Positions 1-44,967 of a stretch of 44,967 nucleotides of DNA are shown here, one piece after another. A program made the position numbers and the translations under genes. Position 1 is the stretch's first letter, and the number at the start of each line of letters is the position of its first letter. The stretch comes from an uncultured delta proteobacterium (GTDB lineage: Bacteria > Myxococcota_A > Polyangia > Polyangiales > Polyangiaceae). The stretch lies in contig CAVSWE010000003.1 of NCBI GenBank assembly GCA_963731595.1, positions 300,948 through 345,914 of the forward strand, in the 5' to 3' direction. The notes beneath the pieces were generated by a model, which had not been told where the DNA came from, did no database searches, and saw only the letters and a program-made list of their open reading frames with translations.

Positions 1-115
1 CAAGCGCTTCGACGATATGCGTCTGCGGCGTGATGGGATAGGCGCAGATTACCTGGGGCCGGCAAAGCGCGATCGCCTCTGCAACCGCGCGCGATCCTTC
101 GGTCTGTTTAAGCAT
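1..115 (-). CDS. 2-oxoacid:ferredoxin oxidoreductase alpha subunit. Only the N-terminal 38 codons are present because the gene runs off the left edge.
   Basis: The reverse strand reads [38 protein letters not shown], a typical PorA/KorA N-terminus with the YPITPQT motif. The ATG at 113-115 overlaps the end of the gamma subunit gene. Confidence 0.75.
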
Positions 116-734
116 CGATCGTGTCTTTCGCTTGGGCGGCGAGCTCGAATGCTTCCGTCGCCGCGGCGACGTTCTTCTCCGCTACCGCCGCAGGAAATTT
201 CTGGCGGATGGCCGCGACGACCGAAGCCAGCGCGATCCGCTCAGTAACCGCGGCAAAGCCGCCGAGCAGCGCCGCGTTCGGCACCGGGCGGCCCACGTGC
301 TTGAGCGCAAGCTCGGTGGCCGGGAGCGAGCACAGGCGATAGCGCCCGACGCCCCGCGCGAACGGGCCCAGCCCGAGCTCGTCGAAGCTGCGCGTCGAGT
401 TGATCAGGATATAGCCATGCGGCTGGAGGCCACTGAACACGTCGACCTGATGCAGCAACGTCGGGTCCTGCACGATCAATGCATCGGGCTCCAGGACCGG
501 CTCGCGTAAGCGAATTTCCTTGTCGTCGATGCGGCAGAACGCCATCACGGGCGCGCCCATGCGCTCCGAGCCGAAGCTGGGAAACGCCTGGGCATAACGC
601 CCTTCGAGAAACGCCGCGACGGACAGCATTTCGGCGCCCGATACCACGCCCTGACCACCGCGGCCGTGAATCCGGATCTGGAACATGTCTGGTCGCGCCT
701 CGGTGTTCGCCGCAAGCCCTTGCGGCCCATTCAT
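108..734 (-). CDS. 2-oxoacid (pyruvate/2-ketoisovalerate type):ferredoxin oxidoreductase gamma subunit
   Basis: The ORF contains [21 protein letters not shown], the hallmark N-terminus of PorG-type gamma subunits. The start at 734 has AGGAGG about 10 nt upstream. The start at 686 (MFQIRIHG) is an equally plausible alternative. Confidence 0.85.
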
Positions 735-789
735 TGGGGAAAATCCTCCTGCCGACCCGGGAATTGTCCCCGTATTGCCGAAACCTATC

Positions 790-803
790 TTGACGCAGGT
801 CAA
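790..803. promoter_or_regulatory. FNR/CRP-family palindromic box TTGAC-GCAG-GTCAA in the divergent por/frd intergenic region
   Basis: A perfect 5-4-5 inverted repeat lies about 145 nt upstream of the frdC ATG and 56-104 nt upstream of the porG start candidates. It matches the TTGAT-N4-ATCAA family consensus in 8 of 10 half-site positions. Confidence 0.4.
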
Positions 804-942
804 CACTCGCCGACGGACCACGCGCTAGCTTCACGGGGCCTCGCCCGGATGACTGCAGCGGCCCGTGGACGGGCCGTTTCAGCCGGGACCGCGAGCCCGG
901 AAACGAGCACGGCGTCGACCACGCCGGGAAAGGAAGCGCACG

Positions 943-1750
943 ATGGAGCATAGCGGCCCGCTCATCGCCGGCGTCGGGCTCACCGACCCTGCCCGGCGCA
1001 GCCATTGGCCGGCGAGGCTGGACCTGGCGCAGAGCGCCTCGGGTCTCCTGCTCGCGCTTTTCATGTGGGCGCATATGGCCTTCGTCTCGTCGATCCTGCT
1101 TGGCAAGGACGTCATGTGGATGGTCACGAAATTCTTTGAAGGCTATTTTCTCTTCGGCCGGTCCTATCCGGGGCTTGTCTCGACCGTGGTCGCGCTGGTC
1201 ATCGCGCTCGTGGTAACGCACGCCATTCTGGCGCTGCGCAAATTCCCGATTAACTACCGTCAGTTCAGCACCTTTCGCGGCCATATGCGGATGCTGCGGC
1301 ACGAGGACACAACGCTTTGGTTCTGGCAGGTTGTCACTGGCTTCGCCCTGTTCTTTCTCGCCTCGGTGCACCTCTACATCATGCTTACCCGGCCCGACCG
1401 TATCGGGCCGTTCGAATCCGCCGACCGGGTGTGGAGCGACCATTTCTGGCCGCTGTATATCGTGCTACTGCTGACCGTCGAGGTGCACGGCGGGGTCGGC
1501 CTGTACCGGCTTGGCCGTAAAATGGGGTTGGTTCGCAGGCGGCGATGCGAACGCGGTGCGGCGTCGGCTCAAGCTCGCCAAATGGGCGCTGACGGCCTTC
1601 TTTCTGGTCCTTGGCGTGGCGACTCTGGCCGCCTATATCAAGATCGGCATCGAGCACCGTGACCACTATGGCGAGCACTACGTTCCCGCGGCGCAGCAAG
1701 CGTCGTCACCCCAACCCGCCGCTGGGGGCGCGGCGGGGAGCCCTCGGTGA
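943..1750 (+). CDS. frdC: Fumarate reductase/succinate dehydrogenase dihaem cytochrome b subunit (type B, Wolinella-like), with one apparent +1 frame disruption near 1510
   Basis: The ATG at 943 follows AGGAAG. The protein reads MEHSGPL...[13 protein letters not shown]...HGGVGLYRL, then the frame must shift (cttGgcc) to continue [11 protein letters not shown]...[12 protein letters not shown]. The stop overlaps the frdA GTG as GTGA at 1747-1750. Confidence 0.8.
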
Positions 1751-3765
1751 ACGTGATCTACACCGACGTGCTGGTGATCGGCGGTGGCCTCGCCGGGTTG
1801 CGGATCGGCATCGGTGCCAAACGCCGCGGCCAAGACGTGATCATCCTGTCGCTCGTCCCGCCCAAGCGCTCGCACTCTGCGGCGGCGCAAGGCGGCATGC
1901 AGGCGAGCCTGGGCAACGTCGTCAAGGCGATGGGTGACAACGAGGACGTGCATTTCGAAGACACCGTGCGGGGCAGCGACTGGGGCGCCGATCAGCGCGT
2001 CGTGCGCATGTTCGTCGACACGGCGCCCAAGGCCGTGCGCGAGCTTGCCGCGTGGGGCGTGCCGTGGAGCCGCGTGCAGAAAGGTGACCGGAAGGTGATC
2101 ATCAACGGGCAGAAGGTCACGATCACGGAGCGCGACGAAGCGCATGGACTGGTGATGCAACGCGACTTCGGTGGTACCAAGAAATGGCGCGCCTGCTACG
2201 TCTCCGACGGCACGGGTCACGCCATGCTGTACGCGATGAGCGACCAGGCAATCGCCCACGCGATCAGCGTGCACGAGCGCATGGAGGCCCTGGCGCTGAT
2301 CCACGACGGGTCGCGCTGCTATGGTGCGGTAGTACGCAACCTCGTGACCGGGAAATTGGTCGCGTACGTCGCCAAGGCTACCGCCATTGCGAGCGGCGGC
2401 GCGGGACGCCTCTATCGCGCGACGACCAACGCGGTCATCTGCGAGGGCATCGGCACGGCGCTGGCGTTGGAGACCGGCGTGGCAATGGTAGCCAACATGG
2501 AGGCGATCCAGTTTCACCCGACGGCAATCTTTCCGGCATGCATTCTGGTCACCGAAGGCTGCCGTGGGGACGGTGGATTGCTGCGCGACGCTGCGGGCAA
2601 GCGCTTCATGCCCGACTACGAGCCGGAGAAGAAGGAACTCGCCTCGCGCGACGTCGTATCCCGGCGCATGGAAGAGCACATCCGCAGGGGCGCGGGCGTG
2701 AAGTCACGGTTCGGCGAGCATCTGTGGCTCGACATCACCCTGCTCGGGGCCAAGCACATCGACAGCAACCTGCGCGAAGTGAAGGAGATCTGCCACTATT
2801 TCCTCGGCATCGATCCGATCAAGGATTGGATACCGGTGCGACCGGCACAGCATTACACGATGGGCGGGATCCGGACCGACCACACCGGCGGTAGCCCGAC
2901 GCTCAAAGGACTCTACGCCGCCGGCGAAGCCGCGTGCTGGGACCTGCACGGCTTTAACCGCCTGGGTGGAAACTCGGTCGCGGAAACCGTCGTCGGCGGC
3001 ATGATCGTGGGCGAGTTCATCGCCGATTTCTGTGCTCGTCCCGAGAGCAACCTGCAGTTCTCCACCGGCCTGATCCGCGAATTCCTGGAGCACGAGCAGG
3101 CCAAGCTCGACGCGCTCGCCGGTAACCGGGGCGGGGAAGAAGCCAACGCATTGCGGGTCCGAATGCAGGAGATCATGACGACCAAGGTCGGGATCTTCCG
3201 CACCGGCGGGGAGCTTGCCGCCGCGGTCGAGGAGCTGCAGTCGCTGCTGCGGCGCAGTCAGAACATCGGCCTGCGCTGCACCGCAAGTGGCGCAAATCCG
3301 GAGCTCGTTTCCGCCTACCGGGTCCAGAAGATGCTGCGGCTGGCGCTGTGCGTCGCCTACGGCGCGCTGACTCGGACCGAGAGCCGGGGCGCGCATTTTC
3401 GCCATGACTATCCGCGGCGCGACGACGCCGAATGGCTGAACCGCACGCTAGCAACGTGGAAGAGCGCCGACGACATGCTGCCGACGCTGGCACGCGAATC
3501 GCTTGACGTGATGCAGATGGAGCTGCCGCCGGGGTGGCGCGGATATGGGGCGAAGGACTACGTCGAGCATCCCGACACGGCGCGTCGTACCGCGGAGGTG
3601 GAGGCGATCAGGACCAGGCTCGTCAGTGCCGGCCGCGGGGTCGTACAGGAGGCCCTGATGCCGTACGCTGAGCTCATGCCCGAGCGCTTCCGCGGACCCA
3701 ACGAGCGCATCGATGAGCCGCTGCCACCGTCTCCCGCAGGCCCGCAACGACCGAGCCCGACATGA
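1747..3765 (+). CDS. frdA: Fumarate reductase/succinate dehydrogenase flavoprotein subunit
   Basis: An intact 672-aa ORF. It shows the FAD-binding N-terminus [22 protein letters not shown] (the covalent-FAD histidine context), and [18 protein letters not shown] near the C-terminal domain. Confidence 0.95.
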
Positions 3766-3822
3766 CCGGAGCCACCGCCATGGCCATCCCCGCCGGGGCC
3801 GCCTGAACGACCGCGGCGCAAG

Positions 3823-4536
3823 GTGCGGATTAGCGTCCTGCGCTACAACCCGCAGGAGCGCGGCAGTGTTCCCCGCATGCAGGCCTACGAACTCGAAGAG
3901 GCCGAGGGAATGACGCTGTTCATCGCGCTCAACGAAATCCGCGAAAAGCAGGACGCATCCCTGCAATTTGACTTCGTCTGCCGCGCCGGGATATGCGGCA
4001 GCTGCGGGATGCTGATCAATGGGCGCCCAGGGCTCGCCTGCCGTACGCTGACAAAGAACCTGGACCCGGAGATCACGCTGGCGCCCCTGCCGGTCTTCGA
4101 ATTGATCGCCGACCTTTCGGTGAACACCGGCAAGTGGATGCGGGCGATGAGCGAACGGCTGCAGACCTGGGTGCACATGCGCCAGAAAGAGGTGGACACT
4201 TCCCGGCTCGAGGAGCGCATGGAGCCGGAGCTGGCGCAGAAAATTTACGAACTTGATCGCTGCATTGAATGCGGGTGCTGCGTCGCCGGTTGTGGCACCG
4301 CGCGCATGCGCGAAGACTTTGTCGGCGCGGTCGGCCTGAACAAGATCGCCCGTTTCCGGCTCGACCCGCGCGACACGCGCACCGACGCAGACTTCTACGA
4401 ACTGGTCGGTGACGACAGCGGTGTATTCGGTTGCATGTCCTTGCTCGCTTGCCACGATGTCTGCCCGAAGGAGTTGCCGCTCGCAACGCAAATCGCCTTC
4501 ATGCGTCGCAAGATGGTGAGCATCGGTTGGAAATAG
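3823..4536 (+). CDS. frdB: Fumarate reductase/succinate dehydrogenase iron-sulfur subunit
   Basis: An intact 237-aa ORF with a GTG start. Cysteine motifs are CRAGICGSCGMLINGRPGLAC (2Fe-2S), CIECGCCVAGC and CMSLLACHDVCP (4Fe-4S/3Fe-4S). Confidence 0.93.
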   Translation: MRISVLRYNPQERGSVPRMQAYELEEAEGMTLFIALNEIREKQDASLQFDFVCRAGICGSCGMLINGRPGLACRTLTKNLDPEITLAPLPVFELIADLSVNTGKWMRAMSERLQTWVHMRQKEVDTSRLEERMEPELAQKIYELDRCIECGCCVAGCGTARMREDFVGAVGLNKIARFRLDPRDTRTDADFYELVGDDSGVFGCMSLLACHDVCPKELPLATQIAFMRRKMVSIGWK

Positions 4537-4568
4537 CAGCGTCTTTTTGCACCCTATGTGGAGGAGTC

Positions 4569-5575
4569 ATGAAGGTCGCAACGAAGTTTGCAACACTAAG
4601 TGTCGCACTGGCTAGTTTAGCGATTGCGTTCGGGGCACCCGCACAGCAGCCGATCATCATCAAGTTCAGCCACGTCGTTGCCGTCGACACGCCCAAGGGC
4701 AAGGGCGCGGAGAAATTCAAGCAGCTGGCCGAGGAGCGTACGAAGGGCCGGGTCAAGGTCGAGGTCTACCCGAACAGCACGCTGTACAAGGACGGCGAGG
4801 AAATCGACGCCCTGCAGCTGGGCTCGGTGCAGATGCTCGCCCCCTCGGTGGCCAAGTTCGGGCCGATGGGGGTGCGCGAATTCGAAGTCTTCGACCTGCC
4901 GTACATCTTTGACGACTTCGGCGAGCTGCACAAGGTCACCGAAGGCGCGGTTGGGAAACTGCTGTTCCAGAAACTCGATTCGAAGGGCATCGTCGGTCTT
5001 GCCTATTGGGACAACGGCTTCAAGGATTTCAGTGCCAACAAGCCGCTTAGGCTTCCCGGCGACGTCAGGGGTCTGAAGATGCGCATCCAGTCGTCGAAGG
5101 TGCTCGATGCCGAAATTCGTGCCCTCGGGGGGATTCCGCAGGTGATGGCCTTCTCCGAGGTGTATCAGGCGCTGCAGACCGGCGTGGTCGACGGCACCGA
5201 GAATCCACCGTCGAATTTCTATACCCAGAAGATGAACGAAGTGCAGAAGTATCTGACCCTGAGCGATCACGGCGTCATCGAATACGCGGTAATCGCGAAC
5301 AAGAAATTCTGGGATGGCTTGCCGGCGGATATCCGCACCATCCTCGAAGGCGCGATGAAGGATGCGACCAAATACGCCAACGACATCGCCAAGGAGGAGA
5401 ACGACAAGGCGCTCGCGGCGGTCAAGGCGACCGGGAAGACTGAAATCCTGACGCTCAGCCCCGATGCGAAGGCGGCCTGGAAAAAGGCGCTCTGCCGGTG
5501 CATCGAGAGATGGAAAGCCGGGTCGGCAAGGACATCATCCAGGAGGTCTACAAGGAAACCGGGTTCAAGCCCTGA
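4569..5575 (+). CDS. dctP: TRAP transporter C4-dicarboxylate-binding periplasmic protein DctP, with one apparent -1 frame disruption near 5491
   Basis: GGAGGA precedes the ATG at 4569. A signal peptide and a DctP-like body (IIIKFSHVVAVDTPKGKGAEKF...YWDNGFK) follow. After ...AKAAWKKAL the frame must change to read LPVHREMESRVGKDIIQEVYKETGFKP-stop at 5573-5575. Confidence 0.88.
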
Positions 5576-5624
5576 CCGAGCGTTGCAGCGCCTGATGCGC
5601 GAGCCGGGTTCGACGCAAACCGAC

Positions 5625-5652
5625 GCCGCTGCGGCCCGCAGCGGCTTTTTTG
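5625..5652 (+). terminator. Rho-independent terminator/attenuator between dctP and dctQ
   Basis: A 9-bp GC stem (GCCGCTGCG / CGCAGCGGC) with a 3-nt loop is followed directly by TTTTTT. Confidence 0.7.
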
Positions 5653-5694
5653 TGTGCAGCAGAACGGCGGTCGACCAACCGGGGACGCTTGCGC

Positions 5695-6306
5695 ATGCTG
5701 AAGCTCCTTGACCACCTCGAAGAGTGGCTCATCGCGCTGCTCATGGGCGGCGCGACGTTGATCATCTTCGTGGCCGTCGTTCACCGCTATGCCGCGGGCC
5801 TGCCCATCCCCGTGGTGCAGGACTGGCTGCTTGCGCTCAACCTGTCGTGGGCGCAGGAAGCATGCATCTACATGTTCGTATGGATGGCCAAGTTCGGTGC
5901 CGCTTACGGCGTGCGCACCGGCATCCACGTCGGCGTGGACGTGGTGATCAATCACCTGCCCGACGGCGTGCGCCGCAAGTTCATTCTTTTCGGACTGGGC
6001 GCCGGCGCGCTGTTCACCGGCGTGGTGGCCTCGTTCGGCGCCAGTTTCGTGTGGCAGCTCGCCCACACCGACCAGACCTCGCCCGACATGGAGCTGCCGA
6101 TGTGGCTGGTCTATCTGGCCATTCCCTGCGGCTCGGGGCTGATGTCCTTCCGCTTCCTCCAGGTGGCGTGGAACTTCTGGCGCACGGGCGAGCTGCCGCA
6201 TCACGACCCGACCGACGTGGCGGGCGTCGAAAAAATTGCCGACCAGGACGCCCACGTCGGCCTGGCGCAAGACAATCTTTTTCCCGCGCCGCCTGGCAAG
6301 CGCTGA
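5695..6306 (+). CDS. dctQ: TRAP transporter small permease DctQ
   Basis: Starts MLKLLDHLEEWLIALLMGGATLIIF and is a hydrophobic four-TM type protein. Its position between dctP and dctM fits. The ORF is intact. Confidence 0.85.
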   Translation: MLKLLDHLEEWLIALLMGGATLIIFVAVVHRYAAGLPIPVVQDWLLALNLSWAQEACIYMFVWMAKFGAAYGVRTGIHVGVDVVINHLPDGVRRKFILFGLGAGALFTGVVASFGASFVWQLAHTDQTSPDMELPMWLVYLAIPCGSGLMSFRFLQVAWNFWRTGELPHHDPTDVAGVEKIADQDAHVGLAQDNLFPAPPGKR

Positions 6307-6309
6307 GCC

Positions 6310-7605
6310 ATGACCTCCGCCATCATCTTCGGGCTGTTGATCGCGCTCATGCTCACCGGCATGCCCATCTCGATCGCGCTCGGGCTCACGGTCCTGACTT
6401 TCGTGTTCACCATGACCCAGGTGCCGATCGAATCGGTGGCCCTGAAGCTGTTCACCGGCATCGAGAAGTTCGAGATCATGGCCATCCCCTTCTTCATCCT
6501 CGCCGGCACTTTCCTCACCCATGGCGGGGTGGCGCGGCGGATGATCAATTTCGCCGCCTCCATGGTCGGCCATTGGCATGGAGGGCTGGCGCTCGCAGGC
6601 ATCATCGCCTGCGCGATGTTCGCGCTTGTATGCGGTTCGAGCGTCGCCACGGTGGTGGCCATCGGCTCCATCGTGCTGCCGGAGATGGTCAAGCGCGGCA
6701 TCCCCATGGACTTCGGCGCCGCCGTGATCACCGTCGCCGGTTCGCTCGGCATCCTGATGCTGCCGTCGATCCCCAAGGTCATCTACGCGATCGCCACCAA
6801 CACCTCGATCGGCGCGTTGTTTGTCGCCGGCCTGCTGCCGGGGATCCTGCTGACCACGATGCTCTGCCTGGTCACCTGGTATATCGCCAAGAAGCGCAAT
6901 TACCCGCGGCTGCCGCGCGAAAGCTGGGGCGCGCGCTTCAAGGCGTTCCGAGAGTCCGTCTGGGGCCTGATGCTCGTGGTCATCATCATCGGCGGCATCT
7001 ACTCGGGGATCTTCACCGCCACCGAGGCGGCCGCGATGGCCGCGGTGTACGCGTTCTTCGTGTCGGTGTTCGTGTACAAGGCCATGCCGCTCAAGGATTT
7101 GCGCAAGGTGCTGCTGACCTCGGCCAACATGAGCGCAATGCTGCTCTACATCATCACCAACGCGGCACTGTTCTCGTTCATCCTCACCAACGAGAACATT
7201 CCGCATGCCCTGGCGGACTGGATTATTGCCAAGGATCTGGGCTGGGTGGGGTTCCTGTTGCTGGCCAACGTGCTGTTGCTCCTGGCCGGCAATTTCATGG
7301 ACCCGTCCTCGGTCATTCTCATCATGGCGCCGATTCTCTACCCCGCGGCGATGACGCTCGGGATCAATCCGGTGCATCTCGGCATCCTGATCGACGTCAA
7401 CATGGAGGTCGGGCTCTGCCATCCCCCGGTGGGGCTCAATCTGTACGTGGCCTCGGGCATTTCGCGCCTCGGCATCACGCAGCTGACCAAGGCGCTGGTT
7501 CCCTGGCTCGTCACCATGCTGATCTTCCTGGTCATCGTCACCTATTGGCCGGCGCTGTCGACCTGGCTGCCGCAGAAGATGGGTATGATGGGGCCGTTGC
7601 CCTAG
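6310..7605 (+). CDS. dctM: TRAP transporter large permease DctM
   Basis: An intact 431-aa polytopic membrane ORF that starts 4 nt after the dctQ stop. It has a DctM-like sequence throughout. Confidence 0.92.
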   Translation: MTSAIIFGLLIALMLTGMPISIALGLTVLTFVFTMTQVPIESVALKLFTGIEKFEIMAIPFFILAGTFLTHGGVARRMINFAASMVGHWHGGLALAGIIACAMFALVCGSSVATVVAIGSIVLPEMVKRGIPMDFGAAVITVAGSLGILMLPSIPKVIYAIATNTSIGALFVAGLLPGILLTTMLCLVTWYIAKKRNYPRLPRESWGARFKAFRESVWGLMLVVIIIGGIYSGIFTATEAAAMAAVYAFFVSVFVYKAMPLKDLRKVLLTSANMSAMLLYIITNAALFSFILTNENIPHALADWIIAKDLGWVGFLLLANVLLLLAGNFMDPSSVILIMAPILYPAAMTLGINPVHLGILIDVNMEVGLCHPPVGLNLYVASGISRLGITQLTKALVPWLVTMLIFLVIVTYWPALSTWLPQKMGMMGPLP

Positions 7606-7701
7606 GTCCGGCGGGTCGAATCGACAAACGGCCGCTTTTCCGCGGCTATGTTACTCCGACCCACTTCGCAGATAAACTTCAGTTCTTTTGGCCCAACCAG
7701 T

Positions 7702-7953
7702 ATGCGGCTCGCAAAGTTCGTCAAGGTACGCGAGGAGAAATTTGGCGGCGTCCTCTTCGAGACGCGCTCGGAGAAGGTTTTTACGCTCAATCCAACGGCC
7801 ATGGCGGTCGTGCGCGAGATCGAAGCAGGCCATGACGAGCGCGAGATCGCCATGCGACTGAAGGCGCGCTTTAACGACAGTACCGACGTGATCGAGCGCG
7901 AAGTCGTCGCGTTCATCGCGGAGCTGCGGCAGAGAAGCCTTGTCGAGGGTTGA
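7702..7953 (+). CDS. PqqD/MftB-like peptide chaperone (RiPP recognition element protein)
   Basis: An 83-aa protein, MRLAKFVKVREEKFGGVLFETRSEKVFTLNPTAMAVVREIEAG... The R-E-x-FGgvL segment and overall size resemble the MftB RPExFGAL/PqqD family. Its end overlaps the next gene. Confidence 0.75.
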   Translation: MRLAKFVKVREEKFGGVLFETRSEKVFTLNPTAMAVVREIEAGHDEREIAMRLKARFNDSTDVIEREVVAFIAELRQRSLVEG

Positions 7954-8959
7954 GCGCGTGACAACATTGGCAACGGATAACGGACCCGACTCCGCGATCC
8001 CAGCGACGACCTCGACCTACGCCTGCTCGGAGGACCTCGCCGCGCCACTCTACGTGGCCTGGCAGATCACCAACGAATGCAACCTCGCCTGCCTGCACTG
8101 TATCGAGGAGAGCGGGCCGGGCAAGGCGTTCGCAGATGAGCTCGACGCGGCGCAGATATTCTCGGTGCTCGACCAGTTGCTGGACCACCAAGTCCCCTAC
8201 ATGTCCTTCTCGGGCGGCGAGCCTATGCTGCATCCGCAGTTCTTCGAGATGGTGGAGCACGTCTGCGCGCGTGGCGCCCAGCTCAAGATCGAGACCAACG
8301 GTCATTATCTGTCCGCCGAAAACTGTGCGCGGATGAAGGAACTCGGCGTCAAGGCGGTCCAGGTGAGCCTCGACGGCGCGTCCGCCAAGACGTTCGAGCG
8401 TATGCGCGTGCGCGGGAACTTCGATCGCACGCTCGATGGCCTGCGCAACCTTCGCGCGGCAGGCGTGCCCGTGGAGATTAACTTCTCGCCCGCCTGCTTC
8501 AACGTCCATGAGATCGGCGCGGTCGTCGACCTCGCATACAAGCTGGGCGCATACAGCTTCTACACCGGGACGCACGATGTACACCGGCAACGCCGTCAAG
8601 GCTTGGCGCCACCTGGAAGTTTCGGAGCCGAGCAATACGAGGCGTTCTTCGCTGTTCTGCGGCAAAAAGCCGAGGAGTACCACGGCCGCATGCGCGTCTA
8701 CTTTCACGAGGCGGGGTTGCTCGAGGAGCTGCGTTATCGCCTGCAGCACCCGGCTGCGCTGCTGATCGTGCTCCCGAACGGCCTGGTCAAGCTCATCAAC
8801 GCCTTGCCCTTCGTGTGCGGCGATTTTCGCCGCCAGACGCTGCGGGAAATCTGGGCGAATTTCCGCCGCGCCTGGCACGACCCGCGCGTGGCACAGTTCG
8901 TCGACGAGCTTGGCACCGACCCGGGCGGACACGGACGCTGCACCAATGGGTCTATCTTT
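7940..8959 (+). CDS. Radical SAM peptide-maturase-like protein, paralog 1 (MftC/PqqE-like N-terminal half, no SPASM cysteine cluster), frame-disrupted
   Basis: Motifs present: WQITNECNLACLHC (CxxxCxxC), FSGGEPMLHP, LKIETNG, VQVSLDGAS. Around 8568-8627 the paralog-conserved segment TGRTMYTGNAVKAWRHLEVS lies in another frame, implying two compensating shifts. The C-terminal LIVLPNGLVKLINALPFVCGDFRRQTLREIW is conserved. The true stop is uncertain: 8957-8959 if shifted at aatggg, otherwise the ORF runs to 9112. The start is TTG 7940 or GTG 7958. Confidence 0.75.
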
Positions 8960-9897
8960 GACTGCGCTGCCCGTGCGATCCGGCCGTTCGGCGCGCACGG
9001 CGCTGCACCGGCTGCTCGCCGTTTGCCGCCTGGTGCGCTACCGGTTTTTCCTATATGCCGGGCTGCTGCCGTATCTGCTCGGCGCGGCCTGGGCCTACGC
9101 TCGCGCTGGTAGCCTTCGACGCGCCGATTTTCTGGAGCGGCCTCGCGGGTGTAGTGCTCGCCGTAATCGGCGTCGAGGCATTCAACGAGTATTTCGATTC
9201 ACGCATGGGCACCGACCGCGTCTTCAACCCGGCCGAACTCCCGCCGATGTCTGACGCAGTGCTCTGGTTGGGCATTGCGGCCTTCGCCGGCGCGCTGGCG
9301 GTCGGCATCTACCTGACCGTGCGTGGCGGCTGGCCGATCCTGGCCTTCGCACTCCTGGGTGGAACGGCGGCGATCTTTTATGTGGCGCCCCCGATACGCT
9401 GGGCCTATCGTGGCCTGGGCGAACTGGTCATCGCCCTGTCCTACGGGCCCTGGATGGTACTGGGCAGCCTCTACCTGCAGAGCCAGGCGCTGTCGTGGGG
9501 GGCGCTCTTCGCGTCGCTCGTACCGGGATGCCTGATCATGGCGCTCGCGGTCGTCAACGCGATTCCCGATTACCACCAGGATCGCTTGGTCGGCAAGCGC
9601 AATCTCGTCGTGCGGCTCGGCCGCCGGCGCGCGGTTTGGCTGTATCTTGCCCTTGCGGCAGGCGGACTGCTGGTGGTGCCGGTCGGCGTAGCGAGCGGCA
9701 TCTCCCCGCCACCTGCCTGGCGGCCTTACTGGCGGTGCCGCTGCTCGTGGCCAGCGGCCGCTGCGCGCTGCGGCACTTATGAAACACCGCGCGCCTTTGT
9801 TCCCGCCGTGCGCAGCATCGTCGGCTGCTATCTGGTCGCCGTCGTGCTGTTCACCGCCGGCGTCCTGTGCAGTGGCGTAGCGTCCTTGCGCCCATGA
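8946..9897 (+). CDS. UbiA-superfamily (MenA-like) polyprenyltransferase, frame-disrupted
   Basis: First Asp-rich motif is AFNEYFDSRMGTD (NxxxDxxxxxxD form). Second motif is IPDYHQDRLVGKRNLVVRLG (MenA-like DxxxDxxxGKxxL). The protein is multi-TM and hydrophobic. Frame changes are needed near 9099, near 9700 and near 9775, where the alternate frame gives the hydrophobic LAALLAVPLLVASG. Its TGA overlaps the next ATG (ATGA at 9894-9897). Confidence 0.75.
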
Positions 9898-10856
9898 ACT
9901 GGATCGATCGCCTGCGCGCGCCGCTGTTCGTGTCCTGGCAGATCACGCGCGACTGCGACCTGTGCTGCCTGCATTGCTGCACCGAGTCGGCGCCGGGGAA
10001 GCGGTTGCCGGACGAACTCGACGCTGCCGAAGCGACGTGGCTGGCCGAGGAGATCGTCCGCAACGCAGTGCCCTACGTGATGCTTTGCGGCGGCGAGCCT
10101 TTGGTCGTGCCGCACTTTTTCGCCCTTGCCGAAGTCGCTGGGGCGGGCAGGCGTCCAGCTGAAGATCGAGACGAACGGGCAGCGCTTCGATGCCAAACTC
10201 GCCGCCCGGCTCGCCCGCCTGCCCGTCCGGTCGGTACAGATTAGCCTGGACGGCGACACACAGGAGGTCTACGAGCGCCAGCGGCCCGGGCGGCTTCGCT
10301 CGCCAAAGCCCATGCGGCCTGCCGCGCCGCTCGTGCGGCCGGGCTGCCGCTCGAAGTCACCTTTGCGCCGACCCGGCTCAACATTCACCAGGCCGGGCCG
10401 GTCATCGAGCGGGCGCGGGCGCTTGGTGCCTTTCGCTTCAATACCGGGCGGCTCATGCGCATCGGCACCGCCGCGCGGCTGTGGGAGAAGCTCGAGCCTT
10501 GCCGAGGAGCAATACCGGGAATTCCGCGCCTGTTGAACCGCATGGCCCGGCGCCTAGAGGGGCAACTGGAGATTTGCCATGCTCCGTTTGACCTCGCGGA
10601 AGGGCTGCGCGGCAGCCTCCAGAACGCCGCCGGCAACCCTGCTCGTGCTGCCCAACGGCTGGGTCAAGGTTGCCGCGGCACTGCCGCAGATCTGCGCTGA
10701 CTTGCGCCGCCATAGCCTTGACGGAGGCCTGGGAGGCCTACCGCAACGCGTGGCGGAGTGATACAGTGCTGGCGGAAGTACGGCGCGCGGTCGCCGATCC
10801 ATCGCGTCACGCGCGAGGCCAACAGTTGGCAGTTGTTGCCCGTCGCCCCGGTGTGA
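9894..10856 (+). pseudogene. Radical SAM peptide-maturase-like protein, paralog 2, needing about 6-7 frame changes to read
   Basis: Recognisable pieces lie in alternating frames: MNWIDRLRAPLFVSWQITRDCDLCCLHCCTESAPGK, LCGGEPLVVP, VQLKIETNGQRF, VQISLDGDTQEVYERQRPG, AAGLPLEVTFAPTRLNIHQAGPVIERARALGAFRFNTGRLMRIGTAARLWEKLEP, EEQYREFRA, LNRMARRLEGQLEICHAPFD, LLVLPNGWVKVAAALPQICADLRRHSLD, EAWEAYRNAWRSDTVLAEV. The stop is at 10854-10856 or 10859-10861. Confidence 0.7.
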
Positions 10857-10871
10857 CCTGACGGAGGGAAA

Positions 10872-11026
10872 ATGAGCGAGTTGAACCTGACGATCGAAGC
10901 CGCCAAGACCGGCGACGAACGCAAGACCGATACGGTGCAGCCGGCGCAAAAGCCGCATGGGAAACGCCCAAGCTCGAGGACGTGTCCGAGCAGGTGATGG
11001 CCCAACCGTATATCCGCTTCACCTGA
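10872..11026 (+). CDS. Candidate precursor peptide (PqqA/MftA-like), with one frame disruption in an A4 run
   Basis: GGAGGG sits 3-4 nt before the ATG at 10872. Frame 0 reads MSELNLTIEAAKTGDERKTDTVQPAQK, and after the aaaa run at 10948-10951 the -1 frame reads AAWETPKLEDVSEQVMAQPYIRFT-stop at 11024-11026. The second frame has no start codon of its own upstream. The gene lies between radical SAM paralogs 2 and 3. Confidence 0.6.
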
Positions 11027-11045
11027 GATACCCAGAACTTTCGCA

Positions 11046-12013
11046 ATGCCGGGGCGTTCGGTAGAAGAGTACCGAGCACCCCTTTTTCTTGCCTGGCAGC
11101 TGACCAACCGCTGCGCTGCGCGCTGCATCACCTGCTGCGAGGAATCCGGTCCCGATAAGGCATGGGGCGATGAGCTTTCCCGTGACGAGGCGATCGCGCT
11201 TGCACGGCGCATCGCGGCGTTCGGCATCGCCTACGTTGCCTTCGGCGGCGGCGAGCCGCTAGGTGTACCGCATTGCTGGGATCTGCTCGAGCTGCTCGCC
11301 GCGGCCGGCATCGCTCTTAAGATCGAGACCGACGGCAGTCACATCGACGCTTCCGCGGCCGATCGGCTCTCGGCGCTCGGCGTCGAGTGCATCCAAATTT
11401 CGGTCGACGGAGCGACAGCGGCGACGCATGAGCGCGTGCGTCCGGGATCGAGCTTCGCCGCGGCGGTCGCCGCCATCGAGCGACTGGTCGCGCGCGGTCG
11501 TGCACCGCAATTGGTGTTCGTTCCCACCCGCTTCAACTGCACGAGATCGTCGCCGCGTTCGATCTGGCGGCAACGCTCGGCTGCGGCGCATTCGTCACCG
11601 GCCCGCTGATGCGCATCGGCCGCGCCGCGGGCGCACTGGCAGCGCATCGCCTGCAGCAGACGAGGAGTGGCGCGCCGCGGTTACCGCGTTGAGAGAACGC
11701 ACCGCGTCGATGCGGCCCCGGAATGGCCCTTGTCGATCTATCCTTGGGACATTCGTTGCGGAGATGGAAACGCGGCTCGAGCGACCGCAGGCGATGCTGC
11801 TGGTCGTGCCCAACGGCAAGGTCAAGCTGCTCAATGCGCTCCCGTTCGCCGCCGCCGACCTGCGCCGCGATTCGCTCGAGGACGCGTGGCGGGCCTATCG
11901 CGACGCCTGGCATGCGCCGGAGGTGCGCGAATTCATCACCCGCTGCCGCAGCCAATCCAGCGCTGCTGATGCACGCCAATGAGACATGGCCGATGGTTAG
12001 GAACGACGGTTGA
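11046..12013 (+). pseudogene. Radical SAM peptide-maturase-like protein, paralog 3, needing about 5-6 frame changes to read
   Basis: Recognisable pieces: APLFLAWQLTNRCAARCITCCEESGPDK, FGGGEPLGVP, ALKIETDGSHI, IQISVDGATAATHERVRPGSSF, FVPTRFN then LHEIVAAFDLAATLGCGAFVTGPLMRIGRAAG, DEEWRAAVTALRER, EMETRLERPQAMLLVVPNGKVKLLNALPFAAADLRRDSLEDAWRAYRDAWHAPEVREFI. The C-terminus is either ...SAADARQ (stop at 11982) or NPALLMHANETWPMVRNDG (stop at 12013). Confidence 0.7.
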
Positions 12014-12112
12014 CCCCCGCGCCAGAAACCCCAATACTTAAGCGGCTGTGATTGAATACTTACCCGTCGTAGCGAAGCTTTTGAGGGCCCGGGAGCCCGC
12101 TGATCGGTTGCG

Positions 12113-12442
12113 ATGCATCGACTGACATTGGGACTACTCGCCGCCTGCACCGCTGGCGCAATCGCGGTTGCGGCCCAGCCAGCGCCGGACAGCTCCCGCG
12201 GCGAGCTCCTCTATTCCACCCATTGCATCGGTTGCCATAGCGCGCAGGTGCATTGGCGCGAAAAGAGGCTGGCGACAGACTGGGCAAGTCTCAGGATGCA
12301 AGTATTTCGATGGCAGATGAACACGGGCCTCGCCTGGAGCGACGAGGACATCGTCGCTGTCACCCGCTATCTGAACGATCTCTACTACCGTTTTCCGACG
12401 CCGGACAGGCCGGTGGCATTTCAGGGGTCGTCGGGTAACTGA
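12113..12442 (+). CDS. Small periplasmic monohaem cytochrome c
   Basis: An intact 109-aa ORF with a signal peptide (MHRLTLGLLAACTAGAIAVAAQP) and a single CIGCH haem-binding motif. Confidence 0.8.
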   Translation: MHRLTLGLLAACTAGAIAVAAQPAPDSSRGELLYSTHCIGCHSAQVHWREKRLATDWASLRMQVFRWQMNTGLAWSDEDIVAVTRYLNDLYYRFPTPDRPVAFQGSSGN

Positions 12443-12585
12443 TCCCGGGCTGCCGCGTCAAATCGATGTGAGTCGCTCGTTCTTTGCCGTCGACAAATGC
12501 TCTAGCTCGGGAGGCGCGCGCATACGACGGTCGAGTCCATCTCCCAGCGAGTGATCACTCGTGCCCCCAACGCGAGTGTACTGTT

Positions 12586-13095
12586 CTAGCTTGGCCGCCG
12601 CTGCAATAACGTGCCCAGGAGCAGAGCGAAGCCCAGGAAAATGACAAGCGACGCTTGCGCCAGAGTAAGTCCCAGGATCTTAAAGGACGTATCGGAACAG
12701 TCTCCCGTGGCATGCAGCAGTTGGGTCAGTACTTCGCTGACCGCCATGGTGTCCAGCATGTAGGCCAGGCCGGCACTGCAAGAGGCGACGCTTGGTGCCG
12801 GAAAAAGTTGCAGGTACGTCTGATAGCCGGCGACCCCGAGTCCTTCCAACGTCAGGATCGCAGCCATCCAAAGGAGAGCCCGCTGTACTCGACCTTGGGG
12901 CCGCGCCACGGCTGCGGCAAAGAAGACGGGTATCAGGCCAAGATACGTGAGCCGTTGGATGATGCACAAGGGGCACGGTTCGATCCCCAGTATGTGCTGG
13001 ACAAAAAAGCTTGCACCGACAAGACCGGTGCAGGTCACTCCAAGCAAGATCGAAACTTGGGCAGGAGAAGTCAGCACACGCGAAAGCCTATTCAC
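12586..13095 (-). CDS. dsbB: Disulfide bond formation protein B
   Basis: An intact 169-aa four-TM protein with CPLCIIQR in the first periplasmic loop and a second Cys pair region (SCSAG ... DCSD). Confidence 0.85.
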   Translation of the reverse strand: MNRLSRVLTSPAQVSILLGVTCTGLVGASFFVQHILGIEPCPLCIIQRLTYLGLIPVFFAAAVARPQGRVQRALLWMAAILTLEGLGVAGYQTYLQLFPAPSVASCSAGLAYMLDTMAVSEVLTQLLHATGDCSDTSFKILGLTLAQASLVIFLGFALLLGTLLQRRPS

Positions 13096-13511
13096 GGAAA
13101 TCGGCCGGCAATGCAGCTCCCCGCGGGACCCAGTACGCTAGGGGAATTTTGCCACGTCCGAGCCTGATCTCAGAAGTTTCTCCTCCGCAAAGGGCTGCTT
13201 CACCGCCCCAGGCCCGACGCGCGGAGCTTGGCCGCAATGGCTGGTGAATTTCGGCTTCACGACCCGGTGATCGCCCGGAGGCGCATCGCGAAATGCGCCT
13301 GGTCTGCGCCAAAGTGGCGCGAACGGCGCCTGGTTGACAGTCGGGGAATCGCCTGGCGGTTGCATGTTAAATCAATAACTTGCGACGCTTACCCTCTTAG
13401 TTGCGCATGAATTAGCGTCGTTGGAGTTTCCTTGAGGTACATCAACAGCCCAGATACGGCTTGGCTATAGGCTTCGTATTGCGGTGCAACAAAATCACGT
13501 CAGGAGCGCCC

Positions 13512-14327
13512 ATGGAGTTTCAAGGAAAAGTTGCGGTAATTACCGGTGCGGCCAGCGGCATCGGACGGGCGGTGGCGTTTGAATTGGCGCGCCGCAACGT
13601 GCGCGCGATGGCGCTGGTGGACATAGGCGAGAACATCGATGGCGTCGCCGCAGAAGTCAATGCGAAGGCCGGCCGTCAGGTCGCCTACCCTTACCGGGGC
13701 GATACGACCGACGAGGCGTTTCGCGCTTCGGTTTTCGATTCCATCAGTAGCCAGTTCGACACCGTCACGATGTGCGTGCCGGCCGCCGGCATCACGCGCG
13801 ACGAACTTGCAGTCCGTATCGACAAGATCACTGGCAAGGCACGGATCTATCCGGTGGACCGGTTCAAGCAGGTCATCGATGTGAACCTCGTGGCGCCGGT
13901 CTACTGGGCGCTCGAGATGATCGGACGCATCGCCGAGAATCGCGCCGCCTGCGGCCTCAAGCGATGGCAGCCGTCGGAGGGCATGCAAGGGGCCATAGTG
14001 TTCATCGGCTCAGTTTCTTCGCAGGGCAATCGTGGCCAGATCTCCTACGCCAGCGCCAAGGCCGGCCTCGAGGGAGCGGCCGCGACGATTATGAAGGAGG
14101 CGGTTTTCTACGGCGTTCGCTGCGGGCTTATCCACCCGGGGTTCACCGACACACCTATGGTGCGCGCAATGGGTGATGACTACATCAGCAAGCACATATT
14201 ACCTTTCACCCAATTGAGCCGGTTGATTCGCCCCGAGGAAATTGCCGATGCGATCTGCTTCATGCTCGCCAACTCGGCGGTGAGCGGCGAATTGTGGGCG
14301 GACGCAGGCTGGCATGCACCCGCGTAG
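13512..14327 (+). CDS. Short-chain dehydrogenase/reductase (SDR) family oxidoreductase
   Basis: CAGGAG precedes the ATG at 13512. The cofactor motif is MEFQGKVAVITGAASGIGRA (TGxxxGxG), and YASAKAG is the catalytic YxxxK. The ORF is intact. Confidence 0.88.
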   Translation: MEFQGKVAVITGAASGIGRAVAFELARRNVRAMALVDIGENIDGVAAEVNAKAGRQVAYPYRGDTTDEAFRASVFDSISSQFDTVTMCVPAAGITRDELAVRIDKITGKARIYPVDRFKQVIDVNLVAPVYWALEMIGRIAENRAACGLKRWQPSEGMQGAIVFIGSVSSQGNRGQISYASAKAGLEGAAATIMKEAVFYGVRCGLIHPGFTDTPMVRAMGDDYISKHILPFTQLSRLIRPEEIADAICFMLANSAVSGELWADAGWHAPA

Positions 14328-14631
14328 CCGCGGTGACCTGGCAGCTTCGAGCGAGGGTCCTACCGCTGCTCCGCCGACGCGGGATGAGGCCGTCGACACG
14401 GAGGGTGAATCCGAGGTGCCGGCGCGCGGCGCCCAGCGGCAATGGCCCGGAACGGATCCGAACCAGTTTCCTTGGACTAAGGCTCTCGCCGGCGATCCCA
14501 GTCTTGTCGCGCCGGTGATTGCCTCGCCGGAGGAGATCCTCCGTGCCCGGGAAATACGAGAGCAACTCAAGAAGACATACTTAGATCGCCCAAGCCAACC
14601 TTGCTCCCTATGGTGGGTTGATATTGACTAA
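14314..14631 (+). CDS. Hypothetical protein (Pro/Ala/Glu-rich N-terminus, C-terminus ...EEILRAREIREQLKKTYLDRPSQPCSLWWVDID)
   Basis: This is an open frame only, overlapping the SDR stop by 14 nt. I do not recognise the family. Confidence 0.25.
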   Translation: MHPRSRGDLAASSEGPTAAPPTRDEAVDTEGESEVPARGAQRQWPGTDPNQFPWTKALAGDPSLVAPVIASPEEILRAREIREQLKKTYLDRPSQPCSLWWVDID

Positions 14632-14904
14632 GTAACCCGTAGCCGGGTCGCCAATTTTCGGGCCAATGTTAGACGAACCCGCCATCTTGTGCCGTGAACA
14701 GCAGATCCCATGGACTGTCGCCAGTGCCGATCCAATATGAAATCAATCCTTCTTCTCGACCTTACGCGAACTCAGCGAGAAAATGTAGCACTTGCAGTAT
14801 TGCAATAGGGTTTCGGGAGCTTGGGCTGTTGCACCGTGGACATTATGGCGACGCAAGGAGCTCCAGCGCGAGGGCTCGAGGCAACCGATGATCTGCGAAC
14901 GCTC

Positions 14905-16553
14905 TTATGGACGCGCGGCGTCGATGCGCTCGCGGACCGCCCGCCACGCATCCGGCTGGCGCGCCTGCTCGAGCGGCGCTTCGCTATCGTAGGCGACGAC
15001 GAACGCCTGCTCCTCCGGCGCGAGGGGCTCGCACGTACGTAGCTGATAATCGAGCACCGCCAAATCGGCGTCCGAAGCGTCGGATCCTGCCGCGGCACGC
15101 TGCGCTATGCGCTCCCGAAGGGTCGAGTGCGCGCCATGAAATCCACGATCACGAAGGCGATGCCGAGCTCGATCGCGAGATTGCGGAAGAGGTCTCGCTG
15201 CCAGCGGTTGAGGAAAGTCGCGTCGATAATTGCAACGAAGCCGGCACCGACCACCTCTCGCGCCAGCGCGCCAAGCTCCCGGTATGTCGCCTCCGTCGCG
15301 CCGGCCGCGTACAGGCCACGATCGATGCCCGTCGCACCGCGCTCGTGGGCGTCGAGCCCGTGCATGCGCTTGCGCTCGACGTCGCTGCGGATTCGCACCG
15401 CGCCGATCGTCTCCAGCAGCACTCTGCGACAGGGTGGTCTTGCCGCAGCCGGCGAGCCCGTGGGTGACGAGGAGCGCGGGCCGTGTCGGCTGCGCGTAGC
15501 TTCGCGCCAGAGTCACGTGCGCGCGGTATTCGGCAAGCAATGCGCGTCGCGCTGCGCCGGCTTCGAGCTGTGCCGCGCGCAGCCGCGCGATCTTGGCGCG
15601 CACCATCGCGCGGTACACGAGATAGAAGCGCAGCACGGTCAGGCCAGCGTAGTCCCCCGTCCGCTCCAGGTACGCGTTGAGGAAGCGACGGGCCAGATCG
15701 ACTCGTCCGCGATAGTGGAGATCCATGACCGTGAACGCGACCTCGTTCATCACATCAATCCAGCGCATCGCCTCGTTGAATTCGATGCAATCGAAAATGA
15801 CAAGCTCGTCGTCGATGCGCGCGATGTTGTTGAGATGCAGGTCGCCGTGGCACTCGCGGATGAAGCCTTCCTTGCGCCGCCGCAGGAATGCGCCTTGGCA
15901 CGCGGCATGCTCGCGGTCGGTCCAGACGCGGAGCTCTTCGAGCTCGTCGCGTTCCGCCGCCGTCGCCACGTGCGGTCGGAACTGCGCGAAATTTTGCCGC
16001 GCGACGCGCAGAATCTCCTCCGGCGAGCCGAATGTGCCGTCGCGAGGAACGACACCGCTCGAGTCGTGAAAGGCGGCGACCTTCGCCGCCAGCGCATCAA
16101 TGTCGGCGGGTGAGAGCTCGCCGCGCGCCAGGATGCGGCTGGCCAGCGCGTCCTGCGGGAACTCGCGCATCTTCACCGCGTACTCGAGTGCCGGACCGTC
16201 GCCGCCGAGGACCGGAGCGTCAATGCTGCCCGTTATCGGCACGACGTCGAGGTAGAGCGCGGGTGCAAGCCGGCGATTGAGGCGCAACTCCTCTGTGCAG
16301 AAGAATCGCCGCGCCGCGAGTGTCGTGAAATCGAGAAAGCCGAAGTCGACCGCTTTCTTGATCTTGTACGCGTAGTGCCCGGCCAGGAAAACGCAGGAGA
16401 TGTGCGTTTCCAGCCGCTCGACGCGCCGCAGTCCGGCCCGAAGACCGCGGGACGGGAGAGCGCCGCCAGCAGTCGAACCTGATCCGTCTCGGTTGCGACG
16501 AGGGTCGTGGCCCGCTCGGGCGGCATGCGGTGGAAGATGCGTGGTGGCATCTG
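14905..16553 (-). pseudogene. Bifunctional aminoglycoside-phosphotransferase-like / P-loop (AAA_33-type) kinase, with at least 3 frame disruptions
   Basis: Pieces in different frames: ...LLAALSRPAVFGPD; VERLETHISCVFLAGHYAYKIKKAVDFGFLDFTTLAARRFFCTEELRLNRRLAPALYLDVVPITG; HGDLHLNNI (kinase catalytic loop); THGLAGCGKTTLSQ (P-loop); LLETIGAVRIRSDVERKRMHGL...FVAIIDATFLNRWQRDLF. Confidence 0.7.
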
Positions 16554-16569
16554 GCCGCCTGAAACTGAT

Positions 16570-17051
16570 TCAGCCCGTGAACTCATGCGCCCTGACCTGG
16601 CCGTGCTGGCGGCGAGCGACGTCTTTCAGCCGCGCGGTGAGGCTCGCGAAGCCGTCGCGCAGCGCGACATACACTTCCTCGTCGTGGTCGCAATTGACGA
16701 CGAGCTCGTGGCCCGGAAGATCCGTGAGGTCCGGATTGCCACCATGCGACGGCATCTGTCGGACACCCTTAAGCGCATTCTTTTCCGCACCCGCCCGGTG
16801 CTCCAACTTCAGCCGGTCAAGCAGCGGTGCCGCGTCCGGAAGGCGCACACGCAAAAGCTGGAACAGATACTGATCCTCCTTGGGATGGTGAAAGCACTCG
16901 CGGAATGCATCGATGTAATAGATCATCGCCCCAGCACGCCGAAATCCGACGTGGCTCCCCGGTCGCGGATCTGGTGCACCAGATAAAGCATGCCGTGCAA
17001 GACCGCCGCCAGCGAACGGTGTTCGTCCTGAATGGCGCGGTTCGCCTGCAT
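16570..17051 (-). CDS. Hemerythrin-like (HHE cation-binding) domain protein, with one frame disruption near 16925
   Basis: Reads MQANRAIQDEHRSLAAVLHGMLYLVHQIRDRGATSDFGVLG, then shifts to AMIYYIDAFRECFHHPKEDQYLFQLL...LEHRAG. The start is 26 nt downstream of the reconstructed hemN stop. Confidence 0.6.
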
Positions 17052-17076
17052 ATTCGTCCTTCTTTCCCGAATGCAT

Positions 17077-18478
17077 CAGATGATGCGCGAGTTGCGCGCC
17101 GCCCACGCTGCTCACGCAGGTAACGGTCGAATACCATCGCCACCGTGCGAACTAAGAGCCGACCGCGCGGCGTCACGTGGATCGCGTCCGATGCGATTTC
17201 GACCAACCCGTCGTCGGCCAGCGGTGCAAGTGACTTGAGCTCGGTTGCGAAGTAATCGCGGAACGCGATGGCGTACGCGCTCTCGACGCGCTCGAACGAG
17301 ACGGTGAATTGGCACATGAACGCGTGGATCACATCGCGCCGCAAAACGGTCGTCGGCAGAAAGCCGCCAGCCGCGAAAACATGGTAGCGCATCGTCGTCG
17401 AGCCGGGCGTAGTAATCATCCAGAGTACGCAGATTCTGGCTGTAGGACGCACCGACCTTGCCGATTGCGGAAATACCGAATGCCAAAAGATCGCAATCAG
17501 CGTGCGTCGAGTAGCCTTGAAAATTGCGGTGCAGCTTGCCTCACGCTGTGCGACAGCAAGCGCGTCGTCGGGCCGCGCGAAATGATCCATGCCGATGTAG
17601 ACGTAACCGGCGCCGGTCAACTTTTCGATTGCAAGCTCAAGAAGGGCTAACTTGGCCTCCGCCGACGGCAACTCCGCTTCGCTGATGCGCCGCTGCGGCT
17701 TAAACAGATGTGGCACGTGCGCATAGCTGTATAGCGCAAGTCTATCCGGCGCACCGTCGAGCACCTTGTCCAACGTGACGGCCGAAGCCGGCCAAAGTCT
17801 GCCGCGGGAGACCATAGATTAAGTCGATGTTTAAGGAGCGGAAGCCATTCGCACGTGCGGCGTCGAGTACAAATGCGAGTCTCGGCTTCCGATTGAATGC
17901 GGTTCACCGCCTGTTGTACGGCTGGGTCGAAGTCCTGTACGCCGATGCTCATCCGGTTGAAGCCAAGCTCCGAGAGAAGCTTAACCGTCCCGGCGACGCC
18001 AAATGGCGGGGGTCGACTTCGATCGAGCATTCGGCGTCAGGCACAAACGCAAAGCTGTCGTGTAGGACACGCCATAGCAACTGTCATTTCCTCGGCCGAC
18101 AGGAACGTCGGCGTGCCGCCGCCCCAGTGCAACTGTGTGACGGGGGACGCCGAATCGACGAGCCCCGACACGATTGCGACCTCCCTGCCGAGATAGTGGA
18201 TATATTTTGCGGAGCGGCCATGGTCCCGGGTCGTGACCTTGTTGCACGCGCAGTAGTAGCAGATGGTGTTGCAGAACGGCACGTGCACGTACAGCGACAG
18301 CGGCTGCGGCGCGCCGGCTCTGGCGGTTGACAAGCGCGTTAGCGAGATGGTCGGCGGTGAATGCTTCCGTAAAGCGATCTGCCGTCGGATAGGAGGTGTA
18401 GCGCGGCCCAAAGCCATCGTACTTGCGGATCAGATCCGAGTCGAACGGGAGGCCTGTAGTCGGCGTGCAGTGAACCAT
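17077..18478 (-). pseudogene. hemN: Oxygen-independent coproporphyrinogen III oxidase (radical SAM HemN), needing about 6 frame changes to read
   Basis: HemN-collinear pieces: FDSDLIRKYDGFGPRYTSYPTA; PLSLYVHVPFCNTICYYCACNK (CxxxCxxC); LHWGGGTPTFLS; [25 protein letters not shown]; [22 protein letters not shown]; GYVYIGMDHFARPDDALAVAQREA; GISAIGKVGASYSQNLRTLDDYY; RDVIHAFMCQF; GLVEIASDAIHVTPRGRLLVRTVAMVFDRYLREQ; the terminal ARNSRII-stop lies in a third frame. Confidence 0.85.
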
Positions 18479-18512
18479 GTTGGCATCGTGCCAGCCGACC
18501 ATTGCTTTGAAC

Positions 18513-18526
18513 TTGAGCTAGATCAA
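18513..18526. promoter_or_regulatory. FNR/Anr-type box TTGAG-CTAG-ATCAA upstream of hemN
   Basis: Matches TTGAT-N4-ATCAA at 9 of 10 positions. It is centred about 41 nt upstream of the candidate hemN ATG at 18478. hemN is classically FNR/Anr-activated. Confidence 0.5.
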
Positions 18527-18706
18527 GCCGGCTGCAGACTCGTTCAGAATCGTGGACACGTGCGCACGTTGCCTCGGCCCATCGCCTATTCGACATCCAT
18601 GTCAGACTGACCGGCCGGGGGGGGCGATTTCTGGGTAGTCCGCACGCCACCACGTCGAGCGACGTAAAGCCACACGGTCGAGGCAAAGTGTGCAGAGAGC
18701 TAAGCA

Positions 18707-19230
18707 TCAAAGTCCAGAGCGTCGGCAACCGAGGAGATTGGCACGCATCCAGACTGCGTGTTCACGTTCAGGCGGCATTTGCGGTCGCTCATCAACGACG
18801 TTGTAGGCGACTTCATAGTGCGCCACGCTGCGGTCATGGCTAAGCATCATGGCTTCGACAGGGGGCGGGACGACAGCGACTCCAACGTCGGCGCCAGCAA
18901 ACGCTTTGATAGCCCCCAAAGACTCCCACAGCGTTAGAGCGCGGATGCTTCCGTCGCCTTCACCGCCTGGATCCCCGACCGGATGCCCTCGGACAGCATC
19001 GCGGCAAACGGCGTCTCTCCAAACGGGGGCCCTCAGCGTCCAGGAAACGCGTGCCACAGATCCTCGCCAAAGTAGGCGAGAGAACTGTATTGGCTGGGCT
19101 GCAACGCGTCCGGCGGCAGCGAATTGGTCGCGGAGAGGCGGTACCATGCCAGCGTGGTTGCCAAACAGACTGCCACGGCGACCGCCATGGCGATTCGAGT
19201 GGCCGATTTGCGCGGGATCCGATTCGTCAT
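18707..19230 (-). pseudogene. ABM (antibiotic-biosynthesis-monooxygenase-like) domain protein, disrupted. Only the C-terminal half is confidently readable.
   Basis: GSIRALTLWESLGAIKAFAGADVGVAVVPPPVEAMMLSHDRSVAHYEV matches the conserved C-terminal half of small ABM-fold proteins. The upstream part lies in other frames and crosses a TGA at 19033-19035, so the N-terminus is unresolved. Confidence 0.4.
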
Positions 19231-19948
19231 CGCCGAATCCTCCTATCACCGTTGCGACACTGGTTGCATGTCGAAAACATACCGAGACGATCCGAGAATA
19301 TTATGGTCAGGACTACCGCGAAGCGTCTTGATCAAGGTCAACTAGGCGCGTCTTCGCCTAGCGGCGTTGACTGGCCTCGGCGTCCGGCTCGCTGTTGACT
19401 TTGGCACACCCCTTGCGGGTCGCTGACTTGGTAGGTGGCGGTTTACTACCGTGTGAGTTACCCCCGCTGACGCTGCTCGTTACATAGCGACGCCGGTGAC
19501 GCTCGCCGACCGCAATCGCCGGAATGCAAGGAGAGTGCAATCGGCATCACCGAAATCGACCACACGATCTACCTGTGCACGACCCGGTCGTGAAGATTGC
19601 GACGTTTTACCGCGATCGTTCAAGACGTCACAGACGTCGGCATCCGTTGGAGCGCCCTCGGCGGTCACCGTTGGTGCTTGTTACGTCGTCACAGCAACGG
19701 TGTGCCGGACTCCGCGAGTTGCCGGAACATCAACGCGATGTCGTCGTTTTTGCGCCAGCGACGGGATTGCGGCGCTGAAAGCCTATAAACTGCCCTGGTT
19801 CCAGTACGCGACGCGGAAGTCGTTATCGGTCGCAAACAGCGGGCGCACGCGGGACGAAATGCGGCCGGGAGGTGAAAATCCCGGCCGCGACACACGATGT
19901 CCCACGCTATCCGTTATGACGCTCGGCGAGGGGAGATTTGCATCGATC

Positions 19949-20554
19949 TTAAGACTTGCCGTATTGCGCCTTTGCGTTACTAACGCATGTATCCTTCGCG
20001 GAGCCCGCGAGTGCGTCGCACTTCTCGATCGCGACCTTGAAATCTGCGTCACGCTTGTCCGCGTTCGCCTCGTTGCGGGCGTTGGCCTGCTTCGTCGCCG
20101 CGTCCTGGTGCGTGTCGGCTGTGACACGGTCGACCTTGGCGTCGGCCTTACCCTTGACGAGAGCGGCATCCGCTTCCTTTACGCACACGTCCTTAGAATT
20201 GCCCGAAAGTTCGTCACATTTCTCCTTAGCAACGCTGTGGGTCGCTTCGGCCCGGGTAGCACGCGCATCCTCGCGCGCCGCCGGGGTGTTCTTGTACGCG
20301 GCTTCGGCGTCGGCCTTAGCAACCTTCTCCTTACCGTTGGCTTCCGCGAGGCAAATGTCCTTGGCGTTACCGCTTCGCGAAGAGCAGGCATCCTTGTCCA
20401 TCTTGCCTTGCGTCTCGGCGTTCTTAACCGCCATGTTGTAAGCATCCTTGGATATCGGCGTCGAATCGATCTTCGGGCCATTCATCTGCGCCGCGGCAGG
20501 TCCCGCTAAACCGAGGCTGCCAGCGACAAATAGTGCAATCATCGTCTTGGACAT
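19949..20554 (-). CDS. Secreted Ala/Lys/Asp-rich protein with three C-x4-G-x2-KD-x-C repeats
   Basis: An intact 201-aa ORF with AAGGAA upstream and a signal peptide (MSKTMIALFVAGSLGLAGPAAA). The repeats are CSSRSGNAKDIC, CDELSGNSKDVC and CDALAGSAKDTC. Confidence 0.7.
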   Translation of the reverse strand: MSKTMIALFVAGSLGLAGPAAAQMNGPKIDSTPISKDAYNMAVKNAETQGKMDKDACSSRSGNAKDICLAEANGKEKVAKADAEAAYKNTPAAREDARATRAEATHSVAKEKCDELSGNSKDVCVKEADAALVKGKADAKVDRVTADTHQDAATKQANARNEANADKRDADFKVAIEKCDALAGSAKDTCVSNAKAQYGKS

Positions 20555-20793
20555 GTTAGTTCCTTATGGTTCGATTATGGTGCCAGCAGCCTTGTCAAAG
20601 GCTAAAACGCCAAGGTTCCAATTCGTGCGGCTCGACGACCCTCAGTGTCAAACGAATCGACATAGGGACCCCTTAGCGAGAAGGATGCCTTTCCCCTCTG
20701 ATCTGAACGATAGGCGCGATACCCAATTGCGTCTGTGCGCCAGCGTACCCATTCCGTGCGGGATCCGCCGAGAGAGCAGGGTAAGTCCGTCGC

Positions 20794-21630
20794 TTAGCGC
20801 ACCGGGCCTTGCAGCTTGACCTCGTCGGTCCATACCTTGAAGCTGGTCAGTATATTGGGTCCGAACGTACTACTGATCGCGACGTCGCATGCGTCACGGC
20901 CGCGTGCAATGAGCACCCTTCCAATGCGCGGCATGTTGTTGCGGGGGTCGAAGGTGTACCAACGGCCATCGAGAAAGGCTTCGAACCAGGCAGCGAAATC
21001 CATCGGGCCGTACGGGGGCGGCACGCCAATGTCGCCGAGCTAGCCGGTGCAGTAGCGTGCAGGAATGTTCATGCATCGGCAAAAGGCGACTGCGAGGTGT
21101 GCATAGTCTCGACAGACCCCGGTTTTGTCGTAAAAAGCCTCGAATGCCGTGCGCGTCATGCGCGCATGCTCATAGCCAAATACGATATGTCGATGGACAT
21201 AATCGCAGATCGCTTGAACGCGACTCCATCCCGTTCGAATGTGCCCAAACAGATTCCACGCCGTCTCCGACAATCGGTCAGTTTCGCAATGCCGGCTTCC
21301 CAATAGGAACAGCAGCGTTTCCTCAGGGAGGTCTGCCACGGCTAGCTGTTGGGCCTGGGGAGCGATCACGTCCAGCGCCCCCGTATCGTTCACGATAGCA
21401 TTGGCCGACAGACACGTCCGACCCGTCGGCGCGACGATGCGGGTACACCAGTTGCCAAAGCTGTCCCGATAGGCTGCCATCGGTACCGGTGGGTTGACCA
21501 CCAAATCATCGCGGCCGATGAGATCGGAAACACGCGTGAAGTGGACGTTCAGGTTGAATACCATCGGAGTCGGCTTCGGGCACTCGTAGATCATTTCGAA
21601 CCCAACGCGTATTTGCAAAGTTGACCTCAA
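20794..21630 (-). pseudogene. Transglutaminase-like cysteine protease family protein interrupted by an in-frame TAG
   Basis: The two ORFs 21040-21630 and 20794-21024 are in the same frame. The read-through sequence is ...GVCRDYAHLAVAFCRCMNIPARYCTG-TAG-LGDIGVPPPYGPMDFAAWFEAFLDGRWYTFDPRNN. This is a transglutaminase core (catalytic Cys in GVCRDYAH, downstream His/Asp region) plus the N-terminal bacterial transglutaminase-N domain. Confidence 0.75.
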
Positions 21631-22056
21631 GCATGCGCAAATGAAAACGAGAAGCTTCTATTCCGAATCCACGGGTGGGCACTTGGGCGAACAATACTGG
21701 CGCCCTGCAGAACGTCTCGCGCTACCTACGCCGCTATGCGTAACGCGCGATGCAAAATTGCATTCCGGGACGGGCACTTGGGGAAGCGCCCCGTCACAGC
21801 CGACTCGCCGTCAACGCAACAAAAACCCGTGCGTGGAGCTTTATCCTCGAGGTGTCAATGGCCGCCGCCGTGGCCGGTAGAACGCCTTTCTAAGCATGGC
21901 TCATGCAATTTTTCTGCACGCGCACCAGTCGGCACGCATTCCCTGACTTACAACCTATATCGTCCAATGTAGTGACGCGTAGTGACGCCCGCGAGCGCCC
22001 ACTCCACTTCACCAGTTGAATTGCCGGCGCGCCCGGGCTCAAAGAAATGAGCGTAC

Positions 22057-22215
22057 TCACATCTTCTGTTGGGCGTCCTTTGCCGTGTCGTGAATCGCCT
22101 GGCCGCCACGCTCGACGTCGGTGCCCGCGCCGGCGATGGTGTTGCAACCTGAGATCGTGCTAATCGCGCCGAGCAAGCCGAGCAACATCAGTACTGCGAG
22201 CATCCTTCTTGTCAT
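22057..22215 (-). CDS. Entericidin A/B family lipoprotein
   Basis: Reads MTRRMLAVLMLLGLLGAISTISGCNTIAGAGTDVERGGQAI... The lipobox is ISGC and the CNT..G.G.D...G pattern is typical of entericidins. Confidence 0.75.
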   Translation of the reverse strand: MTRRMLAVLMLLGLLGAISTISGCNTIAGAGTDVERGGQAIHDTAKDAQQKM

Positions 22216-22281
22216 GATTGATTTCCTCGTGTTATGCGTCCCACGTTCGTCAGACAACTGTCCAAGGCGTTGGATCCGTTT

Positions 22282-22440
22282 TCAGATCTTCCCAAGTAAT
22301 AACAATACAATCAGAACGACGACGATCAGCCCTAACCCTCCGCTGGGTCCGTACCCCCAGCTCCTACTATGCCCCCAAGTTGGTAACACGCCTACCAGCG
22401 CTAAGATAAGAACGATAAGAAGGATTGTGCCGATACTCAT
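22282..22440 (-). CDS. DUF3309 family small membrane protein (below the ORF-track size cutoff)
   Basis: The manual translation is MSIGTILLIVLILALVGVLPTWGHSRSWGYGPSGGLGLIVVVLIVLLLLGKI (52 aa). This is the characteristic DUF3309 pattern: two hydrophobic helices around PxWxxSRxWGYxPSGG. Confidence 0.8.
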   Translation of the reverse strand: MSIGTILLIVLILALVGVLPTWGHSRSWGYGPSGGLGLIVVVLIVLLLLGKI

Positions 22441-22488
22441 TGTTCTGCCCCGGAAAGAGTTGTCTATCGATGCCGGCCCCGATGCGGC

Positions 22489-22731
22489 CTAACGCGCTCG
22501 CATTGTGGTGACGTAGCGCACTACTAGCGATACCTGTCGACGCTTGATCTCCTCCGCCGCATGGTCGCCGACAGCAACGGGTTTCTTGGGTTCACTTCGG
22601 CTTGCCTCGGGGCCCAAGTACGGCGCGCCGTTCATAATGGTCTCGTCCCCGGCGCCGACCGGCTTTGCGTCGCCAGATACCCGGAATCTGCTAGTCCAGC
22701 CCATTGCTGTTTGCCTCACCATAGTCAACAT
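22489..22731 (-). CDS. Hypothetical protein
   Basis: An 80-codon open frame between recognised stress genes on the same strand. No family recognised. Confidence 0.2.
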   Translation of the reverse strand: MLTMVRQTAMGWTSRFRVSGDAKPVGAGDETIMNGAPYLGPEASRSEPKKPVAVGDHAAEEIKRRQVSLVVRYVTTMRAR

Positions 22732-22778
22732 TGGCCCTCCGCCGATGGCCGGGTCGATTTTTCTGCACTCTGCGTCGG

Positions 22779-22967
22779 TCAGCGGCCTTTCCTGTCTGCC
22801 TTTTCAAGTGCCTGCTCGACATTTCCCACTCCCTTTTGTACGTTGCCTTCCACCTGCTTCGCAACGCCTTTGAGCTGCTGGGTCTTATTGCCCGTCAGTT
22901 GTCCAACCTTCTGCTGAACCTTACCGGCAACATCCTTTACAGTGCCTTTCACTTGATCGCGGTTCAT
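22779..22967 (-). CDS. CsbD family general stress protein
   Basis: Reads MNRDQVKGTVKDVAGKVQQKVGQLTGNKTQQLKGVAKQVEGNVQKGVG, the canonical CsbD repeat pattern. Confidence 0.85.
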   Translation of the reverse strand: MNRDQVKGTVKDVAGKVQQKVGQLTGNKTQQLKGVAKQVEGNVQKGVGNVEQALEKADRKGR

Positions 22968-23037
22968 GGTGTGCTCCTTAAGTGCGGCTCAGGATCCTGG
23001 TCCAGGCCCCGTTGCCGCTGTTCGCGAAATTGTTGAC

Positions 23038-23400
23038 TTACAGCCGCGCTAAGCGACCGATCAAATAGCCGACGACGAGCGCGCCAGCAACCATGGCGAT
23101 CGGACGCGCTCGTATCGAAGTGCTTGCCGATTCTGTGAGTTGTGCGTGAACTTGCTTGGCTTGCCCGGCTATCGTCGACGCCCATTCGGCCGCAGACATT
23201 GTGGCATCGGCGGCGTTGTCGACTGCACGATGGACCGCCTCAGAGGAACGATCCACTTGCGTAGCAGCCCTATACGCGATTTTGTCCGTTGCCATGTGCG
23301 CCGCCTGCGCTGCGTCATCTATTTCCGAGTTAACTGGATTGGCAAGGTTACTGTTCGCGGTACCTTTACCACTACCGCCCATTGTCGTGGTTCGTTCCAT
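23038..23400 (-). CDS. DUF883/ElaB/YqjD-type C-tail-anchored stress protein
   Basis: Starts at MERTTTMGG. It has an Ala-rich helical body and a C-terminal anchor, RARPIAMVAGALVVGYLIGRLARL, typical of the family. Confidence 0.7.
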   Translation of the reverse strand: MERTTTMGGSGKGTANSNLANPVNSEIDDAAQAAHMATDKIAYRAATQVDRSSEAVHRAVDNAADATMSAAEWASTIAGQAKQVHAQLTESASTSIRARPIAMVAGALVVGYLIGRLARL

Positions 23401-23866
23401 GGAGGAGCCCCTTCGAGGAAATTGCGTTGCCGATACGGTTAATACTCCAATGCCAGTTGCGGAAATATCAACCCTTTGAAGCCATTCAGTTAGCGGACCC
23501 AGTCTGATTCTGTCGTAGGACAAATGCGTACCTCTAGTAGATACAGATAGATACGCACGCGCTGGAATGGCTACGACTGAGACAGAGTACGCCGGAGCTG
23601 GCGCCGCGTCTGCGCGCTAGCGCACATAGGGACTCAGTGCGATGCTTACCGTGCGACATACAGCCGTCCCGCGCGCGGCTCGTGCCATAGAGCCGCCTTC
23701 GATAAGCATTGCGGGCGCCAGCTGTCCGGGCGGCATGGTACGTGGCAAGCCTTACCGCCCTGGCGCCGATGGTGGCGACGTCAAGCTTGCGCGACCCTCA
23801 TATGCTGCACATTTCAAACAGTCCCATCGTTTCTTGATCATGACCGTTACTTCATATTGCGAGGGA

Positions 23867-24490
23867 CTACGCGAGGTTGTCGCCGGCAAAGCCCCAGTTG
23901 ATCAGTTTGTCGAGCACGGCATTCACGTAGTCCGCGCGACGGTTCTGATAATCCAGGTAGTAGGCGTGTTCCCATACGTCGATAGCCAACAGCCGCTTCA
24001 CGCCCTTGGTCAGGGGCGTCTCTGCATTGCCAGTCTTGACCACTTTCAGCTTGCCTGCTTCCTGCACGAGCCATGCCCAGCCGCTGCCGAATTCGCTCGT
24101 CGCCGCCATCGCCAGGTCCCTCTTGCACGCATCTAGATTGCCGAATGAAGCCTCGATCTTTTGCTTCAGTGCCGCCGGAGGCTCACCGCCGCCCTTCGGT
24201 CGCAAGCTACGCCAATAGAAGGTGTGGTTCCACGTCTGCGCTGCATTGTTGAAGATCGCAACCTTGTCGGCTTTGCCGGTTGTCTCGGCGATGAGTTTCT
24301 CCAACGAGAGGCTGGCGAGTTCGGTCCCTGCTAGAAGCTTGTTTAGGGTATCGACGTACCCTTTGTGGTGCTTGCCATAGTGGAGCCCTATCGTCCTACC
24401 GGAAATTACGGGATCCATCGCGTTTTCCGCGTAAGGCAGGGGCGGTAGAACATGCAAAGTTGTTTTTTCGATCACGTCAATGTCGCTCAT
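23867..24490 (-). CDS. sodB: Fe/Mn superoxide dismutase (Fe-type features)
   Basis: [28 protein letters not shown] at the N-terminus, [14 protein letters not shown] in the middle, and [15 protein letters not shown] at the C-terminus. AGGAAAG precedes the ATG at 24490. The ORF is intact. Confidence 0.93.
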
Positions 24491-24856
24491 TTGATCTTCC
24501 TTTCCAATAATGTTCATCCGATGTTCGCAGACTATGAATCGACGCACGGGAACCAGCTGTGCACTTTCAAATTACTCAAGTAGGACCGCCCGCGACCATT
24601 ACTCCCAAGTACCACATTCGCTTTGCGGTCGATCTTGGCACGGTCTGCTGCACGCAGGTCCCCACCGCGAAACTGCAGTGCGGCGTGAGCGGCGGCGGAA
24701 ATGCGCTCCGAGGCGTAACCCGCTGCAGGCGAGTTCCCGGGGGCGGACACGTCGTCGCGCCAGGCGAGATGCCCGCCCCTCCTGATTCCCAACTTCATCA
24801 TTAAATAAAGGTTCGCATCCGTTTGCGAAAGTGACAATAAAACCGTAGTGCGCGTC

Positions 24857-25141
24857 TCAAAGAGACAGCAGTCGCTCAAAGAACGAGCGATAACGACGCA
24901 GGGCAACGCGTAGATTCTCCGTAGACGTTTTGTCCGTTTGGTCGATCTCACTCTCAAGCTTTGTGCGTTCGTTGGAAAATGTTTCCGCTAAGCCTTTCAT
25001 GACTTGAGCAACGAGCTCATCCGCTTGCCGGACAGCTTGGCTCGGGTCATCGACAAAACCTCTTTGAACCGCGTCCCAGCGCGAACGAAACTCCTTCGCT
25101 GCATCTGGCGAGAAGAGCGCGGCCAAGCTGCTTCTCCGCAC
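24857..25141 (-). CDS. Conserved hypothetical protein (F-x2-RW-x3-Q-x2-FVDDP ... LR-x-AL-RRYR-x-FF-x-RLL family). It may be the 3' part of a 141-codon frame split by TGA.
   Basis: Reads ALFSPDAAKEFRSRWDAVQRGFVDDPSQAVRQADELVAQVMKGLAETFSNERTKLE...TENLRVALRRYRSFFERLLSL. The upstream in-frame 45 codons start at ATG 25282 with a GGAGA Shine-Dalgarno and end at TGA 25145-25147. Confidence 0.55.
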   Translation of the reverse strand: MRRSSLAALFSPDAAKEFRSRWDAVQRGFVDDPSQAVRQADELVAQVMKGLAETFSNERTKLESEIDQTDKTSTENLRVALRRYRSFFERLLSL

Positions 25142-25463
25142 TCCTCACATCGGAGTTTTGAGTTTGATTTCGCGTACCATCTCGTGGGACAGTGGGCAAG
25201 CAAGCGCGATCTCTTCTGCCGTTGCTAAGCATGGTGTCGTAAGACTTCTCTCGTCCGGCTCTCTGTCTAAGGTTGTATTCATGATTGCGTCTCCATTTAC
25301 TTTACTGATATGGGCCTTTTACGGTATTAGCCGTCGTTTGTAGCCGTCCGACGTCGCCGTCACATAACGGGGTATCGCACAGCCCGAGCAAGCGGCGAAT
25401 TAAGTCCGAGCTGCATGTGAGATGCGCTGAATCCCGACACGCTTCACGCGCCAGGACAAGCGT

Positions 25464-26699
25464 TTAATGCCGATTCTGGTAGTTCAAGGATTGATGAAAC
25501 GAATCGCGCTGCCAGTCTGGCATTTCGCCGTAAGGATACTCGTTCGAAATCCGGCGACCCGACGCGATGCCGTTGTATAGACCTGGAAGCGATGCATAGT
25601 CGCCTGGGCCGAACGTTCGGCATTCGCCGCGGAAATTCGCATCGCTGCAGAAGATCCAGTAGCCGCGATCGACCCGCAGCGACGACGCTCGTTCGGTGAA
25701 TTTGTCATACAGGTCATCCTGGCCCTCGCTACTGAGACGGAATTCACGGCCGGTGAGGTTGGGTCCCGAAAACAGCGTGGCGCTGGCGCGACCGCGTATT
25801 CCGTCGCGTGGCATTTCGCCGCGCTGATCGTAGGACGGGCGAACCGAACTGATACGACCGCTGAGACCGCCGAGTTCCGCATATCGACCCGGAACGAAAA
25901 TTCGACAACCGCCGCGGAAATCGGCGTCCACGCAAAGCTCCCAAGCGCCGCCCTCGACGATCGCTGATTGATATCGCTCAACCGCGTGCGATGAAGCAAA
26001 ATTGGGATCCGGTTGGTCTATCATAAATTTGCTTCCGCCAAAATTCTCGGACTCAAAGAATATGATGCCTCCTTTTGCTCGCGGCGTAATAGCCGGCGGT
26101 GGCAGTGTCGCCATCGGTACCGAAAGCGGACGCGCAGAGCTGATGCGACGCGACCAAGCGTCGAGGATCGGGTAACGGCCCGGGCCTAGGGTCGTGCAAT
26201 CGCCACCGAAGTTAGAGGCGGCGCAGACTTCCCATGCTCCTCCTTCCACCACTGCCGATTGGGGCCGGCCATTAAAGCCGCTCGGACCGAAATTTGACAG
26301 CGTCCGGTCGGTCGAAATTTGATGGCCGCCGAAGTTTTCGTTTTCATAGAATGTGATGCTACCGGTAGGCTGTAACCCTATTACGGGTGTTGTACCAACC
26401 GGCCGTGCGGAGCTGACCCGCCCCGACAGTCCACCGAGGCTTGGATAACGACCGGGCGCGAGGACCGTGCAGCCACCACCGAAATTCTGGTCGAGACACA
26501 GCTCCCATGAGTTGCCGTCGACGATAGCCGATTGCGCACCGTTGTTGAAACCGACGACGCTGAAATTCGGCAGCGATTGGTCAACGGTAATTTGGTGCCC
26601 GGCGAAGTTCTCAGTTTCAAAGAACGTAACGTTGCCCATCGCCGTACCGGAGGCAAATGCCGCGATGCCAAAGATGAAATGCTGCAATAGTCGGTTCAT
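25464..26699 (-). CDS. Secreted protein with four tandem beta/gamma-crystallin (Greek-key) domains
   Basis: A signal peptide (MNRLLQHFIFGIAAFASGTAMG) is followed by four repeats of about 95-100 aa: VTFFETENFAGHQI.., ITFYENENFGGHQI.., IIFFESENFGGSKF.., ATLFSGPNLTGREF... Each contains SA.V.GG.WE.C....F.G.C....PGRY..L and ISS.RP. The ORF is intact. Confidence 0.8.
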   Translation of the reverse strand: MNRLLQHFIFGIAAFASGTAMGNVTFFETENFAGHQITVDQSLPNFSVVGFNNGAQSAIVDGNSWELCLDQNFGGGCTVLAPGRYPSLGGLSGRVSSARPVGTTPVIGLQPTGSITFYENENFGGHQISTDRTLSNFGPSGFNGRPQSAVVEGGAWEVCAASNFGGDCTTLGPGRYPILDAWSRRISSARPLSVPMATLPPPAITPRAKGGIIFFESENFGGSKFMIDQPDPNFASSHAVERYQSAIVEGGAWELCVDADFRGGCRIFVPGRYAELGGLSGRISSVRPSYDQRGEMPRDGIRGRASATLFSGPNLTGREFRLSSEGQDDLYDKFTERASSLRVDRGYWIFCSDANFRGECRTFGPGDYASLPGLYNGIASGRRISNEYPYGEMPDWQRDSFHQSLNYQNRH

Positions 26700-27668
26700 T
26701 GCTGTTGACCCCTCGTTGGTGTCCACGAACTTTAGCGTTCCGATCGAGCATAGCTGCTTGATAGTTCTAAAGTCTGGCGGAAGCACTGGAGGACGTCTGT
26801 GCGGGATCGCACACAGAGAAGTTCTTCTCCACCTACTAGCACTCGCTATAAAGGGAAAGCCGCTCAAGATCAGTGGCGACGCGGATAGCTACAACCATCA
26901 AGATGGGAACGAGGATTAACGCCAAGCAGGCACCTTGTATCGGTTCATTGATGGGTCCCAAAAATCGCGACTTGTCGGCAACCTTGCTGGCGCGCTAAAG
27001 GTCGTGCCGCGCTTTATTCAGGCGCGACAGATTGGTCAGTTCTGTAAAGAGGGCCCGACTATGGCGGCCACGTAGCTGTGGGTCTAGGCATCAAGATCGA
27101 TGACACTATCGGCCAAACGGCATAATGTCCTGTCTGGACCCATGATTTCATTAGTTATGGTCGACAGCGCCATCGAACGACCACTGTCGGCGACTTCGCG
27201 GTATGGCCGCTTTTAGCCGGGCGTTGACCGGCAAGAACGTATCTCGGTTCTTGACCGCCTCCCGTCGCGTTGCGGACTGGGTCCTCGGTGGCTCAGACCG
27301 CTTGCCTGGGCCCCGATAGGTATCGGGCTGTGTCACAATCGACCAACAAGGCCACCAGCACGACGACTACCACGGTTCCTAAGCCGCTCGGATACCACCC
27401 ATAGCTGTGATGCCATGGACCAATCCGACATTGCGCCGACAGACCGCGCGCTCCGCCATACGGCGGGAAACGTACCCAATGCTTGGAAGATTTCCCATCG
27501 GCTGTCAGTGCAGCAGCGGACACTTGCGCTGGATCGGCGAGCGCAGTGGATATGCTGGCCCATCATGACTTCGAACTCGATATTGGCGGCGCACAGCTTC
27601 GCTCAGTGCGAGGGAAGTGCGAGCAAGTACCGCGCGCAGCGGATTACGGTAAGAAAGCGGTCGGTGAG

Positions 27669-28454
27669 CTACTTGGCGACGTACGGCAGTAAACGATCGA
27701 ACTCTTTCTTGACCACCTGGTAACACTCGCAAGACCGCTTCTCCAGGCCAGGGCGATCAAGCACGGTGATCCTGCCGCGCTGGTAACGAATCAACCCGGC
27801 TTCCTGCAGCTTCCCCGCGGCCTCGGTAACCCCTTCGCGACGGACGCCAAGCATGTTCGCGATCAACTCCTGAGTCATCGAAAGTTCGTTCGTCGCCAAA
27901 CGATCCAGGCTAAGCAGCAACCAGCGGCACAATTGCTGGTCGACTGAATGGTGCCGATTGCATACCGCGGTCTGCGCCATCTGCGTAATTAGCCCCTGGG
28001 TGTAGCGCAGCAACAGATGCATCATTGGGCCGAAACGCGCGAACTCGTCTTTCAGCAACTGAGCCTTCAAACGGACGCCATAGCCTGCGCTTTGGACAAC
28101 CGCATGACTGGGGGTCGTGTCCCCGCCCATGAAGAGGGATATACCGAGCACACCTTCGTTCCCGACGACAGCGATTTCCGCCGACGCGCCATCCTCCATG
28201 ACGTAAAGCAAGGAAACGATGGCTGTTGTGGGGAAATAGACGTACCGCAGCCGGGCGCCTGGTTCGTAGAGGACCTCACCCAACCCCATCGACACTGTTT
28301 CCAGGTGAGGTTTTAGACGGACGTAATCGCCTGCAGGCAACGCATCCAAAAGATGGTTCTGATGACCGTTTTCGCGCGCGGGCGCAGCCAAATGCAACCT
28401 GCCCTTCAAGGGTGTGTTCGACGCCTTTCGGACGCGTCGGCTAGGACCCGCCAT
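27669..28454 (-). CDS. Crp/Fnr family transcriptional regulator (no N-terminal FNR Cys cluster)
   Basis: A cNMP-binding-like domain (LYEPGARLRYVYFPTTAIVSLLY...GNEGVLG) and a C-terminal HTH (MTQELIANMLGVRREGVTEAAGKLQEAGLIRYQRGRITVLD). The ORF is intact. Confidence 0.88.
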   Translation of the reverse strand: MAGPSRRVRKASNTPLKGRLHLAAPARENGHQNHLLDALPAGDYVRLKPHLETVSMGLGEVLYEPGARLRYVYFPTTAIVSLLYVMEDGASAEIAVVGNEGVLGISLFMGGDTTPSHAVVQSAGYGVRLKAQLLKDEFARFGPMMHLLLRYTQGLITQMAQTAVCNRHHSVDQQLCRWLLLSLDRLATNELSMTQELIANMLGVRREGVTEAAGKLQEAGLIRYQRGRITVLDRPGLEKRSCECYQVVKKEFDRLLPYVAK

Positions 28455-28709
28455 TCGAATATTTTACGCCATCGAGCCGCTTCTTTGTCAGGTAGCGTAC
28501 GAAGGCTGGCGGATGCCACTCGACCCGGTTACCGCTGATTGCGCTGGAAAATCGGCCCGCTTCTGTGCGCAACCGCACGGACAGCACAGAGGAGCCTGGA
28601 TAAGAATGCTACAAATCGACTGAGCAATTTACGCGTTATTGGAATTGCAGCGGCACAGATTAGTGTGCTGCTGCAGTGTGAGAGTCAGCCCATTCAACGG
28701 AGGAACACT

Positions 28710-29156
28710 ATGAGCGAGAGCCTGTTTCGTCAACGCGTTCTACTTATTGGGATTGCCCTGGCGGGCGCGCTTGGGATCCTTATCGGTTGTGCATCGATGT
28801 CCCAGTCGTCGACCCAGCAAATAGTCCTTTCCGGAAGCAATGAGGTGCCTCCGGTAACGACTTCCGCATCGGGCACTGGAACCGTCACCATCAATCCCGA
28901 TCACACCGTCAGCGCAAGCATCACCGTAACAGGAATGGTGGCGACCGCATCACATATTCACGAAGGTGCCGTGGGTATCAACGGTCCCGTTATCGTTCCC
29001 TTCACCAAGACTGGCGACAACACATTCGTTGCACCTGCCGGGGCAAAGCTCACGGACAGCCAATACGCCAGTTACAAGGCGGGCAACCTGTATGTCAATG
29101 CACACAGCGCCCAGCATCCAGGCGGCGAGATCCGCGCTCAGCTCAAAGGCAATTGA
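28710..29156 (+). CDS. CHRD domain-containing lipoprotein
   Basis: GGAGGA precedes the ATG at 28710. The lipobox is LIGC. LSGSNEVPPVTTSASGTGTVTI...ASHIHEGAVGINGPVIV...LYVNAHSAQHPGGEIRAQL matches the CHRD pattern. Confidence 0.8.
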   Translation: MSESLFRQRVLLIGIALAGALGILIGCASMSQSSTQQIVLSGSNEVPPVTTSASGTGTVTINPDHTVSASITVTGMVATASHIHEGAVGINGPVIVPFTKTGDNTFVAPAGAKLTDSQYASYKAGNLYVNAHSAQHPGGEIRAQLKGN

Positions 29157-29522
29157 TGGCGAGCATCGTTGCGGGGCCCGGCGCCTAAGCGACGGGCTTA
29201 GTCTTACTCTCTAAGCAGCTCCGATATTGAATGCGTGCGCTAGCGTACAGACGCAACTGGGTATCGCGCCTATCTTTCGCATAAGAGGGGAAGGGCATCT
29301 TTCTCGCTAAGGGGCCGCTATTTCGATTCGCTTGACACTGAGGGTCATTGAGCTACAAGAAGTGCACTCTTCGTGCTTTAGCCTTTGAAGGGCCGATGAA
29401 AATCTCGCTCGCTGTACTTCGTAACGGTAGCACGGGAGACCGCGTGTCGCGGCTGGGATTCTCGTCCCGGCCGCATTTTCGTCCGTTCGTGCGCCCACGG
29501 TTTGCGACGAGAGGCCAAACCA

Positions 29523-30306
29523 ATGACAGACCAAAAACATACTAATAGGGTGTTGGCAAGCATTCCGCCAAAGGAGTATCAGCGATTACGGGCTCAACTC
29601 GAGCCGGTTACCCTGAGATTCGGGCAGGTACTCTACCAGCCAGGAAAACCGATTCAGCATGTCTACTTTCCCGTCGACTGCCTAATTTCCCTGCTTACGG
29701 CGGTCGACAAACGCCGGACGCTTGAGGTCGGCATGGTTGGCAACGAAGGCATGGCCGGGATGCCCTTCATCCTGGGGATTGGAGTCTCCGGAGTCCGCGC
29801 TCTTGTACAGGGCGGCGGCAACGCGCTTCGCATGGACGCGGCACATTTTCGTATCGAGTTCGACCGCAATCCACCATTGCAGCAGGCGCTCTACCGATAT
29901 ACGTATGCATTGATGGCGCAGATCTCGCAAACTGCGGCGTGCAACCGTTTTCACGAGACCGAAGCGCGCGTGGCCCGGTGGCTTTTGATGACCCGCGACC
30001 GCGTGGGATCGGACGAGTTTCCACTGACGCACGAATTTCTTGCGCATATGTTGGGCTTGCGGCGCGTGGGGGTCACGGAGGCCGCCAGCGCACTCAAGCG
30101 GCGCAAGCTAATCGGTTATAGCCGAGGCAAGATACACGATCCTAGATACCAAGGGGCTTAAGGCGGCGTCTTGCTCGTGCTATCAAGCCGTAAAGACGGT
30201 GTACGACCGCGCGCAGAACGCCAACGGCGTGAGACAAGGGCCACGTCGTCGTGTCGGCAATTCCGGACGGCACCACATCGCCAACGAGAAGCGATTGGCG
30301 TCGTAG
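29523..30306 (+). CDS. Crp/Fnr family transcriptional regulator, paralog of 27669-28454, with one frame disruption near 30137
   Basis: Collinear with the neighbouring paralog (LYQPGKPIQHVYFPVDCLISLL...GNEGMAG...LTHEFLAHMLGLRRVGVTEAASALKRRKLIGYSRGKI). After GKI the paralog-like tail ILDTKGLKAASCSCYQAVKTVYDRA is in the +1 frame. The true stop is uncertain (30161 as annotated, 30306 in the shifted frame). Confidence 0.75.
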
Positions 30307-30408
30307 GCACACGCCGCCCGCAAACGCCGTCGCTAGCCGCCGCCCCGGATCCCAACACGCTTCGGTGTCCAGGAACAACAAGCTCACGATATCACGCGGC
30401 GTCACTGC

Positions 30409-30993
30409 TCACCTCGACGCCACCACAAAGCGATCGGCGCTCATACGCAGCCAGGCACCGCCGGGATCGACGTCGTACGCGCGCGCCCACGCAGCAGCGT
30501 CGGTGTCGCCGTCGACATGAAATCCGTGGCGCGCTAGTAGCGCCGCCATCTCCTCCGGGCGATATCGCGATCGAAACGGCTCGCGGAGGAGCGCGGCGAG
30601 GAGGCCAGTAAAGCGGGTGGACCACTTCGGTTTGTTGTAGTGCACGAGCACGCGACTCTTCGGCGCCGAGCGTAGCTGGACCACGGCGAACGTGGCAGCG
30701 ACGGCGGCGGGCTCGAGGTACATGATCACGCCCTCCCAGACCCACGTCGTCGGGCACGACGGATCGTGTCCGGCGTCCTCGAGCGCGCCATCGAGTGCGT
30801 CGCGGGTGAAGTCGAACGGGACGAAGCGCACTTCGCGCGCCGCGACAGGAAAAGCCGCGATGCGTTCGCGCTTCTCCTTCTGCGTGTCGGGATGATCGAC
30901 CTCGAAGACGACACTGTCGGAGAGCTCCTTCATGCGCCAGGCGCGTCCGTCGAGGCCCACGCCGAGGATCACAATCTGCGCGCCCGGGTTCAT
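30409..30993 (-). pseudogene. Class I SAM-dependent methyltransferase (TIGR00027/LCM-like O-methyltransferase), probably N-terminally truncated
   Basis: QIVILGVGLDGRAWRM, VFEVDHPDTQKEKRERI and WVWEGVIMYL are typical of this family. The roughly 60-70 N-terminal residues expected are missing or overlap the divergent ChaN start, and no good start codon is seen. Confidence 0.5.
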
Positions 30994-31056
30994 CGTGCCT
31001 GGGACGAATTGCTGAGTGTGACAGGCCGAATCCAGAGCGCGATGTACACTGGTCGC

Positions 31057-31944
31057 ATGTTCCGAGCACGCCTCGGATTGGAAGTCGCCGCCTGTTTGCT
31101 TTGGCTGACCCCGGCTGCCGGTGCCTTGGCAGCAGCGGTTGAGCTTAACCCGACCCCTGGCGCACTGGTGCAGGCGATGCAAGGCCACCGCGTCGTCCTG
31201 CTCGGGGAGGTACACGACAATGCCGCACAACACGCGCTGCGAGCCGCGGCCTTGCGCCAATGGGTCCTGCAGGGCGCTCGTCCCGCTCTCGCGTTCGAGC
31301 AGTTCGACCGGGAACGTCAGGCCGACATCGAACGCGCCCGGCGCGAACGGCCAACCGACGCCGATTACCTCATCGCGCAAGCCAAGAGCGGCGGCGACTG
31401 GCGCTGGGAATCCTACCGTCCGTTCGTGGCTTTGGCGCTCGAATATGGACTACCGATCGTCGCCGCGAATCTGTCTCGCGGCGAGGCGATGCAGGTGGCA
31501 AAGGACGGCTGGCCTGCGCTTTTCGATTCGGCGACACGCAGCGCTCTTGCGCTCGACGCGCTACCCGCCGACTTCTGGCACAAACACGAGGATGCGATTG
31601 CCCTCGGCCATTGCAACTTGCTCTCGGCAGAAGAGCTGCCGGCCCTGGCGCGCGCACAAATGGCGCGCGACATCGTCATAGCGCGTTCGATCCGCCCTTA
31701 CATCGACCGGGGCGTCGTGCTCTTGACCGGAAATGGTCATGTGCGTCGTGACATCGGAGTTCCATTCTGGCTACCGGCTGATGCTGCGCAGAGTGCGCTT
31801 AGTATTGGCATGCTTGAGCGCGACGACGGATTGGCGTCCGAGTCCGCGGACGAATTCGATGCCTATGTAATCACCGAACGCGCCCAGCGAACGGACCCCT
31901 GCATAGGACTGACAAGAGACCTCAAGCATGCCACTTCGCCATGA
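31057..31944 (+). CDS. ChaN-like haem-binding/uptake (Tiki superfamily) protein
   Basis: A signal-like N-terminus (MFRARLGLEVAACLLWLTPAAGALAA) is followed by VVLLGEVHDNAAQHALRAA..., FEQFDRERQ, and LLTGNGHVRRDIGVPFWL (GNGH motif). The start at 31042 is an alternative. Confidence 0.7.
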   Translation: MFRARLGLEVAACLLWLTPAAGALAAAVELNPTPGALVQAMQGHRVVLLGEVHDNAAQHALRAAALRQWVLQGARPALAFEQFDRERQADIERARRERPTDADYLIAQAKSGGDWRWESYRPFVALALEYGLPIVAANLSRGEAMQVAKDGWPALFDSATRSALALDALPADFWHKHEDAIALGHCNLLSAEELPALARAQMARDIVIARSIRPYIDRGVVLLTGNGHVRRDIGVPFWLPADAAQSALSIGMLERDDGLASESADEFDAYVITERAQRTDPCIGLTRDLKHATSP

Positions 31945-32182
31945 GCGCAGGACAATCCCCTTCGGTACTAAGCGCGGAAGTCGAAGTGCGACGGACGAAG
32001 TGCCGAGCGTGACGCGCTCAATATGAAGAATTTCGCGCGAAGAAAGGCCGCGTCGCGCTCACTGGCTCCATATGGTTAAACAAGCCTGCCGTCGAATGCG
32101 TGCCAAGAACCCCGTACGACGAATGAGGTATAAAGAACCGGTTGAGTTCGTTCGTAGAGCACCCGACTACATCGATCCAAGA

Positions 32183-32731
32183 ATGTCGGACCGTCTAATG
32201 TCTCTCAAAACCGCTTGGCGGCTTATTTGCGTGGCCATGTTGTGGACCGGGGCTTGGATCTGCCATGCGCAGATGCATAGTGGAGAACTGAAGACCATTG
32301 CTATCCTTGAATTTGATCTTGTAGATGATCAGCACGAGCTTTCTCCTGCAACCGTCGAATATCAGCGTCTGACCGCAATCCATGACCAGTTGCAAGACGA
32401 GTTCGCCAAAAACGGTCTGTATCGCATCATCGACGTGGGACCAGCCACGGAGCTAATCAAGGTGCATCAATCCAGGTCCCAGCTACGTGAATGCAATGGT
32501 TGCGAGCTTGACATAGCTCGCTCGTTGCAAGCCGATCGGGTCTTGATTGGCTGGGTCCAGAAGGTGAGCAATCTGATTGTCAATATCAACATTCAGATTG
32601 AAGATGCGGCAACCGGCGCGATATTGCTGAACAAATCGGTCGACTTGCGCGGCAATACGGACGAGTCTTGGGGACGCGGCGTCTCCTATATCGTCAAAAG
32701 CATGATCGAGAAAAACCAAGGCAATCTTTGA
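32183..32731 (+). CDS. Periplasmic DUF3280/DUF2380-like protein
   Basis: A signal peptide (MSLKTAWRLICVAMLWTGAWICHAQ) is followed by IAILEFDLVDD..., CNGCELDIARSLQADRVLIGWVQKVSNLIVNINIQIED and DLRGNTDESWGRG. I recall this pattern for that family, but the name is from memory. The start may be 32198. Confidence 0.55.
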   Translation: MSDRLMSLKTAWRLICVAMLWTGAWICHAQMHSGELKTIAILEFDLVDDQHELSPATVEYQRLTAIHDQLQDEFAKNGLYRIIDVGPATELIKVHQSRSQLRECNGCELDIARSLQADRVLIGWVQKVSNLIVNINIQIEDAATGAILLNKSVDLRGNTDESWGRGVSYIVKSMIEKNQGNL

Positions 32732-32905
32732 CAAAACAATCCCGGTAAGTAGATCAGGTCGGTCGACGTCCTGAGCACCGGGTACTAAGTGCCTCGCGCC
32801 AAGTGCGTCGTGCTTCGAGCGACAACGCCGATGAGATTTGACGCTGATCAAAGCTAGGAATATGGTTGCCGAGAGATTGATGTTTCGGAACCCTTGGCGC
32901 TGCCG

Positions 32906-34516
32906 ATGAACCTTGCACGTGTCGCCTGTCTCACTGCTTTTGTCCTGGCAGGCTCGATTTCAATTAACTCGGCCGCGGGTCCGTCCGAGGATGCGGATGC
33001 CGCCTTCAAAAATGGTGACTACGCAACCGCGCTTCGCTTATCGCGTGAGTTGGCCGAACAGGGTGAAGCCTTTGCCCAATCTCGTCTCGGCGTGATGTAC
33101 CGCGACGGTCGTGGTGTGTTGCGGGACGATCAGCAGGCGGTGGAGTGGTTTCGCAAGGCGGCCGAGCAAGGCAGGGCAAACGCCCAAGACAATCTCGGTG
33201 GCATGTACGAAACGGGCCGCGGCGTCGCCAAGGACGACGCGGAGGCGGTCAAGTGGTATCGCAAAGCAACGGAGCAAGGCAATGCCATCGGCCAAGCCAA
33301 GCTCGGCTACATGTACGAAACCGGCCGTGGCGTCGCCAAGGATGAGGCGCAAGCGGTCGAGTGGTACCGCAAAGCTGCCGAACAGGGCAACACGATCGCC
33401 CAGACCAATCTTGGCTACATGTATGAAACCGGCCGCGGTGGTCTGCCACAGGATGATACGCAGGCGGTTATGTGGTTTCGCAAGGCCGCCGAGCAAGGTA
33501 ATACGATTGGTCAATCTCGTCTCGGAGCGATGTACCACGAGGGCCGGGGTGGTCTGCCGCAGGATGATAAGCAGGCGGTTGAGTGGTATCGCAAAGCGGC
33601 CGCGCAAGGTGACACAAACGCTAAGAACGTCCTAGCTTCGGTTGAACAAAGAGGCCACGAGGATGCTGACCTATCTCGCACGGTCGCGGACCTCGTCAAG
33701 GCGAACGAGAAAGACCTTCCCACCACACCAGTTGCCGACACCGAGCGCGCCGCCCTCGCCCACGAAATCACTGAAGCTACTCACGCACGCGAGATACTGT
33801 CCAATATGCCGGCGGATATCAAAGGGGGGTGGGATCCTGCAAACCCAGCCTCGAAGCTCCCACCGAAGCTGTTGGACGCGCTTCGCGCCACAGCCCTTGC
33901 TACGTTCCAGCCCGACCCGATCCTGACTTCCTTCGAGCAAAAATTGGCCGAAACGCTCGATGCTTCGACGTTGCTGATTGGGTTGCAGTGGGAGCGCTCC
34001 GACCTTGGACAGCATATGACCCGCCTTCAGCTCGAAGCGAAAGGGCCTGAACAACGCGCCGCTTACAAGGAGTTCGCTCGCCAATTCCTAAGCCAGGGCG
34101 GCATGGTCAATGACGGGCGCGCGCGCGCCTGCGCACAGGCAGACGTCCTCGAGAACAATACGGAGGTCATGCTCCCCTTTCTTGAAGCGGTCGCCACTGG
34201 CGGAATCATGGCGGCACTCACCCAACAGGGAAGGCCCCTAGATATGAAGGAAATAGAGCGTGCCATCGTCAAGATAAGGCCGCTGTTGCGCGAATCGGCG
34301 CGTCAAGGAGCGTTGGCGAGCTGCCTGTTCCAAAGCCGGGAGCTGACCGACACGGAGCTGGAGCAGTGGGTCGAATTCTTGCGCAGCGATGCCGGGGGGC
34401 GCTACGCACGGGGAACAAATGCGGCGATGAGGGATGCTCTGCTTGCACGGGCCGAAATCTTCACCCGCGTGATGCTTGAAATGGCGCGGCAACTCAAGGG
34501 GCGTGCAGAATCCTGA
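32906..34516 (+). CDS. Secreted Sel1-like (SLR/TPR) repeat protein with a roughly 280-aa non-repeat C-terminal domain
   Basis: A signal peptide precedes about 6 tandem approximately 36-aa Sel1 repeats (A.A..NLG.MYE.GRGV.KD...AV.WYRKAAEQG). The region from about residue 250 onward is non-repetitive and helical. The ORF is intact. Confidence 0.85.
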   Translation: MNLARVACLTAFVLAGSISINSAAGPSEDADAAFKNGDYATALRLSRELAEQGEAFAQSRLGVMYRDGRGVLRDDQQAVEWFRKAAEQGRANAQDNLGGMYETGRGVAKDDAEAVKWYRKATEQGNAIGQAKLGYMYETGRGVAKDEAQAVEWYRKAAEQGNTIAQTNLGYMYETGRGGLPQDDTQAVMWFRKAAEQGNTIGQSRLGAMYHEGRGGLPQDDKQAVEWYRKAAAQGDTNAKNVLASVEQRGHEDADLSRTVADLVKANEKDLPTTPVADTERAALAHEITEATHAREILSNMPADIKGGWDPANPASKLPPKLLDALRATALATFQPDPILTSFEQKLAETLDASTLLIGLQWERSDLGQHMTRLQLEAKGPEQRAAYKEFARQFLSQGGMVNDGRARACAQADVLENNTEVMLPFLEAVATGGIMAALTQQGRPLDMKEIERAIVKIRPLLRESARQGALASCLFQSRELTDTELEQWVEFLRSDAGGRYARGTNAAMRDALLARAEIFTRVMLEMARQLKGRAES

Positions 34517-34779
34517 GGACGCATGTACGGTCTTGACCGCGACGCAGTGCCGGTAGCGATCCTCGGGTGCGTCGCTGCACAGAAGCGCGCAGAAGCTAAA
34601 CAAACCCCGCTCGGAAGGCGAGGTCCTCGCACCTGGCACGGCGCACTGAGTTCTTAGCCGTCGTGCGAAGTGCTCCGAGCTCTGAACTGCGAATGACGCG
34701 CGGTTGCATCAACGGGTCCATCGCTCCCGGCTGGCGTTGAGGCGTGTACCATGAGACTGTTATTCGCAGAGCGGCGATC

Positions 34780-35349
34780 ATGAACACGAAAGCAAGGCTC
34801 GACGAAGCCAGCGCTCGTAGGATCGCGGCGGGGCGCTTAGCAGCGATTCAAGACCGCATAGTTGCTGGACTCGGGGCGCTGGGCCCACTACCAACGAAGC
34901 CCATAGCGCGAGAGCAGAGGATGACCGCTGTTCTCAGACGGGCATTCGGTGACTGGCTGCTTGGCGTAAGGCAATGGGGTCGTAGGACGGGGTATCTGGT
35001 TGCGCAACCCAGTGACCCGGACGGTTGGATTGCAATCGTACTTATCATGTATAACGCCCGCAGCGACCGAAAGCAATTCTGGGTCTTGGCGAGCATTTCG
35101 GCGCACGCCACCGCTCGGCTCTTAGAACGGCGGCGCGACGTGAACCTAGAGCGGATTCTTGAAGAGGAACTGGGCGGCGCGGCAGCGTTAATTGAGTTCG
35201 CCGTAAGGTTCTGCCTAAATAAACTTAGCGATGAAGAAGCGCGCCAGACCAGTTTCGTATTTAGCACGACAAATGGCGAATTCCGACTGACGCGCGACGG
35301 TGATTCGCTAGTCGCGACGACTTGGGTGCCCAAGAAGGCAGGGTCATAG
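34780..35349 (+). CDS. Hypothetical protein
   Basis: A 189-201 codon open frame with no recognisable motifs. The start is 34744 or 34780. Confidence 0.3.
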   Translation: MNTKARLDEASARRIAAGRLAAIQDRIVAGLGALGPLPTKPIAREQRMTAVLRRAFGDWLLGVRQWGRRTGYLVAQPSDPDGWIAIVLIMYNARSDRKQFWVLASISAHATARLLERRRDVNLERILEEELGGAAALIEFAVRFCLNKLSDEEARQTSFVFSTTNGEFRLTRDGDSLVATTWVPKKAGS

Positions 35350-35465
35350 GGAGTCTGCCCGGGCTCGCACTTGGTAGCGAGTCTCCGCACTTTGTACCTG
35401 GTGCTTCGAAGAACCATTTCGTATAACGATCAAGCATCCTCGACTCGCTTACGAAGCGGTGCCCA

Positions 35466-36041
35466 ATGAATGGAAAGATCATTCTAGTCAATGGTGCGTC
35501 GAGCTCGGGGAAGTCGACGTTCTGTCGGGCTCTTCAGGCACGCCTCGATGAACCCTTTTGGCATTTCTCAATTGATCACTTACGTGGTGCCGGCATCTTG
35601 CCTACGGCGCGCATCGAGAAGGGGGACTTTTCTTGGTCTGGAATGCGGCCAGCATTCTTCGAAGGATTTCACCGCTGCTTGCCAGCACTCGCCGAAGCCG
35701 GCAATAACCTAATCGTCGAGCACATCATTGAGACCAAGGCGTGGATGTCTCGCCTTACACACCTCCTTGAGTCATTTGACGTGTTCTTTGTTGGACTTCA
35801 TTGCCCACTTTCCGAGCTTGAGAAGCGCGAACTTCAACGCGGCGACCGACGGACAGGCGAAGCCCGCCAAGACTACGACGTGGTGCATACATTCGGGACC
35901 TATGACCACGAAATTAACTCGATCCAACTGCCTGAGGACAACGTCAATGAAGTGCTTAAGATGTGGCAGTTGCGAACGCTACCGTCCGCTATGGATAGGA
36001 TGCTGGCCGCCGAACGGCGAGCTATTCAAAATGCGCCCTAA
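35466..36041 (+). CDS. Chloramphenicol-phosphotransferase-like (CPT family) P-loop kinase
   Basis: MNGKIILVNGASSSGKSTFCRALQ (P-loop GxSSxGKS), FSIDHL and LIVEHI blocks, and a size of about 190 aa are typical of the CPT family. The ORF is intact. Confidence 0.75.
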   Translation: MNGKIILVNGASSSGKSTFCRALQARLDEPFWHFSIDHLRGAGILPTARIEKGDFSWSGMRPAFFEGFHRCLPALAEAGNNLIVEHIIETKAWMSRLTHLLESFDVFFVGLHCPLSELEKRELQRGDRRTGEARQDYDVVHTFGTYDHEINSIQLPEDNVNEVLKMWQLRTLPSAMDRMLAAERRAIQNAP

Positions 36042-36135
36042 CCACGCCATTGTGCCGATCCCAACGGACGACCAGAAAGGCCACCTACGGAAAGAGCTTT
36101 AGGACTGCTCGGGGTCGGTTCGGGACTGTCGATGA

Positions 36136-36288
36136 ATAGGCGGCTCTCGAGTAGCAGACAGCCGCGAATTCGAGCTCGCGGGAATTGCAGTGCACGTGGG
36201 CGCGCGGATTGCCGCGACGGCGCATGCCGGCGAGGTAGTCGTGTCGAGCACCGTGCGCGATCTTGTTGCCGGCTCAGGGCTCGAGCTA
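36136..36288 (+). pseudogene. Orphan C-terminal fragment of an adenylate/guanylate cyclase catalytic domain
   Basis: Reads ...EFELAGIAVHVGARIAATAHAGEVVVSSTVRDLVAGSGLEL. This is the conserved GxAVHxGARIxxxAxxGEVLVSxTVxDLVxGSG block, with no N-terminal part. It ends where the IS fragment begins. Confidence 0.5.
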
Positions 36289-36576
36289 ATGCCACATCAG
36301 CTCAACGTTGCGCTGGGCTTCCATCTCCAGCCGACGCGTCGACTGGATCCGGTTCAGGTAACCGTAGATGTACAGCTTGAGCAGAACGGAGGGGTGGTAC
36401 GCGGGCCGACCGGTCACCGCCGGGTCGATGCTCTTGAATCCCAGGCTGCGTAGCTCGAGTTCCTCGATAAAGGCTTCTACCACTCGGACCGGATTGTCCT
36501 CTGCAACGTAGTCGTCCAACGATTCCGGTAGTAAAGTGCCCTGGGTGCGGTCCACGCCTTCAATGAATCGCTTCAT
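36286..36576 (-). mobile_element. IS1182-family transposase, N-terminal 96-codon fragment only
   Basis: Reads MKRFIEGVDRTQGTLLPESLDDYVAEDNPVRVVEAFIEELELRSLGF...TGRPAYHPSVLLKLYIYGYLNRIQSTRRLEMEAQRNVELMW, the typical IS1182/IS5-type N-terminal (DUF772) domain. The DDE domain is absent. Confidence 0.75.
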
Positions 36577-36837
36577 AGGCTGCCCTCCGATACGCTTTAT
36601 CTACTTATAGAACATCTTTACGTTTTTACACAGGCTCGGCCAGGTGCAGACGGTCAGGGGCGCCGTCCAATTTCCCTGGAACCGGACACTCATCTCGGGC
36701 CTGCTTTGCTGGGGCGCGCACGGCATGAACTGGCCCCGTCCGCAACGACATGTAGGCCGCCGGTGCGGCAGGGCGTTCGGGAGGTAGGCCCCTGGAAATG
36801 ATTCGCCTACTAACGCCCTCGGTCCGACTTAGTAACG

Positions 36838-38010
36838 CTACTTTATCTGGTCAAACGCCCAATTGGGGATATCGCCGAGATTGGGAGGAACGGTCAACCA
36901 ATGGTCGGGCTGCTTCGCAAGCGCACGCCCCGCATCAAATGCTGCACGCATCTGTTTCGGATCAAAGGCGAGCGGGTCTTTACCGACGTTTACGTTGTCG
37001 GGAATCGCAACCATTTTGAAGTTGTAGCCTAGAAACTTGGCTCCGAAATAGGACCGCGTCATAGCCGTCAGCATAGACTGGTCCATCATCACGCTGACGG
37101 TCGTGGCTGCCACGGGCCCGATGGCCCTGCGCAAAGCCTCGGGCGGGTTATGAAGCCTACCGTTGTCAACCAGGTACACGTTACCTGGACCATATAGTGG
37201 AGGCGGGGGGCGCTCGGTCCCACCCAACCCTGCGATGACAACATTCGAACGGGCGGCCCCGTCGACGAACAGATGACCATCGATTTCCACCGGCGGAAAG
37301 ACGATGGGGAACGATGCAGAGGCGAGCAATACGTCACGATAAAGCGCGAGGTTTCCGTCCTTGGCGATCGCCGACATATTCCAGACCCAGGTCTGGCCGT
37401 AATCGATGTTGGTCGTGCCAACAAGCAGAATCCGGTTGTCGTCGTACGCGGCAGCCACGCGCTTTAACGTCTCCGCGGTAATGTGTTTAGCGATGAGTGC
37501 TCGCAGCGGCGTGGTGTCTGAGAGCGAATCAGCGCCGAACGCGAGGCTCAAGATCCCTCTTTCATTATGAACGTCTTTCTTGGTGATTTGCGTGTACATC
37601 TCTTCGAGCTGCGCATCGTCAGCCGGGGTGCCGAGCAGAGCGTGCGTCGCCAGTAAAGCTCCGGTGCTCACGCCGCCGACCATATCGAACTCGGGTCGTT
37701 GACCGCTTTCGCGCCAACCAAGCAAGAAGCCGGCCCCAAAGGCGCCGTTCTCGCCACCGCCTGAGAGGGACAGAATATTGAGCGCGCGCCCGTGCTTGCG
37801 CTCCATCTGACGGATAAGATTCGTGTCTCCCGCCGCAGCCGCGGCGTAGAGGGGCGAAAGCTGGTCCGGATTCAGCGGAGCGTGCCCATTTGGCAGCGTG
37901 GCATATGACGGAGCCTTTTGTGAAAGCACCCGTTCCGGAGCCGATGCACATCCCGCGAGCAGCACCGCTGCCACAACACCTACGAAAATAATCAGCTTTC
38001 TGTCTCTCAT
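36838..38010 (-). CDS. Patatin-like phospholipase family lipoprotein
   Basis: The lipobox is LLAGC. The oxyanion motif is LSLSGGGENGAFGAG, the nucleophile elbow is GVSTG (GxSxG), and the catalytic Asp context is FVDGA. The ORF is intact, and a start at 38031 is possible. Confidence 0.85.
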   Translation of the reverse strand: MRDRKLIIFVGVVAAVLLAGCASAPERVLSQKAPSYATLPNGHAPLNPDQLSPLYAAAAAGDTNLIRQMERKHGRALNILSLSGGGENGAFGAGFLLGWRESGQRPEFDMVGGVSTGALLATHALLGTPADDAQLEEMYTQITKKDVHNERGILSLAFGADSLSDTTPLRALIAKHITAETLKRVAAAYDDNRILLVGTTNIDYGQTWVWNMSAIAKDGNLALYRDVLLASASFPIVFPPVEIDGHLFVDGAARSNVVIAGLGGTERPPPPLYGPGNVYLVDNGRLHNPPEALRRAIGPVAATTVSVMMDQSMLTAMTRSYFGAKFLGYNFKMVAIPDNVNVGKDPLAFDPKQMRAAFDAGRALAKQPDHWLTVPPNLGDIPNWAFDQIK

Positions 38011-38160
38011 ATTCAGGTCCGTTCTGCTCATCAGGAAGCAAGTTTCTTCAGCGCAATCTGCGAATGATAATCATGTAGCCGGCCTCCTCGCCGCGGTTAA
38101 GCGGCGGGGTTAAAGTCAATTTGCGAAATGGACTTTGACCCAAAGGAGACCGACATGAAA

Positions 38161-38188
38161 TATTGTGGCATAGATATTGTGGCATAGA
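38161..38188. repeat. Perfect 14-bp tandem duplication (tattgtggcataga x2)
   Basis: Read directly from the sequence. It lies 9 nt left of the CTAG that flanks the IS5-like element. Confidence 0.9.
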
Positions 38189-38196
38189 CCGCTTGT

Positions 38197-39520
38197 CTAG
38201 CAGCCTGATGCAAAACTGGACATTTCTCGATTATCGGCTACCTTGTGAATAAGGTCCGACTCCGAGAAAGAAACACAATGCGCGGTCATCAGGAACCTCA
38301 AGAGTCAGATGTTTAGTTACTTCTCGCCGGAGTCGCGGGTGCCGGTGGATCATCCGCTGCGCAGCATCAAGGCGCTACGCCGATCCGGGTGCTCAAGGAG
38401 CTGTACGCGGGACTTCGATGCACTGTACGCGAGACACGGGCCGGCCCTCGATTCCGCCGGAGCGACTGCTCGAAGGGCCAGTCTGCTGATCGCGCTGTAT
38501 TCGGTGCGCTCGGACCGGCATGTTCTGCCAGATGCTCGACTACAACATCCTGTTTCGCTGGTTCCTGGACATGAGCCTGGAGGATGCGGGGCTTGGACCA
38601 GTCGAACTTCTCGCGCCTGCGCGAGCGGCTGGTCGATAGCGAGGATCTGGCGCAGCGCTTCTTCGATGCGATCGTGAAGGTCGCGCGCGCGAGGGAGCTG
38701 CTGTCCTCGGAGCACCTGACGGTGGACGGCACGCTGATCGAGGCGTGGGCGGGAGCCAAGAGCTTCAAGCCCAAGGACGGACCGCCGCCGGCGCTCGGAC
38801 GGTCGAGGCGGAGTCAATTTCCGCGGCGAGCACCGCGCACCAACGACACCCATGCTTCGACGACCGATCCGGAAGCCAAGTCCGCCCGCAAAGGCAAAGG
38901 CAAGGAAGCCAAGCTGTGCTTTGGCGGCCATGCGCTCATGGAGAACCGCAACGGACTGTGCGTCGATATCCGGATGAGTTCGGCGCTCGAGACCGAGACC
39001 GCGCGGCCGAGGCAGCTGCTGAAGCGCCAGCGACGCAAGCGGCTGAAGCCGACCAGCGCTGGGCGCCGACAAGGGCTACCACAGCAAGGCATTTCGTGCG
39101 CATTTCCTGCGCCGCCGAGGCATCCGCCCGCACATGGCGCAGATCGAAGGGCGCAACACGCCAGGGCTGGATGCACGCACCACGCGTCATGCGAGTTACA
39201 GCGATGAGCCAGACGAAAGCGCAAGCGCGTCGAAGAGATCTTCGGCTGGATGAAAGCGTACGGCGGACTGCGCCGCACGCTGCTTCCGTGGCCTGCGCCC
39301 GCGTGCAGCTGCACGCCTACCTCGTCGGTGCGGCCTACAACCTGCTGCGGCTCACTCGATTGCGGCCGCTTACAGGGTAGTTGCGTCCAGATATAGGCCA
39401 TAGCCTTCAAACTCAGCAAAGCAGCGCGGTTACAAAGTCAGAACGGCTCATCTGAACCCCAAAAAGATCGAAGCGATGTTATCTCTCACCGTATTCGGCC
39501 GTTCTGCATCGGCCTGCTAG
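38197..39520 (+). mobile_element. IS5-family insertion sequence with imperfect terminal inverted repeats, CTAG at both ends, and a decayed transposase gene
   Basis: The left end is CTAG-CAGCCTGATGCAAAAC (38197-38216). The right end reverse complement is CTAG-CAGGCCGATGCAGAAC (39501-39520), giving 13 of 16 matches after CTAG. The transposase reading frames lie between them. Confidence 0.7.
38278..39380 (+). pseudogene. IS5-family (DDE, InsH-type N-terminus) transposase, with many frame disruptions
   Basis: Pieces across the three frames: MRGHQEPQ, MFSYFSPESRVPVDHPLRSIKA, LIALYSVRSDR, LDYNILFRWFLDMSLEDAGLDQSNFSRLRERLVDSEDLAQRFFDAIVKVARARELLSSEHLTVDGTLIEAWAGAKSFKPKDGPPP, HASTTDPEAK.ARKGKGKEAKLCFGGHALMENRNGLCVDI, GADKGYHSKAF, IRPHMAQIEGRNTPGLD, EEIFGWMKAYGGLRR, VQLHAYLVGAAYNLLRLTRL. 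Confidence 0.8.
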
Positions 39521-39599
39521 AGCACGAAGGGCAGCAACGGGTCAGTTTGCGACGGCGGGGCGAAGGTTGGCTGCTGTATGTCCTTCACCAGCCGCTCGG

Positions 39600-40811
39600 T
39601 CGAATCGCGTCAATGCCGGCGACCGGCCAAGAGCAGTCGGGTGGCGCCGCCACCCAAATTGCCGGAAAGGGGACGCTCACGGGGCCAGGCTAGGCCGATT
39701 GGCGGGTTCCTTGATCTGTGGCAAAGCTCGTACCTCGGGCTCTGTCACATTGCCCGCTTCGGGCCACCCTTTTGCCAAGGAGAAGCGGAATGAATTGACC
39801 CACACGAAGAACGGCTTGCCCGCCGCCTTGGCCTTGTCGATGAACTTCACCGAGTAATCGAGGATGTCCTCGTCGACCGTTTCCATGTTGTATTTGATGC
39901 CGGGCATCGGGTGCGGTGGCAGCGGACCCATATCCTCCAATCCCACTCGCGTGCACATCATCTCGCATTTGTCGCCGAAATACGCGGCCAGGCTGACCCC
40001 GGAGAATGGGTGGTATCTGCAAGAAGCGGTGATGTCCCAACTCGACGACGTGGTTGGCGGCCTGCTGGACAAGCTGAAGGCCGAGGGGCTTGAGGACAAT
40101 ACAATCGTTGTGTTCACGACCGATAACGGCGCCGAGAACTTCACTTGGCCGGATGGCGGCAACACGCCCTTCGCCGCGGGCAAGGGGACGATCATGGAAG
40201 GTGGCATGCGCGTGCCAATGATCGTTCGCTGGCCGAGTCACGTCCCGGCCGGGAAGGTCGAAAATGGAATCATGTCGGGTATGGACTTCTTCCCGACATT
40301 TGTTGCCGCGGCTGGCGATCCGAACATCAAGGACGAACTGATCAAGGGCAAGCAGTTGGGTGACAGGACCTACAAGGTTCATCTCGATGGCTACAACCAA
40401 CTGGACATGTTGACCGGCAAGGTGCCTTCCAACCGACACGAAATCTTTTACTTTGCCGAGGGCACTTTGGGCGCGGTTCGTATCGATGACTGGAAATTCA
40501 GACTGATCGACCAGCCCGAGGGCATGATCGGGGGAACGGTCAAAGTCAATGCGCCGACGCTCGTCAATCTCCGGCTCGATCCGTTTGAGCGAATGGGGTG
40601 GTCGAGGGGCAACGACGGGTCCTTCGAATATTTCGGAGCTTTCTATCAACATGAATTCTGGCGCTTCGTTTTTCTTCAGCAGAAGGTCGGCGAATATGCC
40701 CAGACATTCCTCGACTTTCCGCCGATGCAGCGTGCAGCGAGCTTCAACCTCGACGCGGTCAAGGCCGAAATTGCCGCGCGAATCGCGGAGATGAAGGGCA
40801 GGACGGAATAA
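39600..40811 (+). pseudogene. Arylsulfatase (COG3119 type). It is 5'-truncated, frameshifted in its upstream part, and carries a 148-bp internal inversion (39794-39941).
   Basis: The downstream part is intact in frame 0: NPTRVHIISHLSPKY...IVVFTTDNGAENFTWPDGGNTPFAAGKGTIMEGGMRVPMIVRWP...DPFERMGW. The immediately preceding residues (LEDMGPLPPHPMPGIKYNMETVDEDILDYSVKFIDKAKAAGKPFFVWVN) are encoded on the opposite strand. The upstream plus strand carries RFGPPFAKEKRNE and weaker sulfatase-like traces. The sulfatase N-terminus with the catalytic C/SxPxR motif is absent. Confidence 0.75.
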
Positions 40812-40820
40812 TGGCTTTGC

Positions 40821-41130
40821 TTGGCGTCGCCGATCGTGAATAGCGCTAAGTTGAACCGGTCCGCCAGCTTGAGGCTCGGGCTGGTCGTGTTGGCGTTGGG
40901 TGCCGGCCTACTCGCGTCGGGCCCGGCGGCGAGTGAAGACGTGGACATGAACGACGGGCAGTGGCACTTCGGCATCACGCCCTACGGATGGCTGCCGAGC
41001 CTTCATGGCAACCTGAACCTCATTCTGCCGTCGGGGTCCACTTCGGCGGCAGTGGAAATCAACCCGAGCAGCTACCTGTCCAACCTCCAGTTCGGATTGA
41101 TGGTTGCCGGCGAGGCGCGCAAGGGTGAAG
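40821..41130 (+). pseudogene. Outer-membrane beta-barrel protein, N-terminal fragment (about 100 codons)
   Basis: A signal peptide (LGLVVLALGAGLLASGPAASE) is followed by WHFGITPYGWLPSLHGNLNL...SYLSNLQFGLMVAGEARKG. This is typical of the first strands of a family of about 250-300 aa OM proteins. Similarity stops at about 41125, where an integrase scrap begins on the other strand. Confidence 0.5.
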
Positions 41131-41222
41131 ATCGTGAGGTCCGCCAAATGTTCCGGGAGCGCCGCGATTAGCTGCTGGGCGTGGTCTTTGGTCAGTACGC
41201 TTTCGCTTGGTCCGGATAGCAT
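41118..41222 (-). pseudogene. Tyrosine recombinase/phage integrase internal fragment (about 35 codons)
   Basis: SVLTKDHAQQLIAALPEHLADLTIFTLA resembles the LT.eE...Ll.alp.hl..l..faL.TG block preceding the catalytic domain of tyrosine integrases. There is no N-terminus and no catalytic residues. Confidence 0.4.
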
Positions 41223-41343
41223 TTAGCGCCGCATGCGGAGCGTATGGCCGAACATGTGGGCACGTTTTGGGCACAGCCCGTGGACGACAATCAAAAGCCG
41301 CGCAAGAAGGCGGCCACATGACATTGTTTCCACAGCAAAAATC

Positions 41344-41388
41344 TGGTGGCCAAGGGCGGAATTGAACCACCGACACACGGATTTTCAG
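41344..41388 (-). tRNA. tRNA-Phe(GAA) 3' fragment from the anticodon loop to CCA. It is not a complete gene and is probably an att-site repeat.
   Basis: The reverse strand reads CTGAAAA-TCCGT-GTGTC-GGTGG-TTCAATT-CCGCC-CTTGGCC-A-CCA. That gives the anticodon loop with GAA, the 3' anticodon stem strand, the variable loop, a complete T arm, the 3' acceptor strand, the discriminator and CCA. The sequence 5' of it cannot form the D arm or the acceptor 5' strand. Confidence 0.75.
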
Positions 41389-41740
41389 TCTGATAACAGG
41401 TGAAGTAAAGTTGCTCGGTTTGTCAATTAATCAATGGCTTGCGAAGCTTGCCACTTTTCCGTTTTCGCCAATTCCAGCCTCACTCAGGCTGATTTTGGGC
41501 ACTGCCAATCTCAGTTCGTCACAAACGCGTCTCGCAGCAAAATGAACCTGTCGCTACTCGGATCTCATCTAGCAGACACGGTCAGGTCGGCTTTCGTTCG
41601 CGACAGGTCTAGTTTCGTTAAGAGGCGCTGCAATCAAGTCAGTCCAAGTCGCTTCGCAATGCCGGACGCCAGCACATGATAGCCAACCCAGTTAACGGTT
41701 TACAAAACGTTTCGTACGAACGTAGAAGTTTGTTACCGCT

Positions 41741-42046
41741 TCAGACGCGCGGCTGTCGACCTCGACTGGTATGCCAAAACGCAAGCACGTCAACAAACTC
41801 TCCCGCCACCCGATAGTAGATGTAGTACCGCACCCGGGCCAGCGTCACACGACGCACGCCCTTGGCGCGGCTGCGACGAGCCGGTGCACCTATGCCAGGC
41901 TGCATGCATAGCACATCCAGCATCTCGGCAACGTCGTGGTGTATGGCATTGGGTGCCGATGGTCGGTTTCGGGCCCACCACTCCGCCGCCTCTTCGATTT
42001 GGCTCAGGGCCCGCTGAGAGACCCTGATCTTGCGCAGTAAAGTCAA
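41741..42046 (-). CDS. ParE/RelE-family type II toxin
   Basis: A 101-aa protein with a TTG start. ...VRRVTLARVRYYIYYRVAGEFVDVLAFWHTSRG is the typical ParE/RelE C-terminal pattern. It overlaps the upstream antitoxin stop by 4 nt (TTGA). Confidence 0.75.
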   Translation of the reverse strand: MTLLRKIRVSQRALSQIEEAAEWWARNRPSAPNAIHHDVAEMLDVLCMQPGIGAPARRSRAKGVRRVTLARVRYYIYYRVAGEFVDVLAFWHTSRGRQPRV

Positions 42047-42264
42047 CCGAATCGGCGCAGCCGCTCGAGCAGTTGCTCACCTGAGACGAACTCCCCTCGC
42101 TCGATTTGAGCGATGGAGTCGAGCAGCTCGTCCTCCTCTCCAGGAGTTAGCTCGAATGCTTCTTCGTTGTCGCGGAGTACCACGGTAACAGTCGAGCCTT
42201 CGGCCAAGGACTCCCCCTCGACCACGACTTTTCCGTCGACAACGATGCCGGTAGTGACTTTCAT
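42043..42264 (-). CDS. Type II antitoxin partner of the ParE/RelE toxin
   Basis: A 73-aa acidic protein, MKVTTGIVVDGKVVVEGESLAEGSTVTVVLRD...EEDELLDSIAQIERGEFVSGEQLLERLRRFG. Its position and translational coupling are typical of an antitoxin. Confidence 0.65.
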   Translation of the reverse strand: MKVTTGIVVDGKVVVEGESLAEGSTVTVVLRDNEEAFELTPGEEDELLDSIAQIERGEFVSGEQLLERLRRFG

Positions 42265-42405
42265 GCTCGGTATTCTACCTTTGACCAGAGTCCGTGTCTC
42301 GTCTCCTCGTCTCCGCTCGACTTGCCGCCGGTGGCTGCAATCTCTTGCGGTTTCAACCGGTCAATGCAACGCACTATAGCCTGAGCAATCAGAGGAGTGT
42401 TGCAG

Positions 42406-42700
42406 ATGAGACCTCGGATCTATTACACGGAGAGTCAGAGGGCGCTGATGTGGGAGCGCTGGCAGAAGGGTGATTCTCTACACCAAATCGCGCGGTTGTT
42501 TGATCGGAACCACCCATCTATAGCGCGGATTTTAGGCGAGACGGGTGGGATCCGTCCGGCGCCACGAAAGCGCTCGCGATTGGCGTTGACCTTGGCCGAA
42601 CGCGAAGAGATCTCGCGCGCGGTGGTTGCCGGTCATTGCATGCGTTCGATAGCAGTGCACCTCGGCCGAGCGCCATCGACGATCAGTCGGGAGCCTCTCT
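42406..42700 (+). mobile_element. IS30-family transposase, N-terminal HTH fragment only
   Basis: MRPRIYYTESQRALMWERWQKGDSLHQIARLFDRNHPSIARIL...LTLAEREEISRAVVAGHCMRSIAVHLGRAPSTISRE matches the double-HTH N-terminus of IS30 transposases. Similarity ends after STISRE, and the DDE domain is absent. Confidence 0.7.
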
Positions 42701-42820
42701 TGGCGAAACGTCTCGAGCCTTCGTGGCGGCACCTGCGTGAGCGCGTCGGTACCGGCACTGCCTCGGACGCAACGTTCCGAGCGCCACACAAATGCTCAAC
42801 CGATTGCGCCGACACGCAGC

Positions 42821-42979
42821 CTATGGCCGCTTGCCAACGACCTTTCCGTTCTCCCAAACGTAGATGCGCGTGCCGTGCACGCGCGCAGTCTTCCTTGCTT
42901 GGCGCGCCGCTCTTTGAATTGCCCGGGCCACAGCCGCGAAGAAACGTTCGTTCTCCTTGGATTTCGCGTGTTTTATCAT
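42821..42979 (-). CDS. Small (52-aa) basic protein translationally coupled to the zeta-like kinase (below the ORF-track cutoff)
   Basis: The manual translation is MIKHAKSKENERFFAAVARAIQRAARQARKTARVHGTRIYVWENGKVVGKRP. Its ATG overlaps the upstream TGA (ATGA at 42976-42979). Confidence 0.45.
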   Translation of the reverse strand: MIKHAKSKENERFFAAVARAIQRAARQARKTARVHGTRIYVWENGKVVGKRP

Positions 42980-43527
42980 GGACCTCGCTCGATCAGCTTT
43001 GGTTTGTCTCCCGCATTATCGTAGACGGTCCACACGTCTGCCATGGGCCGATAAATGGCCCAAAAATTATCCCAGCTTCGCTGAAATCGACGCCGTACGT
43101 CGACCTCGGGGACATCATGTCCCCCTTGCTTGACGCGCTCGGCAATCCTTCGCAGGGCGAGCCGTGGGGACGGTAGCTTCAAGTAAACGATCTCCACTCT
43201 ATAGCCGGCCGTCTTCCAGCGTTTTAACCGCGACAGGTATGCAACGCCACTGAGTGTACTCTCAAACGCAAAATCTACCCGTTCGGCTGCGAGCCGGTCC
43301 AGTTCCCTAAGAAAGATTCGTCCCGCGGCCAGCGCTGCCATTTCGGGGCGAAGTGGAGCGAGACCCGCGGCGATCAAATCTGCGTTCACAAAGTGGATCA
43401 CCTTGGCGTCAATTGGAAGAAATTGACGAGCGAAGGTCGTCTTCCCTGCCCCGTTCGGCCCGGCGATGACGATGCAGCGGTGTGCTTTTCGACGCCGCCG
43501 GGTGGCAGCACTCGCCCTAGTCGTCAT
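42976..43527 (-). CDS. Zeta-toxin-like / AAA_33-type P-loop kinase
   Basis: IVIAGPNGAGKTTFARQFLP (Walker A), FVNADLIAAGL, FAFESTLSG and VEIVYLKLPSPRLALRRIAERVKQGGHDVPEVDVRRRF are typical of the zeta toxin family. The ORF is intact. Confidence 0.75.
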   Translation of the reverse strand: MTTRASAATRRRRKAHRCIVIAGPNGAGKTTFARQFLPIDAKVIHFVNADLIAAGLAPLRPEMAALAAGRIFLRELDRLAAERVDFAFESTLSGVAYLSRLKRWKTAGYRVEIVYLKLPSPRLALRRIAERVKQGGHDVPEVDVRRRFQRSWDNFWAIYRPMADVWTVYDNAGDKPKLIERGP

Positions 43528-43864
43528 CGTGGCTTCTTGTTGTTTTGGAGATCACTATTATAGCTAGCCCTTTTAGTGCAAGCGCGCACGGCGCTGGCTC
43601 GCTTGCCCAGGAAGCTGGGACGCCATCGCGCATTGCGGTGCAACCGAGGGCCTGCTGCATAGCCCACAGCGCCCATCGAGGAGTGAAGGGCGGCTATGAG
43701 CAACAGAGCCGCCAGCGGGCGCCTCGGTTCCAATGGGCGTGAACGACCCCAATCCGGTCATCGAGCCTTATGAAAACCAATGGGATGGACCCCTCCTCAC
43801 CTAGCGGCATCGATGTGCCAGACCGGAAGTGTCAGCCACCAGTCAACGGGAGAAGGAGTCCACC

Positions 43865-44400
43865 ATGAAGCTTATTCGCGTTGGGGTCGATTTGGCAAAG
43901 AACGTCTTCCAGGTCCACGGTGTAGATCGGAACGAGAAAGCGATATGGTGCCGCAAGCTAGGGCGGGAGAGCTGGGTGAAGATTCTGCTGGAGACCGTTG
44001 AGTCTGGCTGTGAGATTGGCATGGAGTCGTGCGGTGGCGCGCACCATTGGGCTCGCCAACTGCAGGCGCACGGGTTGAAGGTGAGGATGATTGCGCCGCA
44101 GTTCGTCAAACCGTATGTGACGAGTAACAAGAATGACGCCAACGATGCCGAGGCGATCTGTGAGGCAATGAGCCGGCCCAAGATGCGCTTTGTGGCGGTG
44201 AAGACGGTGGAGCAACAAGACATCCAGGCGGTACACCGAATTCGCGCCGAGCTGACCAAGCAACGCACAGCCAAAGGGAACCAGATCCGGGGCCTGGTCG
44301 CCGAGTACGGGTTGGTGGCACCTAAGGAGCTGGAGCATTTGCGCAGGGCGTTACCCTGTTGGTTGGAAGACGCAGAGAACGGCTTGAGCGGGCGGTTCCG
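43865..44400 (+). mobile_element. IS110-family transposase, N-terminal (DEDD) domain fragment
   Basis: Reads MKLIRVGVDLAKNVFQVHGVDRNEKAIWCRKL...GMESCGGAHHWARQLQAHGLKVRMIAPQFVKPYVTSNKNDANDAEAICEA...IQAVHRIRAELTKQRTA..NQIRGLVAEYG. Similarity decays after about residue 180, and the C-terminal Transposase_20 domain is absent. Confidence 0.75.
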
Positions 44401-44702
44401 GCGACTACAGGTCGATCAACCGCGTCGCAAACAGGAGCACATCCACCACGATTGCTAAGCAAACCGAACGATGGCAAACAGGTCGAACCGGCGCCGGCAG
44501 ATCCCGAGAACGTCCATGTGCGAGAAGCACGAAAAACCAATGGGGAGCTGGCGCGCGAATAGCCCATCATGGCCCGGCATCGTCAAATCGATGCGGCAGT
44601 TAGAGGCCGGATATACGTGAGCAGTCGTACCTCACCGCCAAAGATCGGAATGCTTGCAAACGAGGAGGGGTCCATATACGGACGTTCGCATAACGTAATC
44701 CT

Positions 44703-44967
44703 TTACTGCCCCCCAGCAACGTTGACTGGCACCGAGCTGCTCGTGGTCCAGCTGTTGCCGAGTTGACCGGAGCTGTTATCGCCCCAGCAATACACCGCAC
44801 CGCCGAGGCTTGGGCCGCCGGGCGTTGGGCCGGTATACGGAAGACCTATCATGCCACACGTGTGGCGGCCCCCCGCACTGATCCACGCAAAACTAAGTCC
44901 ACCCGAAACAAGCACCGGTGTCGTGCTGTTCGTCATCGTGCCGTTACCGAGTTGTCCAAAGCTGTTG
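44703..44967 (-). CDS. RCC1/BLIP-II-type repeat protein. Only the C-terminal part is present because the gene continues beyond the right edge.
   Basis: The reverse strand reads ...[37 protein letters not shown]...[27 protein letters not shown]. These are repeated YCWG.N..GQLG blades typical of RCC1-like beta-propellers. Confidence 0.65.

Follow-up and report, generated by a model that had tools for sequence, protein, structure and literature searches.

A 47-nt fragment of a tRNA-Phe(GAA) gene in a 44,967-nt stretch of metagenome-assembled DNA (contig CAVSWE010000003.1, positions 300,948 to 345,914; hereafter "the window") very probably marks an internal seam in a tandem array of genomic islands at tRNA-Phe, where the P arm of one island, the shared core and the P′ arm of the next island follow each other. 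We term the island on the right E1 and the island on the left E2. The initial annotation, made from the letters alone, had taken the site for the end repeat of a tRNA-targeting island, within tandem or nested islands that had suffered later deletions. An attachment site in tandem islands is supported by our sequence comparisons, and the conserved P arm, the integrase stub, a second repeat and an E1-less allele all bear out tandem islands with later deletions, but the site would be a composite P-O-P′ seam of two array members and not a simple end repeat. The features of the seam and its surroundings are given below in positions of the window, and the related loci used for comparison carry the prefix L throughout.

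40821..41126 (+): 5′ part (~100 codons) of a signal-peptide gene, family unassigned, truncated and fused to the inverted scrap
41118..41200 (-): inverted internal integrase scrap, residues 160-186, carrying no catalytic residue (tblastn, blastn)
41220..41321 (+): C-terminal stub of the E2 tyrosine integrase, residues 318-350 and stop, in native position; P′ arm "Y1" (tblastn)
41296..41315 (-): terminator-like hairpin and T-run, 29 nt past the CCA end, inside the integrase stub
41344..41390 (-): displaced tRNA-Phe(GAA) 3′ fragment, tRNA positions 30-76, 47 nt
41344-41388 (-): 45-nt part of the fragment, from the first base of the anticodon loop to CCA
41344-41396: block common to both repeat copies, exact over 53 nt, TGGTGG...CAGTCTGATAA
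41391..41545 (-): P arm "X1", conserved distal end of island E1, ~155 bp, ending ...CACCTGTTATCAGA at the core
41391..44967 (no strand): part of island E1 inside the window, continuing ~5.4 kb past the right end to a second identical repeat
41741-42046 (-): ParE toxin (PF05016, 39.9 bits)
42043-42264 (-): small upstream gene in the antitoxin position

Read on the minus strand, positions 41388-41344 give CTGAAAATCCGTGTGTCGGTGGTTCAATTCCGCCCTTGGCCACCA, that is, the GAA anticodon loop followed by the 3′ side of the anticodon stem, the variable loop, the T-arm, the 3′ strand of the acceptor stem and CCA. The fragment is real, far beyond chance: it matches the tRNA-Phe of the clade at 47/47 nt over tRNA positions 30-76 (blastn-short, E 2e-22), and the 45-nt piece lacking a 5′ half, as it had been described, was correct to within 2 nt. 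The tRNA 5′ half gave no alignment to the sequence upstream of the fragment. Neither ARAGORN nor Rfam at its gathering thresholds called any tRNA in the window, which is expected because the fragment is half a tRNA, and a permissive Rfam scan of the window matched the T-arm alone, to a tmRNA model with an E of 4.7. When the site was searched against plasmids by blastn, the tRNA part was the sole match, to tRNA genes, and one of these matches was verified with ARAGORN as a tRNA-Phe(GAA).

We then have the distribution of the 45-mer in GTDB representatives, scanned for exact matches with one genome per species. It occurs in 105 stretches, all from MAGs of Betaproteobacteria type and many of them labelled Casimicrobiaceae or Burkholderiales; the host of the array appears to be a Casimicrobiaceae-like betaproteobacterium. 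Of the copies, 82 form the 3′ part of an intact tRNA-Phe(GAA), in the order GGCCAAGTAGCTCAGTTGGTAGAGCAGCGGA and 45-mer, so that an intact gene with an identical 3′ half, whose absence was to have counted against an attachment site, is present among relatives throughout the clade, and the 47 nt of the window are identical to this 3′ part in the related MAGs. Another 26 copies are displaced fragments in other genomes. The tRNA identity ends 0-2 nt upstream of C32 in 24 of these 26, and their breakpoints are therefore not random; such clustering fits a site-specific exchange at the anticodon loop and not random truncation. The identity block of the window also begins at the anticodon stem-loop and reaches the 3′ end, as defined for the anticodon-loop ("A") sublocation, and the crossover at this site would have been of the same type.

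Both sides of the core can be assigned through related loci. The X1 arm is 90-97% identical beside fragments in L021, L031, L060, L068, L097, L103 and L117-L122, the last being six JGI metagenome contigs. Its conservation starts abruptly at GAGACGCGTTTGTGAC, ~155 nt from the core (alignment A3), and beyond this point each locus carries different, unrelated DNA. Among the loci compared, X1 was never found beside an intact tRNA, and for this reason we regard it as the distal arm (P) of an island family. The downstream flank, 41343-41218, is the 3′ end of an integrase gene (P′, Y1). At the DNA level Y1 shares 86-96% identity with what follows the 45-mer in L016, L019, L021, L027 and L050, where it follows an intact tRNA (L016, L027, L050) or a displaced fragment (L019, L021). 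The layout of L021, in which a fragment is followed by the Y1 arm and, 6.4 kb on, an X1 arm is followed by a fragment, means that seams of P arm, core and P′ arm do occur in an array. The seam of the window, with both of its flanks, is found again in L001/L114 as well as in L003, L006 and L121, which derive from different samples, and thus in at least five independent assemblies. The ParE pair (41741..42264), which is the first E1 cargo beside the P arm, is kept next to arm and core in L003, L006, L007 and L121.

The window held no other att-like site when searched with every arm variant from the 105 loci, nor did a search that allowed as many as 3 mismatches in 25 nt find a repeat closing E2 at its far end. 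An arm-type motif, TTTTGGGCAC, occurs exactly twice, once in each arm, and was dropped as a candidate since its 4 one-mismatch matches were reached by 29 of 100 shuffles; its presence in the P′ arm may reflect the conserved coding sequence (G/A)TFW.

The integrase family at this site is seen complete in L050 (MAG MFD05705.bin.2.149), where 22 nt after the CCA of an intact tRNA-Phe lies the stop codon of a convergent 350-aa ORF (L050:414-1466) that matches PF00589 Phage_integrase with 99 bits. Integrases 42-51% identical to this protein are placed likewise, convergent with the tRNA, in L015, L025, L057, L084 and L113, and partial homologues lie there in L092 and L104. The L050 type falls far below every curated NCBIfam model, as exemplified by PRK09692 (P4-type) with 24.8 bits against a cutoff of 434. 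Searching the window with the L050 protein by tblastn aligned residues 315-349 at 41211-41315 on the plus strand (24/35 identities, E 5e-11). This stub is convergent with the tRNA orientation; an in-frame stop (41217-41219) lies just ahead of it, and it ends in its natural stop at 41319-41321, which stands 22 nt from the CCA exactly as in L050. Within it, the stem of the terminator-like hairpin is kept with changes on both arms in L003, L016, L027 and L050, with variants such as GCCGC/GCGGC and CCGTC/GACGG (judged by eye, unscored).

The initial annotation had missed this in-place C-terminal stub at 41220-41321 (+), and its account of the integrase remains was therefore incomplete; it described instead an internal scrap of ~35 codons on the strand of the tRNA. 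That scrap is a real piece of tyrosine integrase, since residues 160-186 of the L050 protein align at 41198-41118 on the minus strand (23/27 identities, E 6e-9), but 27 of the ~35 codons, and no more, are demonstrably integrase, and the piece is inverted. Its DNA aligns to L016 and L050 in an orientation opposite to that of the adjacent stub (blastn), which shows it to be inverted relative to the native gene, and because the family is encoded convergently with the tRNA, a scrap on the same strand as the tRNA has to be an inverted piece. Neither the scrap nor the ORF containing it matched Pfam or NCBIfam. In a tblastn search against plasmids its best matches had E values of 1-7, and two of the three being named "site-specific integrase" is suggestive only. 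The catalytic residues R190, H276, R279, W302 and Y311 (L050 protein numbering) all lie outside both remnants, and the catalytic set of the tyrosine recombinases (PF00589; R, H-x-x-R, H/W, Y) is not present in the remnants of the window; by homology these belong to the integrase family, and they cannot be active.

On its left the scrap abuts a gene that had been called a truncated outer-membrane gene. The ORF at 40821-41171 has just two database relatives, one being the same ORF in the sister contig and the other P0002, a 197-aa protein of 71% identity. P0002 continues where the ORF of the window diverges, after "...AGEARKG" at ~41126, so the truncation stands, while the outer-membrane label found no support in Pfam or NCBIfam, which gave no family match for either protein. 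The simplest history of the E2 integrase would be an inversion whose breakpoints fell between residues 159 and 160 and close to residue 317, followed by a deletion in which the inverted residues 187-316, and whatever lay beyond them, would have been lost and the scrap fused to the neighbouring gene.

Two contigs of ENA sample ERZ25039546 are near-identical to the window, and contig_121291 (L001/L114) differs from it by IS polymorphisms alone. In L114 the first copy of the repeat is at 4407-4453, and a second identical 47-mer is found on the same strand at 16474-16520, ~5.4 kb beyond the right end of the window, so that a further copy of the repeat, of the kind that the initial annotation proposed to look for, lies just outside it. 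Upstream of this second copy is an X1-like P arm, and downstream is the C-terminal stub of a second integrase type (Y2), in which GCTGTATACCAAAATGTAGC encodes ATFWYT, as in the integrases of L084 and L015. The E1 island delimited by the two copies measures 12,020 bp in L114, including an IS66 of ~3.06 kb that is absent from the window, and its cargo consists of ParDE, an IS30 remnant, a zeta-like kinase, a truncated IS110, an RCC1-repeat protein, HxlR and a substrate-binding protein. No integrase was found inside E1, either in the gene table (IS transposases only) or by tblastn with eight integrases of the family, and beside copy 2 there were weak integrase stubs and nothing more. Where Islander looks for an integrase gene, inside the island beside its regenerated end, E2 and E1 have stubs only. 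With two flanking att sites and no recombinase or transfer genes, E1 has the composition that defines a CIME.

A third arrangement comes from contig_25596 of the same sample (L116; 505,833 bp), which has a single 47-mer. Its left flank is of the copy-1 type, with the integrase stub, the inverted scrap and the truncated gene, and its right flank consists of the copy-2 P arm followed by genes for a DEAD-box helicase and a RIO1 kinase. In a three-way alignment the switch from copy 1 to copy 2 takes place inside the 53-nt identity block, and E1 is thus a discrete repeat-bounded unit that is present in one strain and absent in another. This is the precise presence or absence of the unit between repeats that Islander uses as a criterion, and the comparison with genomes lacking the insertion, which had been put forward as a check, has in this way yielded a genome without exactly that unit. 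Parsimony favours a loss of E1 in L116, because the occupied E1/E2 seam also exists in relatives of 90-96% identity (L003, L006, L121), and on the E2 side the identity of L116 to the window and to L114 is 99.3-99.7%. The divergence between L114 and L116 is 3.1% in the right flank versus 0.7% in the left flank, and the two alleles are therefore not related by a single clean recent event. An integrase acting in trans and RecA acting on 53 bp are equally compatible with the absence of E1. Recombination between the two repeats is recent enough for one sample to contain both alleles, so that "scar", the term first applied to the site, understates it. An intact tRNA-Phe of the source genome was absent from the window, from 20 kb of L114 and from L116 (9.8 kb right of the repeat), and no full-length integrase was present in the same 20 kb of L114 or in the 9.8 kb right of the L116 repeat.

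The accessory character ascribed to both flanks holds up as well. On the right, Pfam recovered ParE, the IS30, the zeta-like kinase and IS110, the IS30 being an IS30-type HTH remnant, and on the left an IS5/IS1182 remnant was recovered by NCBIfam. The sulfatase described there as dead matches only profile positions 210-300 of 301 and is thus truncated. A G+C scan agrees with lower-GC cargo starting at ~19 kb, where the G+C content falls from 60-68% to 56-59%.

How far such arrays can grow is seen in CAVQDI010000006.1 (MAG MFD03346.bin.1.142), where an intact tRNA-Phe at ~1,010,232 is followed over 122 kb by nine displaced copies on the same (plus) strand.

~1,032,636; 1,041,039; 1,047,420; 1,058,182; 1,075,572 (+): fragments 1-5
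~1,089,208; 1,107,399; 1,116,647; 1,132,567 (+): fragments 6-9

Here the intact cognate tRNA lies upstream on the same replicon and in the same orientation, as Islander demands. The units are 6-22 kb long and mix several types of P and P′ arms. Islander, which covered 2168 genomes, recorded only 4 arrays in which at least three members each carried an integrase of their own (PMC4383910). The clade described here therefore ranks high in array size, chiefly because units without an integrase have built up.

Other explanations of the fragment have to be weighed against the internal seam. It could be a resident tRNA-Phe that lost its 5′ half to an IS insertion or a random deletion and was never a displaced att repeat, as the density of IS elements on both sides and the lack of an intact tRNA-Phe in the 45-kb window and ~30 kb of extra sequence would allow. 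Such a gene, however, would have to be broken at the anticodon loop just as the 24 of 26 independent fragments are, with its 5′ half replaced by the conserved arm of many fragments and not by an IS end; it would further have to share its shape and orientation with a second identical fragment ~12 kb away and to coexist with an allele that lacks just the stretch between the two copies. We consider this explanation largely refuted already and its probability slight in the extreme. If instead the fragment were the attR of one island, namely the distal repeat of the right-hand island next to ordinary chromosome on the left, the integrase pieces would be unrelated debris. There is indeed no second repeat on the left, and a terminator-like hairpin after the fragment resembles the native downstream flank of a tRNA. 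Yet this "native flank" is the coding 3′ end of an integrase, with 24/35 identities and a stop 22 nt from CCA, it recurs behind displaced fragments in L019 and L021, and lower G+C and accessory genes extend leftward to ~19 kb, all of which makes a single island very unlikely.

All sequences used here are metagenome assemblies, and repeats of this kind can cause misassembly. The seam might accordingly stem from faulty assembly, or from a free circular element whose attP had been collapsed, at a repeat, into a contig of the chromosome, as P-O-P′ is formally an attP configuration and several of the shorter contigs are cut off at the P arm (the first base of L002 corresponds to window position 41522). 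Against this, the seam with both flanks recurs in the window, L001/L114, L003, L006 and L121, and in L114 and L116 it lies within contigs 54 kb and 505 kb long, so we hold an artefact or collapsed attP to be very improbable. It is the internal seam of a tandem array that we carry forward.

The model that we propose for this seam starts from the anatomy of the site, the homologies, the repeat pair and the presence/absence allele, all of which are observed. In the attP of an island, a P arm of ~155 bp would be followed by 47 bp that copy positions 30-76 of tRNA-Phe and then by a P′ arm, formed by the 3′-terminal part of a tyrosine integrase gene (~350 aa) that runs convergent to the tRNA. This integrase would exchange strands in or beside the anticodon loop, a crossover position that we infer, and the 47 bp brought by the island would rebuild the tRNA while the resident 3′ part is pushed to the far end of the island. 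Successive integrations would then stack islands at tRNA-Phe, and each seam would present, in tRNA orientation, the P arm of the 5′-side island, the 47-mer and the P′ arm of the 3′-side island; the order of the integrations is likewise a conditional part of the model. In the window, E1 is the unit on the right, with ParDE, the IS30 remnant, the zeta-like kinase, IS110 and more, and E2 the unit on the left. The E2 integrase would have been wrecked by inversion and deletion, which left its last 33 codons in place and a 27-codon inverted scrap fused to the truncated exported-protein gene. E1, having no integrase, starts with the second-type integrase stub at the next repeat beyond the window. Neither E1 nor E2 is able to move on its own. 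Even so, the two 53-nt repeats that flank E1 in direct orientation have recombined, as a co-occurring strain lacks E1 precisely, and the route of this loss may have been either an integrase in trans or RecA.

Integration at tRNA-Phe is familiar from Mesorhizobium ICEMlSymR7A (IntS) and from pheV/pheU of Escherichia coli, where the integrase lies beside the regenerated tRNA and a direct repeat marks the far end. Their integrases are of P4 type and ~400 aa long, and their repeats measure ~17-23 bp at the extreme 3′ end; in comparison, the system described here has a 47-bp repeat that starts at the anticodon loop and an integrase of 350 aa. Among tDNA islands, an anticodon-centred attP ("A") is given for 2083 of 3919 in the Islander data (PMC4383910; Williams, 2002, as cited by Hudson et al., 2015). 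Our islands resemble these "A" islands in having a tyrosine integrase, a tRNA 3′ part supplied by the island, a displaced fragment at the end and an identity block running from the anticodon loop. They differ in that the fragment of the window is an internal array seam and the adjacent integrases are stubs, and Islander would pass over these units, since its filters ask for an integrase in every island.

Tandem arrays that arise through reintegration into regenerated cores have been described before (PMC7192596; PMC4383910). Close in organization are the ICESt1/CIME model (Pavlovic et al., 2004) and, as far as the account of the ssrA islands of Dehalococcoides goes (PMC3146451), systems in which tandem accretion is combined with cis-mobilizable units. 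What they share with the present array is a head-to-tail order of islands at one RNA gene with direct repeats of its 3′ end in between, and many units without a recombinase of their own that keep both att sites, the latter as given in that account (PMC3146451). The target differs, being the tRNA-Phe anticodon loop here and the tmRNA T-loop or fda there, as does the enzyme, which is a tyrosine recombinase here and a serine recombinase in Dehalococcoides. Compared with ICESt1/CIME, what we have is the precise presence/absence allele alone, known from sequence.

The mechanism itself is of the textbook kind and well known, and it opens no new question. An island finder that expects an integrase in each unit will overlook most of the units in arrays like this one. 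A bolder reading, tentative and to our minds rather doubtful, is that the tRNA-Phe locus of this clade serves as a large cassette-like platform of up to nine or more units over more than 100 kb, most of them integrase-less and still cut out, shuffled and swapped in trans by a few intact integrases. If so, the loss of E1 in the ERZ25039546 sample would have been mediated by an integrase and not by RecA, and the units would be expected to keep full P-core-P′ seams and to be served by two or more related integrase types. The presence/absence pair of E1 provides a concrete unit for excision testing. For a family of tyrosine integrases specific to tRNA-Phe, from an uncultured clade of soil and freshwater, the P arm, the core and the P′ arm are now defined, and the finding accounts for the mixture of toxin-antitoxin genes, IS elements and pseudogenes that makes up ~25 kb of the window.

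In one metagenome-assembled genome (MAG) related to the window, a single contig (CAVQDI010000006.1, approximately 1,010,000-1,133,000; loci L016, L031, L021, L060, L103, L011, L068, L086 and L048) carries an intact tRNA-Phe followed on the same strand by nine displaced copies of the 45-nt 3′ tRNA-Phe fragment, or 45-mer, within 122 kb, an unusually long tandem array. At least three types of P arm, the conserved island end upstream of the core, and at least three types of P′ arm, the 3′ end of the convergent integrase, are intermixed along it, and the integrases adjoining the 45-mers are mostly truncated. Such integrase stubs break beside the 45-mer at different residues:

L016, residue 153
L021, residue 236
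L003, residue 303
L027, residue 303
L019, residue 308
window 41220-41321 (+), residue 318

None of the six stubs has lost any of the final 33 codons, where the terminator-like hairpin lies; selection may have preserved the P′ arm or the terminator, or the pattern may be mere ascertainment.

In L114, a contig from a near-identical strain, the outer 35 nt of the X1 type of P arm lie to the right of a RIO1 kinase gene with no core joined, and the adjoining 280 nt share 99% identity with the cargo-side flank of the P arms at L031 and L068; this segment (19545-19858) is one more decapitated array member. The window itself holds another tyrosine-integrase wreck, in two pieces:

window 18731-18856 (+), integrase piece
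window 19650-19892 (+), integrase piece

Its matches, which are out of order, are to the L104 integrase at residues 120-195 (E 1.5e-7) and to the L084 integrase at approximately residues 232-266. The wreck lies at a downward step in G+C (60-68% to 56-59%) and may be the remnant of a further array member whose core repeat has been lost. The low-G+C cargo includes a gene (window 25464-26867 (-)) whose 467-aa product contains four beta/gamma-crystallin domains (Pfam PF00030, 198 bits); near it lie two Crp-type regulators, a Sel1-repeat protein and a patatin-like lipase.

Near-identical strains differ by IS insertions. A 1.3-kb IS5-family element (window 38205-39516) is missing in L001 and L116, and an IS66 of approximately 3.06 kb is present in L001/L114 but not in the window, its junction falling at window 42453-42461 with a 9-nt overlap. 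The left end, at 43777-43911, of the IS110-family element in the window is 91% identical to L074 363-496, in another Casimicrobiaceae MAG, where it lies less than about 500 nt downstream of an intact tRNA-Phe; therefore, the same IS recurs at the tRNA-Phe locus.

Many relatives also carry, past a hairpin shortly 3′ of the intact tRNA-Phe, a short extra copy running from the T-arm to CCA, which lies 35-45 nt after the gene in L023, L026, L034, L054, L056, L065, L102 and L106. They resemble att scars of a second type, as would be left behind by integrases whose crossover site is the T-loop or the 3′ end.
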